NCBI GenBank assembly: GCA_001938485.1
Contig: MQRK01210159.1
Location: 17,752 to 71,834 of the forward strand
Direction of reading: 5' to 3'
Length of the DNA: 54,083 nucleotides
From: Girardia tigrina
Taxonomy: Eukaryota
The notes beneath the pieces are model-generated. The model ran no database searches. It was not told the DNA's origin and saw nothing but the letters and a program-made list of their open reading frames with translations. The translations under genes were made by a program, and so were the position numbers. This document shows positions 1-54,083 of the stretch, one piece after another (the first letter of the stretch is position 1; each line of letters starts with the position of its first letter).

Positions 1-360
1 TAATCGTCAATAGTTTGTCCTTCGTAATATTTCAAATTAATCAGTTGGCTGTACGCAGATCGTCTGGTTAATCCGAATGAATTGTCCAAGATTTGCAGTA
101 CTTCTTCATAATTGCTCTGATTCTTTTCATCCAATTCCATGTATATATTTAAAGGAACATCAGTCAACAAAAAAGGAAGATATGGGGCCGGATCCAAAAT
201 CCTCTGGATTTTCATAATCATCTTGAACTTTTTCTTCCAAATTTCAAAACTGCCGTTTCCATTAAATTTCTCCAAATGATCGAGTATAATTTTCAAATCG
301 CTTATCATTGCCCGGATAGCTTGTAACAACGAATCACAAATCTATTAAAATTTATTTTTC
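1..360 (-). mobile_element. Gypsy-type LTR retrotransposon 5' part: LTR 3' end, PBS position and gag N-terminus (runs off window start)
   Basis: Minus-strand open frame from ATG 308 to position 1: MISDLKIILDHLEKFNGNGSFEIWKKKFKMIMK...YLPFLLTDVPLNIYMELDEKNQSNYEEVLQILDNSFG (capsid-like). Upstream AATAAA...TGTTACA resembles an LTR end at 322. Confidence 0.75.
310..321 (-). promoter_or_regulatory. Putative primer-binding site AGCTATCCGGGC
   Basis: Abuts the putative LTR end ...TTACA and precedes the gag ATG. It is the exact complement of GCCCGGATAGCT, the first 12 nt of metazoan tRNA-Lys(UUU). Confidence 0.55.
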
Positions 361-2568
361 ACTAACAATACTTTCAAAATCGATATTATTCAAACAAATA
401 ATTATCTACATTTTTTCATGTTAAATATTTCATTTAAGAAATAAATTTAACATGTAATTTAATTTAACATGAAAAATTGAAACAATTTTGCAATGGAGTT
501 TGAATTAGTCATAAAAATCTTTTAATAGGATTCATTTCTAAATAAAATTCTTGTTATTTAATAATATATAATTTATGTTGATAAAAATCAACCTCACATT
601 TGAATTTATATAAATAAAATTTGGTTCTAAAGAACAGGAAAGAAATATATTCTTTAAAGTCTTGTAGTTTTTTATTTTGATTTAATCTATTGTATGTTGA
701 TTGATGGGCCCTAAAAACCAAATGATTAATTAGTTTTCATATAATTCATCTGTAAAATGGGTTAATTATCTTAAAACAATTTCTACTGACTAATGGTTAT
801 ATCAGAGATTTAATTTATGGTACAAATTCTTGTTTTTTTATCTGACTGTTTGATATATTTTCCATAATTGAAAAGATTAAAAGAAAATTAAAATTTGTGT
901 ACATTACCGTATATTAACGTATAATAGAATCTTTTCTGATTGTCCAACTTTTGACTTAGAGATATTTCTGCAATTAAGACAGTTTCTTTGAACAGAGTAC
1001 TGGTGGGACTGTACTCTCCCAATGCTTTGTACTTTTATTTATAGAATTTTTTGATCTGTTTCAAAATTTTTGCAACCATTATTATAATTTTCGCAATTAA
1101 CTTTGTAATGTGTGTAATTTACTAAAGTAATATTTGTTATTTAGTGAATTTATATATTTGTTTTAATATTCAAATGTGACAGAGCTTTTGATTGTTGATA
1201 TATTAAATTATTTAATTCACAAATTATTTTTGTCGGGGTGATCTTTATATTTTTGATATTTTTAAATTTTCGATATTTTTAAAAATCATATTTATATTTT
1301 AAATAAATCAAAAATAATATTCGATTAATTAAAAAGAAATAATTCTCTAAAATAAAAATATTTTAAATTCTTAAAAAAAAGAACAGACTCATTCTTTTAA
1401 AATTTGAAAATAATTAATTGTTATAAATAATCACTAAAATAAATATTTAAAACCAAAAGTTTTTAAACAGTTATAAGTAAAAAAATATCTTAATTAATTT
1501 TAAAAAGTTAACTCCATAAATAATTGATAAAATATAGATATATAAATATATTAAAAATTTTATAATTAAAATCNNNNNNNNNNNNNNNNNNNNNNNNNNN
1601 NNNNNNNNNNNNNNNNNNNNNNNTTAAATAATAATAAATTTAAATATTGATTAATATTTGTGTATTTTAAAAATTCGTGATTTGTATTTCAAAAATAAAA
1701 ATAATATTTTCTGTATTTCAAATTTGTGAATTGTATCTTAAAATTGTAAATTGTTTTTGCAAATTTTTCTTAAAAACAAATAAAATGTTTTATTAAAGAG
1801 AAATAATTTATAGTTTAAATTATTAATAATCACTATGTTTAAATTGATTTTTTAAAATATTTTTAAAGATCTAAATTTATGCAAAATTGAATGAAATAAC
1901 ATATTTATATATTTATCGATATTATTATATTTAGAATTTTTTAGATTTGGATTATGTAATTGAAATAGTTCCTCATAAATTTGTTTCAATAATGAAAATT
2001 GTAGTATAAATAAAGTTTGCAAAATTATGAATTCTGATTTCAATCACGAACCTAATAATTTTAAATGGATAAATGAAAGTACTAGAATCACAATTCAGTT
2101 AGACGTGCTCCTTTCAAACTGGTTGAACGATTTCTCGTTCAACTCGTTCCCGTATCGCTCTGATGCTCCTGGGTAAACACTGCACCCTCATATCGTCATT
2201 GATGCTTTGTTTCTCGTCGTTTATGAGAGAATTTTGTATTTAATTGTCACTGAGAATTTTATCTTTAGTATATTATTAGTACTGTAGAAATGGGAATTGT
2301 AAATACCGAGTTTTTGATTATCATTAGTTTTTATTTTGTCAGTGTTTTTATGATCAGTTTAACAATTACTAAGTGAATCTGTCTAATCGCCTTTCATACT
2401 TTTGAGGAGTAAATAAATCATGTATTAATTTGATAAGGGATTTACAAAAACCGAGAAAAATGTAATTTGAATTTTTTAATACATAAGTTTCTCAGCAACT
2501 ATCTATTTATTAAAAACAATTGAAATTTTCAGATATACCAAAGGAATTTTTTTACAAAAATATCACAC

Positions 2569-2603
<35 letters not shown>

Positions 2604-2639
2604 TTAATTTTTACAATATCTTTTTATTTATCTCAGTCC

Positions 2640-4383
2640 GAACATCTTCCACGGGGGTTCGATGTAGGAGGATCAACAAAATCTCATAACTCTAGAGAAG
2701 ATACATGTTTCACGCTCTTTTTTATTCTCTTGTCATCGGTTTGCAATTCGATCGCTTTCGTCATTTTATCAACTTCCTCAAAGATCTTTGTAACTCCCTC
2801 GATTTTTCATCTTCACAATTCTTTTTATCTTACAAAAGTTAAAACGATTCCCCCACTAGCAACGATCTTAAACTTCTTTGCAATTTGACCTCTTTCTCCA
2901 TTCCACCAGGATTTTTGTGTCTCCAATGTTTCCAAAAACGTTAAGTCAATTCTTACACAATTCCCTTAACCTAAGGGAACTTTCCAAGGAAGACTTACTA
3001 TTGTTCTAGTGCATTGAATCGAAGCTCTCTTACAGATGTATTTTTTCGTAAAATGTTTGTACCCCTTTCTGCCAGTCTTCTTCAAACCTTATAAAACAAT
3101 TGACTTCCTCTTTCAAGTTTTAGATGCAATAAGTCAAAAATGTTTTATCTAAGTTCGGATTTCCTGCAGTGAAAGTATACTGTTTTGATGCATAACCACC
3201 GTAATGATTTCAAGCATGCGATCGGTTCTTTTTTATTTTCTCTGACTTATTTTAAAAAAATTTCATTCAGGGTGATTTGTTCCGATAATTTTTTTTACCG
3301 ACCGTTTCGCTTCAAAACGAGGCAGTGCTACCCCTTTCAAATGAACTCAATTGGGAGCAAATTTACGCCAATTTAACATCTTAACATTTACAACTATAGT
3401 TTTTACCGCTTGCTCGCGGATTGTCTTTTTGATTTTCCCGTCTATACTATTTAACTCAAAATTGAGTTCTTTAATGATTAATAAGCGTTTAAATCATTTG
3501 ATCACACAAACATCTTTCCTATTCCATATTAACTCTTTGATCACCTTTGTCCTGATGTAAGTACTGAAATTCGGGTCGTTAAGAAGAGCATTTATCAACA
3601 AAATCTTTTTATTTTTTTATCAAAATTACTGCAACAGTCTTTAATGATACCCAGTAATTCGCAATTGTATTCTCAGTCCTGGGGCTACTGAAGACATTTA
3701 TTTATCACTTGACGTACCAGTTTTCTTTTCGAAACTCTCTCTTCGATCACAATGAAGTAACAAATGGTGATTCGTAAAACAATGACCATAACTTTTAATT
3801 AAATTACCTTCCTTCATATGATGATTTTTCTTAAGGCAGTTGAAGCGTAATTTTCCTTTTTAATTTATTCACAGCAAACTTCAATAGTCATCCTTTAAAC
3901 TCATCACATTTATTCGGTCAGTGATTGTTCTGGCTTTCAACAAATTTGTTCTAACTCTCTTTCCTCGAATCAATTTCAAGGGTATTCAAAAAACTTTGAT
4001 TTAATATCTTCCTAGCAAAAATCTATTTATCAAATTTATTTTATTTATCTTCCAACGAAAAATCCCAGATCAAAATAATTTTCTTTAATTTATTTATCAT
4101 TTGACAATAGATCTCCGACAATAGACGGCTTTGAGATCTCTGAAGTATTCATTAAAAACTTCTTTCTTAAATAGTTATCCCTTGGTTTTTATGGAGACAT
4201 AAATACTCAGCTGTTCTATCACTCAAAATTAATAGTGCGAAAAACTAAAAGAAAGTAAAGATAGAAACAAAATTAAATCAACTGTGTCAATCACAATAAT
4301 TAATCAGAAAATATTTCTAAGGTAATAAGAGGAATTTGAAATTCATAATAAAATCAGATCTCAGTTGACATCTGATTTTAACA
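2640..4383 (-). mobile_element. Heavily degenerate Gypsy-like element with a short LTR-like segment (4212-4383, TGTT...AACA)
   Basis: Broken minus-strand frames with a zinc-knuckle relic (FNCLKKNHHMKE) and an integrase-like stretch (EGVTKIFEEVDKMTKAIE). ATG at 4200, 11 nt after the LTR-like end. Confidence 0.5.
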
Positions 4384-5215
4384 TATTGCCATTTTGGCCT
4401 TGATATATTCAAAAATCCTTTACATGGAATAAATTTTTAAAAAATGTTAAAAATATAATTGATTCTGAGCCAGTATTTTGGGTGTAGCACTTTAGCTAGT
4501 TTTCCGATTGAGACAGTTTGGGTTGCAAAATAATCGGCCGATAAGGAGTAGCATTTTAATGCATGTTTCGGTGTGGTAAAACTGTGGGATCACGGTAGAA
4601 TAACAAACTATTCGGTCCGACTCGTAAATTTTCAACAGAATAATTATGTACCAATTACTGATTTACATAGCCTAGTCTTCGAAGCTTTGTGTCCGCACCT
4701 TAAACCGCATAAAGGGGTTTTAAAACGCACTAAAATTATGGAACAGAGTGGAATACTCCAAGCCTAGAAAATCAATATATTTTTTTTAATTCCTCATGAC
4801 AAAGATATAACAAAATAAACTATAACTAACAAGGAATCCAAAAGAGTATTTATGACGAAAAATAAAAAAAATGTTGTGACAAGTATAAAATATTTACAAA
4901 TAAGAATTTATTATATAAGGGAAAATTACAGTAAAAATTACACCCAAATTTTTTTTTCGTAAAATAAGACTAATTAATCATTCTGGTAGTAATTTTTAAT
5001 TGATTCATGCATTGTCATCGGTATCAAACATTTGAGAAAAAAATCAGTTCAATCGGACCACATAAAGTGGATGAAAAATCATTTAACAAATTTGTGTCAT
5101 TCGTTATAATCATCGTATATTTAATTATTTCGTTAAGAAATTTAATTTAATTTACGTTTGTTTATTCACATCAATAATTAATTTGATCATTTAAAAAGAG
5201 AAAGAGCGGTTAGAA

Positions 5216-5283
5216 ATGAGCTTGGATTACTATGAGATCTTGAATATCCAAAAGAGTGCCACAATCCAAGACATTAATAAAGC
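5216..5283 (+). CDS. DNAJB13: DnaJ subfamily B member 13 (radial spoke HSP40), exon 1 of 6
   Basis: MSLDYYEILNIQKSATIQDINKA; GT donor at 5284, phase 2, matches exon 2. Confidence 0.9.
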
Positions 5284-6199
5284 GTAATTTTACTACTCAA
5301 TAATATCGTTTCTGATGACAATTTCATCCAATATCGAATTTTCTGTTTTGTCTTTTTTAAATGTTTCTGTTTTTTTTATGATTTTTTTTGCATGACAACT
5401 CTTCTCGTTTCTTCCGCACGAAAAAGAGTGTTTTCGCCGTGAGTCTGAACTGTCCGTGCGATTTTCTATACTTAATTTTTAAAATTTGACTGATTTCGAT
5501 TTTTTTCCTTCCATCAACTAATTTTTATTTTGTACTTGTTATGAATGATTGGAGTGTTGTGTGTTGATTTGGGATTATGTCTCTTCTACTCTGATTGCTG
5601 GTTAATATTTAACCTTTTGAGCAGAAACGTACGTAGAAAATTATTTTGGGGCTTTATATTACTACGTAATTTTTGTTTTATTCGAGTTTTTTTATTCAAA
5701 GTTAAAAAAATTAAATTAATTATTATTAAAATAATAAAATTTAAAATACCATCGAAATACCACATTTAATAACTTTTATGAGAAGTATAATTACTTACAT
5801 TTATACAATGAAAACAGAAGCTTAAGTCTTCTTGAGTTCTTCGCCAAAGTGTCTTTAACTTTGTCAGTCTCTAAGAAAACACTTAATTCCTGATGAATGG
5901 TCATTATAAATAAGCCTTTCAATCTCTTCTAATGTTGTGTTTCATAAGTAATTCTGGATTCTGCGATACATAGAAAGATAATCGTTCAGTGGTGTCTGTT
6001 GTTATTTGAAAAGTTGCAAGTAACATAAATTGTGATGGAAAATTCGGAATGTTGTAAGTTTGTTGTTTGCATGCTGTTTAGATTGGTGATTCTCCTACTC
6101 AGATGGGATTGATATGTATTGATTAATTATTTAGATCTAATGAGATTAATTTAAAGAGATTAATGTTTAAATTTTAATTAATTAAAAGTTTTATAATTA

Positions 6200-6710
6200 T
6201 TAACAACACCAACATGGGTTTTCGAACTTTTATTTTCAATACAATCAGAATTGTCTTTTGGACAACTCTCAGCAAAACTCTCGTCATTCGACATCGTTCT
6301 AAATTGATAACTTTTAGTTAATGTTTTTTAATAAACAATTATTCGAATAAAATTTTCATTATTTTCATATTTTATTTTTAAAGTTTAAATTTTGTAATTT
6401 TAGTATTAATTTTATTTAAAAAAATATTTTAATGAAAGAAAGAACATTTATTTAATTCAAAACTTAGTTAAAACTATTTACTTTATTTAAATTTTTAATA
6501 TGAAAATTTGAAACGATTTAATATTTTTAAAGTTTTAAATATCTTATGTTGTACTTTAAAATGCAAATTATACTCGAATAATTATTTATCGTGAACATCT
6601 AAAATATCAATTTTCCATCTGGGTGGGAGAAACACATTTCCAAATACTAAACTCAACATACAAAATTCAACAAACCAATTTCAGCATACCAAATTTAAAA
6701 TATTCCTCAC
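6200..6710 (-). repeat. Unclassified interspersed repeat; diverged inverted copy at about 47555-48350
   Basis: MSNDESFAESCPKDNSDC (here, minus) vs MSNHESFAKNCPKDISNC (48253, plus). CATCTGGGTGGGAGAAACACATTTCCAAAT has its reverse-complement counterpart at about 47625-47655. Confidence 0.7.
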
Positions 6711-6989
6711 AATAATTATAAATTTTAATAATATTTTTAGTAAAACGATTTTAACTTATTGAATTTATTATAATTTAAAAATTAGCGTTTATTTTAAAAA
6801 TTACTTGATGCATTTCTAAGCAATAAAATTTTGAGAAATAAAGTTAATATTAATCTTGTCCCATTAATTAATTTTAAGATTTGAATATAACTACAAAAAA
6901 CATATTAATCAAGAACGATGCTTCCCGCAGAAATTGCTAGTGAAAATGTTTGTGTTGTAAATGAATGTTTACACTCAAATTGTGATGTT

Positions 6990-7466
6990 GTTAATATAAT
7001 TATTATATAAATGAAAGTTGCAAATATTCAAGCAATGGATAAAGTCCATTGAAAGACATTTTGATTAGTACAATGATGCCTCTACATTGTCACTTCACTA
7101 ATAAAGATTTGTTTAGTGCAACTAACATCACTTGACATTGTTCATTTTTGGCTCGTATAGATTTCTGAGGGTTTCGATATCTGCAGAATGTTTAATGTTC
7201 TGAGGAAGAAAAATTTATATGATCTGCAAAATTTATACTCAGTTAAAAAACTTAGAAGTAATTAAGATCATAACTAAATTTTTTCGGAGGGGGGATTTTC
7301 TAAATTGGCAAAATATTAATTATTTTGGATATTTCGCATTTTAAACTTAAACATTTAAACTTATTCTTATTAATATGTGGTGAAAAAAACTAAATGGTAA
7401 TAAAAATCGAAATTTAATTTTTTTGTGAGGGGAAGGGTCCCCCTAATCACCCCTGCATATGCGCCT
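6990..7466 (+). mobile_element. hAT-type element 3' remnant with terminal inverted repeat
   Basis: G/C-run subterminal region ending CCCCTGCATATGCGCCTA (TAGG.. terminus on the opposite strand). Confidence 0.4.
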
Positions 7467-8271
7467 ACTTCTGAATCCTTTTGGCGCCATACGGTGTGAA
7501 ATTTACCTATAGAGTGTGAAATTTAGCTATAGCTCTTTTTGCTCATTAGGGTGACCAGATAATTGCGGAAGGATTATTAAATTATATACAACATATTTTT
7601 CTTAAATGTTTATTTTTTTTGTCGATCACTCTTGATGACATATTTAACATTGTAAGTAGATATTTAAATAAAAAATTATAATAATACAAGATATATTAAT
7701 AAATATATTAATATATAATTATTAATCGACTACTTATAATTGCAAGTAGATTAATTTGTGATTATTTTAATATTTATTTATTAATTAATTTTTGATTATT
7801 TGATGTAATAAATTTGTCGAGCAAACATTTTTCTATAATCCCGCCTGAATCAATAATATAATAACTCAAACAACTGTTCAATGTTGTGGTGCTTATGAAA
7901 ATTTTTAGCGAAAATGTAATTGTCAAAAAAATAAAAAATAATAAAAATTAATGGGATCGCCGCAGATTTTTATATCGATAAAATTATTTGAAGAAATATA
8001 GTTTTTACTGACAGAAATTCTCTGATTTAAATTTTAAAAAAATAAATTAAAAAATCACAAATTTCAAAAAATAAATATTTTAAGTAAGAAAAATAAAAAT
8101 TTTTGAAATTAAAAAATCAATATAATTAATTAAATGTAAAAAAACTATATAATTAATATTTTAAAGTACATGTATAAATAGTTTCGAATATTTTGTCAAC
8201 ATTTTGCTCGTGATAAAATTGTTTTTGATTAATAATCGTGGAATTAATGCCTTTTATCGAAGAGTTCAGTA

Positions 8272-8848
8272 TCTATATTATAAAAGCCCAAGTCACTCAC
8301 TGCCTGCTTCACTAACGCTCATATTATCTACTTACAATTGTAAGTAGATATTTATATTAATAATAATTCATATGGAAAATTATTATNNNNNNNNNNNNNN
8401 NNNNNNNNNNNNNNNNNNNNNNNNNNNNNNNNNNNNNNNNNNNNNNNNNNNNNNNNNNNNNNNNNNNNNNNNNNNNNNNNNNNNNNNNNNNNNNNNNNNN
8501 NNNNNNNNNNNNNNNNNNNNNNNNNNNNNNNNNNNNNNNNNNNNNNNNNNNNNNNNNNNNNNNNNNNNNNNNNNNNNNNNNNNNNNNNNNNNNNNNNNNN
8601 NNNNNNNNNNNNNNNNNNNNNNNNNNNNNNNNNNNNNNNNNNNNNNNNNNNNNNNNNNNNNNNNNNNNNNNNNNNNNNNNNNNNNNNNNNNNNNNNNNNN
8701 NNNNNNNNNNNNNNNNNNNNNNNNNNNNNNNNNNNNNNNNAGCATTAGTGAGGCAGTGAGGCAGGCAGTGAGTGACTTGGGCTTTTATAATATAAAAAAA
8801 ATTGAACCCCCGGCAAGAGAGGGCCGCGAAGCGGGCCGAGCGCGCTAG
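8272..8848 (+). mobile_element. Non-autonomous Helitron (contains an assembly gap)
   Basis: 5' A|TC start, 3' GC hairpin GGCCGCGAAGCGGGCC then CTAG|T, no TSD. The 5' about 45 nt is repeated in inverted orientation at about 8741-8794. Confidence 0.85.
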
Positions 8849-8859
8849 TTATTTTATAT

Positions 8860-9990
8860 TTGGCATTTTTTAAAATAACTTTTACCGATTCCGCACCGGT
8901 ATCGATTCCGAAGATGTTCATGACAAAAAATGGCAACCTTTTTTTTAATTCAAAATCGAGCCAAACAAATTTTTATTTCACTAAAACAAAGTTCGATTTT
9001 TTCACAATAAAAGTAAAACAAACAGTTATTTTTTTGGTAACATTCGATCGATTTAATTCGATCGTTGACGTCATTATCAAAAAAAAGAATAATAAAAAAA
9101 TCAGCCAATCACAACAGCCACAACTCTGAGGCTCCCAATGTCGTCTATGAAATATTCTGGAGCATATTTTACGACAAATCGATCGAGTTTTGCCAATCTG
9201 GTTTTTCCGTTCATTGACGCCGTAAACGACAACAAATAACGCCGTCGAATCGGAAATATCATCGTGGAAATTACCGAGTGGTCTTCAACGGTATTCCGAT
9301 CGATAATTATTCCGATAATCGACTTGACGAAAGAACCAATCATAAATTATCGATCTACAATTAAAAAAAACGATCTTTCCCAACACGACCAATCGATAAA
9401 CAATTCAAATTATCGCATTTATTCGAGAGAATATTTGCACCGGGACAAAAGAAGATTCAGAGATGATTATCGAAACACAAGACGCGTTTGACGATGAATA
9501 AAACACCGAGTTTTTAATTGCCGCTTTTATTCTATCGACCGTCGAGTTCGATTTATCGTTTTTCAACGTTGTCGTCGCTCAGTGTTGTAAATGAAAGAAT
9601 ATTCGATTGTTTTAATGCGCAATTTTCGAAATCAAAACACGAATAAATCGAACGGTGTTGATCGAATCAGTTTTATTGGATGAATAGAGAACGTTGAACA
9701 GAACGCTTGTCGTAACGGATTTGAATTTGGAAATAATCGGTTGTAAATCGACGCTGTTTTTGTGCCGTTTTTTTGATAATCTTTTCGAATTTGCGAGAGC
9801 AAAAGGATCGAATTGCGAATCCGATAGGATTTAATAGAATATTGGTTGACGTCGTTATATAATTTCGTCAATTCGTTCGTTTCACTCTGGATTTCTAATA
9901 GTAAATTGGCGCGTTGTTTTTTTAAATTATTTAGATTAAAATTTATCGCGAAACATTCATTGATTAAATTATCTGCCAATATCCTCAGAT
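8860..9990. other. CpG-rich gene-like relic of unknown identity
   Basis: Abrupt CpG enrichment, interrupted ORFs on both strands, TGACGTCA (9066) and AGCCAATCA (9103) upstream of ATG 9138. Confidence 0.35.
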
Positions 9991-10066
9991 ACTTAAGTTT
10001 CTCCCCCCAATTTTGGATTCATTAATTTTAATCTGCAAGGGTTTATGGTTAAGGTTAAGATTAGAG

Positions 10067-11425
10067 CAGTGGCGTCGAACTTGGGGGGGGGGCGAAGGGG
10101 CTACTGCCCCTCCAATATTAATGTTAGGGTGAGAGAGTATCTTTTCGCTCCCCTAATAATTTGCATAACCTTTTCGAATTATCATTCATTTTACCATTTT
10201 AAATATAGGCTTTTCCCATTAGTACATCATATTAGGTACTGTTTTGTAATTTAGTTAAGTCCGTAACATTTGCAAATTAAATAAAAAGAGCGAACGAATT
10301 ATTGATGGAAATTAACAATTTGATTTATAAATAAATTGTGCAATTTGATTTATAAAAAAATAAACAGAAGGATTATTAATAAAAACTGTAATTGTATATA
10401 TATAGAAAATTGTGATTTTAAAGGAAAAGGTTTTGTGAAATTATTATTATTATATGTAAAACTGTATTTTATTAAAAATTATTATTATGTAAATCGAAAT
10501 TTGCTGTTTTGTTTGAACGTTTTAATTTGGCTTTGTTGATGTTGTAAAAAATTTAAAAAGTTGTGACTTTGGTTAAAAAAAATACATTTTGTGTAATTTA
10601 AGAGAGTTCATCAATTTCTGTTCTTTTGATTTATAACTATAATCTATTATGATGCAAATTAGTGATTTTCAAAACTACCCCGATATCGTCATACATTTTG
10701 AATTTACTTTAATTTATGTTTTAGAGTATGCGCCGAATTTACACTTTCTTCAAGAGTGCTACAACCGGTCTTTCAACTGCCATCCAACCCCAACCACAGG
10801 GGACACCCACGACGGCAACGAGGTGATTTCGAGTTGTTTTTCAAGTCAGTCAACTGAGCAGTTGGAAATTGTTGCAGAATATCCTTTGAAAAAGACAAAA
10901 GACGATCCACCTATTCTACGCAGAGAACCTAATCAGCCAAGTACTGCTACTTTCCCTGTCTCGGAGGACAAACGGCGATTTCTTCATGCTTGGTATAAAC
11001 TCTTTACATGGCTGGAATGGGATGAAGAAGTTGAAGCTGCCTTCTGCCACCCATGCAGACAACTGCACCAACAAGGAATCAGCAGTTATGTCAAAAGCGA
11101 GGCAGCATTTACTACTATGGGCTTCACAAATTGGAAGAAGTCAACCCAGTGTTTCGGGGATCATGCGAGGAGTTTTTCGCACTGTCAATCTGCCTATAAG
11201 TTCTCGAATCTCTTGAAGGGTAGCAATGTTCTCAACCAATTGAATTTTCAAAATGAAGCTGACAGAAAGAGGGCCACAGAAGGCTTAACGAAGGAGTTTT
11301 CCTCACTTCTGTTTCTTGCACGTCAAGGCCTCGCTATTTGTGAACATGAAGATGTGAACAGCAATTTAAAGCAGTTATTAAAGCTCCGATGCGGCAACTT
11401 AAGTGATTTTTCTCTGGTTGAATAG
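10067..11425 (+). mobile_element. hAT element 5' part (TTF-type zinc finger / ZMYM1-like transposase N-terminus), truncated
   Basis: CAGTGGCGT terminus; ORF motifs RRFLHAWYKLFTWLEW...AFCHPCR...FTTMGFTNWKK...H...H and LLFLARQGLA. Confidence 0.85.
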
Positions 11426-11433
11426 AAAGGACA

Positions 11434-11500
11434 TTAGGGTTAGATTTAGGGTTGGGGTTAGGGTTGAGGTTAGGGTCAGGATAGAAGTTTAGGTTACGGT
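11434..11500 (+). repeat. Degenerate TTAGGG-like array; its other part lies at 10039-10066, before the hAT
   Basis: ttagggttagatttagggttggggttagggttgaggttaggg. Confidence 0.7.
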
Positions 11501-12213
11501 TTATTTCATGATACTAAATAATCAATTTTATAAGTTATACATTTTATGTCCACAATTGTCTTTACACAATTGTCATGTACGCAATTATCTTAAAATCTTA
11601 ATATATCTTAATATCTAAAATTTTGGAGATATTTTTCATGGAATAAAAGAGCTTGACAAAAATCCACAAATTTGAAGCCATTCAGACTGAGAGATAGACA
11701 TTTTCCAGGGAAAATAAAAATACTGACTTCAGAGAGTTGGATTTAGAGAAGATGTGTTGTATGTTCCACAAAGAATAAACGAACCGTGACTGAATATATA
11801 TGCAAAGATTGTGACTCCCAATGGTGTATTGATAATTGTTTTCAAATTTATCACACTCACTTGAATTATTAATAATATATTTTTTATTTTTTTCTGTAAT
11901 ATAACTATGATTTTTCCAAAATTCCATAATTTTAGAAAAAAATATTTTTCATTTTTTTATAATTACTATTTTTTACTTTTAATACATATCAAATGACCAA
12001 TGTTAAATAAACATATTTGAGCAAAAATATTAGGTTGAGCTAAAAATATGAAGTTAGATTGATTGGACAGATTAACCTGATGATGATATTGTTATTTTGA
12101 AGCCCATAAGGACTAATCATCTCTAGAACTCCAACATAAATTCACAAATTATAATAAATTATCAAGTAGGCTGTTGTTTGAATAAATCAAAATAAAATTC
12201 ATTTTAGTATTCA

Positions 12214-12810
12214 TTTTTACCACGTTTTACTTAACTTGCTTTGGGTTCTGTCTGTCTTTCTGTTTGTTTGTGATGTTTCACTTTTCACACGCTTTTTTTA
12301 GACCACTTCCACTTATCCGATCGTTCTGAAATTTTTTATGTAGGCTTCTTCTGCCTGACATTCTGAGATTTTAGCATCTCTGCGTCTCAAAAATGCTCTA
12401 ATAAATTCAAATTAATTAATTTTATATAGACTAAATTAAAATATAAAATTTATAAATTATAAAATTAAATCTTGGTATACTACTTATAATAATAAGTAGT
12501 ATAATAATACTACTAAAAAATAAGAAAATAATAANNNNNNNNNNNNNNNNNNNNNNNNNNNNNNNNNNNNNNNNNNNNNNNNNNNNNNNNNNAGACATGT
12601 GAGAAATTTTATACCTAACCAAAAACGTGGGGCATAGAAATTATCGATTGTTACTAAAAAGCAGTAAAGAGGAAATAGCAGTTACTAATAGCAGTAATTC
12701 AGAAATCCGCCGAACGTTTTTGGTTAGGTATAAAATTTCTCACATGTATAGAAAAAAATTATTTTCTTCTTTTTAGTCCATATGAAAACGTGGTTTTTAA
12801 AACTTTTTTA
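12214..12810 (+). mobile_element. Helentron-associated (DINE-1/HINE-like) non-autonomous element, copy 1
   Basis: T-run start ACCACGTTTT, CTGT microsatellite, CCGATCGTTCTGAAATTT core, inverted AAAACGTGG near the end. Near-identical inverted copy at about 49845-50437. Confidence 0.65.
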
Positions 12811-12841
12811 TTTATTATTATTAAATTTCATTTTTCATGAA

Positions 12842-13966
12842 TATGTCGTCAGAAACAAGAAGTTCAGAATTAATTATTCGTTTATTTTAAGAAAATCCAC
12901 AATCAAGTCTAAAAACAATTGCTAGAAAGGCAAGGTTTGTCAGAAAACAGTTTCTAATGTTATTAAAAACTTCAATGAGAACTTGAACGTTTGTAGAAAA
13001 ATTGGTTCAGGAAAAAGAAAGGGTTTTTCGTGTACACAGAATGTTAGGAATGTAAAGTTCTCTGTTAGAGAGAAATCTTCGTCTATCAAATCGAAAACTG
13101 GCGGTAAAGGCAAATTGTAGCGAGAAAACAGTTCGGAAAATTAAACAATCTGGGGGATTAAAAATGTATAAAGTTCAAACAGTACCAGACCAGAACGCTA
13201 ACAAGAATGTAAAGGCGCAGCAGCGAGCCAGAAAGTTGAAATCTGGTTTTCTTGCGAAGGAAAAATGTTTCATTATGAATGATGAGACTTATGTGCTCTG
13301 CGAGTTTTCCCAGCTACTCGGACAAGAATTTTACTCTACAACTAAGAGAGGTGGAGTTGAAGAAAAATTTAGAAGCAAGAAAAAATCTAAGTTTCCCAAA
13401 AAAATCTTCTTTGGCAGGCTATATGTGAATGCGGGAAAAGGAGTAAATACTTTGTCACTTCTTGCAAAAAAAACACAGAAGTCTATGTGAAGAAGTGCTT
13501 GTAAAAGCGTTTTTTAACATTCATAAGTCAGCACGGAGGTCTTTCTTTTGGCCGAATTTGGCATCATGTCACTATGGAAAGGCAGTCAAGAAGTGGTGAG
13601 AAGACAATAACGTCGATTTGGTGCCATGAGAGGCAAACCCACCAAATTGTGCAGAGCTTCGCCCGATCGAAAGATATTGGGCCCTGGTAAAATGGTAATT
13701 AGAGAAGACAAACAAACAAAATTGTAGATTTTCGGAACAAGTTGAATAATGCAGCCAAAAACGTGACTGAAACTACAATTGCAAGTGTAATGGCAGGCAT
13801 TCCGGAAAAGCTGGCAGAATTTATTTAAAAAAATAATCTTTCTTAGCTTACTAAAATTATTTTGAATTAAACATATTTTTCAAAACAGTCGGTATTTTTT
13901 CAATAAAAATATTGTTATGAAGATACAGGATTTTAAAGTTAGTAATATTTTTCTCATTCAATCCTT
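12842..13966 (+). mobile_element. Tc1-like DD37E transposon, degenerate
   Basis: MNDETY...WP(N)LASCHYG...NPPNCAELRPIERYWALVK; 37 residues counted between the second D position and E; stops and frameshifts. Confidence 0.85.
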
Positions 13967-14138
13967 AGTCTTAATTTTTATCTCTTGTATATACATTATT
14001 TTTAATTTCAAATTTATTCTGATAGTAAATAATTTTAAAACCATTTATCAGAAAAAAAACTTAATTTAATTCAATAAAATTTTTATTGGTCACGATTTTT
14101 TTGTTATTAATTTTATCGAAAACTTTTGATAAATTAAG

Positions 14139-14407
14139 ATATCGGAAATTGGCCGTTAAATATCATCCAAAAAAACATCCAGAATCCGATTGTGTTTATG
14201 ATCAGTTTTTTAAAATCGGTGAAGCGTACGACGTTCTATCGAATGATAGAAAGAGAGCGGTTTACGATCAGTTTGGGGAAGTTGGTTTAAAGCAGGGCAT
14301 TCCCATGAGTAATCTAAATTTTGGTGCATGGACTGAAGGTTATACTTACCATGGAAACCCGGAGAAAACATTTCTTGAATTTTATAGTTCAAATAATCCG
14401 TTTCAAG
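14139..14407 (+). CDS. DNAJB13: DNAJB13 exon 2 (J-domain and G/F region)
   Basis: YRKLAVKYHPKK...EAYDVLSNDRKRAVYDQFGEVGLKQGIP...GYTYHGNPEKTFLEFYSSNNPFQ; AG/GT boundaries. Confidence 0.95.
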
Positions 14408-14453
14408 GTTAATCAATCGATTATGATCGATTAGTAAATGATATAAAATACAG

Positions 14454-14611
14454 AATACTTTGACCATATTGATGGTGACATGCACATGAGCTTCGGAGGA
14501 TTATATGGTCGCGGCATTATAAAGCGAGACGAACCGATTCAGAGAAATTTAATGATTACTCTAGAGGAGGTTTTTCACGGTTGTGTGAAGAAGATGAAGA
14601 TTACGAGGCGG
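14454..14611 (+). CDS. DNAJB13: DNAJB13 exon 3
   Basis: Follows a 46-nt intron: EYFDHIDGDMHMSFGGLYGRGIIKRDEPIQRNLMITLEEVFHGCVKKMKITRR; GT at 14612. Confidence 0.95.
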
Positions 14612-15732
14612 GTATGAATATCATATATTATATCATATATTAGTGTAATCATCATGACCCTTACCCTCATTATTGAAATCTTTTTGACCAGTGACAAACT
14701 ATTTCAATTTAGACTTCAACATGTACTAAAGAAAATAAATTAAAATTACTTTCTCTTTTTGCTACTTTTGTCTTGTATTTATCTCCAATTCTTTTTTATG
14801 CTTATGTCCGATAAACAAGTAGATTTAAGGAGAAAATATAGTGATTACTTTTTTTCTTAAATTGAACATAGCTATAAAAGATAAAATAGAGGTAATAGCC
14901 ACTGAAAGAGAAAATTTTGGAAAAATTAGAGATCAATGTCATGAAACCTCAATTCCTACCAACAAACAATCTTTCGTCTTTCAACTAAATCCTATAGGGG
15001 ACCTATTTTCAATACATGCAAGCAGAATAAGGTACATTTTAAAGACTGTTAATCATTTATTCTTATGATTTACAACAATAAGATTTTAAGTTGTGTTTTG
15101 TGTAGATGAACCATGATAGATGTATGATAATCAAAGTTATGTATTATATGTGGATTAATCATTCTCCTTTAGCATGGAAAGTGGATACTTTTCGGACACC
15201 CGCCGTAATTATTTTTGTTTCTATATGTTTTGTATGTCAAGTATTAACTAAGATGCATTAAATTAAGTAAATTTATTAATGTATCAAACAAATACATCCT
15301 AAAGAAATTCATAATTCAAAAGGATTTTAAATATTTTTTTCAATGAAATATACATTGGAACTAAGTAAGCATTTCAATCATCTAAAGCTATTAATTCGTC
15401 CTTGTCAGTTGTTACAAAATACTCCAAGAATTCACAATTTTCAAGTTTGATTTCATTGTTTATGAATCTATTAATACCAGTGTAAGACTACATCGGTAAC
15501 TGAAGATTCTCTGAAAATCGAATATATTTTCAGTTGTTTGATTTGAGTTTTTTTTCTTTCAGGAAAGAAAACAATCTGATGTGCTGAAAATGTTTCGTTT
15601 GCTTCTTTCTTTGTCCTAAAACAAGGCCACAAAATTAATTGCTTTTCATAAAAAATGCTGCCAGAATAATTGCTTCTTGACGAATCACTCGAGGATAAAT
15701 TTTAATAGCAAAAAATAACAGCAAGTATAATA

Positions 15733-16206
15733 CACTGAGTAACAGCCAACAATCGTTAGGGGTTTCTCAGCCGATTTAGATTAATTGTGGTTTTCTGAGT
15801 CCGAAAATCACATTGAGTTTGCTCTATCAGGTCAACTTTTTGAGATACAGTCATAGGCCTACCTGGCCTTTATATAATTATATATATAAAATATAATTCA
15901 ATATTCTCTAAATTCAATATTCAATATAATTCAATATATTTCAAAATGTATTTAATTAACCCTTGGTCAATCAAATTTATTCTAAATTTCATTGTCTGAC
16001 ACTTTTCGTTTTTCCTTTCAGTTTATTGTAATGGCTTCGGCTGGGCGGTCATGTAGGAATAATCTTGACATATTCTGCTACATCTGTAGGGAATACACGC
16101 TGTCAGAGAATTAGAACTTCACAGGATTTGTGAAGTGCGCCAACAAAAATCAAACTGGGTGACCAAGATAAATACTGGGCACCGCACACGATGTGCAAGA
16201 CGTGCT
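15733..16206 (+). mobile_element. Chapaev3-like DNA transposon 5' fragment
   Basis: CACTG terminus; ATG 16031 MASAGRSCRNNLDIFCYIC...KLGDQDKYWAPHTMCKTC. Confidence 0.65.
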
Positions 16207-17965
16207 TTCATCATTCAATTTGTTTCTAAAGTTATTTTAATAACGTTCATGCTCGTAAACAATATATCGCACAAATATGTTGAACCAAATATATTTAAAT
16301 GCTAAAAGCGAAGTTTTTCAACTCTCCAAAGCTTGCAGGCAAACAAGTTCATGTTTCAAAAATTAATTGATCAACATTTTTTTCATTTTTTTTAATTTCA
16401 GACCATTTTTTATCTTTTGCAAGTGCGCTATTTGTCCTTTCTAAGTTTTTTAATGCTGCGATAAGGTTCACAGCTTTGACTTCCATCTATCCTTGTTCTT
16501 TAGTCTTCAAATTGAAGCTCAAATTTAGCTCTATTTATGGTGGGGAATGATGTAAAATTTAACATTAAAATAACTGAATCCAATGGATTTGTTAAAAATT
16601 TTAAAGTTAGCTTTTGAAATTGAAATTCTTTAAAACGTTTGGCAAAATGAGGTTTCATTTGCATTACAATCTTGATAAAATATTTGAAATTGATTTGTCC
16701 ACCTTTCTTTCTAAACTAATTTAATAACAGAAAATGAAGTATTTATCCTATTCTATATCCTTTGCAAATAAAGCTAAGTTGTTTTCAAAAGAAAGACATT
16801 CTTCTAAAAGGTAAATAGCTGTTTCCTGTTCCTTGTAATTTTATATTAAGGTGATTAAAATGGACCATAAAGTCTGTAACGAAGTATCATTTTTCTAGTC
16901 AATTATCATCAGATAATTCCATAATCACATTATTTTTTACCACCAGTCACAATTTGATTTCCGGCAGACAATCAGAAAAACGGCGAAGTACTTTGCCCTT
17001 CGAAAGCCATCATCCTTTATTATGAAGAAATTCTGTGTACTAATGGTCAAATTCTTTCAAATATTCGCAAAATTGCCGATGATTTAATCTCCTGGCTATT
17101 ATGATGTTTACAATGTTAATCACCGTATTCATCCCCATAAGTAGTTCACTTGAGAAAAATTGTGCACACAAGGCTTCTTGGTGAATAATACAGTGAAACG
17201 ATAATATTTAACGATTTAATTTCTTTTTAAATAGCGGAATGAATCCTTTCAATCCAACCATACTCGGAATTCTATCTGTGACAATAAACACAATTTTTCG
17301 AGATCAATCTCATTGTTTAATAAGCAATTTGATACTGCCTTTTCAATATTTTCTCCTCTAGTTTGACCATAAAGTTGAATAAGTTCTAATAATTCTTCTT
17401 CATGACCCAATGAATTGATATACCTGCAAACAAGGGCAACCTGTGCTATGTCATATACATCACAAGATTCATCAACAGCAATAGACAAAGCATGAGAGTG
17501 AGATATATCAACAATTTGTTGTTTTGTGATTTCTACTGCCATACGAATTGTTCGTCTCTTAAAGTTTTGGCTGTTAATGGAATGTCCTTTATTTTTTTAT
17601 TATTTCGACCTTTTTATTAAGATCAGTAAATAAATTTTAATCAGTTCTTAAGAAACATTCTTTCATATATTCTCCATCTGTAAAAGGTTTTCCTCGTTTG
17701 GAAATGTCGTGTGAGACTGCAAAGCTAGCTTGAGTAGTATTATTAGTTGTCATTTGTCATGTATTTTCTTGCAAATGTGTAATCACTAGAGTTATTTCAT
17801 CTCCAAGTTGATTATTAACTGCAAAAGCACTGTTTTTTCTGTTGGAAATTCCGTTCGATTTTCGATTTTTTAATGCTTTAGAATATTTCATGACATATTA
17901 AACTTTCGGTTATCCATTCGCCTCTGCGATTACATCAAATATATTTATCCATTCCTTAGGGAATT
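16207..17965 (-). mobile_element. hAT Charlie/Buster-type transposase pseudogene
   Basis: SIAVDESCDVYDIAQ, FHCIIHQEALCAQ, WLSKGKVLRRF and FGSTYLC motifs in broken frames. Confidence 0.9.
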
Positions 17966-18049
17966 ATCTACGTTCGTCGTAGATGTCGTGCTTTTTGGTG
18001 ACTACATTTTATGTCCTTGTTGGTACACGAGCTGGTGCAGCGTGGTCGC

Positions 18050-19419
18050 TGGAACCCAGGGTTGGGTATTTGGTGTTTCTGGGACAAGGGGAAGGAAAGA
18101 CTGATCTTACCGACGTTGTATGATATTTGTTTGCCTTTTGAACTACCAACCAAAGCAAAGTATCGCATAGTGTATTTTGCAGAAACTGCTTCACCGGCAC
18201 CTAATTCATAAGATACAATTTCTGACTGATTTTCCTCGAAAGTTGAGACCCTTCGAAAAGCATTTTCATTACCTACAGTTATGTTGGATTTAATACTGTC
18301 TTTTTCTTTAGCCTGACAACCGTCCTGGATAATAACATTGTTATAGTGTCCGTTGGTGTTTAACATGGCCATAAGGCGTTCTCCGGCTAGTGAAAGTCGG
18401 TGCATCACCAACTGATCGACGTCAATTGTGAATCCCGTGCAATTTCTTCTCTCCTTAGATTCTGGAATGATTTTTAGATTACGTTGTCATAACGACCACT
18501 AATCATCAAATTGAATCCTGCCGATTGTAATTACGCAGCAAAAACTACACCAATATAGAAACTACACGATCCAAGTACGATAAAATCGAATTCTACATTT
18601 TTCCAATCGCATTTCGGAAGGAATGATTGGATACATAACCAGTAACTAAAACAGCCTTGGATTGCTTTATCCGACCCAATTCTCCACTAATATTACCACT
18701 TTCATTCGACAATCGTTCCAAGACTGTAGTTATCGAACCGCTACAAAATGATAATTTCAATTGGAATTTTTCAATATTTAATTTAGAGGTATTTTTATCG
18801 CCAATTGATTTTCGAAACTCAAACTGTTTATACCAATTTTGACAGTGTTTTCGGCGATTTTTCCGATTAATTTAATGACTTGACTATCTACTTGACCAGT
18901 CACAGTACTCCAAATAAGTTCGGTCATTTTCTTGTGACCAATTAACAATCGAACGGGCTCTCCTATCTCCACTTCGCGTAAGATATCGCAACACATCCGC
19001 AAGCACTGAACTTTAGCAATCATTGGATCGGTCGAGTCACAGATGTCGAAATCGCTGACAAAGAACTCTCTCAAACGATATTTCTCGAGATCGATCTGCT
19101 CGTTCCGATAAACGCGACCGGTCTGAGAGATCTTCATGTGCTTCTCGATTTTGTATCATCGACAAATATCGCGTCAAAGGATGCTTTCAGAAGTACAGCA
19201 GCGCGAGAATCTTTCCGTCCTGATCGTTTAGGTCTAACATATGCATGCACTTGTCTGTCTTGCTCTGGAAGATCTCTTTTAACTCGAAAACGGGCGTCTA
19301 GAGCCTCTCTGCTCGTGTCTCATATAGATACCATCGATTATCGCCACTATTTTCTGTCGCTCGCTCATGAATAACGGCGTTTTATCGGTGAATGCCTTTG
19401 CGTACCCGATATTCAACAT
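18050..19419 (-). pseudogene. Divergent intronless histidyl-tRNA synthetase-like pseudogene
   Basis: ATG 19419; TPVFELKE...DLNDQDGKILAL; motif 2 GRVYRNEQ...RLREFFVSDFDICDSTDPMIAKVQCL; SGRYDNVI; motif 3-like [11 protein letters not shown]; multiple stops and frameshifts. Confidence 0.85.
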
Positions 19420-21087
19420 TTTATTTCTCAGACTCATTTGTTTTCAGTTGATTGGTATTTCGCCAAATTTATTTCAACAAGGTTATCAATACCAAATTTC
19501 AAAAAAAAAATTTTAAATTTTAAAAAACTGAACATCATAAATCGAAAAACAAAAAATTTAGCCAATCAGAAACAGTCTTCAATAAAAATAAAACAATGCA
19601 TTGACATATTTTAAGCCACTACGATGTGGTCTTTTTTTAATTTGTGCTTTTTAAACGCTATTTTGGCAAAATTTCTTTTAGCTTTTTTTTATTGATCGTT
19701 TTTATTTTTTTTTATTTTTTTTATCTTTTTTTATTTAATTTTTTGTCACGAGACTGTCTGTATTTTATCATCAGATAATTTGTATTTGGATCACAATTAA
19801 ACCCAATGTCATTAAGATAAAACAGATTGTCAGTTAGCTAAAATTTTCTAACCGTTTATGAATAATCAATTTATCTGATTATGAGATGATGATAACGATT
19901 TCAGTTTTGTTTTGTTGCAATTTGCAGACGATCGAGAGTGATCAGTTTCAGATTTTGCTAAGACAAAAACTATTTTCGAAAAAATACTGAAAAAAAATTA
20001 CTTGTAATTAACGTATGTTTTTGTTGTTTCTTTTAAAGTGATAATTTTTACAGTACCACTCGATTACATTTTATTATTGAAGGTTCGTTTTTAAGAAAAT
20101 TCTCGAACACACTATATTTATTACGCTATTATTTTTTAAAGATATTGAAATATGCAAAAAAATTTTCTAAATAAAAAAGAAAATTAATCATATTTTGTCT
20201 GTGGAACGAAAAAATATTAATATGGAGAGTATAAGTTTACGTCCACTGTAAAATTTTACGTGAAGCAGTATTTTTTATATCTAGAGCTGCAGGTTACCGA
20301 CCGCAGCCCCAATGCATATTATATTATTTTGACTCGATATAAAAGTTGAACTATTTTTATTCGAGTATTTTTACTCCTCATTTATTTCAAATAAATTTTA
20401 TAAAAGAATTCGTGTTCTTTACAATTAGAATTCTGATTATGCCAAAAGAAATCGTCAAAATATATAATAATTATTATTATTTTTGATAGCTTTCATTTAT
20501 TTATTTCTATTTTTATTGTTAGAATACAGGCAAAAGGATTTTTTGTAGAAAAAAAATAGTTCAATGTAATTTTCGTCGAGAAAAAAATCTTTTGTTAGAA
20601 AATATTTTTTTATCAAATATTCATATTTCTCAACTTATTTCGAACTAAAATCTTAAATTAAATTTTATTTCATTTGCTTTTCAATTAGTATTTTATATGT
20701 GAGATTCATCAAATTAAATCCTCAACGATGTTATTCAAAGAGATTGCATGGAATCTTTATTAGTCAATCTAATTTATTCTATTTATTTATCAATTAATTG
20801 GTTTTTTCAGCTTTTATTTTTTTATTAAAAAATAAAATACATATTATAAACAAAGAAGTCACAGGAAAGGATTTAAAAGTGGAGAACAATTTGTAACAAC
20901 AGGGAACAATTGATAAATATAGAATAGGGAAATATGTTTTATTACTGATAATTTGTAAAAATATTATTTTAACAAAAAAGTAGAAGTATTATCATAACAA
21001 TATTCAAGCAAATATAATAAATTGTCTTTGAGTGTAGAATGAATACCATAAGATGATTTATAATATTGTGGGATCTTAAATTAACTA

Positions 21088-21169
21088 CTCCCTCCATCCG
21101 GAAATATGGTATACATTTGTATACCAAATTGTATACTAAAATGTATACCATATTTCCGGACGGAGGGAG
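21088..21169. mobile_element. Stowaway-like MITE, 82 bp
   Basis: TA|CTCCCTCCATCCGGAAATATGGTATACATTT...AAATGTATACCATATTTCCGGACGGAGGGAG|TA. Confidence 0.9.
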
Positions 21170-21659
21170 TATATACGTGTGTGACCCAAATTTTTGGAAA
21201 ATTTGCTGATGTAATCATCATTAAAATTAGTTTTCCTTCATCATAATGATTTAATAATAATAACGAGTTATCTTTAACTAACAACATAATATTCTTTAAA
21301 AATTTTAATAAAAACATCTTATCAATTTTAGTTTCTAAAGGTAATCTTCTTAAAAGTTTATTAGCATTTAGTAAGGGTTTTTTCCATCAATATTAAAGCA
21401 AAAAATCAAATAACACACTATGTTGATAGAATAAAATAACTCAATGCTTTATTAACAAATATTTTTTTTTGAATAACAAATATATTCAGAAATCCGCCCT
21501 ACGTTTTTGGTTAGGTATAAAATTTCGCACATGTCTAGAAAAAAATTATTTTCCTCTTTTTAGTGCATTGGTAATGCTTGAAAAACGTGGTTGTTTTTAT
21601 AAAAAAAATTTTTTTATTAATAATATTATTTCCCTACTATCATTTCCCGTTTGTTGAAA

Positions 21660-22475
21660 ACAATGAATGTATTTTGTAATTATTTTTCGTTGATTGTTTA
21701 CGCTTTGCTTCGTTTTGGTTGATAAAGTCGCGGTAGATGATATGATGTTGCATTCTTCAATGTCGTAAATTATGAGGATGGTTCTTAAGAGGAGATTCCT
21801 GTGGTGTTATTGTCTCTTGTTCGTATTATGTTTCGTTTGAATTATCATTTGTCGTTGCGTCCTTCTTGTTTGTGTTTCCTGATAGTGTTGTGGATGGGAT
21901 AGTCTTGATGTATGATGCGATAAAGAAATGTTCAACAGGTCTTCCAAAAATATTTTGCCGTTGCTGTTTTCAGTTGCGTGAGGTGTTGTGTCTAAAATGA
22001 AGGCGGGTTTAACTTTGGTAAGTTTTTTCCATCATTAATCATTTTAACTGTGTGGGAGTACATTTCGATGACTTTGGATGGGCCGATGTAAGGAGGTGGT
22101 AAACCTTTTGCGTGCGGGTCTTTTAACTCGATAAATTTGGCTTTGAAGAGCACTTTAGGTAGAAAAACTGACTTGTTCTTTATTATTCACTTGCACAAAT
22201 CCTGATAGAAGGTCAGGAAATGATCTTGTGCAGCTTTGATCTTGGACTTGTCTGGATTTGAAGCTTGATTAGCTAGATAGGCTGAGAACCGGATTTGGGT
22301 TCCGAAAAGTATTTGAGTGGCGTTAGTTGCAGTACTGTTAGTATTCCTCCAGTCTAATAAAAAGAGTGCTAGAGCTTTAATTCAGTGGTTATCTATCTCG
22401 GCGAGAATTTATAGAGATGTTTTCATTGTACAGTGATAACGTTCGATAAGGTCATTAGTCTGTGGAATCCACAGG
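21660..22475 (-). mobile_element. Gypsy integrase C-terminal fragment plus AC-rich tail
   Basis: PQTNDLIER and LKDPHAKGLPPPYIGPSKVIE (GPY/F motif); resembles the 30500-31400 fragment. Confidence 0.65.
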
Positions 22476-23192
22476 TACTAAGTACATAATAAACCGAAAC
22501 AATGTTTGTGACAAATTACTCACATGTCGGCGACTTGTTCTAACATTCAACACCAACGCGACTTGTCTGTACTTGTTTGTGTTTGCTTATGTTGCATAAT
22601 CATTCAGACTAGTAAGCTGTTAACTAGCGATTAATGTGTTTCCTGAAAAGCGTGACTGCAATATTATTGTTAAAGAGGCAATATAAGAGCTTTTCTACAC
22701 ATTTTTAACATTCAAATTTTTATAAATATTATTTCAAATATTAGTTTATCTAGATTCACATACAAGGATACTTGAAGACTTTTCCGAGAACATCGTAACA
22801 ATGCTTTCTGAACGCATTGTTTCTAGGTACTTGATGAGAGTTGAGATATTAGCGATACAGAACAAGTGGCTATAATTTTACTTGATATTGACACCAAATT
22901 TAATATTACCAAAAAAATTTGTTCACTGAGTCCAGTGCTAAGGAATACAATTGACAAAGACCTGTGTTGGAAATAATTTTAAATTTTATCAGAAAAAATT
23001 ATTGGTAGTATTAGAAGTTCTAGGAACATTGTCGGATGTTACTCTGAGTTATTTCAGGCATCAAAACTTTTATTATACAACACAAAAAAGTTTAAATCTA
23101 ATATTTAAACAAACAAAAATTTATACACGACGTAATTTATAAATGTAATTAAATGTCATAGATAACTTACGGACATTATTTTCTGAAATCAG

Positions 23193-23325
23193 GTATTGAA
23201 TCCCGACGGAAGAAGTACAAGTGTTCAAGATAAGATTCTAACGGTTTATGTTAAAAAGGGTTGGTTGGAAGGTACGAAAATTATTTTTCCCAAAGAAGGG
23301 GACCAAGGACCAAATAATGTTCCGG
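23193..23325 (+). CDS. DNAJB13: DNAJB13 exon 4
   Basis: VLNPDGRSTSVQDKILTVYVKKGWLEGTKIIFPKEGDQGPNNVP; CAG/GTAA boundaries, phases consistent. Confidence 0.95.
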
Positions 23326-23652
23326 GTAACTTTTGAGCTTAATTTTTATAAAAATAATAATTCAGAATATTTTTATTTTATCTATGAATAATAATGCTAC
23401 TCATTTATAAAATGTCTCTTTATTTTTGTTTGATAGTTCTAACTCTTTCAACGACTCATGATATTTTTTGTCATTCTCCTTAATCAATTGATGATAAAAT
23501 TCAATTTTCTTTTCATTAGATTTCATTTTAGTACATTTTAGTCTATATTCAATAGATACGTAATTGTTTTTTTTGTATAAATGGAATCTGCTTGACAAGA
23601 TTAGATCTTAAAATTTAGGTTTTAAAATGTTCTTTTTCCACCAATTTAGATA

Positions 23653-24720
23653 TAGTGACCTGATGCTTTTCGAAAAATACGGGACATTGTCAATAAAATA
23701 GAGGATAAAGTAATAAAATGAAAGAAAAGTTAAATAGCCATCATTTACATTTATTTATTTCTCATACTTATTGCTAGAGAGAAAGTTTTATAATAATTTT
23801 GGTTTACTTTGAATGTTATAATAAAATTTATGACAACTTTCTTATCTTGAGTTGTCAAAAGGCTGATTAAAGAAAAAGTACGCTCGAATTCAGCTGATGT
23901 GCCTGGAATTGCTTTTGTGTATTCTGTACCTTTTTTCACTTCAATTATTATGGATGTTCTTTCTCGAAAGTGGACAAAGATTAGATTTATTTTTATTTAT
24001 CCCATGTGGATTTTTTTTTAAAAAAAATATCAGTTGAATTATAGGATTCTTTCAACATCTCTATGTATTCGATCTTGGTTGAATAAAATTTCTTGCTTTG
24101 TTTGTTGCCTAAAGACACGTTGTCTGTTCTTTAATTTAATTTTAGCCAAACATGCTATATTTGTTATCAAAGTTTCTTGATCTTAGTATTGCACTTTACA
24201 ATGAATTTGAAATACTCCTTGAGAGGTTTGACAAATTCAATAGGCCGATTGTAGTAAATTATTAAATATTTAATTTAATTAATAAACAAAACTGGTATTG
24301 TTTGTGTCGGGAAGACGATCTTTCTGTTATCTTGCTGGATGGCGACTTTTCCATAATTATTGAAACGCCATTTTCTTCCGGTAGTTTGATTATTTTCATT
24401 ACTTTGTTCTCGAATTATCTGTGTCAGGGCGACGATCAATTTTCCGAGTGGAAATCATTTTTTGTCAGTTCTCTTCAACAACGCCTTTATCAAATCGTAA
24501 AACCCATCAACAACTGGAGCCACGCTGCGAAAGCTAGTCCAGAAGTACATTCTGATTGATTTGTAAATCACATCTGAATTTGCACAATACTTCTTTAATT
24601 TCTCTGTTCTCAACTTTGTGTACAACTTAAGTGTTGGTATAATTTGATGATCAAAGTTTCAATATCAAAATTCAGCACTTCAGAGTTAGTGGTATTTTAT
24701 GTAATTTGAGCACATAAACA
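23653..24720 (-). mobile_element. hAT (Blackjack-like) remnant
   Basis: Dimerisation motif AIPGTSAEFERTFSLI; terminus with TAGTGACCTGATG...ATACGGGACA. Confidence 0.6.
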
Positions 24721-24733
24721 TGGATCAATTATT

Positions 24734-25440
24734 TTACGACCCAAATGTCTTTATATTTTTGCTATGTAAGTTCTTTTTTTTGTCTATGACTGCCTCAAAA
24801 TTTAAGCACATTACCAATTGTTTTAAATTTGGATATTTATCTTCGAGGATATATTTCTGATAAAACTCAATCTTATACTCTTCGAATATCCATTTTAACT
24901 CGATGCTTAATTGTGATTCTATTAGCTCCATTTGTAAATTTGGAGGCACCGATTCCACCTCTACATTAAATAGAGCTACAAATATTTTGAATATTTCCTC
25001 ATACTTTCGCATATATGAGAATCTGGTATTGAATTCTTCGAGCAATTTCTCTATTTCAGTGGAATATTTGAACATATTTTATGGTCACTTTTATAATCAT
25101 TTAATAATTGGAAATGAATTGAATTGTTTGATCGTAATTGATTTTCATAAAGCTGATCATTTGTTACAAAGGATTTTATATCTTGATAACAATCGATAAT
25201 CAACTTATTTTCATCTTGTAATTTTTGATTTAGTTCATTCAGTTTAACTGTTATATCAGTTAGAAAACATAAATCTAGAAGCCATTGATCATCCAAAAAT
25301 TCATTTATGTTATAAATATTATTGTTCATGAAAGCTTTAATTTCTACTCTTAATTTCCAAAAGCGCAATAAGCAGCTTCCTCGACTTAACCACCGAATTA
25401 TGGTATGAAAAAAAGATTATCATATTCAGATTCGAGTTCA
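24734..25440 (-). mobile_element. hAT Charlie/Buster-type transposase fragment
   Basis: RWLSRGSCLLRFWKLR, WLLDLCFLTDITVKLNELNQKLQ, PPNLQMELIE. Confidence 0.9.
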
Positions 25441-25447
25441 AATTTTT

Positions 25448-25481
<34 letters not shown>
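25448..25481 (+). other. Isolated 34-nt fragment matching the 3' terminus of eukaryotic 18S rRNA
   Basis: AGGTTTCCGTAGGTGAACCTGCGGAAGGATCATT; no further rRNA recognisable on either side. Confidence 0.9.
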
Positions 25482-26469
25482 TTTAGTTTTGATCAAAAAA
25501 ATCGATTTTGGATAAAAAGTAAACTAAATTGTATTTACTAAAAATGCAATGACATCGTACGATCTAGAAAATTCGATATTGGAAAAATATTTTGATTGTT
25601 GAAATTGACGATGCCTCAATGAACTGTTTTTAATTGAATTAATTACCTGGATAACAATTGTCAACACATGAGACATATTCAACACTTAGTACATAGATTC
25701 TCGAGGTCCTACAATCAATGGCAAATGAACATTTCAAAATCTTTTGAAATTTTCTCCAAAGCTTTTATGTGATCGAAAATTAATGTAACAGTTCCAAAAT
25801 TTTTTCCAAACATTTTTTTCCAACATCTTTTGCGGTTCTTATGAGATTTTTTAAATCGATCTGATGACTTTGTGCGGAAATTACTGGCGATGAAATTACC
25901 TGATGACTTACCGTGATGAAATAACATTGATCCTAAAAAAACAGGAAGTATCACTACTTTATCCCAAACACAGATTAAAATTACAATAATGTTGAAAGTT
26001 GATCCTATTGCACTTGTTTTAATTGATATAACTGTCCAGGAAAGAAAAAAGATGATGTTTTTGAATTATTAAACGAAAACTCAAATTTTTCGCCAACAGT
26101 TTTTTAAATTTATTTAAATAAAATCAAAATTGTTATTTGATTCATAATTTTCAGGAATATTTCGAAACATTCTGTATATTGTGTCTTTGAATTGAATTTC
26201 ATATTAAAATCATTATTATTAAAAAGAATAATCTGTTATAAATTTTAATGAAAAAGTTTGTTCGAATAAGAAGAGTTAAAAGGACACTTAATTTATTTTC
26301 AATCAAGAACGATATTGATGTATGAAAGTATTACTACGGATTATTCAGAAAATAATCCAAACTGTAATAATAATAAGTTGTAAAATATGTGAGTTCTCTT
26401 AAAAATAATAACTTGGAAATGCTAACAGTTACAATAAAATAGACAGAATAAAACTTCAATTGGGAGCAA

Positions 26470-26522
26470 AAGTTTTCAAATGGGCCGCATGCGGCCCAGG
26501 GACTGCGAGTTTGGCACTCCTG
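26470..26522. mobile_element. hAT Charlie-type terminal inverted repeat
   Basis: GGGCCGCATGCGGCCC...GAGTTTGGCACTCCTG (reverse complement CAGGAGTGCCAAACT). Confidence 0.75.
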
Positions 26523-27699
26523 TTCGAGATCTTTGAATCTATGACTTTTTTTAAAAATGGCTGTTGAACTTCGGCTTTAAAAAAATCATTTAATAATGAA
26601 ATGACTGACAACTAACTCTGATGAGCTAGCCAATAAGAGCGAGTCATTCGATATTTTTATTTATTCTATCATTCTTGTTTAATTGATTAATTTTAATGAT
26701 TAGAATTCTGTATCAATTTGAATTCAGAATGATAACTGTGAGAAGTGGTTGCAACCTCAATATCAGGATTCATTTTTTTAACACCAAAATTTATTACTAT
26801 AACAAAAATTCACACATTTAAACAAATTTTTCTGTTAATTTAATTTTCCCGCNNNNNNNNNNNNNNNNNNNNNNNNNNNNNNNNNNNNNNNNNNNNNNNN
26901 NNNNNNNNNNNNNNNNNNNNNNNNNNNNNNNNNNNNNNNNNNNNNNNNNNNNNNNNNNNNNNNNNNNNNNNNNNNNNNNNNNNNNNNNNNNNNNNNNNNN
27001 NNNNNNNNNNNNNNNNNNNNNNNNNNNNNNNNNNNNNNNNNNNNNNNNNNNNNNNNNNNNNNNNNNNNNNNNNNNNNNNNNNNNNNNNNNNNNNNNNNNN
27101 NNNNNNNNNNNNNNNNNNNNNNNNNNNNNNNNNNNNNNNNNNNNNNNNNNNNNNNNNNNNNNNNNNTAATTTTTGAAATATTTTTAAAAAACACATTAAA
27201 AACATATTTTATTTTTAAGTACGTATTTGATTTTTTTAATAGTTGTTTTATTATATCCTTTTTTAATTTTTTTTAAATATTTAATGCGCATATTAAAATT
27301 AAAATATTTTTACTTTTAAATTAAAAAAATAATAAATTATTCTGGCGAGATGTAAATTTAAATTAACCCCTCATAATAACAATTATTCTTAATTTAAAAA
27401 TAATTATTTTTTATTTATTTAATTGATTTTTATTTATTTCATTATACATATTTATTAGAAATTTATAAGCAGCATTTCAATGGTGATAACAATAAATAAT
27501 TCAATGATTTGTTATTCAAAGTATCACAAAATAAATAATTTGAATCTTTAAATATTCTGAACAAAACTGATTGATTAATCGTGCGAGAGTGAAAGATCGT
27601 CTTTGGGGAAATAGAAGAGAGGCGACATTCGAAACACAGTGATTATACAATATTTACTGAAACGAACAAGTATTGACTGATTTTATATGGGCGATATCA

Positions 27700-28700
27700 A
27701 GCAGAAGTTATATACAGAATTCCTTTAACTTGCATTTGAAACATTCATTATATTGTATCGAATGACCCACAGAAGCCAAATTTTTAAGGTATTGAACTTT
27801 TAGTTATTGAACTTCCTGTTTATGAAATCGATCGATTGTTTGACATCAAACTGTATCTCATGAACACTGTTATAAGTTTTATTTCTTAGAACATGCTTTA
27901 ACGAGGAGAACAGATAAAAATCAGACGGTGAAATGTCTGGTAAGTATGGAGGCAGAGTGATTCGTGTCAATCTTCTATAATATTTTAGAGAGACTACCGG
28001 GCTACACCTGGTTTAGCATTGTATTGTATAGAGTAAAGAGTTAGATTGTTGCCAGTTAATCTTCGTCTCTCCAGTTGAATATCCAAATGTAGCTGGGTTA
28101 ATTGTTCACAATAGACATCTGCATTTAAGTTTTATTGGATGGTAAAGTCTGTATAGGAATAACTCCTTTGTAATACCAAAACAACGCTAAAAAGGGTTTT
28201 TCTTGTTTTCAACTATGGAGATACGCAAGTAGAGGTAGAATCGCCTTCCCAAACCAGCTTCTGTTAGAATAAGATATGATAGTATTTCAATACATCCAGC
28301 TTTCAATGACCGTTATAAGTCGAAAGAGAAAATTGTTTTCTTGAATTTGTTTTATAGATCACCATTTATCCGTGTTCTAAAGCCTTTGTTGTCATTAATA
28401 AAGTTGTGAGGAAGCCACCTGTTCACTCTGTAACTCATATCCATCGACTTGAGGTGATTCAATTCCGTCTCTTGACAGACACTAATTGTTTCTACTATTG
28501 TTTACTTGTTATATATTGATCTTTTTAATGAATTCTGGATTTTATCATCCAAGTTTATGGATAAACGACCTTCGTGAGGTTTATCTTGAACAGAATTATT
28601 TCCATTCTCAAATCGTTATATTCAAATGTACGTTCGCTTATTAACAATTTCAGCGTCAAGGAGTGTGTTTATTGGGCGAACGTTATAAATTATAACCCAA
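27700..28700 (-). mobile_element. Highly degenerate mariner transposase
   Basis: RWLPHNF (WVPHEL equivalent) and a PPYLPDISPSDF-like YSPDL relic near 27915-27955. Confidence 0.7.
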
Positions 28701-28720
28701 TCAATTATCTAAAACTCTAT

Positions 28721-28765
28721 CTTCAGATTATGAGACTGACGCGCTACCTACTGCGCTATCGAGGC
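28721..28765 (-). pseudogene. 5' 45-nt fragment of elongator tRNA-Met(CAT)
   Basis: GCCTCGATAGCGCAGTAGGTAGCGCGTCAGTCTCATAATCTGAAG; D-arm and anticodon arm intact, T-arm and 3' acceptor strand missing. Confidence 0.85.
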
Positions 28766-29657
28766 TTGAAAATATTTACATGTTCTTTGGAAATCAAGTA
28801 ATTTGCTGTGCAGGTTCTTGAAGATGAAAAAGAGAAATAATGTTTAATGAGAGAAATGATATTTCGTGAAACGAATGATTAAAATTGAAGAATAAAATTG
28901 AAGAGAAAAAAGTAAAAACAGAAAAATTAGTTGACTTTAAAAAAACCAAAATGATTTGAAAATTCTTTTAATTTATGTATTACGTAAAAGGAATTTTAAA
29001 ATAGAAAAGTTTAAATATTCTACAATGCTTTAAATTTTATAATTTCTCACGGGAATAATACAGTAATTATGGAGTAGCTTTAGCTATTTTTATGTTATTA
29101 ATGACAAATATTTAATTACAATTTTAAAAGTAAGCTATGCTTTATTCTAACAGAAATATAATGAATGGGTAGAAATAATTTAATTGAAAATCATCAATCA
29201 AAACTTAATGAAAACAGCCAGTAAATTTATATTTTCGTATCAAATTTAATTAATATTCTGCAGTATTGTGATGGAAATGTGAACTGAGTCTCAACATTAG
29301 TAGAAAACAAATATTAATAATATTATCTGAAAGTCTAATGTAAATCTTACAAGATAAATATTTGTTATTTAGTAATTATTTCAATTCATGAAAGTATCCC
29401 AACAAGGTCGGGTCCTTTCCTGGATTATTAAACATAGTATTCAGTTTTTTTTGATGGTCAAATTTTATACACTTAGATAATGTTATCATAAAACAAATTT
29501 TCATAGTCGACATAAAATATTGAATATTAAATGCAAAATAATGTCATATTTATATTCATTTAATAAAATATGAAAATATGAAAACATTGCGCTTTTTTAT
29601 TTTCTTCTGTAGTCCGGTAAGAATATTTGTAGCAACACTCACAATGCTTCTGTTTTA

Positions 29658-29880
29658 TCAGTACAAATGTACTAAAGTATAGTAATGTTCTATTTTATAT
29701 TTTGTTAAAAAAACTGCAATGTAAGCTCGCCGGTTTTCTTGTGATAGAGAATATCGCAAGGATGACAAAACTAATTCATAATTTGAGAAAGAATGTTCCA
29801 CATCAACAGAAGAGATCGGTAGTGTAATGTAAACTTTTGCAAGTGCTGCTAAACAAGGCAATATGTCTTGTAACGCACTC
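29658..29880 (-). mobile_element. hAT dimerisation-domain fragment
   Basis: LAALAKVYITLPISSVDVEHSFS...LSSLRYSLSQEN. Confidence 0.75.
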
Positions 29881-30079
29881 AAAAATGTAGTCATATCAGC
29901 TTGAATTACTTCACAAAATAAAAATATTACATACAATTACTTTTTAAGTTCTATGACTTAATCCAAATATTAATACATGTATAATACATATTAATACGGA
30001 ATCCGCGGCGTGGCGTTTTTTTCTCTAAAAATCATAAATTCCGCGGGCCGTGGTAAATCGAGGGACTTTATAATGAATG

Positions 30080-31440
30080 TCGGGTCAATACAGATAATCT
30101 CGGATCATGGTCATTCACCGCTCGTAAATCAACTTCAATCCATCAAGTCCATCGCACTGCCAAAAATTGTTTCCGACCTCCGCAGCTTCCTAGGAATGCT
30201 TAACTATTGCCTCAGGTACATCCCCAACTGTTCCGCCTTAACGGTAGTCAGTGTAGGAACCAAGAAACAAGTTATTCAATTATCAGACAAACTCAAACAG
30301 ACATTCAAAATGGTCAAAATATATATACTCAAAATATAAATTACTAATATAAGCTTAAGTCTTTTTCAAATATTCCCTTTGAATTCTAACAAATATCTGT
30401 AAATTGTGTAATATGTATATTAATAAGAGTCAGACATCCAAAAAACAAGACTTCCCTTGGTGATTATTATTATTATTATTATGATTATTATTATCATTAC
30501 TGCAAGGCTTATAAAAACTTCAAGCCACATCTGCTGAAATTACTTTACGACGCCAAATACCTTTGTTTAAAGAACCTACACACATCCAGTTTAGCTCCAT
30601 CATTCACAGATCCTTTTAAAATCATCCAACTCTTTTCCCATAACGCCAAATTTCTAAAAGACGAGAAAGAAATAGTTGTCCATCTGTCCTACATCAAACC
30701 AACCTTCAAAGAAAACGACGGATCAATCGAAAAGGCAATCACGCACACTCCATCTCCTCAACACGACAACCTGGACATCCTAACCGACATTCTAGCAACA
30801 CCACTAAAAACACCCGCCACAACAACATACATTTTCCCAAAACAACACCGACACGTACACCATACACTAACCAAACCACGAAAACACAGAACACAAACAC
30901 CCCACAGCTAATGACACTACGACATCGGAACAAACACAATACGACAAATACATTCAGGGTACACTACTCAAAATAAGTAACACGTTTGTCTTCATGATAA
31001 TCCATTCTTATCGTTTTCCTCTCCAGTATACCTTTCATTCCTTTTTTATCGACGGCAATGACCAAAACAACGAAACAACCTACAAAACCCTCTAAATGAC
31101 ACATCAAACATACCACACACAAACATTTCCAACGATCTACACACCATAACTGTCACAAAACAATCACATCACCTCAAACCACCACAATAAAACTATCAAA
31201 CATACACCATACCAACGTAAACTACCACAAAACACCCATCAACCACACAACAAGCAACTCAACCCCAACAAACACAACAAAACAAACACATCAAAATTAC
31301 ATTACCCCACAGGAAAATCCGGATTACAAGCACGTTAACGAACTTTGCAACAACACTGAGAACAACATCACTCCATCACGCACGCAACCATGGTCTTCGA
31401 AATCAGTGGGTTATGTTTTGTACCACTACATTACTTTGTT
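30080..31440 (+). mobile_element. Internally deleted Gypsy pol fragments plus AC-rich 3' region
   Basis: PKIVSDLRSFLGMLNYCLRYIPNCS (RT thumb); LAPSFTDPFKII...VVHLSYIKP (integrase GPY/F). Confidence 0.8.
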
Positions 31441-32149
31441 TTCATTAAAAATTTCATTTTTTTCTATTAGTTGTTTGTTATTCTGTATTTTGTTTTCGTT
31501 TAATTGACTGATTGATCGATTTGGAAAAGTATGTATATTAATAATCAACCAATCTTATTGATATTCGTTATTTAGATTATTTTCGCAATATAAATTCTTT
31601 CTGGTAAATATTTCTTTTGATAAAATATCAAAAATATTCATTATGTTTACTTGATCTAAAGTTTTATGATTTTTTAAAAAAATTTATGAGATTATTGTCC
31701 GTGTTCTAAGAAAGAAACTGGAAGTGCTATTGTTTTAATTAAATACATTTTTGAAAAAATGCGTCAAAGCAACTTAAAATTATCGATCGAAAAAAGGTTG
31801 AACATGGTTATCAATTCACACATGGACCACTCAGGTGGAAATATGGTCTGGGAAATTTATGTTGCCCCATACTTCTGAAAACAGTCACGATAACGACCGT
31901 ATTTATTTTAATAATTATGACATTCTCGATATTAAAAAAATAAATAATTTCCTATAAGTATAAAAGAAGTAATGTTAACTTACAAAAGATTAATTTATCT
32001 ATTCATTGTTCGCAACTTATAATTTATTTATTAGATATTATTATTGTAATAGTAATATCAAGAAGACATATCTTTGAAAAATAACAAACTTGAAGATTAT
32101 TTTATTAATATTTAGTTTCCAAAATGACGATTGACCTAATTTAATTCAG

Positions 32150-32321
32150 CTGACATTGTATTCATCCTAAAAGACAGGCCACATGCAAGATTCTTCAGAG
32201 AAAAACACAATCTTGTTTATAAAACGAAAATAAGACTGGATCAAGCTCTTCTGGGATGTATTGTGGATATTTTTACTTTAGACGATCGTACTTTACATAT
32301 TCCTGTAACTAGTATTGTTCA
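32150..32321 (+). CDS. DNAJB13: DNAJB13 exon 5
   Basis: ADIVFILKDRPHARFFREKHNLVYKTKIRLDQALLGCIVDIFTLDDRTLHIPVTSIV; CAG/GT boundaries. Confidence 0.95.
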
Positions 32322-32469
32322 GTAGGCATATACTTTATTCTAATTATTTATATTATTATTTTAAGTTATTTTAAATTAATAAAACTTTGTTAAGTAAAAT
32401 ATATATGTAGACCCGAAATAAGTAGTTTGGAAATGGAACATATGAAAGCAACTTGATTTCCCCATAATA

Positions 32470-33675
32470 TTAGGCTGATGTAAAAGAAATGTCGTTTTTA
32501 ATGTATTTAATATTCATTGTTTGAAATATTTAGAAAATCATTAATAAATAGATTCATATTTAAACTTACTTTAAAGCTTAAACTTTGCTCTATATTTTGA
32601 TACCAAGTATGACATTATTGTTGTTAATTTAAGGTGTATTTATTTTATTTTAGAAATGTTAGAAAAGAAGGAAATGAGAACAATTTTATTCTACGATTTC
32701 AAACTAGGTCGAAAAGCGACAGAAACGGCTTGGAATATTAACAATGTATTTGGACAACATACCACTAATTTTCGAACAGTACAACGTTGGTTTTCTACGT
32801 GTCGTAGTGGCAACGAGAGCCTTGAAGATGAAGAACACGGTAGTCGACCATCACAAGTTGAGGACGACCATTCAAAGAAGTTAATCAATGCTGATTCGCA
32901 TAAAAATTCACGGGAAGTCGCTCAAGAACTCAACTTTCACCAATCAACAGTTGTTCGCCATCTGAAGAAAATCGGGAATGTGAAAAACCTGGACAAGGGG
33001 GTACCGCACGAATTAAACAAAATCAAAAAAAATCGTCGTTTTAACGTGTGTTCTCTGTTTTTGCGTAATCAAAGTGACGAGTTTCTGTATGGAATTGTAA
33101 CGTGCGATGCAAAATGGATCCTATACGACAACCGGCAACGTTCAGCTCAGTAGTTGGATTTCAATGAGGCTACAAAACCTTTCCTGAAGCTAAAATTACA
33201 CCGAAAATGTCATGGTAACTGTTTGGTGGTGTGCACACGGTTTAATCCATTACAGCTTCCTAAAACAAGGCAAAAAAATTACAGCGGAAAAGTATTGTCA
33301 ACAAATTGGCAAAATGCACAAAGAACTACAAAAAACGGCCGGCATTACTCAATAGAAAGGGGCCAATTCTTCTGCATGACAACACTTGTCCATATGATGC
33401 AAGAAAGACCATGCTGAAATTAAACGATCTGGAATATGAAACTTTGACTCATCCGCCGTACTCACCAGACCTTTCTCCTACAGACTATCACCTTTTCAAA
33501 CATTTCAACCAGTTCCTTCGCGAAAAATACTTCAGAAACCAAGGACTGCTGAAAAAGCCTTGAACGACTTCATCGCTTCCAGAACTCCAGAATTTTATGA
33601 AACTAGAATAAAAAACTTGTTCCCCGTTGGAAACAGTGTGTTCAATGTAATGGTTTTTATTTTGACTAATATAGT
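32470..33675 (+). mobile_element. mariner (cecropia/Hsmar1-like DD34D), inactive
   Basis: TA|TTAGGCTG left TIR; ORF from 32656 with GSRPS, VPHEL, TCDAKW, HDN and YSPDLSPTDY; stops and frameshifts. Confidence 0.93.
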
Positions 33676-34046
33676 TAATTCTAAAATCAACCTATATTAC
33701 ACATTCTCCTATGTATGCTGTATATTTTTTGTATTGTAGATGTTTTTTTTATTTTTTCATGAGTAAAATCTTATAAAAAGAAATTTTTAAAAAAGTAGCA
33801 ATATTTTCTTCGATTACATTTAAAATAAAAGTACAAAGAAATATTTTGTTTAATTTAATATTCTGTGGGAAAACAGCATTTTGAAGATAAATTTATAAAA
33901 TACTTTTATTTCTTAAAAATAATCATATATCAAATCTATTTTGATAAATTCAAGTTTTAGCATGAAAGATTTGAATTAACGGATAACATTAGTATTAATT
34001 AATAATAATAATAGCATATAAAGTTTGGGATAAGTCAGAATTTATG

Positions 34047-35096
34047 GGGACAGGTCGTTTCTCCTCCGACGTTTCTCCTCGTAAAAAAAACTTTGATGTA
34101 ATTTAATACCTCATAATTAAATGATTAAAAAAACTTTAATTATAATACTGTACTTTATCAAATAAAAATTGAAACTGTTCAAATTTTGCCATTGATAGTT
34201 GGAGGCGACTTCAACTGTCGACTTAATCGAACGGAGGAAAACGGAAAGACTGTCGGGTGTTGCACTAGTTCAACAGTAACGCCATTGAATATGGCCTCCC
34301 ACCTCTGTAATGGTATTGAGCCTAAGGCTTTTTAGAGGGTCCACCCAAACTAAAGTCCTTAATGGCCCCCCGATAGGCCTCCTACGGGATCAGTGGCCTT
34401 CCGCCTCTGAGCAGTCGGCTTGCCAGTAACGAACGACCAACCATGGAACTTGGTACCATGGCCGTACATGCCGTTGGTTGTTACGGTAGACGCGTAACAA
34501 CCGCGAAATGGGCACTTGAATTGTCCTCTTGCAGTCTTGTAATCGGGTGGCAGTCGGTATTGTAGGTGCGTCTCTTCGGCATCGTCGTTCGGTTGTATCC
34601 TCGGCATGCTCCCAGTAGCGTCCGGCAACTGAGGATTGGATTGGTTTGATGTCGGCTCTTCCTCGTTCTCTTCTTCCAAGTTTTCTTCTCTCTGGGCGTT
34701 GGATGTTGGCGTTTCTTGATGATTCTTATGAATATGAATCCTTAGGAAACCAGCGGTCTTGTATTCCCTCGGACAGTGTTGACATTGATATTTTCCTTTC
34801 TTCTGACGTGGCTGGGCTTTCTTCTCTCTCTTCTTCTGCAGGATTGACTCTGATCCTTCGTGATCTCTTCTGAGATTCCTGTTTATTTCATTCACTTCAG
34901 CATATTGTTTGTAACAGGTTTTGTAACAGCCATTGAATATAAATTTTTTTGTCACTGTATTAAAATTTTGTAATTCTAAATTCATATTTTTTCATATTAT
35001 ATAAAGATTTCATCCTAGAACATAACAATCAGAAGAGAAACGACGGAGGAGAAATGATCGGAGGAGAAACGGCTGGAAGAGAAATGATACGTACTC
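34047..35096. mobile_element. MULE-like non-autonomous element with subterminal tandem repeats, containing a GC-rich zinc-finger ORF
   Basis: CGTTTCTCCTC repeats at left, GGAGGAGAAAC/T repeats inverted at right; imperfect 9-bp TSD GAATTTATG / GAATTTAAT. Confidence 0.55.
34359..34985 (-). CDS. 208-aa ORF with two C2H2 zinc fingers; probably retroelement-derived or a captured fragment
   Basis: YQCQHCPREYKTAGFLRIHIHKNH and FKCPFRGCYASTVTTNGMYGHGTKFH separated by an acidic linker. Confidence 0.55.
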   Translation of the reverse strand: MNLELQNFNTVTKKFIFNGCYKTCYKQYAEVNEINRNLRRDHEGSESILQKKREKKAQPRQKKGKYQCQHCPREYKTAGFLRIHIHKNHQETPTSNAQREENLEEENEEEPTSNQSNPQLPDATGSMPRIQPNDDAEETHLQYRLPPDYKTARGQFKCPFRGCYASTVTTNGMYGHGTKFHGWSFVTGKPTAQRRKATDPVGGLSGGH

Positions 35097-35889
35097 GAAT
35101 TTAATACTTATTCGAAAATCATACTTATAAGTCAATATTTTGTAACTGAGTATACAATAAATATGCTATGATAACCATAATTCTAGACATAACCTAAAAG
35201 GTTTGCATTACAGTTTTCATATTTAACTGTATTTTGTAATAATTCCTTCATCCTTTCTTTGCTGTCTCACCACTGTTAAATTGCAATACTCCTGTATCCG
35301 AAACGTCAGTAAGGCAAATAACTTTCGTTTAGGTCGTGCTAAAATGTGTTCCTCAGTATTTCTAGATTTCAATAGATACAATTGCGGTACTCCAATAGTT
35401 GAAACAGAAATAAAAAAACTAAAAATATTATGTGATAATAATTAATGAAAATTGCGAATATAAAGACGCTTGTTTAAACGCATAAAGTGTAAATTTAAAA
35501 ATAAAATTATTATAAATGTAAATTGAATATCTTCGCTGCAGTGCTTTCAATCCTTATACTGTATGCTACAAATTTTCTATAGAAAATCATTACTGAAATC
35601 GAATATACCTCTAAGAACATAATAAACAATCTATAATATGATTGACACGATGTAAACAGAATTATTTACAAATTAAATGGAACTTGAAGTCACAAGAAAA
35701 GAACTAGTAATAATTCAATGTTATCAAGTCAAGCTAATGTAAGATAAAGTACTTTTGTGTCCGGAGCATGGAAGGGATCACTAAAGTTCGTGCTAGCAAC
35801 TTCAAAGATCACAAACTACGATTTTGCAGCAAATGAAAGACGATTTCTACATATTCTCTATCACATTACTGTTCATTTTAAAATAAATA

Positions 35890-37476
35890 CAGGGTGACGC
35901 AAAATAAACTCCAAGGTACTTTTCTATTGGATCTTTTTGTCCACCTATTTTTTTATTGGTAAAGTATACATTTTTAGAATCCTGAGCGTCGCCAAATTCT
36001 GATGGTATATAAAAAAATCAAAAAAAACATCAAAAATTAACAAAAATTTTTGAGAGGAAAAATTTAACAAGCGTTTTTTTAAATGAACTTAGAAAGTTTT
36101 ACCCTAAAATTTGATTCAAATGACGTACACGGATCAGCAAAAAGCTCATCTCGTTTTGATGCTTGTTGAGGAAGCCTATGATTATACGCAGCTCAAAACT
36201 CGATTCCGAAGTGAAACAAGAAATGGTCGAGCAAAGATTCCGGAAAAAAAGAGTCATTGTAAAATGGATTGACGATTTTCGAGCGACTGGAAGTGTACAT
36301 GGAAAGCGCGGAAAGAACAAGCCAAACGTGTTCGCACCAAAAAGCCATTGAAGACATCCGTGAAGCCTTTACTGCAAATCCTCATCTATCAACTCGACGC
36401 AATCCATTTGTTTCAACTGGCGACACTGACAGCGAAGACGATCACGGAACAGTTCGTATGTCACAAAGAAGCCTGCAGCGAATTTTGAAAGAAGACTTAC
36501 AGATGCGTCCCTATCATTTGTAAATGGCTCATACCTTGGAGGAGACCGACTATGCCGCTCGAATTGAGTTTGCTCGAACCGAATTGGATCGATTGGATGA
36601 AGATGCAAACAGACTCAACAATCTTCTTTTTACGGATGAAGCCCACTTTCATTTGGACGGAAGCGTCAATCGTCAAGACAAGATCATGTGAGCCGATGAA
36701 AATCCTCATTGGTTTGATGTTCGTCGACTTCATCCTCAAAAATTGACAGTTTGGATTGGAATTAGTGTCGAAGGTGTTGTTGGCCCATACCTTTGGGAGC
36801 GACAAGGAAATGAGCACGGAACCAATGGTCGTTGGATGACTGAATTGTATCAAGAGCACGTTATTCCAGAGCTTCAAACTTGGTCGAATTTCAATTCTCT
36901 CATTGAGCAGCATGACGGCGCTCCGCCACACATTCTTGGAGATTTTCTTGAATTGTTGGATCAACATTTTCCAAATCGATGGATAGGTCGCAGAACACGG
37001 GCGCATCCTGCTCCAGTTACATGGCCAACTCGCTCGCCAGATCTTACAGCATGTGACTATTGGTTGTGGGGCTACATAAAAGGTCGAATTTATCATTGCG
37101 AACAACGTCCAAGCACACTCGAAGAGTTGAGAGCAGCGATTGAAGGAGTTGCAAATGAAATCCGTGGAGACCGCGCACTTCGTGAACGCGTTGTCGCCGA
37201 CTACATACCACGTTTGCATGAATGTTTTCTTAGAGATGGAGGACAAGTTGAAATTCGAAAATTAATTGTTGTTATGCTTTTATGGAATAAAAAGCTTGTT
37301 AAATTTTTCGTCTCAAAATTTTTTTTTAATTTTTCATGTTTTTTTCGATTTTTTTATATACCATCAGAATTTGGCGACGCTCAGGATTCTAAAAATGTAT
37401 ACTTTACCTATAAAAAAGTAGGTGGATAAAAAGATCCAATAGAAAAGTGCCTTGGAGTTTATTTTGCGTCACCCTG
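35890..37476 (+). mobile_element. Full-length rosa/Visitor-type (DD41D family) transposon with about 185-bp TIRs; transposase disrupted
   Basis: TA|CAGGGTGACGCAAAATAAACTCCAAGG...CCTTGGAGTTTATTTTGCGTCACCCTG|TA; ATG 36120; FTDEAHFHL, QHDGAPPH, RWIGR, WPTRSPDLTACDYWLWG. Confidence 0.95.
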
Positions 37477-37640
37477 TATTTATTTATCAAGCAAATTTGA
37501 TTTTTATATGAATCATTTATATAATCCTTGATAATATAAAGTTTATTATTATATAAAATTTATATAACAAAATAAACACAACTAAATCTGTTAAACTTTC
37601 TAAATTTATTAAAGAAATTTTAAGTTTGATACATTTGTAG

Positions 37641-37797
37641 TCCCACTTACACCATGACAGTGAAAGGTGAGGGTATGCCACTGACGGAAGTTGGAGATGA
37701 AAAGGGTGATTTGATAATACGATTTGATATTGTATTCCCAACGTATTTATCAGCAGAACAAAAAGCTCTAATTGAAGAAGGCTTTAACACAAAATAA
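37641..37797 (+). CDS. DNAJB13: DNAJB13 exon 6 (last)
   Basis: HPTYTMTVKGEGMPLTEVGDEKGDLIIRFDIVFPTYLSAEQKALIEEGFNTK*. The six exons sum to 957 nt (318 aa plus stop). Confidence 0.95.
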
Positions 37798-38007
37798 AAA
37801 ATACTTTTATTTTACAAAAATCTGTGATAACAATTGCTTTATAAAACCGACTGTAAATCAATAAATAAAATTACGAATTCTTAAAAACAGTAATGTACCT
37901 ATTTGTATTACAAATATATTACTATTATTACTATTTTTATGACTAATTGGTGTGTATCAAAAATTAAGTTTTGCAAAAATAGCTTTCAAAACAATAACAT
38001 ATTTCTG

Positions 38008-38137
38008 TTAGATTTGTTCAGTTAAAAAACATTTCTTTCGCGCTGTAAACATAACTGATGGAAGTTGACAAGAGTTTCTATAATTCTTTTTCGCGACGTC
38101 ATGATTGACAGCAATCAGAATATTAATTATATCGGAC
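38008..38137 (-). CDS. Caspase-8-like, last exon
   Basis: (K)SDIINILIAVNHDVAKKNYRNSCQLPSVMFTARKKCFLTEQI*; CAG acceptor, phase matches. Confidence 0.9.
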
Positions 38138-39496
38138 CTGAAAATATAAAATTACATTTTCTTTAAAAAAATTTGCAAAATTGTATTTTTCCATTGTCAC
38201 CATCATCACAGAAACATTCAGTATTGAAAGACTTTTTTAATAATAGAATATTCTCGAAAAGGTATAAACTGAAATAAATCTCATTATACAGGTGCGGAGT
38301 TGATTGGGACAAAGTGCATTCAAATTTTAAACACAAAAAATGTTAAATATTAATAGACATCTGTCTATTACATTTAGGCAGTTTTCATGCTTTTGGGCGT
38401 TGAATCAATCTTGCAGAAAACTCGTGAAAGTGTTAAAACAAACACGCTTGATGAAGTAGACTCATTTATCAATAGTTATTTTTATTATTAAAGTTTAATT
38501 TTTAATATTGATTATTTCAGTAAAATTTTCAAAATGGCGGTTTACCAAAATTATTAGACTATGTCTTTAAGTATACTTCTAAATAAAGCTTAACGAGACA
38601 TTCGAATGGCATGTAAAATTTAAATAAATCTCCTTAAGCAACAGATTAACACATGGAATGTTCAGGTTTGCTAAATCATGATTGTTGCGCAACAAAGAAT
38701 GCGTATTTGATGACAATATTTATCAGAGAAATTTTTAACAATAACAGTAAGTACATACAGCAATGATAAGAACGTTGTAAATAAAAGGGTTGAAAAAACA
38801 ACTTATGAATTGAAAATTAACCCTAATTTATATTCTGCAGAATCTAACACCATTATCAGAAATGAAAAAATTAAAAACCTTTACAAAATAATTAATGAAA
38901 GTTGTATTGTGGTGTATAAAAATGAGAATTCGATAGTGTTGCGTTCGCTGTCACTCTCCAACAACAAAAATGAATAATCCAACTCAATCAAAAATCCCAG
39001 CGGATCAGATCAGATTGAATCAATCGAAATAAAAATCTTTAAATTTAATGATGTAGATAATGATTATGTTTTATTATTTCAAATATTTTAAAAACTGCGA
39101 ATTTTCAAACTTTCTAATCAGATCATTCTCCTCACGGTGTTCTCAAAGGAACAGCCGATTTCAAACCACCGATTATTGAAAAAATATTGACGGACCGATT
39201 CGGAGATCTAACATTAAATTTTATTTCGGCGAAGAAACAAATAGCGGAGAGGAGCAAGTCAGCCTGAAGTTTCCTGTTGACCGGCTTTGAAATTATTTAG
39301 CTGAATATCACCTCAATAGATAGATTTTACAGAATGTTTTTTAAAACTATCAGACAACATCGGTTTCTTTAAAATAATGTGTGAAATTAGAGATGATAAA
39401 TTTAAGTACTATAAAAAATGATCTCGAAAATAATAAATGAAACAGATTATGACTTCAGTAAAAAATTATTTCTTTAATAAAATAAAATGAACTTAC

Positions 39497-39734
39497 TTCG
39501 TTACATCTTCTGAAATTCTTTTACACAGTTCCCTAATGTACCATGACCCTTTCTTTGTATTTCTAAATGCAACATAATCTGGAACTGTTGCCATACCATA
39601 TATAAAATCAGCTTCTTCAGGAATAATATCAGATTGCGTATATTCTTGTATTTTAGGGGTAGAATGAGACGGTTCAATTTGTAACAAATTAAACTGTGAT
39701 AGCAAAGGTGCCCCTGTGATAGATTCTGGTATTC
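39497..39734 (-). CDS. Caspase-8-like exon (linker and small subunit)
   Basis: GIPESITG...IPEEADFIYGMATVPDYVAFRNTKKGSWYIRELC; AG and GTAAGT boundaries. Confidence 0.92.
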
Positions 39735-39773
39735 CTTAGAAAGATTAAAAAAATATTTCTCTGAGTCCAAAAA

Positions 39774-39778
<5 letters not shown>

Positions 39779-39820
<42 letters not shown>
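39779..39820. repeat. (TA)n microsatellite (others at about 2573-2600 and 45113-45135)
   Basis: Direct observation. Confidence 0.95.
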
Positions 39821-39823
<3 letters not shown>

Positions 39824-40689
39824 CCAAAAATATATATACATCGCCAAAATATTTTATTTTTTTATTTGAAAGTTTTACGAAGTTAAATAAACACAGAAAG
39901 TTTTAAAATTTAAATCTAACAAATTGAATTGGAAGAAAAAATTAATAGATTGAATTTGGCGAAATAATTGAATTAACAAGAAATTTGTTTAATTAAGTGA
40001 ATTATTTTCATAAATAAAATTTTGATGTTGAATTATGAACTTTGAATCTAGTGATAATGAAAGTGATAGAAAGGCTACTTACAGGTTTTTATTTTTGAAC
40101 CTTATTTTCTATAAATATGTGTATACCAGGTGTAGTGTCCTTTAATTTCTCATTAAAATCTCAATCGAATTTTTATTAAACTTATTGAACTTCAAATTAT
40201 AGTAAATTAATTCCCATTAATTTTTACTATAATTTCTCATTAAAATCTTAACTTAATTTTAATTAAACTCATTATGTTTTAAATCCGAATTTTATTACTC
40301 TCGCGTAATTTGAGAAAAAAATAAATGAGACTTAAAAAATTAAAATTAGAACAAAGATATGTTGTTTTAATAAACAGTCTTTTTTAAAAGTGGAATATTG
40401 AATCAGCAGGCGTATTTATTTCAATAAAATTTTCCTTTGAATCATGTTTTCTTTTCTCAATCAATTATTGATTCAATCCGGTGTATCGACGGAAATGTGC
40501 GTGGTGGTTTTCGGTGAAATATTATAGCCCCATACCGGGTGTTGTGAAAATCTTATCAATGAACTTTGACACTAGATTTAAGGAACTTAAGCTGATATGT
40601 AGCAACTTTTATATTTAGTTTATAGATTATAAGTATTTTCATTCTTTTTAAATCAATCTTTGATATTTAGAAATCTGATTGTAAACGCT

Positions 40690-41000
40690 TGGCAGCAAAA
40701 CTAAGAGCTAAGACCTTTAAAATTTTTTGGAGGACAAAGCCATCCTTTTTACAATTAAAGACAAGTGGCACAATCTTTATCAGATATGAATCATCTGGAT
40801 TACTTCATATGGACGTGTGTGGAGAGTAAAGCCTGCCGTGCTCGTCACACAACTACCAATGCCCTGAGAAATTCCATTGAGAAGGTCTGGAAGAATCTGT
40901 CAGAGGTATTTGTGGTGAAAGCCTATGACGCATTCAAGAAACGTCTGAAAGCCGTAGTGCATGCAGGATGCGATAAATTTGAATAAATTGTTTGAAACAC
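40690..41000 (+). mobile_element. maT (DD37D)-like transposase C-terminal fragment
   Basis: WAQSLSDMNHLDYFIW..VESKAC...FKKRLKAVVHAG..FE*. Confidence 0.7.
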
Positions 41001-41279
41001 TTCTATTCAACTAGAATTTAAATTTCCCATGCAGTGTCTATTATATTTTCTGGAATATATGTTTATCTGTTTGGAATGCTTTTTTGACAAGACTTTCACA
41101 ACAAAAATCTTTCCATGTAAAAGTTTATCTCAAACGTTTGACTTAAAACATTTTGTAATGAAAACCAATTTATTGAATAGATAGTGGATTTGGGATTCGT
41201 CTTTATTATTTTTAATATTTTTTGGGGTTGATTTTTCATTTTTTTCCTTAGACAAATTGATTTTTGAAAAAAAGAAATG

Positions 41280-42960
41280 AAAAAAAATGTTTCAACTTGC
41301 TGATTATTTTTAATTTGATATATTGCTGAGATAATTGAAACATTTCCCATGTAGGAAATGTCAAAATGCTTGAAAATATGGTAATCGTACGGTGATAAGT
41401 CTGGACGATGGATGAGACAAATTCTCATAATTTAATTTTTGGAATTTCATCTTTGTTTAGTAACGTGCTGACGAGCTTTGTCATGGAGGATAATGTAACT
41501 TTTTCTATTCGCCAATGCTGGTTGTTGTTCTCGAAGTTTTTTTTATGAATTTATTTTATATAGTTTCATTTGTACTTAAAATTTTAGTAGTCAGGGTGGC
41601 GACGCATTGCTGTCGCATCCCATCCGCATTCAGGGGACCGGTTCCATGGAACTAACCGGCGTGCACCACGGAGGCTACTGGAAACTGAGGGATTGTGCAC
41701 CTTCTGTCGGTACCGGAACCCGAGAGCGTCCTTCCGATCGTCGATCGGACAGTCCTTTCGAGAACAGAAGCACGAGCGATTATTGTCGTACAGAATCTTA
41801 CTGAATCGAGATGGCTCTCGATAAAAATGTAACAGGCGGCCATCTCGCCTGAGTATCTCAGGAAAAGTCCGACTCAGTGGCGGTCGGGCGTTCGGATGTG
41901 AGGAAGACCGTTCGAGCTCGCAATTAACAGTAATAAACCAAATAAACATATTGATATCGGAAAAGAAGACGTGTATCAGACAATGACAAGATTTATTTTC
42001 AATACACATCAATTGACTCGACATTTTCTTATACATTCGAAATGCCTCACTTTTCACTTCACATATAATCATTAACCATAATTTGTAATTTTTAAACAAA
42101 TTTAATTTTCTTTAATTTGGATTTTAATTAATAAATGTTTTTGTTTACAATAATTAAATTTTACCACAGTTTAAAGAGTTTTTTATAATTTTTGTTAATT
42201 AATATTCATTTTAGTAATTGTAAATTCAAAATCGAGATCCGAAATTAGATTTATAATTATTTATTTTGCTTTTAATTTACTAATTCCATTTTCGTTTTTA
42301 ATTAATTATTTCGAATAGTGAAATTGATTCTGTTTTACTTTTTTGCTATTCACTACAGTTTCATTTGTACTTAAAATTTAAAATAACACCACTTGCAGAT
42401 CATCAAACATTTAGCATAACCTTTTTTCGTGCAACTGTGGCTTCGGAAAATGTTTTGCAACTTTATCAACAATTTACCCAGTGACATGAGTGTTGTAGAT
42501 TGTCGTAAAGAATCAATTTTTCATCACAAGGGGTAAATTTGTTTAAAACGGTTCATCTGTGTTGCATAATAGAATCGACAATGACTCTTCTTAACGACGT
42601 TCATTCTGGTCGTCATCCATTTCGTTAGAAACCCATTGAGCGAATTTTTTCTTTTACCGATTCATTTCAGATAGTTTTAAATTGTTGTCAATGACGACAC
42701 ACAATTAACAAGTAAGTTCCCGGACAGTTGTTGGTGATTTGGTTTAAAATATTGCTTTAAAATATCCATTGTCTATTTCAGATGGACTACTAATACTCTC
42801 ATTGTTTTCAAGGCACTCGATACCGCCGCGGAATTTTTAACCACAAATTAGACTATATGTTCAGTAGTGGTTCCTGGGCCAAATGCTTTGATAATATAAC
42901 GTCTATTAAGTTTGTATTAAAAAATTTACGATTTTTTTTGTTTATTGCTTTTTTGTTTCT
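41280..42960 (-). mobile_element. Degenerate mariner interrupted by an insertion at 41585-42356
   Basis: RPDLSPYDYHIFKHFD, ILHDKARQHV and AFGPGTTTEH motifs. Confidence 0.8.
41585..42356. mobile_element. Unclassified 772-bp insert with a GC-rich structured half, bounded by 23-bp direct repeats
   Basis: AGTTTCATTTGTACTTAAAATTT at 41562-41584 and 42357-42379. Confidence 0.65.
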
Positions 42961-43182
42961 TTCGAATTATTTTCGGTACCCATGTTATTAGATTGTGATC
43001 GATTTTATTAATCGGTTTATTTATTTTATTTAAAATATTTCTAAATCATAAGAGCAGCTAATTCATCTTGACATGCTTTGTACATTCTAAACTAAAATTA
43101 GATTATTATTTATAAAGATTTCGATTTATGAAACTTAAATGAAAAAACATGTACATTAAAATTAAAAAATTTTGAAAACTAC

Positions 43183-43441
43183 CTTCGTGAAGTCGATCTC
43201 CTTGACAAGCTTGAATAAAAAAAACTTTAGGTTTATTCATGTAACATTTACAAGTTTTCGCGCTGAATATTAAACTAAATTGTCGAATATTGACTTTTTC
43301 TTCATTAATATCAAAAACGCAATCTTTTGTGCCATGACCTAATATAAAGCAAACAAACATGGCACCCGCTTTTTTGCTATCGACATTCGCAAAAGACTTG
43401 GCTATCGATAGCATATCATCTTTTGTTACATCTTGAAATAC
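43183..43441 (-). CDS. Caspase-8-like catalytic exon
   Basis: VFQDVTKDDM...FVCFILGHG...KPKVFFIQACQG; His-Cys dyad; QACQG is the caspase-8/10-type pentapeptide. Confidence 0.95.
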
Positions 43442-44299
43442 CTAAAGGTATTAATAATGTGAAGTTGTCATGTAGAATTAGAAAATAAATATGGATATAT
43501 TATAAGAGCTAGGTAACCTCGAAAGTATCATATTTGGTTTATAAAACTTAACTAAAATTAAGATAAACAAACAAAGCTAACAAATTATTTGCCGTTTTTT
43601 TATGATGAAAAATGTCATAATACTTATTTTGAAATAATTTAAAATTTAAATTACGATACACTGTGTGAATGAGTTGCAACTATTTCATTTAATAGAAAAG
43701 TAAACATCAAATCTAATATTCTATATCGTGATTAAAATTGGGTTATACATTTCTGGATTTGCTGAGCATTTTTTATGTGATTCTGCAGAAGTTTCTATAA
43801 AATCTGAAATACTTATACAATTTATACAAATCTGAAATATTAACTTGAAGTTAATTATGTCCACTGGCAACAGGAAACAATTTAAAAATAAACTTAGGCC
43901 GTTTTCAAGATAAATATCTCATATATTTAATAATACATTTCAATGAAATTTAAAAAAGATTGAAAATTTCTTACCAAATTATAAAAAATCGACAAAAAGA
44001 TTGACAAAACGATTAAATTTAATCGAATTTTGTTATGAATAAACTTTTTGTTTTTTTTAATTAATATTTTTATTTCGATAAATCCAAATATTGATGTAAC
44101 TAACAGTATGATAACTTATTATAAACCAGACTAATACTTCATAACATCTAAATAAGCTATGATTATAATCCTTAAGTATACTGAAGATTTTGCCACCCGA
44201 ATACAAGGCTCGGGAGCATCCGGACTCACAGTCATCGCATGGTTTGTATTTCGTTCGATCTCTGGAATCATAGCACTTATATCGACGATCATTTTCTAT

Positions 44300-44600
44300 G
44301 TCGAATTGAAAAACAGTTTTATTGACGAAAGCGACGACATCAAACGTCTTTCATTTGTCTTGCACCTCATCATTGTCTTCCGATATCGACTTTTGTGAAA
44401 TTAAGAAACTTTCTTCGAGATTCATAATCTTTCCCGTTAAAATGTGATGACCAATGATTAATGCCAGTATATTATTTTTCGTAAAGAACGAATAACCGAG
44501 TAGTTGATTGGAAAAACTAATTTTATCTTTCACTTCCAAATCACCTTTGAGTTCAATTATAAAATGTTCTTTCAAATTATCCGCATTTACACTACAACAA
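44300..44600 (-). pseudogene. CHTF8/Ctf8-like pseudogene fragment inside a caspase intron
   Basis: EHFIIELKGDLE...LLG...LIIGHHILTGKIMNLEESFLI, in-frame TGA, then KTFDVVAFVNK; C-terminal RPKPI absent. Confidence 0.85.
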
Positions 44601-45033
44601 TGAAAATACATTGCGAATTATTGAATATTTCAATAAGGAGAGTCTCTTTCATTTGAGGAATAATAATAACACAAAACACTCGAAATTTTTATTTTCTTTC
44701 GCAAGAAAATTTACAAAAACAATTTTGCCACGCAACATATTGTTCAAACGAACACTGGAATTTTCCAGAATTTTTTATAACAAAAAAGCTTTTTTACAAT
44801 TTTAAGCAAAAACAATATTTTTATATCACAAATGAGTCGATCGAGTAAGGTTCTTGATCATTGGTTATGTTGTAAGGATAGAACCTCATCTATATCAATA
44901 ATAATAATACTTTAATAAATTATAATATTCATGATTATTTTGACCATTTAAAATTAATGAAATTTTAGTTAAAATATTTAATTAAAATAATTGAAATATT
45001 CAAATATTGAAATACAAATACTAAATTTTCAAA

Positions 45034-45076
45034 TATTGCTGATAATGATGTTCGTAACATTGAAACATATTCAATA
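45034..45076 (+). ncRNA. Degenerate minimal hammerhead ribozyme motif
   Basis: TATTG CTGATAA T GATGTT-CGT-AACATT GAAA CATATT CAATA; stems I and II pair, core mutated. Confidence 0.55.
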
Positions 45077-45139
45077 ATCATATAAGAGAAGCTTTTATCA
45101 AATTATATTATATTATATATATATATATATATATAATGA

Positions 45140-47020
45140 ATCATCAGTCGTGAAGTAAATTTCAAATTACAAGTCATTTATATGGCACATTGACTATTAC
45201 ACAATTAATCTTTTTCCTTTTTTTTATTAATTAATATTAAAAGATTTTAATATGATTGGATAATTATTCACTTTGAACATTTAAGCATGGTTTTAAATGC
45301 TTTATTAATAATGCCTCAGTGACTATCCTCTCATGATATGATATGTGTCAAATTTTTTTTTCAAAACTGTAAATTCAGTTTCATAGTTAAAAACACTTAA
45401 AAAAGAAATTTTTCAGCCAAGGGGCCCAACCAGCAAAATTATATGGGTTACCCAAAATTCATAAAGATGGAATCCCAATGCGTCCAGTTCTTTCAATGAT
45501 AAATACAGCACAATATAATGTTGTTAAAACTTTGGAAAGATTATTGAAGTCATTAATTAATAACCCCATAGAATTTAAAGACAGTTTTGAGTTAGTGAAC
45601 AATATCTTAAACCATAAAATCAAAACTAATGAGGAGGTCATGGTTTCATTTGACATAGTTAGCTTATTCACTAACGTACCTTTAAATGAAACGATTGATT
45701 TATGTACTACATTATGGGATGAATTAGTTGAAAATAAAGTGGCTTCAATGAGTAGTAAAGCAATGAAGGCACTTTTAGAATTTAGTACAAAAAATGTTCA
45801 ATTTATTTTTAATAATGAATGGTACATGCAAGTTGATGGAGTGACAATGGGGTCTCCACTAGCACCTTTAATGGCTTCAATATTTCTCCAAAGTTTGGAG
45901 AAAAAAGTTCAATTTTTTTGAAGGAAACATGCCTTTATTTTACACTAGATATGTTGATGATATCTTCTTGATTTTTGAAAATAAAAACCATATAGATAAT
46001 TTTTTACAATTTATGAATCAACTTCATCCAAATATGAGATTTTCCAGTGAAATCAAATCAGCGGGTAAGATTTCATTTTGAAAATTTCATTTTCAAATTG
46101 AAAGAAAATCGAAGGGCTATGAAACTGAAGTATTTCGAAAGAGTACTGACACGGGTTTATACAATAATCCTATGAGTTTCTGTGATCCCAAGTACAATAA
46201 AAATATGGTGAAAGGATTAATTCACAGAATATGGAATTTATCTTCTACGTATTGTGGTGTGGATAAGGGTATTGTTAATCTTAAAAGCAGGTTAAAAAAT
46301 AATGGGTACAATAAAAATTATTTAAATAATTTGATAAAAAATACAATTGACTCAATTCGTGAAAAATCTAATAATAAAAATGAAAACATTATAAATAATG
46401 ATAGTAGTAATGTAATAAAAACAATAAATTTAAAATTACCATTTTCAGAAGGCGCGTCTGATTTGAGGAAAGGTCTAATTAAAAAGGTTCCTTCGGGTTT
46501 TAATTTGCGGGTGTTCTTCATAACTAATAAACTATCAAGATATTTCTCAAATAAATCAAAAACTCCATCAGGTGTCCAAGCTAATCTAGTATATCAATTT
46601 AAATATCACAAGTGTGAATCCTTGTACATTGGAGAAACAAATCGTCATCTCCGCACTAGAATAGATGGACACACCCAATTGAGTAGGAATAGCTCGATTC
46701 TAGATTACATTAAAAAATGCCGAAATAGAGATAAAGTTAACTATGAAACTGAATTTACAGTTTTGAAGAAAAATTTTGACACATATCATGAGAGGATAGT
46801 CACTGAGGCATTATTAATAAAGCATTTAAAACCATGCTTAAATGTTCAAAGTGAATTATCCAATCATATTAAAATCTTTTAATATTAATTAATAAAAAAA
46901 AGAAAAAGATTAATTGCGTAATAGTCAATGTGCCATATAAATGACTTGTAATTTGAAATTTACTTCACAACTGATGATGTCGTAATGGCGAAACATGTTT
47001 TGAGAAATAAAAAAACATTT
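45140..47020 (+). mobile_element. Penelope-like retroelement (RT + GIY-YIG), 5'-truncated, with inverted pLTR
   Basis: LYGLPKIHKDGIPMRP, SFDIVSLFTNVP, GVTMGSPLAP, RYVDDIF, VYQFK..CESLYIGET; 45140-45390 is an inverted copy of 46737-46978. Confidence 0.95.
46964..47006 (+). ncRNA. Minimal type I hammerhead ribozyme in Penelope pLTR
   Basis: TTCACAA CTGATGA T GTC-GTAAT-GGC GAAA CATGTT TTGAGAA; palindromic stem III AAACATGTTT. Confidence 0.8.
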
Positions 47021-47221
47021 TAAATGACGTTTGTTCTTCATTTTCATTACAAATAAATTGCCATTATATCTAAATGTTATTTAGACATAATTTTTTATTT
47101 ACATTTTTTATAATTCAATCCGGAACATACTTTTATCTATTAAGTTAATGCTTTTTTTGAAAAGAAATTAAATATTTTAAATTTTGAAGATAATTAATTA
47201 ATTGATAATGAAATTACATAC

Positions 47222-47334
47222 TTGTATAGTAAAATGGAGTTTTTCAAAAGTTTTGCGAATCGAATGAATATCTTTTTCAGATCCTATTCTAGGTTTATTT
47301 GCATAATTTGATATATCAAAAACAAGACAAAGAC
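47222..47334 (-). CDS. Caspase-8-like exon (start of large subunit)
   Basis: LCLVFDISNYANKPRIGSEKDIHSIRKTFEKLHFTIQ; CAG and GTATGT boundaries. Confidence 0.9.
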
Positions 47335-47768
47335 CTGAAAATATCAAAATTATTAGTTTAAAAATAAATATTTTAATTGGATCATTAATATACACACAAA
47401 TAATATATATATTTAGTATATACATCATCTTAAACACAAATCGTCATGAATATATGATATTGTGTAAGAAACCGAACTTGTACAAATTCTTTTTTTTATA
47501 ACTTTATATTATACATTAATTTTAACATTACAAAGGATCAATTAATTTAAATCTTCTTGTAAGGAATATTTTAAATTTGGTATGTTGAAATTAGTATGTT
47601 GAATTTTGGTATGTTGAGCTTACTATTTGGAAATGTGTTTCTTCCACCCAGATGAATAATTGATATTTTGGATGTTCGCGATTATAAATTACAATATTAA
47701 AAATGAAATTTAAAAAAACGTTTTTTAATAAATTATATTAATATTTATAAATGTATTTATAATGTATA

Positions 47769-48937
47769 TAATTCTTTATAAAAAAACAGCTCACAATACA
47801 GAAAAGGACAGTGACTGAAAATTAATTATGGTGATAAAGACAATATGTTTTTTTGGATTATTTTTTGTACAAATTAAATACACAAATCTGAAAGATCTTT
47901 TGTTGTAAATGTTGTTCTGTGAGAAAATGTTGTTGTTGATGACATTAAAAAACTTTAAAATAGTAAATCGTTTCAAATTTTATATCAAAAATTTAAATGA
48001 AGTAAATAACTTTTAGCTAATTTTTAAATTGATTAAATTAATATTTTTTCTTTAAATAAAATCATTTTTAAAATTAAATGAATATATAGATAAAATTATT
48101 ACAAAAATTATTAAATTAAAATATAGATAAAATTATTACAAAAATTATAAAATTAGAACTTTAAAAATAAAAATTGAAAATCATTTAAAATGAAAATTTG
48201 TTCGAATAATTGTTTATTCACAAGACATTACATAAATTATCAATTTAGAAAGATGTCAAATCATGAAAGTTTTGCTAAGAATTGTCCAAAAGATATTTCG
48301 AATTGTGATAAAAATAAATGTGTGAAAACCAATATTGGTGTTCTTAATACTTCTATTTACATTATTTATGTTGGTTTTGCTTTGGTTGAGTCGACAAGGA
48401 AAAAGAAAGACGGTGATTACATCGTCTTGCCCTGGACGAACTCGATGGCTGTGTTGTACACGAGCGACCCGCAATTCACTGCTATATCGGTCGATGACGA
48501 TGGTTTGAGCGTCGATTGAATGAATCGGATGAAATACAAAGAGATGCAACCCTCGTAATCGACATATCGGAGCGGTTTGAAAGCCACGACGATGACATCC
48601 GATCCGAGCGACATGATCGTTGATTTCCGATTTGACTGAGAGTTATTATTATGACGAGTGAACGTAAATGATGATCAGAGGAGCGTGCGCAAATGCTCCG
48701 CGTTGTGAAGCTTCATCGATCTGTATGGAATAGCATCGATGACATTGTTGACGGGCCCGCTTTCTTTTAACATGATTTACTCACAGAACAACAACATTTA
48801 CAACAAAAGATCTTTCAGATTTGTGTATTTGATTTGTACAAAAAATAATCCAAAAAAACATATTTTCTTTATCACCATAATTAATTTTCAGTCACTATCC
48901 TTTTCTGTATTGTGAGCTGTTTTTTTATAAAGAATTA
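47769..48937. repeat. About 155-bp inverted repeats (47769-47923 / 48780-48937) enclosing a repeat fragment and a CpG-rich segment
   Basis: TAATTCTTTATAAAAAAACAGCTCACAATACAG... vs ...CTGTATTGTGAGCTGTTTTTTTATAAAGAATTA. Confidence 0.85.
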
Positions 48938-49252
48938 ATATTAAGAAGGAAATGTTAAATGCAAGCAAATCAAGAAATAAGAAACTCTTACAACAAGCAA
49001 TATTGAAAAGGGTATAAATAATATAGCAGACGAAATAGTAAAGAAAGTTATATGCAACTATTTAAAAAATAGAAGAGGGCAGCACACAAATGCAAACCTT
49101 GAAAATCTATTCCAACCTCTCTCCAGTCTATACAAGGATCAGACAATAGACACCGAAAAAAACGTGAAGTGGTCAATGAAATAGTCAATTAGAAAATAAC
49201 AACTGACGATATAAAACAGTTATAGTTAATTATATTCAATTATGAAAATTAC

Positions 49253-49417
49253 TTTTTGAAGGGTCTGATTCTGGGTAGCTGTACCTCTCATTAATATTAT
49301 AATTCACAATTTTCAATCTACCATTATCTTTAAACCCAAAATTCGGATTAGATTTCTCATCACCTTTCTCTATCGCTAACAAGATGTTTTCTTGACCAAG
49401 AGAACTTTCAGATATAC
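49253..49417 (-). CDS. Caspase-8-like upstream exon (acceptor tentative)
   Basis: ...NYNINERYSYPESDPSK, GTAATT donor in phase 1 giving YSYPESDPSKSLCLVF; candidate TTCAG acceptor at 49418. Confidence 0.6.
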
Positions 49418-49844
49418 CTGAATCAATTATTATAACAGTACGATTATTATATGACTCAACAAAACAACGCATAAAAATATTAAGATAATGATTTAAAATT
49501 GGAGATTTGTGCATTTATATTGGAGACTTTCGCTCATATACATTGTAAAACATCTTTTTCAATGTTTGGTGTCGGTATGGCTGCTTAGATTAAAATGAGA
49601 AATAAATAATTTTCTTATTGTTCTTGTTTTTGTAACTTTCAAAAAAAATATTTTCAAATCATAAGTAGAGAAATAGGGAATAACAGATTTCCCGAATAAC
49701 TATTTCTTGGCCCCTCTAGTGGGCCGTATATTTAATTTTGTGTGCTATTTAAAATGTTATGTCTCTTTAATCGTAGTGTATGAATGATATATTAATTAAC
49801 ATGATCATTCAGTTGAGATTAAAATTTTGTTAAAAATAAATAAA

Positions 49845-50437
49845 AAAGTTTTAAAAATCACGTTTTCGTATGGACTAAAAAGAGGAAAATAATTTTTTTC
49901 TAGACATGTGAGAAATTTTATACCTAACCAAAAACGTGGGGTGGATTTCTGAATTACTGCTATTAGTAACTGCTATTTCCTCTTTACTGCTTTTTAGTAA
50001 CAATCGATTATTTCTATGCCCCACGTTTTTGGTTAGGTATAAAATTTTTCACATGTCTAGAAAAAAATTATTTTCCTCTTTTTAGTCCATATGAAAACGT
50101 GGTTTTTAAAACTTTTATTTATTATTATTTTAGTAGTATTATTATACTACTTATTATTATAAGTAGTATACCAAGATTTAATTTCATAATTTATAAATTT
50201 TATATTTTAATTTAGTCCATATAAAATTAAAATTAATTAATTTGAATTTATTAGAGCATTTTTGAGACGCAGAGATGCTAAAATCTCAAAATGTCAGGCA
50301 GAAGAAGCCTACATAAAAAATTTCAGAACGATCGGATGAGTGGAAGTGGTCTAAAAAAGCGTGTGAAAAGTGAAACATCACAAACAAACAGAAAAACAGA
50401 CAGAACCCAAAGCAAGTTAAGTAAAACGTGGTAAAAA
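49845..50437 (-). mobile_element. Helentron-associated element copy 2 with internal foldback
   Basis: Reverse complement of 12214-12810; arms about 49859-49942 and 50018-50101. Confidence 0.7.
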
Positions 50438-51382
50438 GATACTGTTTGATATTTAATTACAATTTAAAATTTAAAAAACTGAAAAACAATTTTCAAAATT
50501 TGATGAGTATAATTAGCAAGCTAGAATTGGTTAACATAATATAGATTTAATAGATCTAATCATAAAATATAATAAAATAACTTTAAATACAGTTTGTGTT
50601 ACATGCATTTAGCCATTGTTCTTTGAATTCAATTCCACCACCCATCAGATTCCTCGACATATTAAACTATAATAACTACCTAACCAAAAAGTATTTATTT
50701 TAAGCATCATTTACCTCCTTAACTACTCATCCATATCTTTTTTCAATCGTCCACTTACCCACTTCCTCAACTCAACATCATAACATTTACGTGTCATGAC
50801 ATATTTGATATCTAACTCCTCAAAACTTTTTAGTACAAAACTTCTCAATCAGAAGAATGGATTGTACTAATGCTTTGATTTGATATTTTGCTAGTGACGT
50901 CCTTTCAATGTCCCATTTTCTAGCCGTAAAATATTTCATTTGTTTAAATTATGTGTACAATTTGCTGTTATTCTTAAACTTAATTTTTTTTTTTCACATT
51001 TAGACTTTTCATTTCACCTCTATATTTTAATCTATTCGTACATTGAATTAGAGTGCATATTTCCTTATATATTTAAGTTCTATTATTTTCGTCATTATTT
51101 TACACAAGTTCATCAATCATATCAGAGGCAATTAAAAAACAATGTTATTACCAAAATTATTTTATTTATTATTAACAATACAAACAGAATCTTCATTACA
51201 ACAATTATCTGTACTTCCATCTGAAATTTTCATCTTTCTTTATTTTTATATTTTTTTTCAGACTCATACATACACTTAAAATGTAATAATTAAAATAATT
51301 ATCAATTTTATTTTCGTAAAAATTAAATTAATAGAATATATATATATAACAATAAAGCTATTTTAATTTAAATTTTTTATTG

Positions 51383-51420
51383 GAAAACATGTTTCGCCAC
51401 TTCTGTGGGATAGTCAGTTC
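51383..51420 (-). ncRNA. Minimal hammerhead motif (core CTGACTA variant)
   Basis: GAA CTGACTA TC CCAC-AGAA-GTGG C GAAA CATGTT TTC. Confidence 0.65.
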
Positions 51421-52222
51421 TGTAAGAAAGTAAATCGCTGTTGAATTTATAGTCGGAATGTCATTACATCATCATTTGTTACATCAGAATACTCTAATAT
51501 GATTCGACAAATCACTGTACGTTTAAACAACTTTTATGAAACTTAATTAACAGTGCTTCAGTAAAAATTCTTTCATAGTTACAGTCAAAATTACTAATCA
51601 AAACCCGAAAATCACTCATTTAATCTCATGTGAGTTCCATGACAGCTTTTAATGTGATCTAAAATAGAGCTTTTCTTACTTGATTGGGTATGCTCAGCAA
51701 TTCCATTGCGGAGGTGACAATTTGTCCCTCCAATGTACAAGGAGTCACACTTGTGACATTTAAACTGGTAGACTGAATTTGATTTCATATCCAATTGTGT
51801 TTTTGATTTATTGAAAAAGTAATTAGATATTTTGTTAGTGAGGAAAACCAATTTAGTTTTACTGTCTACTGGAGGCCATTTTTCAAAAACTCTTCCTTCA
51901 GAGTATGGAAATTTAAGGAAAAGTTGCTGTGTGTTAGTCTCTCCTCAGAAGGATTAAGGTTGTTATAGATAAAATTATTAGTCTTTACATAGATCGATTC
52001 TACTGTATTATTAATGATCTTATTTAGATATTCTATGTTATATCCATTATGACTAAGTCTGTTATGAAAGGATTATTACTGAAGCACTGTTAATTAAGTT
52101 TCATAAACATTGTTTAAACGCGCCAAGTGATTCGTCGAATCATATTTGAGTATTCTGATGTAAAAAAATGGTGATGTAATGGTCTTCCGACTATAAATTC
52201 AACAGCGATTTACTTTCTTACA

Positions 52223-52260
52223 GAATTGACGATCCCACAGAAGTGGTGAAACATGTTTTC
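52223..52260 (+). ncRNA. Minimal hammerhead motif (core TTGACGA variant)
   Basis: GAA TTGACGA TC CCAC-AGAA-GTGG T GAAA CATGTT TTC. Confidence 0.65.
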
Positions 52261-52574
52261 CAATAAAAATTTTAAATTAAGATGTCTATTGTTTTTTATT
52301 ATTAAAATTGCCATTAGACAAATTGAATCATTACCAAATAAATAATTAGTCGCAATATTTAATAGTATGAATGATCAAAAATATATTTTCTGTATTTTGG
52401 TGGTAAAATGAGATCTGGCATTTATGATAATACTTTTGTAATAAATTTCGTAACAGAAATGATGATAATATTTTTGTAGCAAATAATTCATTGAAATAAT
52501 TGATTAAATTATGTAAGGGAAAAATGTCTTTCCGTACATTTTGGGCATGCTTCTTGTTGTTCTTCACTTATTAA

Positions 52575-53965
52575 CCCTACAAATACTGTGCATGGACAAA
52601 AATGTCCACACTTATGAAAATTTTAAAACTGTGAATGAAAATCTTTGAAAATGCTTTAAGCAGTGTAATTTTATTGCGGTCCCGGACTTGAAAGTGCATT
52701 TAGCTGATCCGATTCTTGTCCATATTTATCTTGCAAGGGGTTTTGATTAGTTTTTTAATTGATTTATTGTGTTTTATTTTATTGATATGGATTTATAAAT
52801 TATTTTTATTTTACTGATTTATTTTATTTATTTTAGAATGGATATTGCGAGAGAAAATGATTTAATTTTATCAGGAGAAGAAGATGAGACAAGTGAAGTT
52901 GAAGACAATGAGGAAGAGTATCAATTGACCGATGAAGATGAAGTAGGAGAAGAAGAAGAATTAGAAGAGGCAAACGAACAAATAGTGTCAAAAACTGGTA
53001 AGGTTTACTTCAAAAAGCAGTTTAGAAATCAAAAAATATATATTCAAGATGTAATAAAAGATCATATGGGCATAACACCTGACGGTAAGATTATAAATGC
53101 AGAAGATTCTTTCCGTAAAATCATGTCAACGGATGTCCTTGATATAATCATCAAAAATACGAATGAACATATAATAGAAGAAAATGATAAGATTGATGAA
53201 ATCGATCTGCTCGCCTTTATGGGACTATTATACATGATGAGAAGCAATAATGATAATACTCAATCGATTACAGATTTATGGTCACAACTAAATGGTAGAC
53301 CATTTTACAGAGGCGCGATGTCAAGAAATAGGTTTATTCAAATAATAAAGCATTTGCGATTCGATGAAAAGAGTACCAGACAAGAAAGAAGAAAGACTGA
53401 TAAATTTGCTCCCATAAGAAATCTATTTGAATCAATTGCATCTTCTTTTTCAAAATTTTCAAGCCTTACGAATGTACGACTATAGATGAGATGCTCTCAC
53501 TATTTCGTGGAAGGTGCCCAATCAAGGTTTTTATGAAGGATAAGCCCGTTAAATACGGTATACTTATTCGAATGATAACAGTCGCTAAGCATCGTTATCT
53601 ATTAGCAATGGAGCCATATGCTGGCAAATCCGATTTACAATTCAATAAACCTATAGACATAGTTATTAGACTGGCTAAGGTGATCAAAGGATCTTCACGT
53701 AATATAACGATGGACCGTTATTATTCATCTATTGATTTAGTAGATATTCTATGGCACAATTTTAAACTAACAATGGTCGGAACTATTCAATCTAACAGAA
53801 AGCATCTTCCTAATATTATAAAAAATACTAGCGTAACAGAGCTGTACTCATCTTTATTCTTGTTTTCAAAAGCGAGCTCTACTTCAGCACCAGTAACACT
53901 CCTTTCATACAATGCAAAGCCTCGAAAATCAGTATTATTAATATCAACTCATCCTCAGTCTATTG
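52575..53965 (+). mobile_element. piggyBac transposon, frameshifted and interrupted
   Basis: TTAA|CCCT terminus; acidic N-terminus, MSRNRF..I..HLRFD, TIDEML..FRGRCP..KPVKYG, ITMDRYYSS. Confidence 0.93.
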
Positions 53966-54083
53966 CAGGCCTGGCCAACCCAAGGCCCGCGGGCCACGTT
54001 TGGCCCGCAAGACAATTTTTGTGGCCCGCCGGACCATTTCATATTAAAATTATTTTTTAATATTACATAAATGTTAAATAATT
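53966..54083. mobile_element. hAT Charlie-type element end inserted in the piggyBac ORF
   Basis: CAGGCCTGGCCAACC terminus with GGCCCGC subterminal repeats, preceded by the 8-mer GTCTATTG. Confidence 0.8.

Follow-up and report, generated by a model that had tools for sequence, protein, structure and literature searches.

A predicted primer-binding site complementary to tRNA nucleotides 1-12, directly behind the LTR of a retrotransposon lineage of a planarian and other invertebrates

The window, by which we mean the whole 54,083-nucleotide stretch of Girardia tigrina DNA that was analysed, carries at its left edge and on the minus strand what is best explained as the front end (LTR, primer site and start of gag) of a compact LTR retrotransposon. 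Read in the direction of the element, an AT-rich 5′ LTR of about 138 bp (322..459, bounded by contigs from read data) contains a candidate polyadenylation signal, AATAAA (351..356), and closes with the terminus TGTTACA (328-322). The predicted primer-binding site AGCTATCCGGGC follows immediately (310..321, LTR +1 to +12) and is an exact complement of nucleotides 1-12 of tRNA-Lys(UUU). One base, an A at 309, separates the site from the ATG of gag (308-306), and the first 102 codons of gag (1..308) form an open frame that runs off the edge of the window. This minus-strand order of AATAAA...TGTTACA, 12-mer, A and ATG had been described in an earlier note on this DNA and is confirmed from the sequence. 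The site occurs only once in the window at up to one mismatch, counting both strands, where shuffled sequence predicts 0.01 occurrences. At three mismatches there are 10 matches in the window against 5.8 expected, with none between 322 and 2147.

The profile search with the window gag returned 646 relatives at E <=0.001. The gag relatives are 222-293 amino acids long with a CCHC knuckle and a weak match to Retrotrans_gag; full-length relatives with the knuckle are 96% identical to the window gag, which has diverged from most copies at several positions in the contig comparison. The features of an LTR retrotransposon are spread over several copies. A polypurine tract bounds the window LTR in other copies, two LTRs are present in four relatives, and the succession of a gag with CCHC and then pol is completed in relatives, the window itself holding the start of gag only.

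The extent of the LTR was determined by aligning the contigs of 4 sequencing runs (of 24 listed) to window positions 1-1560. One of the four, X16, is an RNA library, and its contigs carry no information on transcription or start site. The high-copy part ends at 457 in the contigs of all four runs, and in three of them (X1, with 46 contigs, X10 and X16) the loose contig ends at 457 continue into a polypurine tract. Inside the repeat the depth in X1 is about 1e6, and past 468 it is down to about 145. A repeat that ends at 457 with a polypurine tract beyond it is as expected where the 3′ LTR begins, giving an LTR of about 138 bp (459-322). The outer two LTR bases of the window copy (459-458) mismatch the other copies and its outer edge is damaged. 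We note an 11-bp direct repeat (444-471) that brackets this edge, where the window copy stops matching the others. Among the variants listed none reaches 5% or more between 295 and 334, a segment that spans the 12-mer, and there are many on both sides of it. One contig of X1 joins the LTR end to the LTR start (321/455) with 25 letters between, and may be either a tandem LTR or an LTR-LTR junction.

Relatives with two LTRs (L007, L012, L018 and L022) have the site at +1 after the 5′ LTR in all four cases, and it is absent after the 3′ LTR. A target-site duplication is exact (5 bp) in L018, a near-match in L012 and missing in L022. The LTR boundary, which the earlier note had assumed, is thus supported by the contig ends, the polypurine tract and the two-LTR relatives. 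Conservation of the 12-mer among copies, a test that the note proposed, is borne out both by the lack of listed variants at or above 5% across the site and by its retention across distant families.

As printed in the accessible parts of the sources, the reverse complement of AGCTATCCGGGC is the start of human tRNA-Lys3 (PMC8715211), of zebrafish 5′tRF-Lys-TTT (PMC4688932) and of the Lys-TTT genes of the planarian Schmidtea (all five rows listed; PMC7962491 supplement). The proposed identity of the 12-mer as the complement of nucleotides 1-12 of metazoan tRNA-Lys(UUU) is therefore exact against the printed human, zebrafish and planarian sequences. The complementarity covers nucleotides 1-12 and breaks at C13. 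We rejected the idea that the site is a sense remnant of the tRNA 3′ end. At the wobble position, where a T is printed for the Lys 3′ strand, the site carries C, and so it is a complement of the tRNA 5′ strand and not a copy of the 3′ strand. A conventional site is likewise missing: as had been noted for the window, no TGG-starting primer-binding site follows the LTR, and TGG is absent from the first 8 nt after the LTR in the window and in all 20 lineage representatives.

Gag patterns of one sub-group, A5, which matches the window gag profile at E 4e-31, were used to scan metagenomic DNA, the primer site itself not being part of the query. The scan gave 51 loci, 48 with upstream DNA and three without. 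The motif AGCTAT-NNN-GGC is exact in 40 of the 48, and is found at one mismatch in three, at two in two and at three in three; random 210-nt windows from the same loci contained it exactly in 6 of 1449. At 70% gag identity the 43 best loci group into 20 clusters, compared with 31 at 90% and 18 at 60%. One exact-match representative of each 70% cluster together with the window makes up the 21 rows of our information profile; this choice of representatives inflates the information peak but not its sharp edge. Information content is 2 bits at +1 to +6 and at +10 to +12, 0.45 bits at +13, and high at the ACA of the LTR. Conservation of the site ends at the base opposite G1 of the tRNA.

Closer to the window, peptides obtained by reading through upstream of gag (SYPG, KLSGH and QAIRA) expose the site in four other families of its branch, with gags 37-69% identical; for these families, numbered 2-5, the site is seen through peptide read-through only. 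By eye, S-Y-x-G or Q-A-I/N-x-x is present in 25 of the 150 relatives listed, and most of the remaining listed relatives begin at Met and so cannot reveal a site peptide. Gag scans of viral contigs, and a metagenome scan for the window's own families, returned no matches. A gag tree was built from 27 loci, six proteins of the window's branch and two others, with near-duplicates and L036 left out. In it the five families of the window's branch share a single long branch (100/100). The root and the deep forks of this tree are unsure and the L049 row is unreliable; on it the triplet TTC, discussed below, needs five changes and CGC four. We regard the site as a real, clade-wide and non-canonical primer site.

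The variable triplet of the site faces tRNA positions 6-4. In the 21 rows it reads TTC eight times, CGC seven, CAC three, and CTA, CAT and CCG once each; TCC occurs once, inside the CTA cluster. The CCG of the window complements the start of tRNA-Lys(UUU). In the accessible parts of the respective sources, TTC complements human tRNA-Phe(GAA), as read from a primer sequence (PMC10505166), and CGC complements planarian tRNA-Phe (PMC7962491 supplement). With these three triplets 16 of the 21 rows match published animal tRNA-Lys or tRNA-Phe 5′ ends, the reference being human, zebrafish and planarian tRNAs. The choice of tRNA-Lys as partner in the earlier note therefore stands for the sub-branch of the window and a few others, which fit Lys(UUU), but not for most of the wider clade, which fits tRNA-Phe(GAA). 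For CTA and CAC the matches come from prokaryotic-virus contigs only. There, 11 of 25 matches to the CTA-type start are tRNA-Phe, the 40 matches to the CAC-type start include two Phe, five Thr and one Leu, and none of 23 pattern matches to CAT is a tRNA start. With a single G-U, CAT would be able to pair with the tRNA of the CAC type. The sole match to TCC is a planarian pseudogene. Ty1 and Ty3 are described, in the accessible text of PMC7472051, as inheriting their primer site instead of recopying it from the tRNA; with a site inherited in this way, wobbles such as CAT could persist.

The pol genes were examined in five intact relatives. The order is RT, DUF7047, then H2C2 and rve integrase in all five; an RNase H-type match lies between RT/DUF7047 and the integrase in four, and a protease match is present in one. 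The pol frame is -1 relative to gag. L007, L012, L018 and L022 are very compact, at about 4.0-4.3 kb with LTRs, and the leader from the site to the first ATG is 0-21 nt in 19 of 20 lineages. DUF7047 (PF23088) sits between RT and RNase H in all five pols (for example L022:989-3949), has 858 matches among 8000 scored, and marks a large lineage. The best 120 of these 858 matches include the named pol relatives Trichuris, Trichinella, Petrolisthes, Amphibalanus and Macrobrachium, and no cestode or schistosome names. The RT is divergent: in PDB the matches of the pol profile are all weak, and retroviral integrases and RTs rank above Ty3. No BEL/Pao-specific Pfam family is found in the five intact pols. 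The label 'Gypsy' given in the earlier note agrees with the PR-RT-RNase H-IN order and H2C2 integrase of the relatives, but it does not extend to a placement of the window copy, since the window is without pol and a domain order is not a reference tree.

A Gmr1-like (PR-IN-RT) assignment, suggested by protein P0111, was dropped because RT precedes IN in the five intact pols. P0111 itself is a 767-residue gag-protease-integrase protein with no RT or RNase H, and is probably an internally deleted member. In L001 about 100 nt between the site and gag (L001:1845-1950) are tRNA-like, with a T-arm-like stretch and then a T run, and are possibly a tRNA-derived leader insertion; ARAGORN and Rfam gave no match to this segment. 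ARAGORN reported no relevant tRNA on the 51 loci. Four loci, L049-L051 on one contig and L048, are animal-type retrotransposon DNA in two bacterial MAGs, probably through host contamination. L049 is a tandem unit of 8.16 kb in which element front ends and microsatellites are accompanied by two tRNA-Ser(TGA) genes in each unit. A pattern search for tRNAs in the two MAGs listed 68 matches, among which the counts were no higher than the control in one genome, and none of the eight matches checked was a tRNA.

The position and reach of the pairing suggest that the element probably primes its minus-strand DNA from a 5′ piece of tRNA, nucleotides 1-12, with a predicted cut behind U12. On a packaged tRNA the site would pair with nucleotides 1-12 by invading the acceptor stem and, in the D stem, its first half. 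A nuclease would then free the 3′-OH at U12, from which RT would extend into the LTR. As a 3′-OH is needed at U12, the tRNA would have to be cut or trimmed there. By analogy with Tf1, the most likely nuclease would be the element's own RNase H, with the bound tRNA as its substrate; otherwise it would be a host enzyme. A weaker element of the model is pairing of LTR positions -4 to -6 with A14-G15-U16 of the tRNA, which would leave C13 in a loop at the predicted cut. A pyrimidine is kept at -5, and a purine at -6, in 19 of 21 rows each, and -4 to -6 fully fit A14-G15-U16 at 7 of 10 U5 ends versus 3 of 10 U3 ends. These positions may form a second short helix that frames the cut, or may be only the attachment site of the integrase.

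The calculated energy of the duplex between site and tRNA is -23.5 kcal/mol for the window site, within a range of -19 to -24. Freeing the site costs 4.5-6.3 kcal/mol and freeing tRNA nucleotides 1-12 costs 5-11 kcal/mol (nine stand-in tRNA-Phe genes). Invasion is net favourable by about 4-10 kcal/mol, a value for unmodified stand-in tRNAs with tertiary structure ignored. Within the fragment-primer model we slightly favour, again by analogy, a cut by the element RNase H over a host-made fragment. A more far-reaching and tentative version, to which we would give somewhat less than an even chance, is that throughout the invertebrate DUF7047 lineage (nematodes, crustaceans and many metagenome hosts) the element's own RT-RNase H captures intact tRNA-Phe or tRNA-Lys by its 5′ strand and, once the acceptor stem has been opened, cuts the tRNA behind U12.

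The primer could also come ready-made from the host, as an RNA whose 5′ end is of tRNA type, either a trimmed 5′ tRF or the RNA of a tRNA-derived SINE, with no cut made by the element. This overlaps with the tRNA-fragment model; the geometry is the same and the difference lies in who makes the end. The occurrence of Lys-TTT 5′ fragments in zebrafish (PMC4688932, accessible text) and in planarians is in its favour, as is the fact that some triplet variants match no known animal tRNA. In the portion of the planarian source available, however, the reported size classes of tRF-5 are 18, 21 and 24 nt, from a size selection of 18-24 nt that would miss a 12-mer. With reported fragments of at least 18 nt, trimming to nucleotide 12 would still be required. 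We regard a ready-made primer as possible but rather unlikely.

Conservation and covariation show pairing and not cleavage, and the contact with nucleotides 1-12 could serve as a packaging or dimerisation anchor, the priming itself being done by a 2′-OH branch at U12/C13 or by another primer. Bipartite tRNA contacts are a feature of Ty3, and retrons prime from a 2′-OH. Against this, the pairing ends exactly at the LTR edge in all four two-LTR elements, which is where a 3′-OH is needed, and no alternative primer site is seen near the LTR end. We know of no LTR element for which 2′-OH priming has been established. A role as anchor without priming seems to us improbable.

Ordinary self-priming of the Tf1 type, in which the site would pair with the folded-back first bases of the transcript and would match tRNA only by coincidence, had been raised by the earlier note as one of the outcomes that would refute tRNA priming, and the geometry is indeed like that of Tf1, with a short site and no gap to the LTR. 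For 13 LTRs the bounds are set by a second LTR or by a polypurine tract and TG, and none of them holds a Watson-Crick self-primer: the best match in each has 4-6 mismatches of 12 (six in the window). With G-U allowed, two LTRs offer partial partners, that of L018 with a run of 9 that 51 of 1000 shuffles equal and that of L028 with a run of 10 that 11 of 1000 equal, but neither run is significant after correction for 12 tests, and the other 10 of the 12 LTRs do no better than shuffles. Complements with one mismatch lie 327 nt upstream in L016 and L017, and one with two mismatches lies 528 nt upstream in L042, but in 35 of 38 loci the whole element strand holds no complement closer than three mismatches. 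A self-primer would moreover drift with its LTR, whereas here the site is fixed and the LTRs are unrelated. Self-priming is thus very unlikely. Just as little credence is due to a protein-binding, promoter or translation-start signal that complements tRNA by chance: the short leader to the first ATG and the overlap with part of a would-be A-box on the opposite strand would suit such a signal, but a perfect match to a published tRNA 5′ terminus is seen with each of three different triplets, and the motif stops at G1. On the opposite strand the A14-G15 part of the A-box is not kept, and the element would otherwise lack a primer site altogether.

Half-tRNA priming is used by Drosophila copia and yeast Ty5, and the RNase H cut of Tf1 yields an 11-nt primer. 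We liken the site described here to tRNA-fragment priming; judged by its sequence, it appears to lie outside the half-tRNA, self-priming and 3′-end classes. A plant-wide survey distinguishes whole tRNA, half tRNA and self-primer as LTR primer types, and in its accessible text half-tRNA use in plants is reported for Ty1/copia only (Osser, Bryco, Gymco-II and Bianca; PMC6317226). As in half-tRNA Ty1/copia elements, a host tRNA would supply the primer from its 5′ portion, and the site adjoins the 5′ LTR and has no TGG start. In those elements the cut is in the anticodon stem of a Met or Ile tRNA, whereas here the site faces nucleotides 1-12 up to the 5′ terminus of Lys or Phe tRNA, and the order is PR-RT-RH-IN. 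With Tf1/sushi, which the same survey describes as self-priming Ty3/gypsy elements (PMC6317226, accessible text), the present lineage would share a very short primer with a natural RNA 5′ end, the lack of a gap to the LTR, the gypsy-type order and a predicted cut at the end of an RNA-RNA duplex. It differs from them in that the LTR holds no complement of the site and the partner is predicted to be a host tRNA in trans. The Saci-2/lennie flatworm gypsy clade is similar by description, comprising invertebrate LTR elements with TGT...ACA ends and PR-RT-RH-IN order (accessible parts of PMC4558846 and PMC12471100). The site of lennie, however, pairs with the 3′ end of tRNA-Leu and lies 4 nt from the LTR (PMC4558846), and Saci2 is described with a fused gag-pol and 4-bp duplications (PMC12471100), in contrast to the separate gag and pol frames (-1) here and the 5-bp duplication of L018.

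In the open-access literature we found no report of a primer site for tRNA nucleotides 1-12, Repbase, Dfam and GyDB lying outside this search. Such a site is absent from the accessible parts of PMC3286476, PMC8220671, PMC13524379, PMC13537249 and PMC11962134. A conserved site of this kind would add a fourth primer type, in a gypsy-order lineage and in many invertebrates. It would also connect tRNA priming with Tf1 self-priming in mechanism and offer a simple substrate for studying how an RNA-RNA duplex is cut by RT or RNase H, and it leads to the prediction that the lineage could be regulated by short tRNA fragments from the 5′ side and not by 3′ fragments. If the more far-reaching version is true, it would represent Tf1 chemistry performed in trans on a tRNA; no shorter tRNA-derived primer would be known, and the primer site would be out of reach of 3′-tRF silencing. 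Annotation pipelines whose search is restricted to the last 12-18 nt of tRNAs, as the accessible text of PMC13524379 and PMC4558846 describes, would score such elements as site-less.

Several other features were seen in the window. ARAGORN reported no tRNA gene. A truncated tRNA-Met(CAT)-like remnant lies on the minus strand at 28693-28765 (Rfam, 29 bits), and its first 12 nt are those of planarian Met-type tRNA genes, a faint pointer to a flatworm-like host. At 45140-46978 an RT-containing ORF (45391-45921) and a second ORF (46082-46882) are flanked by inverted repeats of about 250 bp, an element that we take to be Penelope-like. DNA transposon sequences are represented by an HTH of mariner type, a transposase-like ORF enclosed in a pair of 207-bp inverted repeats, and remnants of piggyBac type (DDE_Tnp_1_7) (32575-33153, 35881-37485 and 52799-54060). 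A partial match to a myosin head (E 4e-8) on the minus strand at 17968-18486 is possibly an exon of a host gene.
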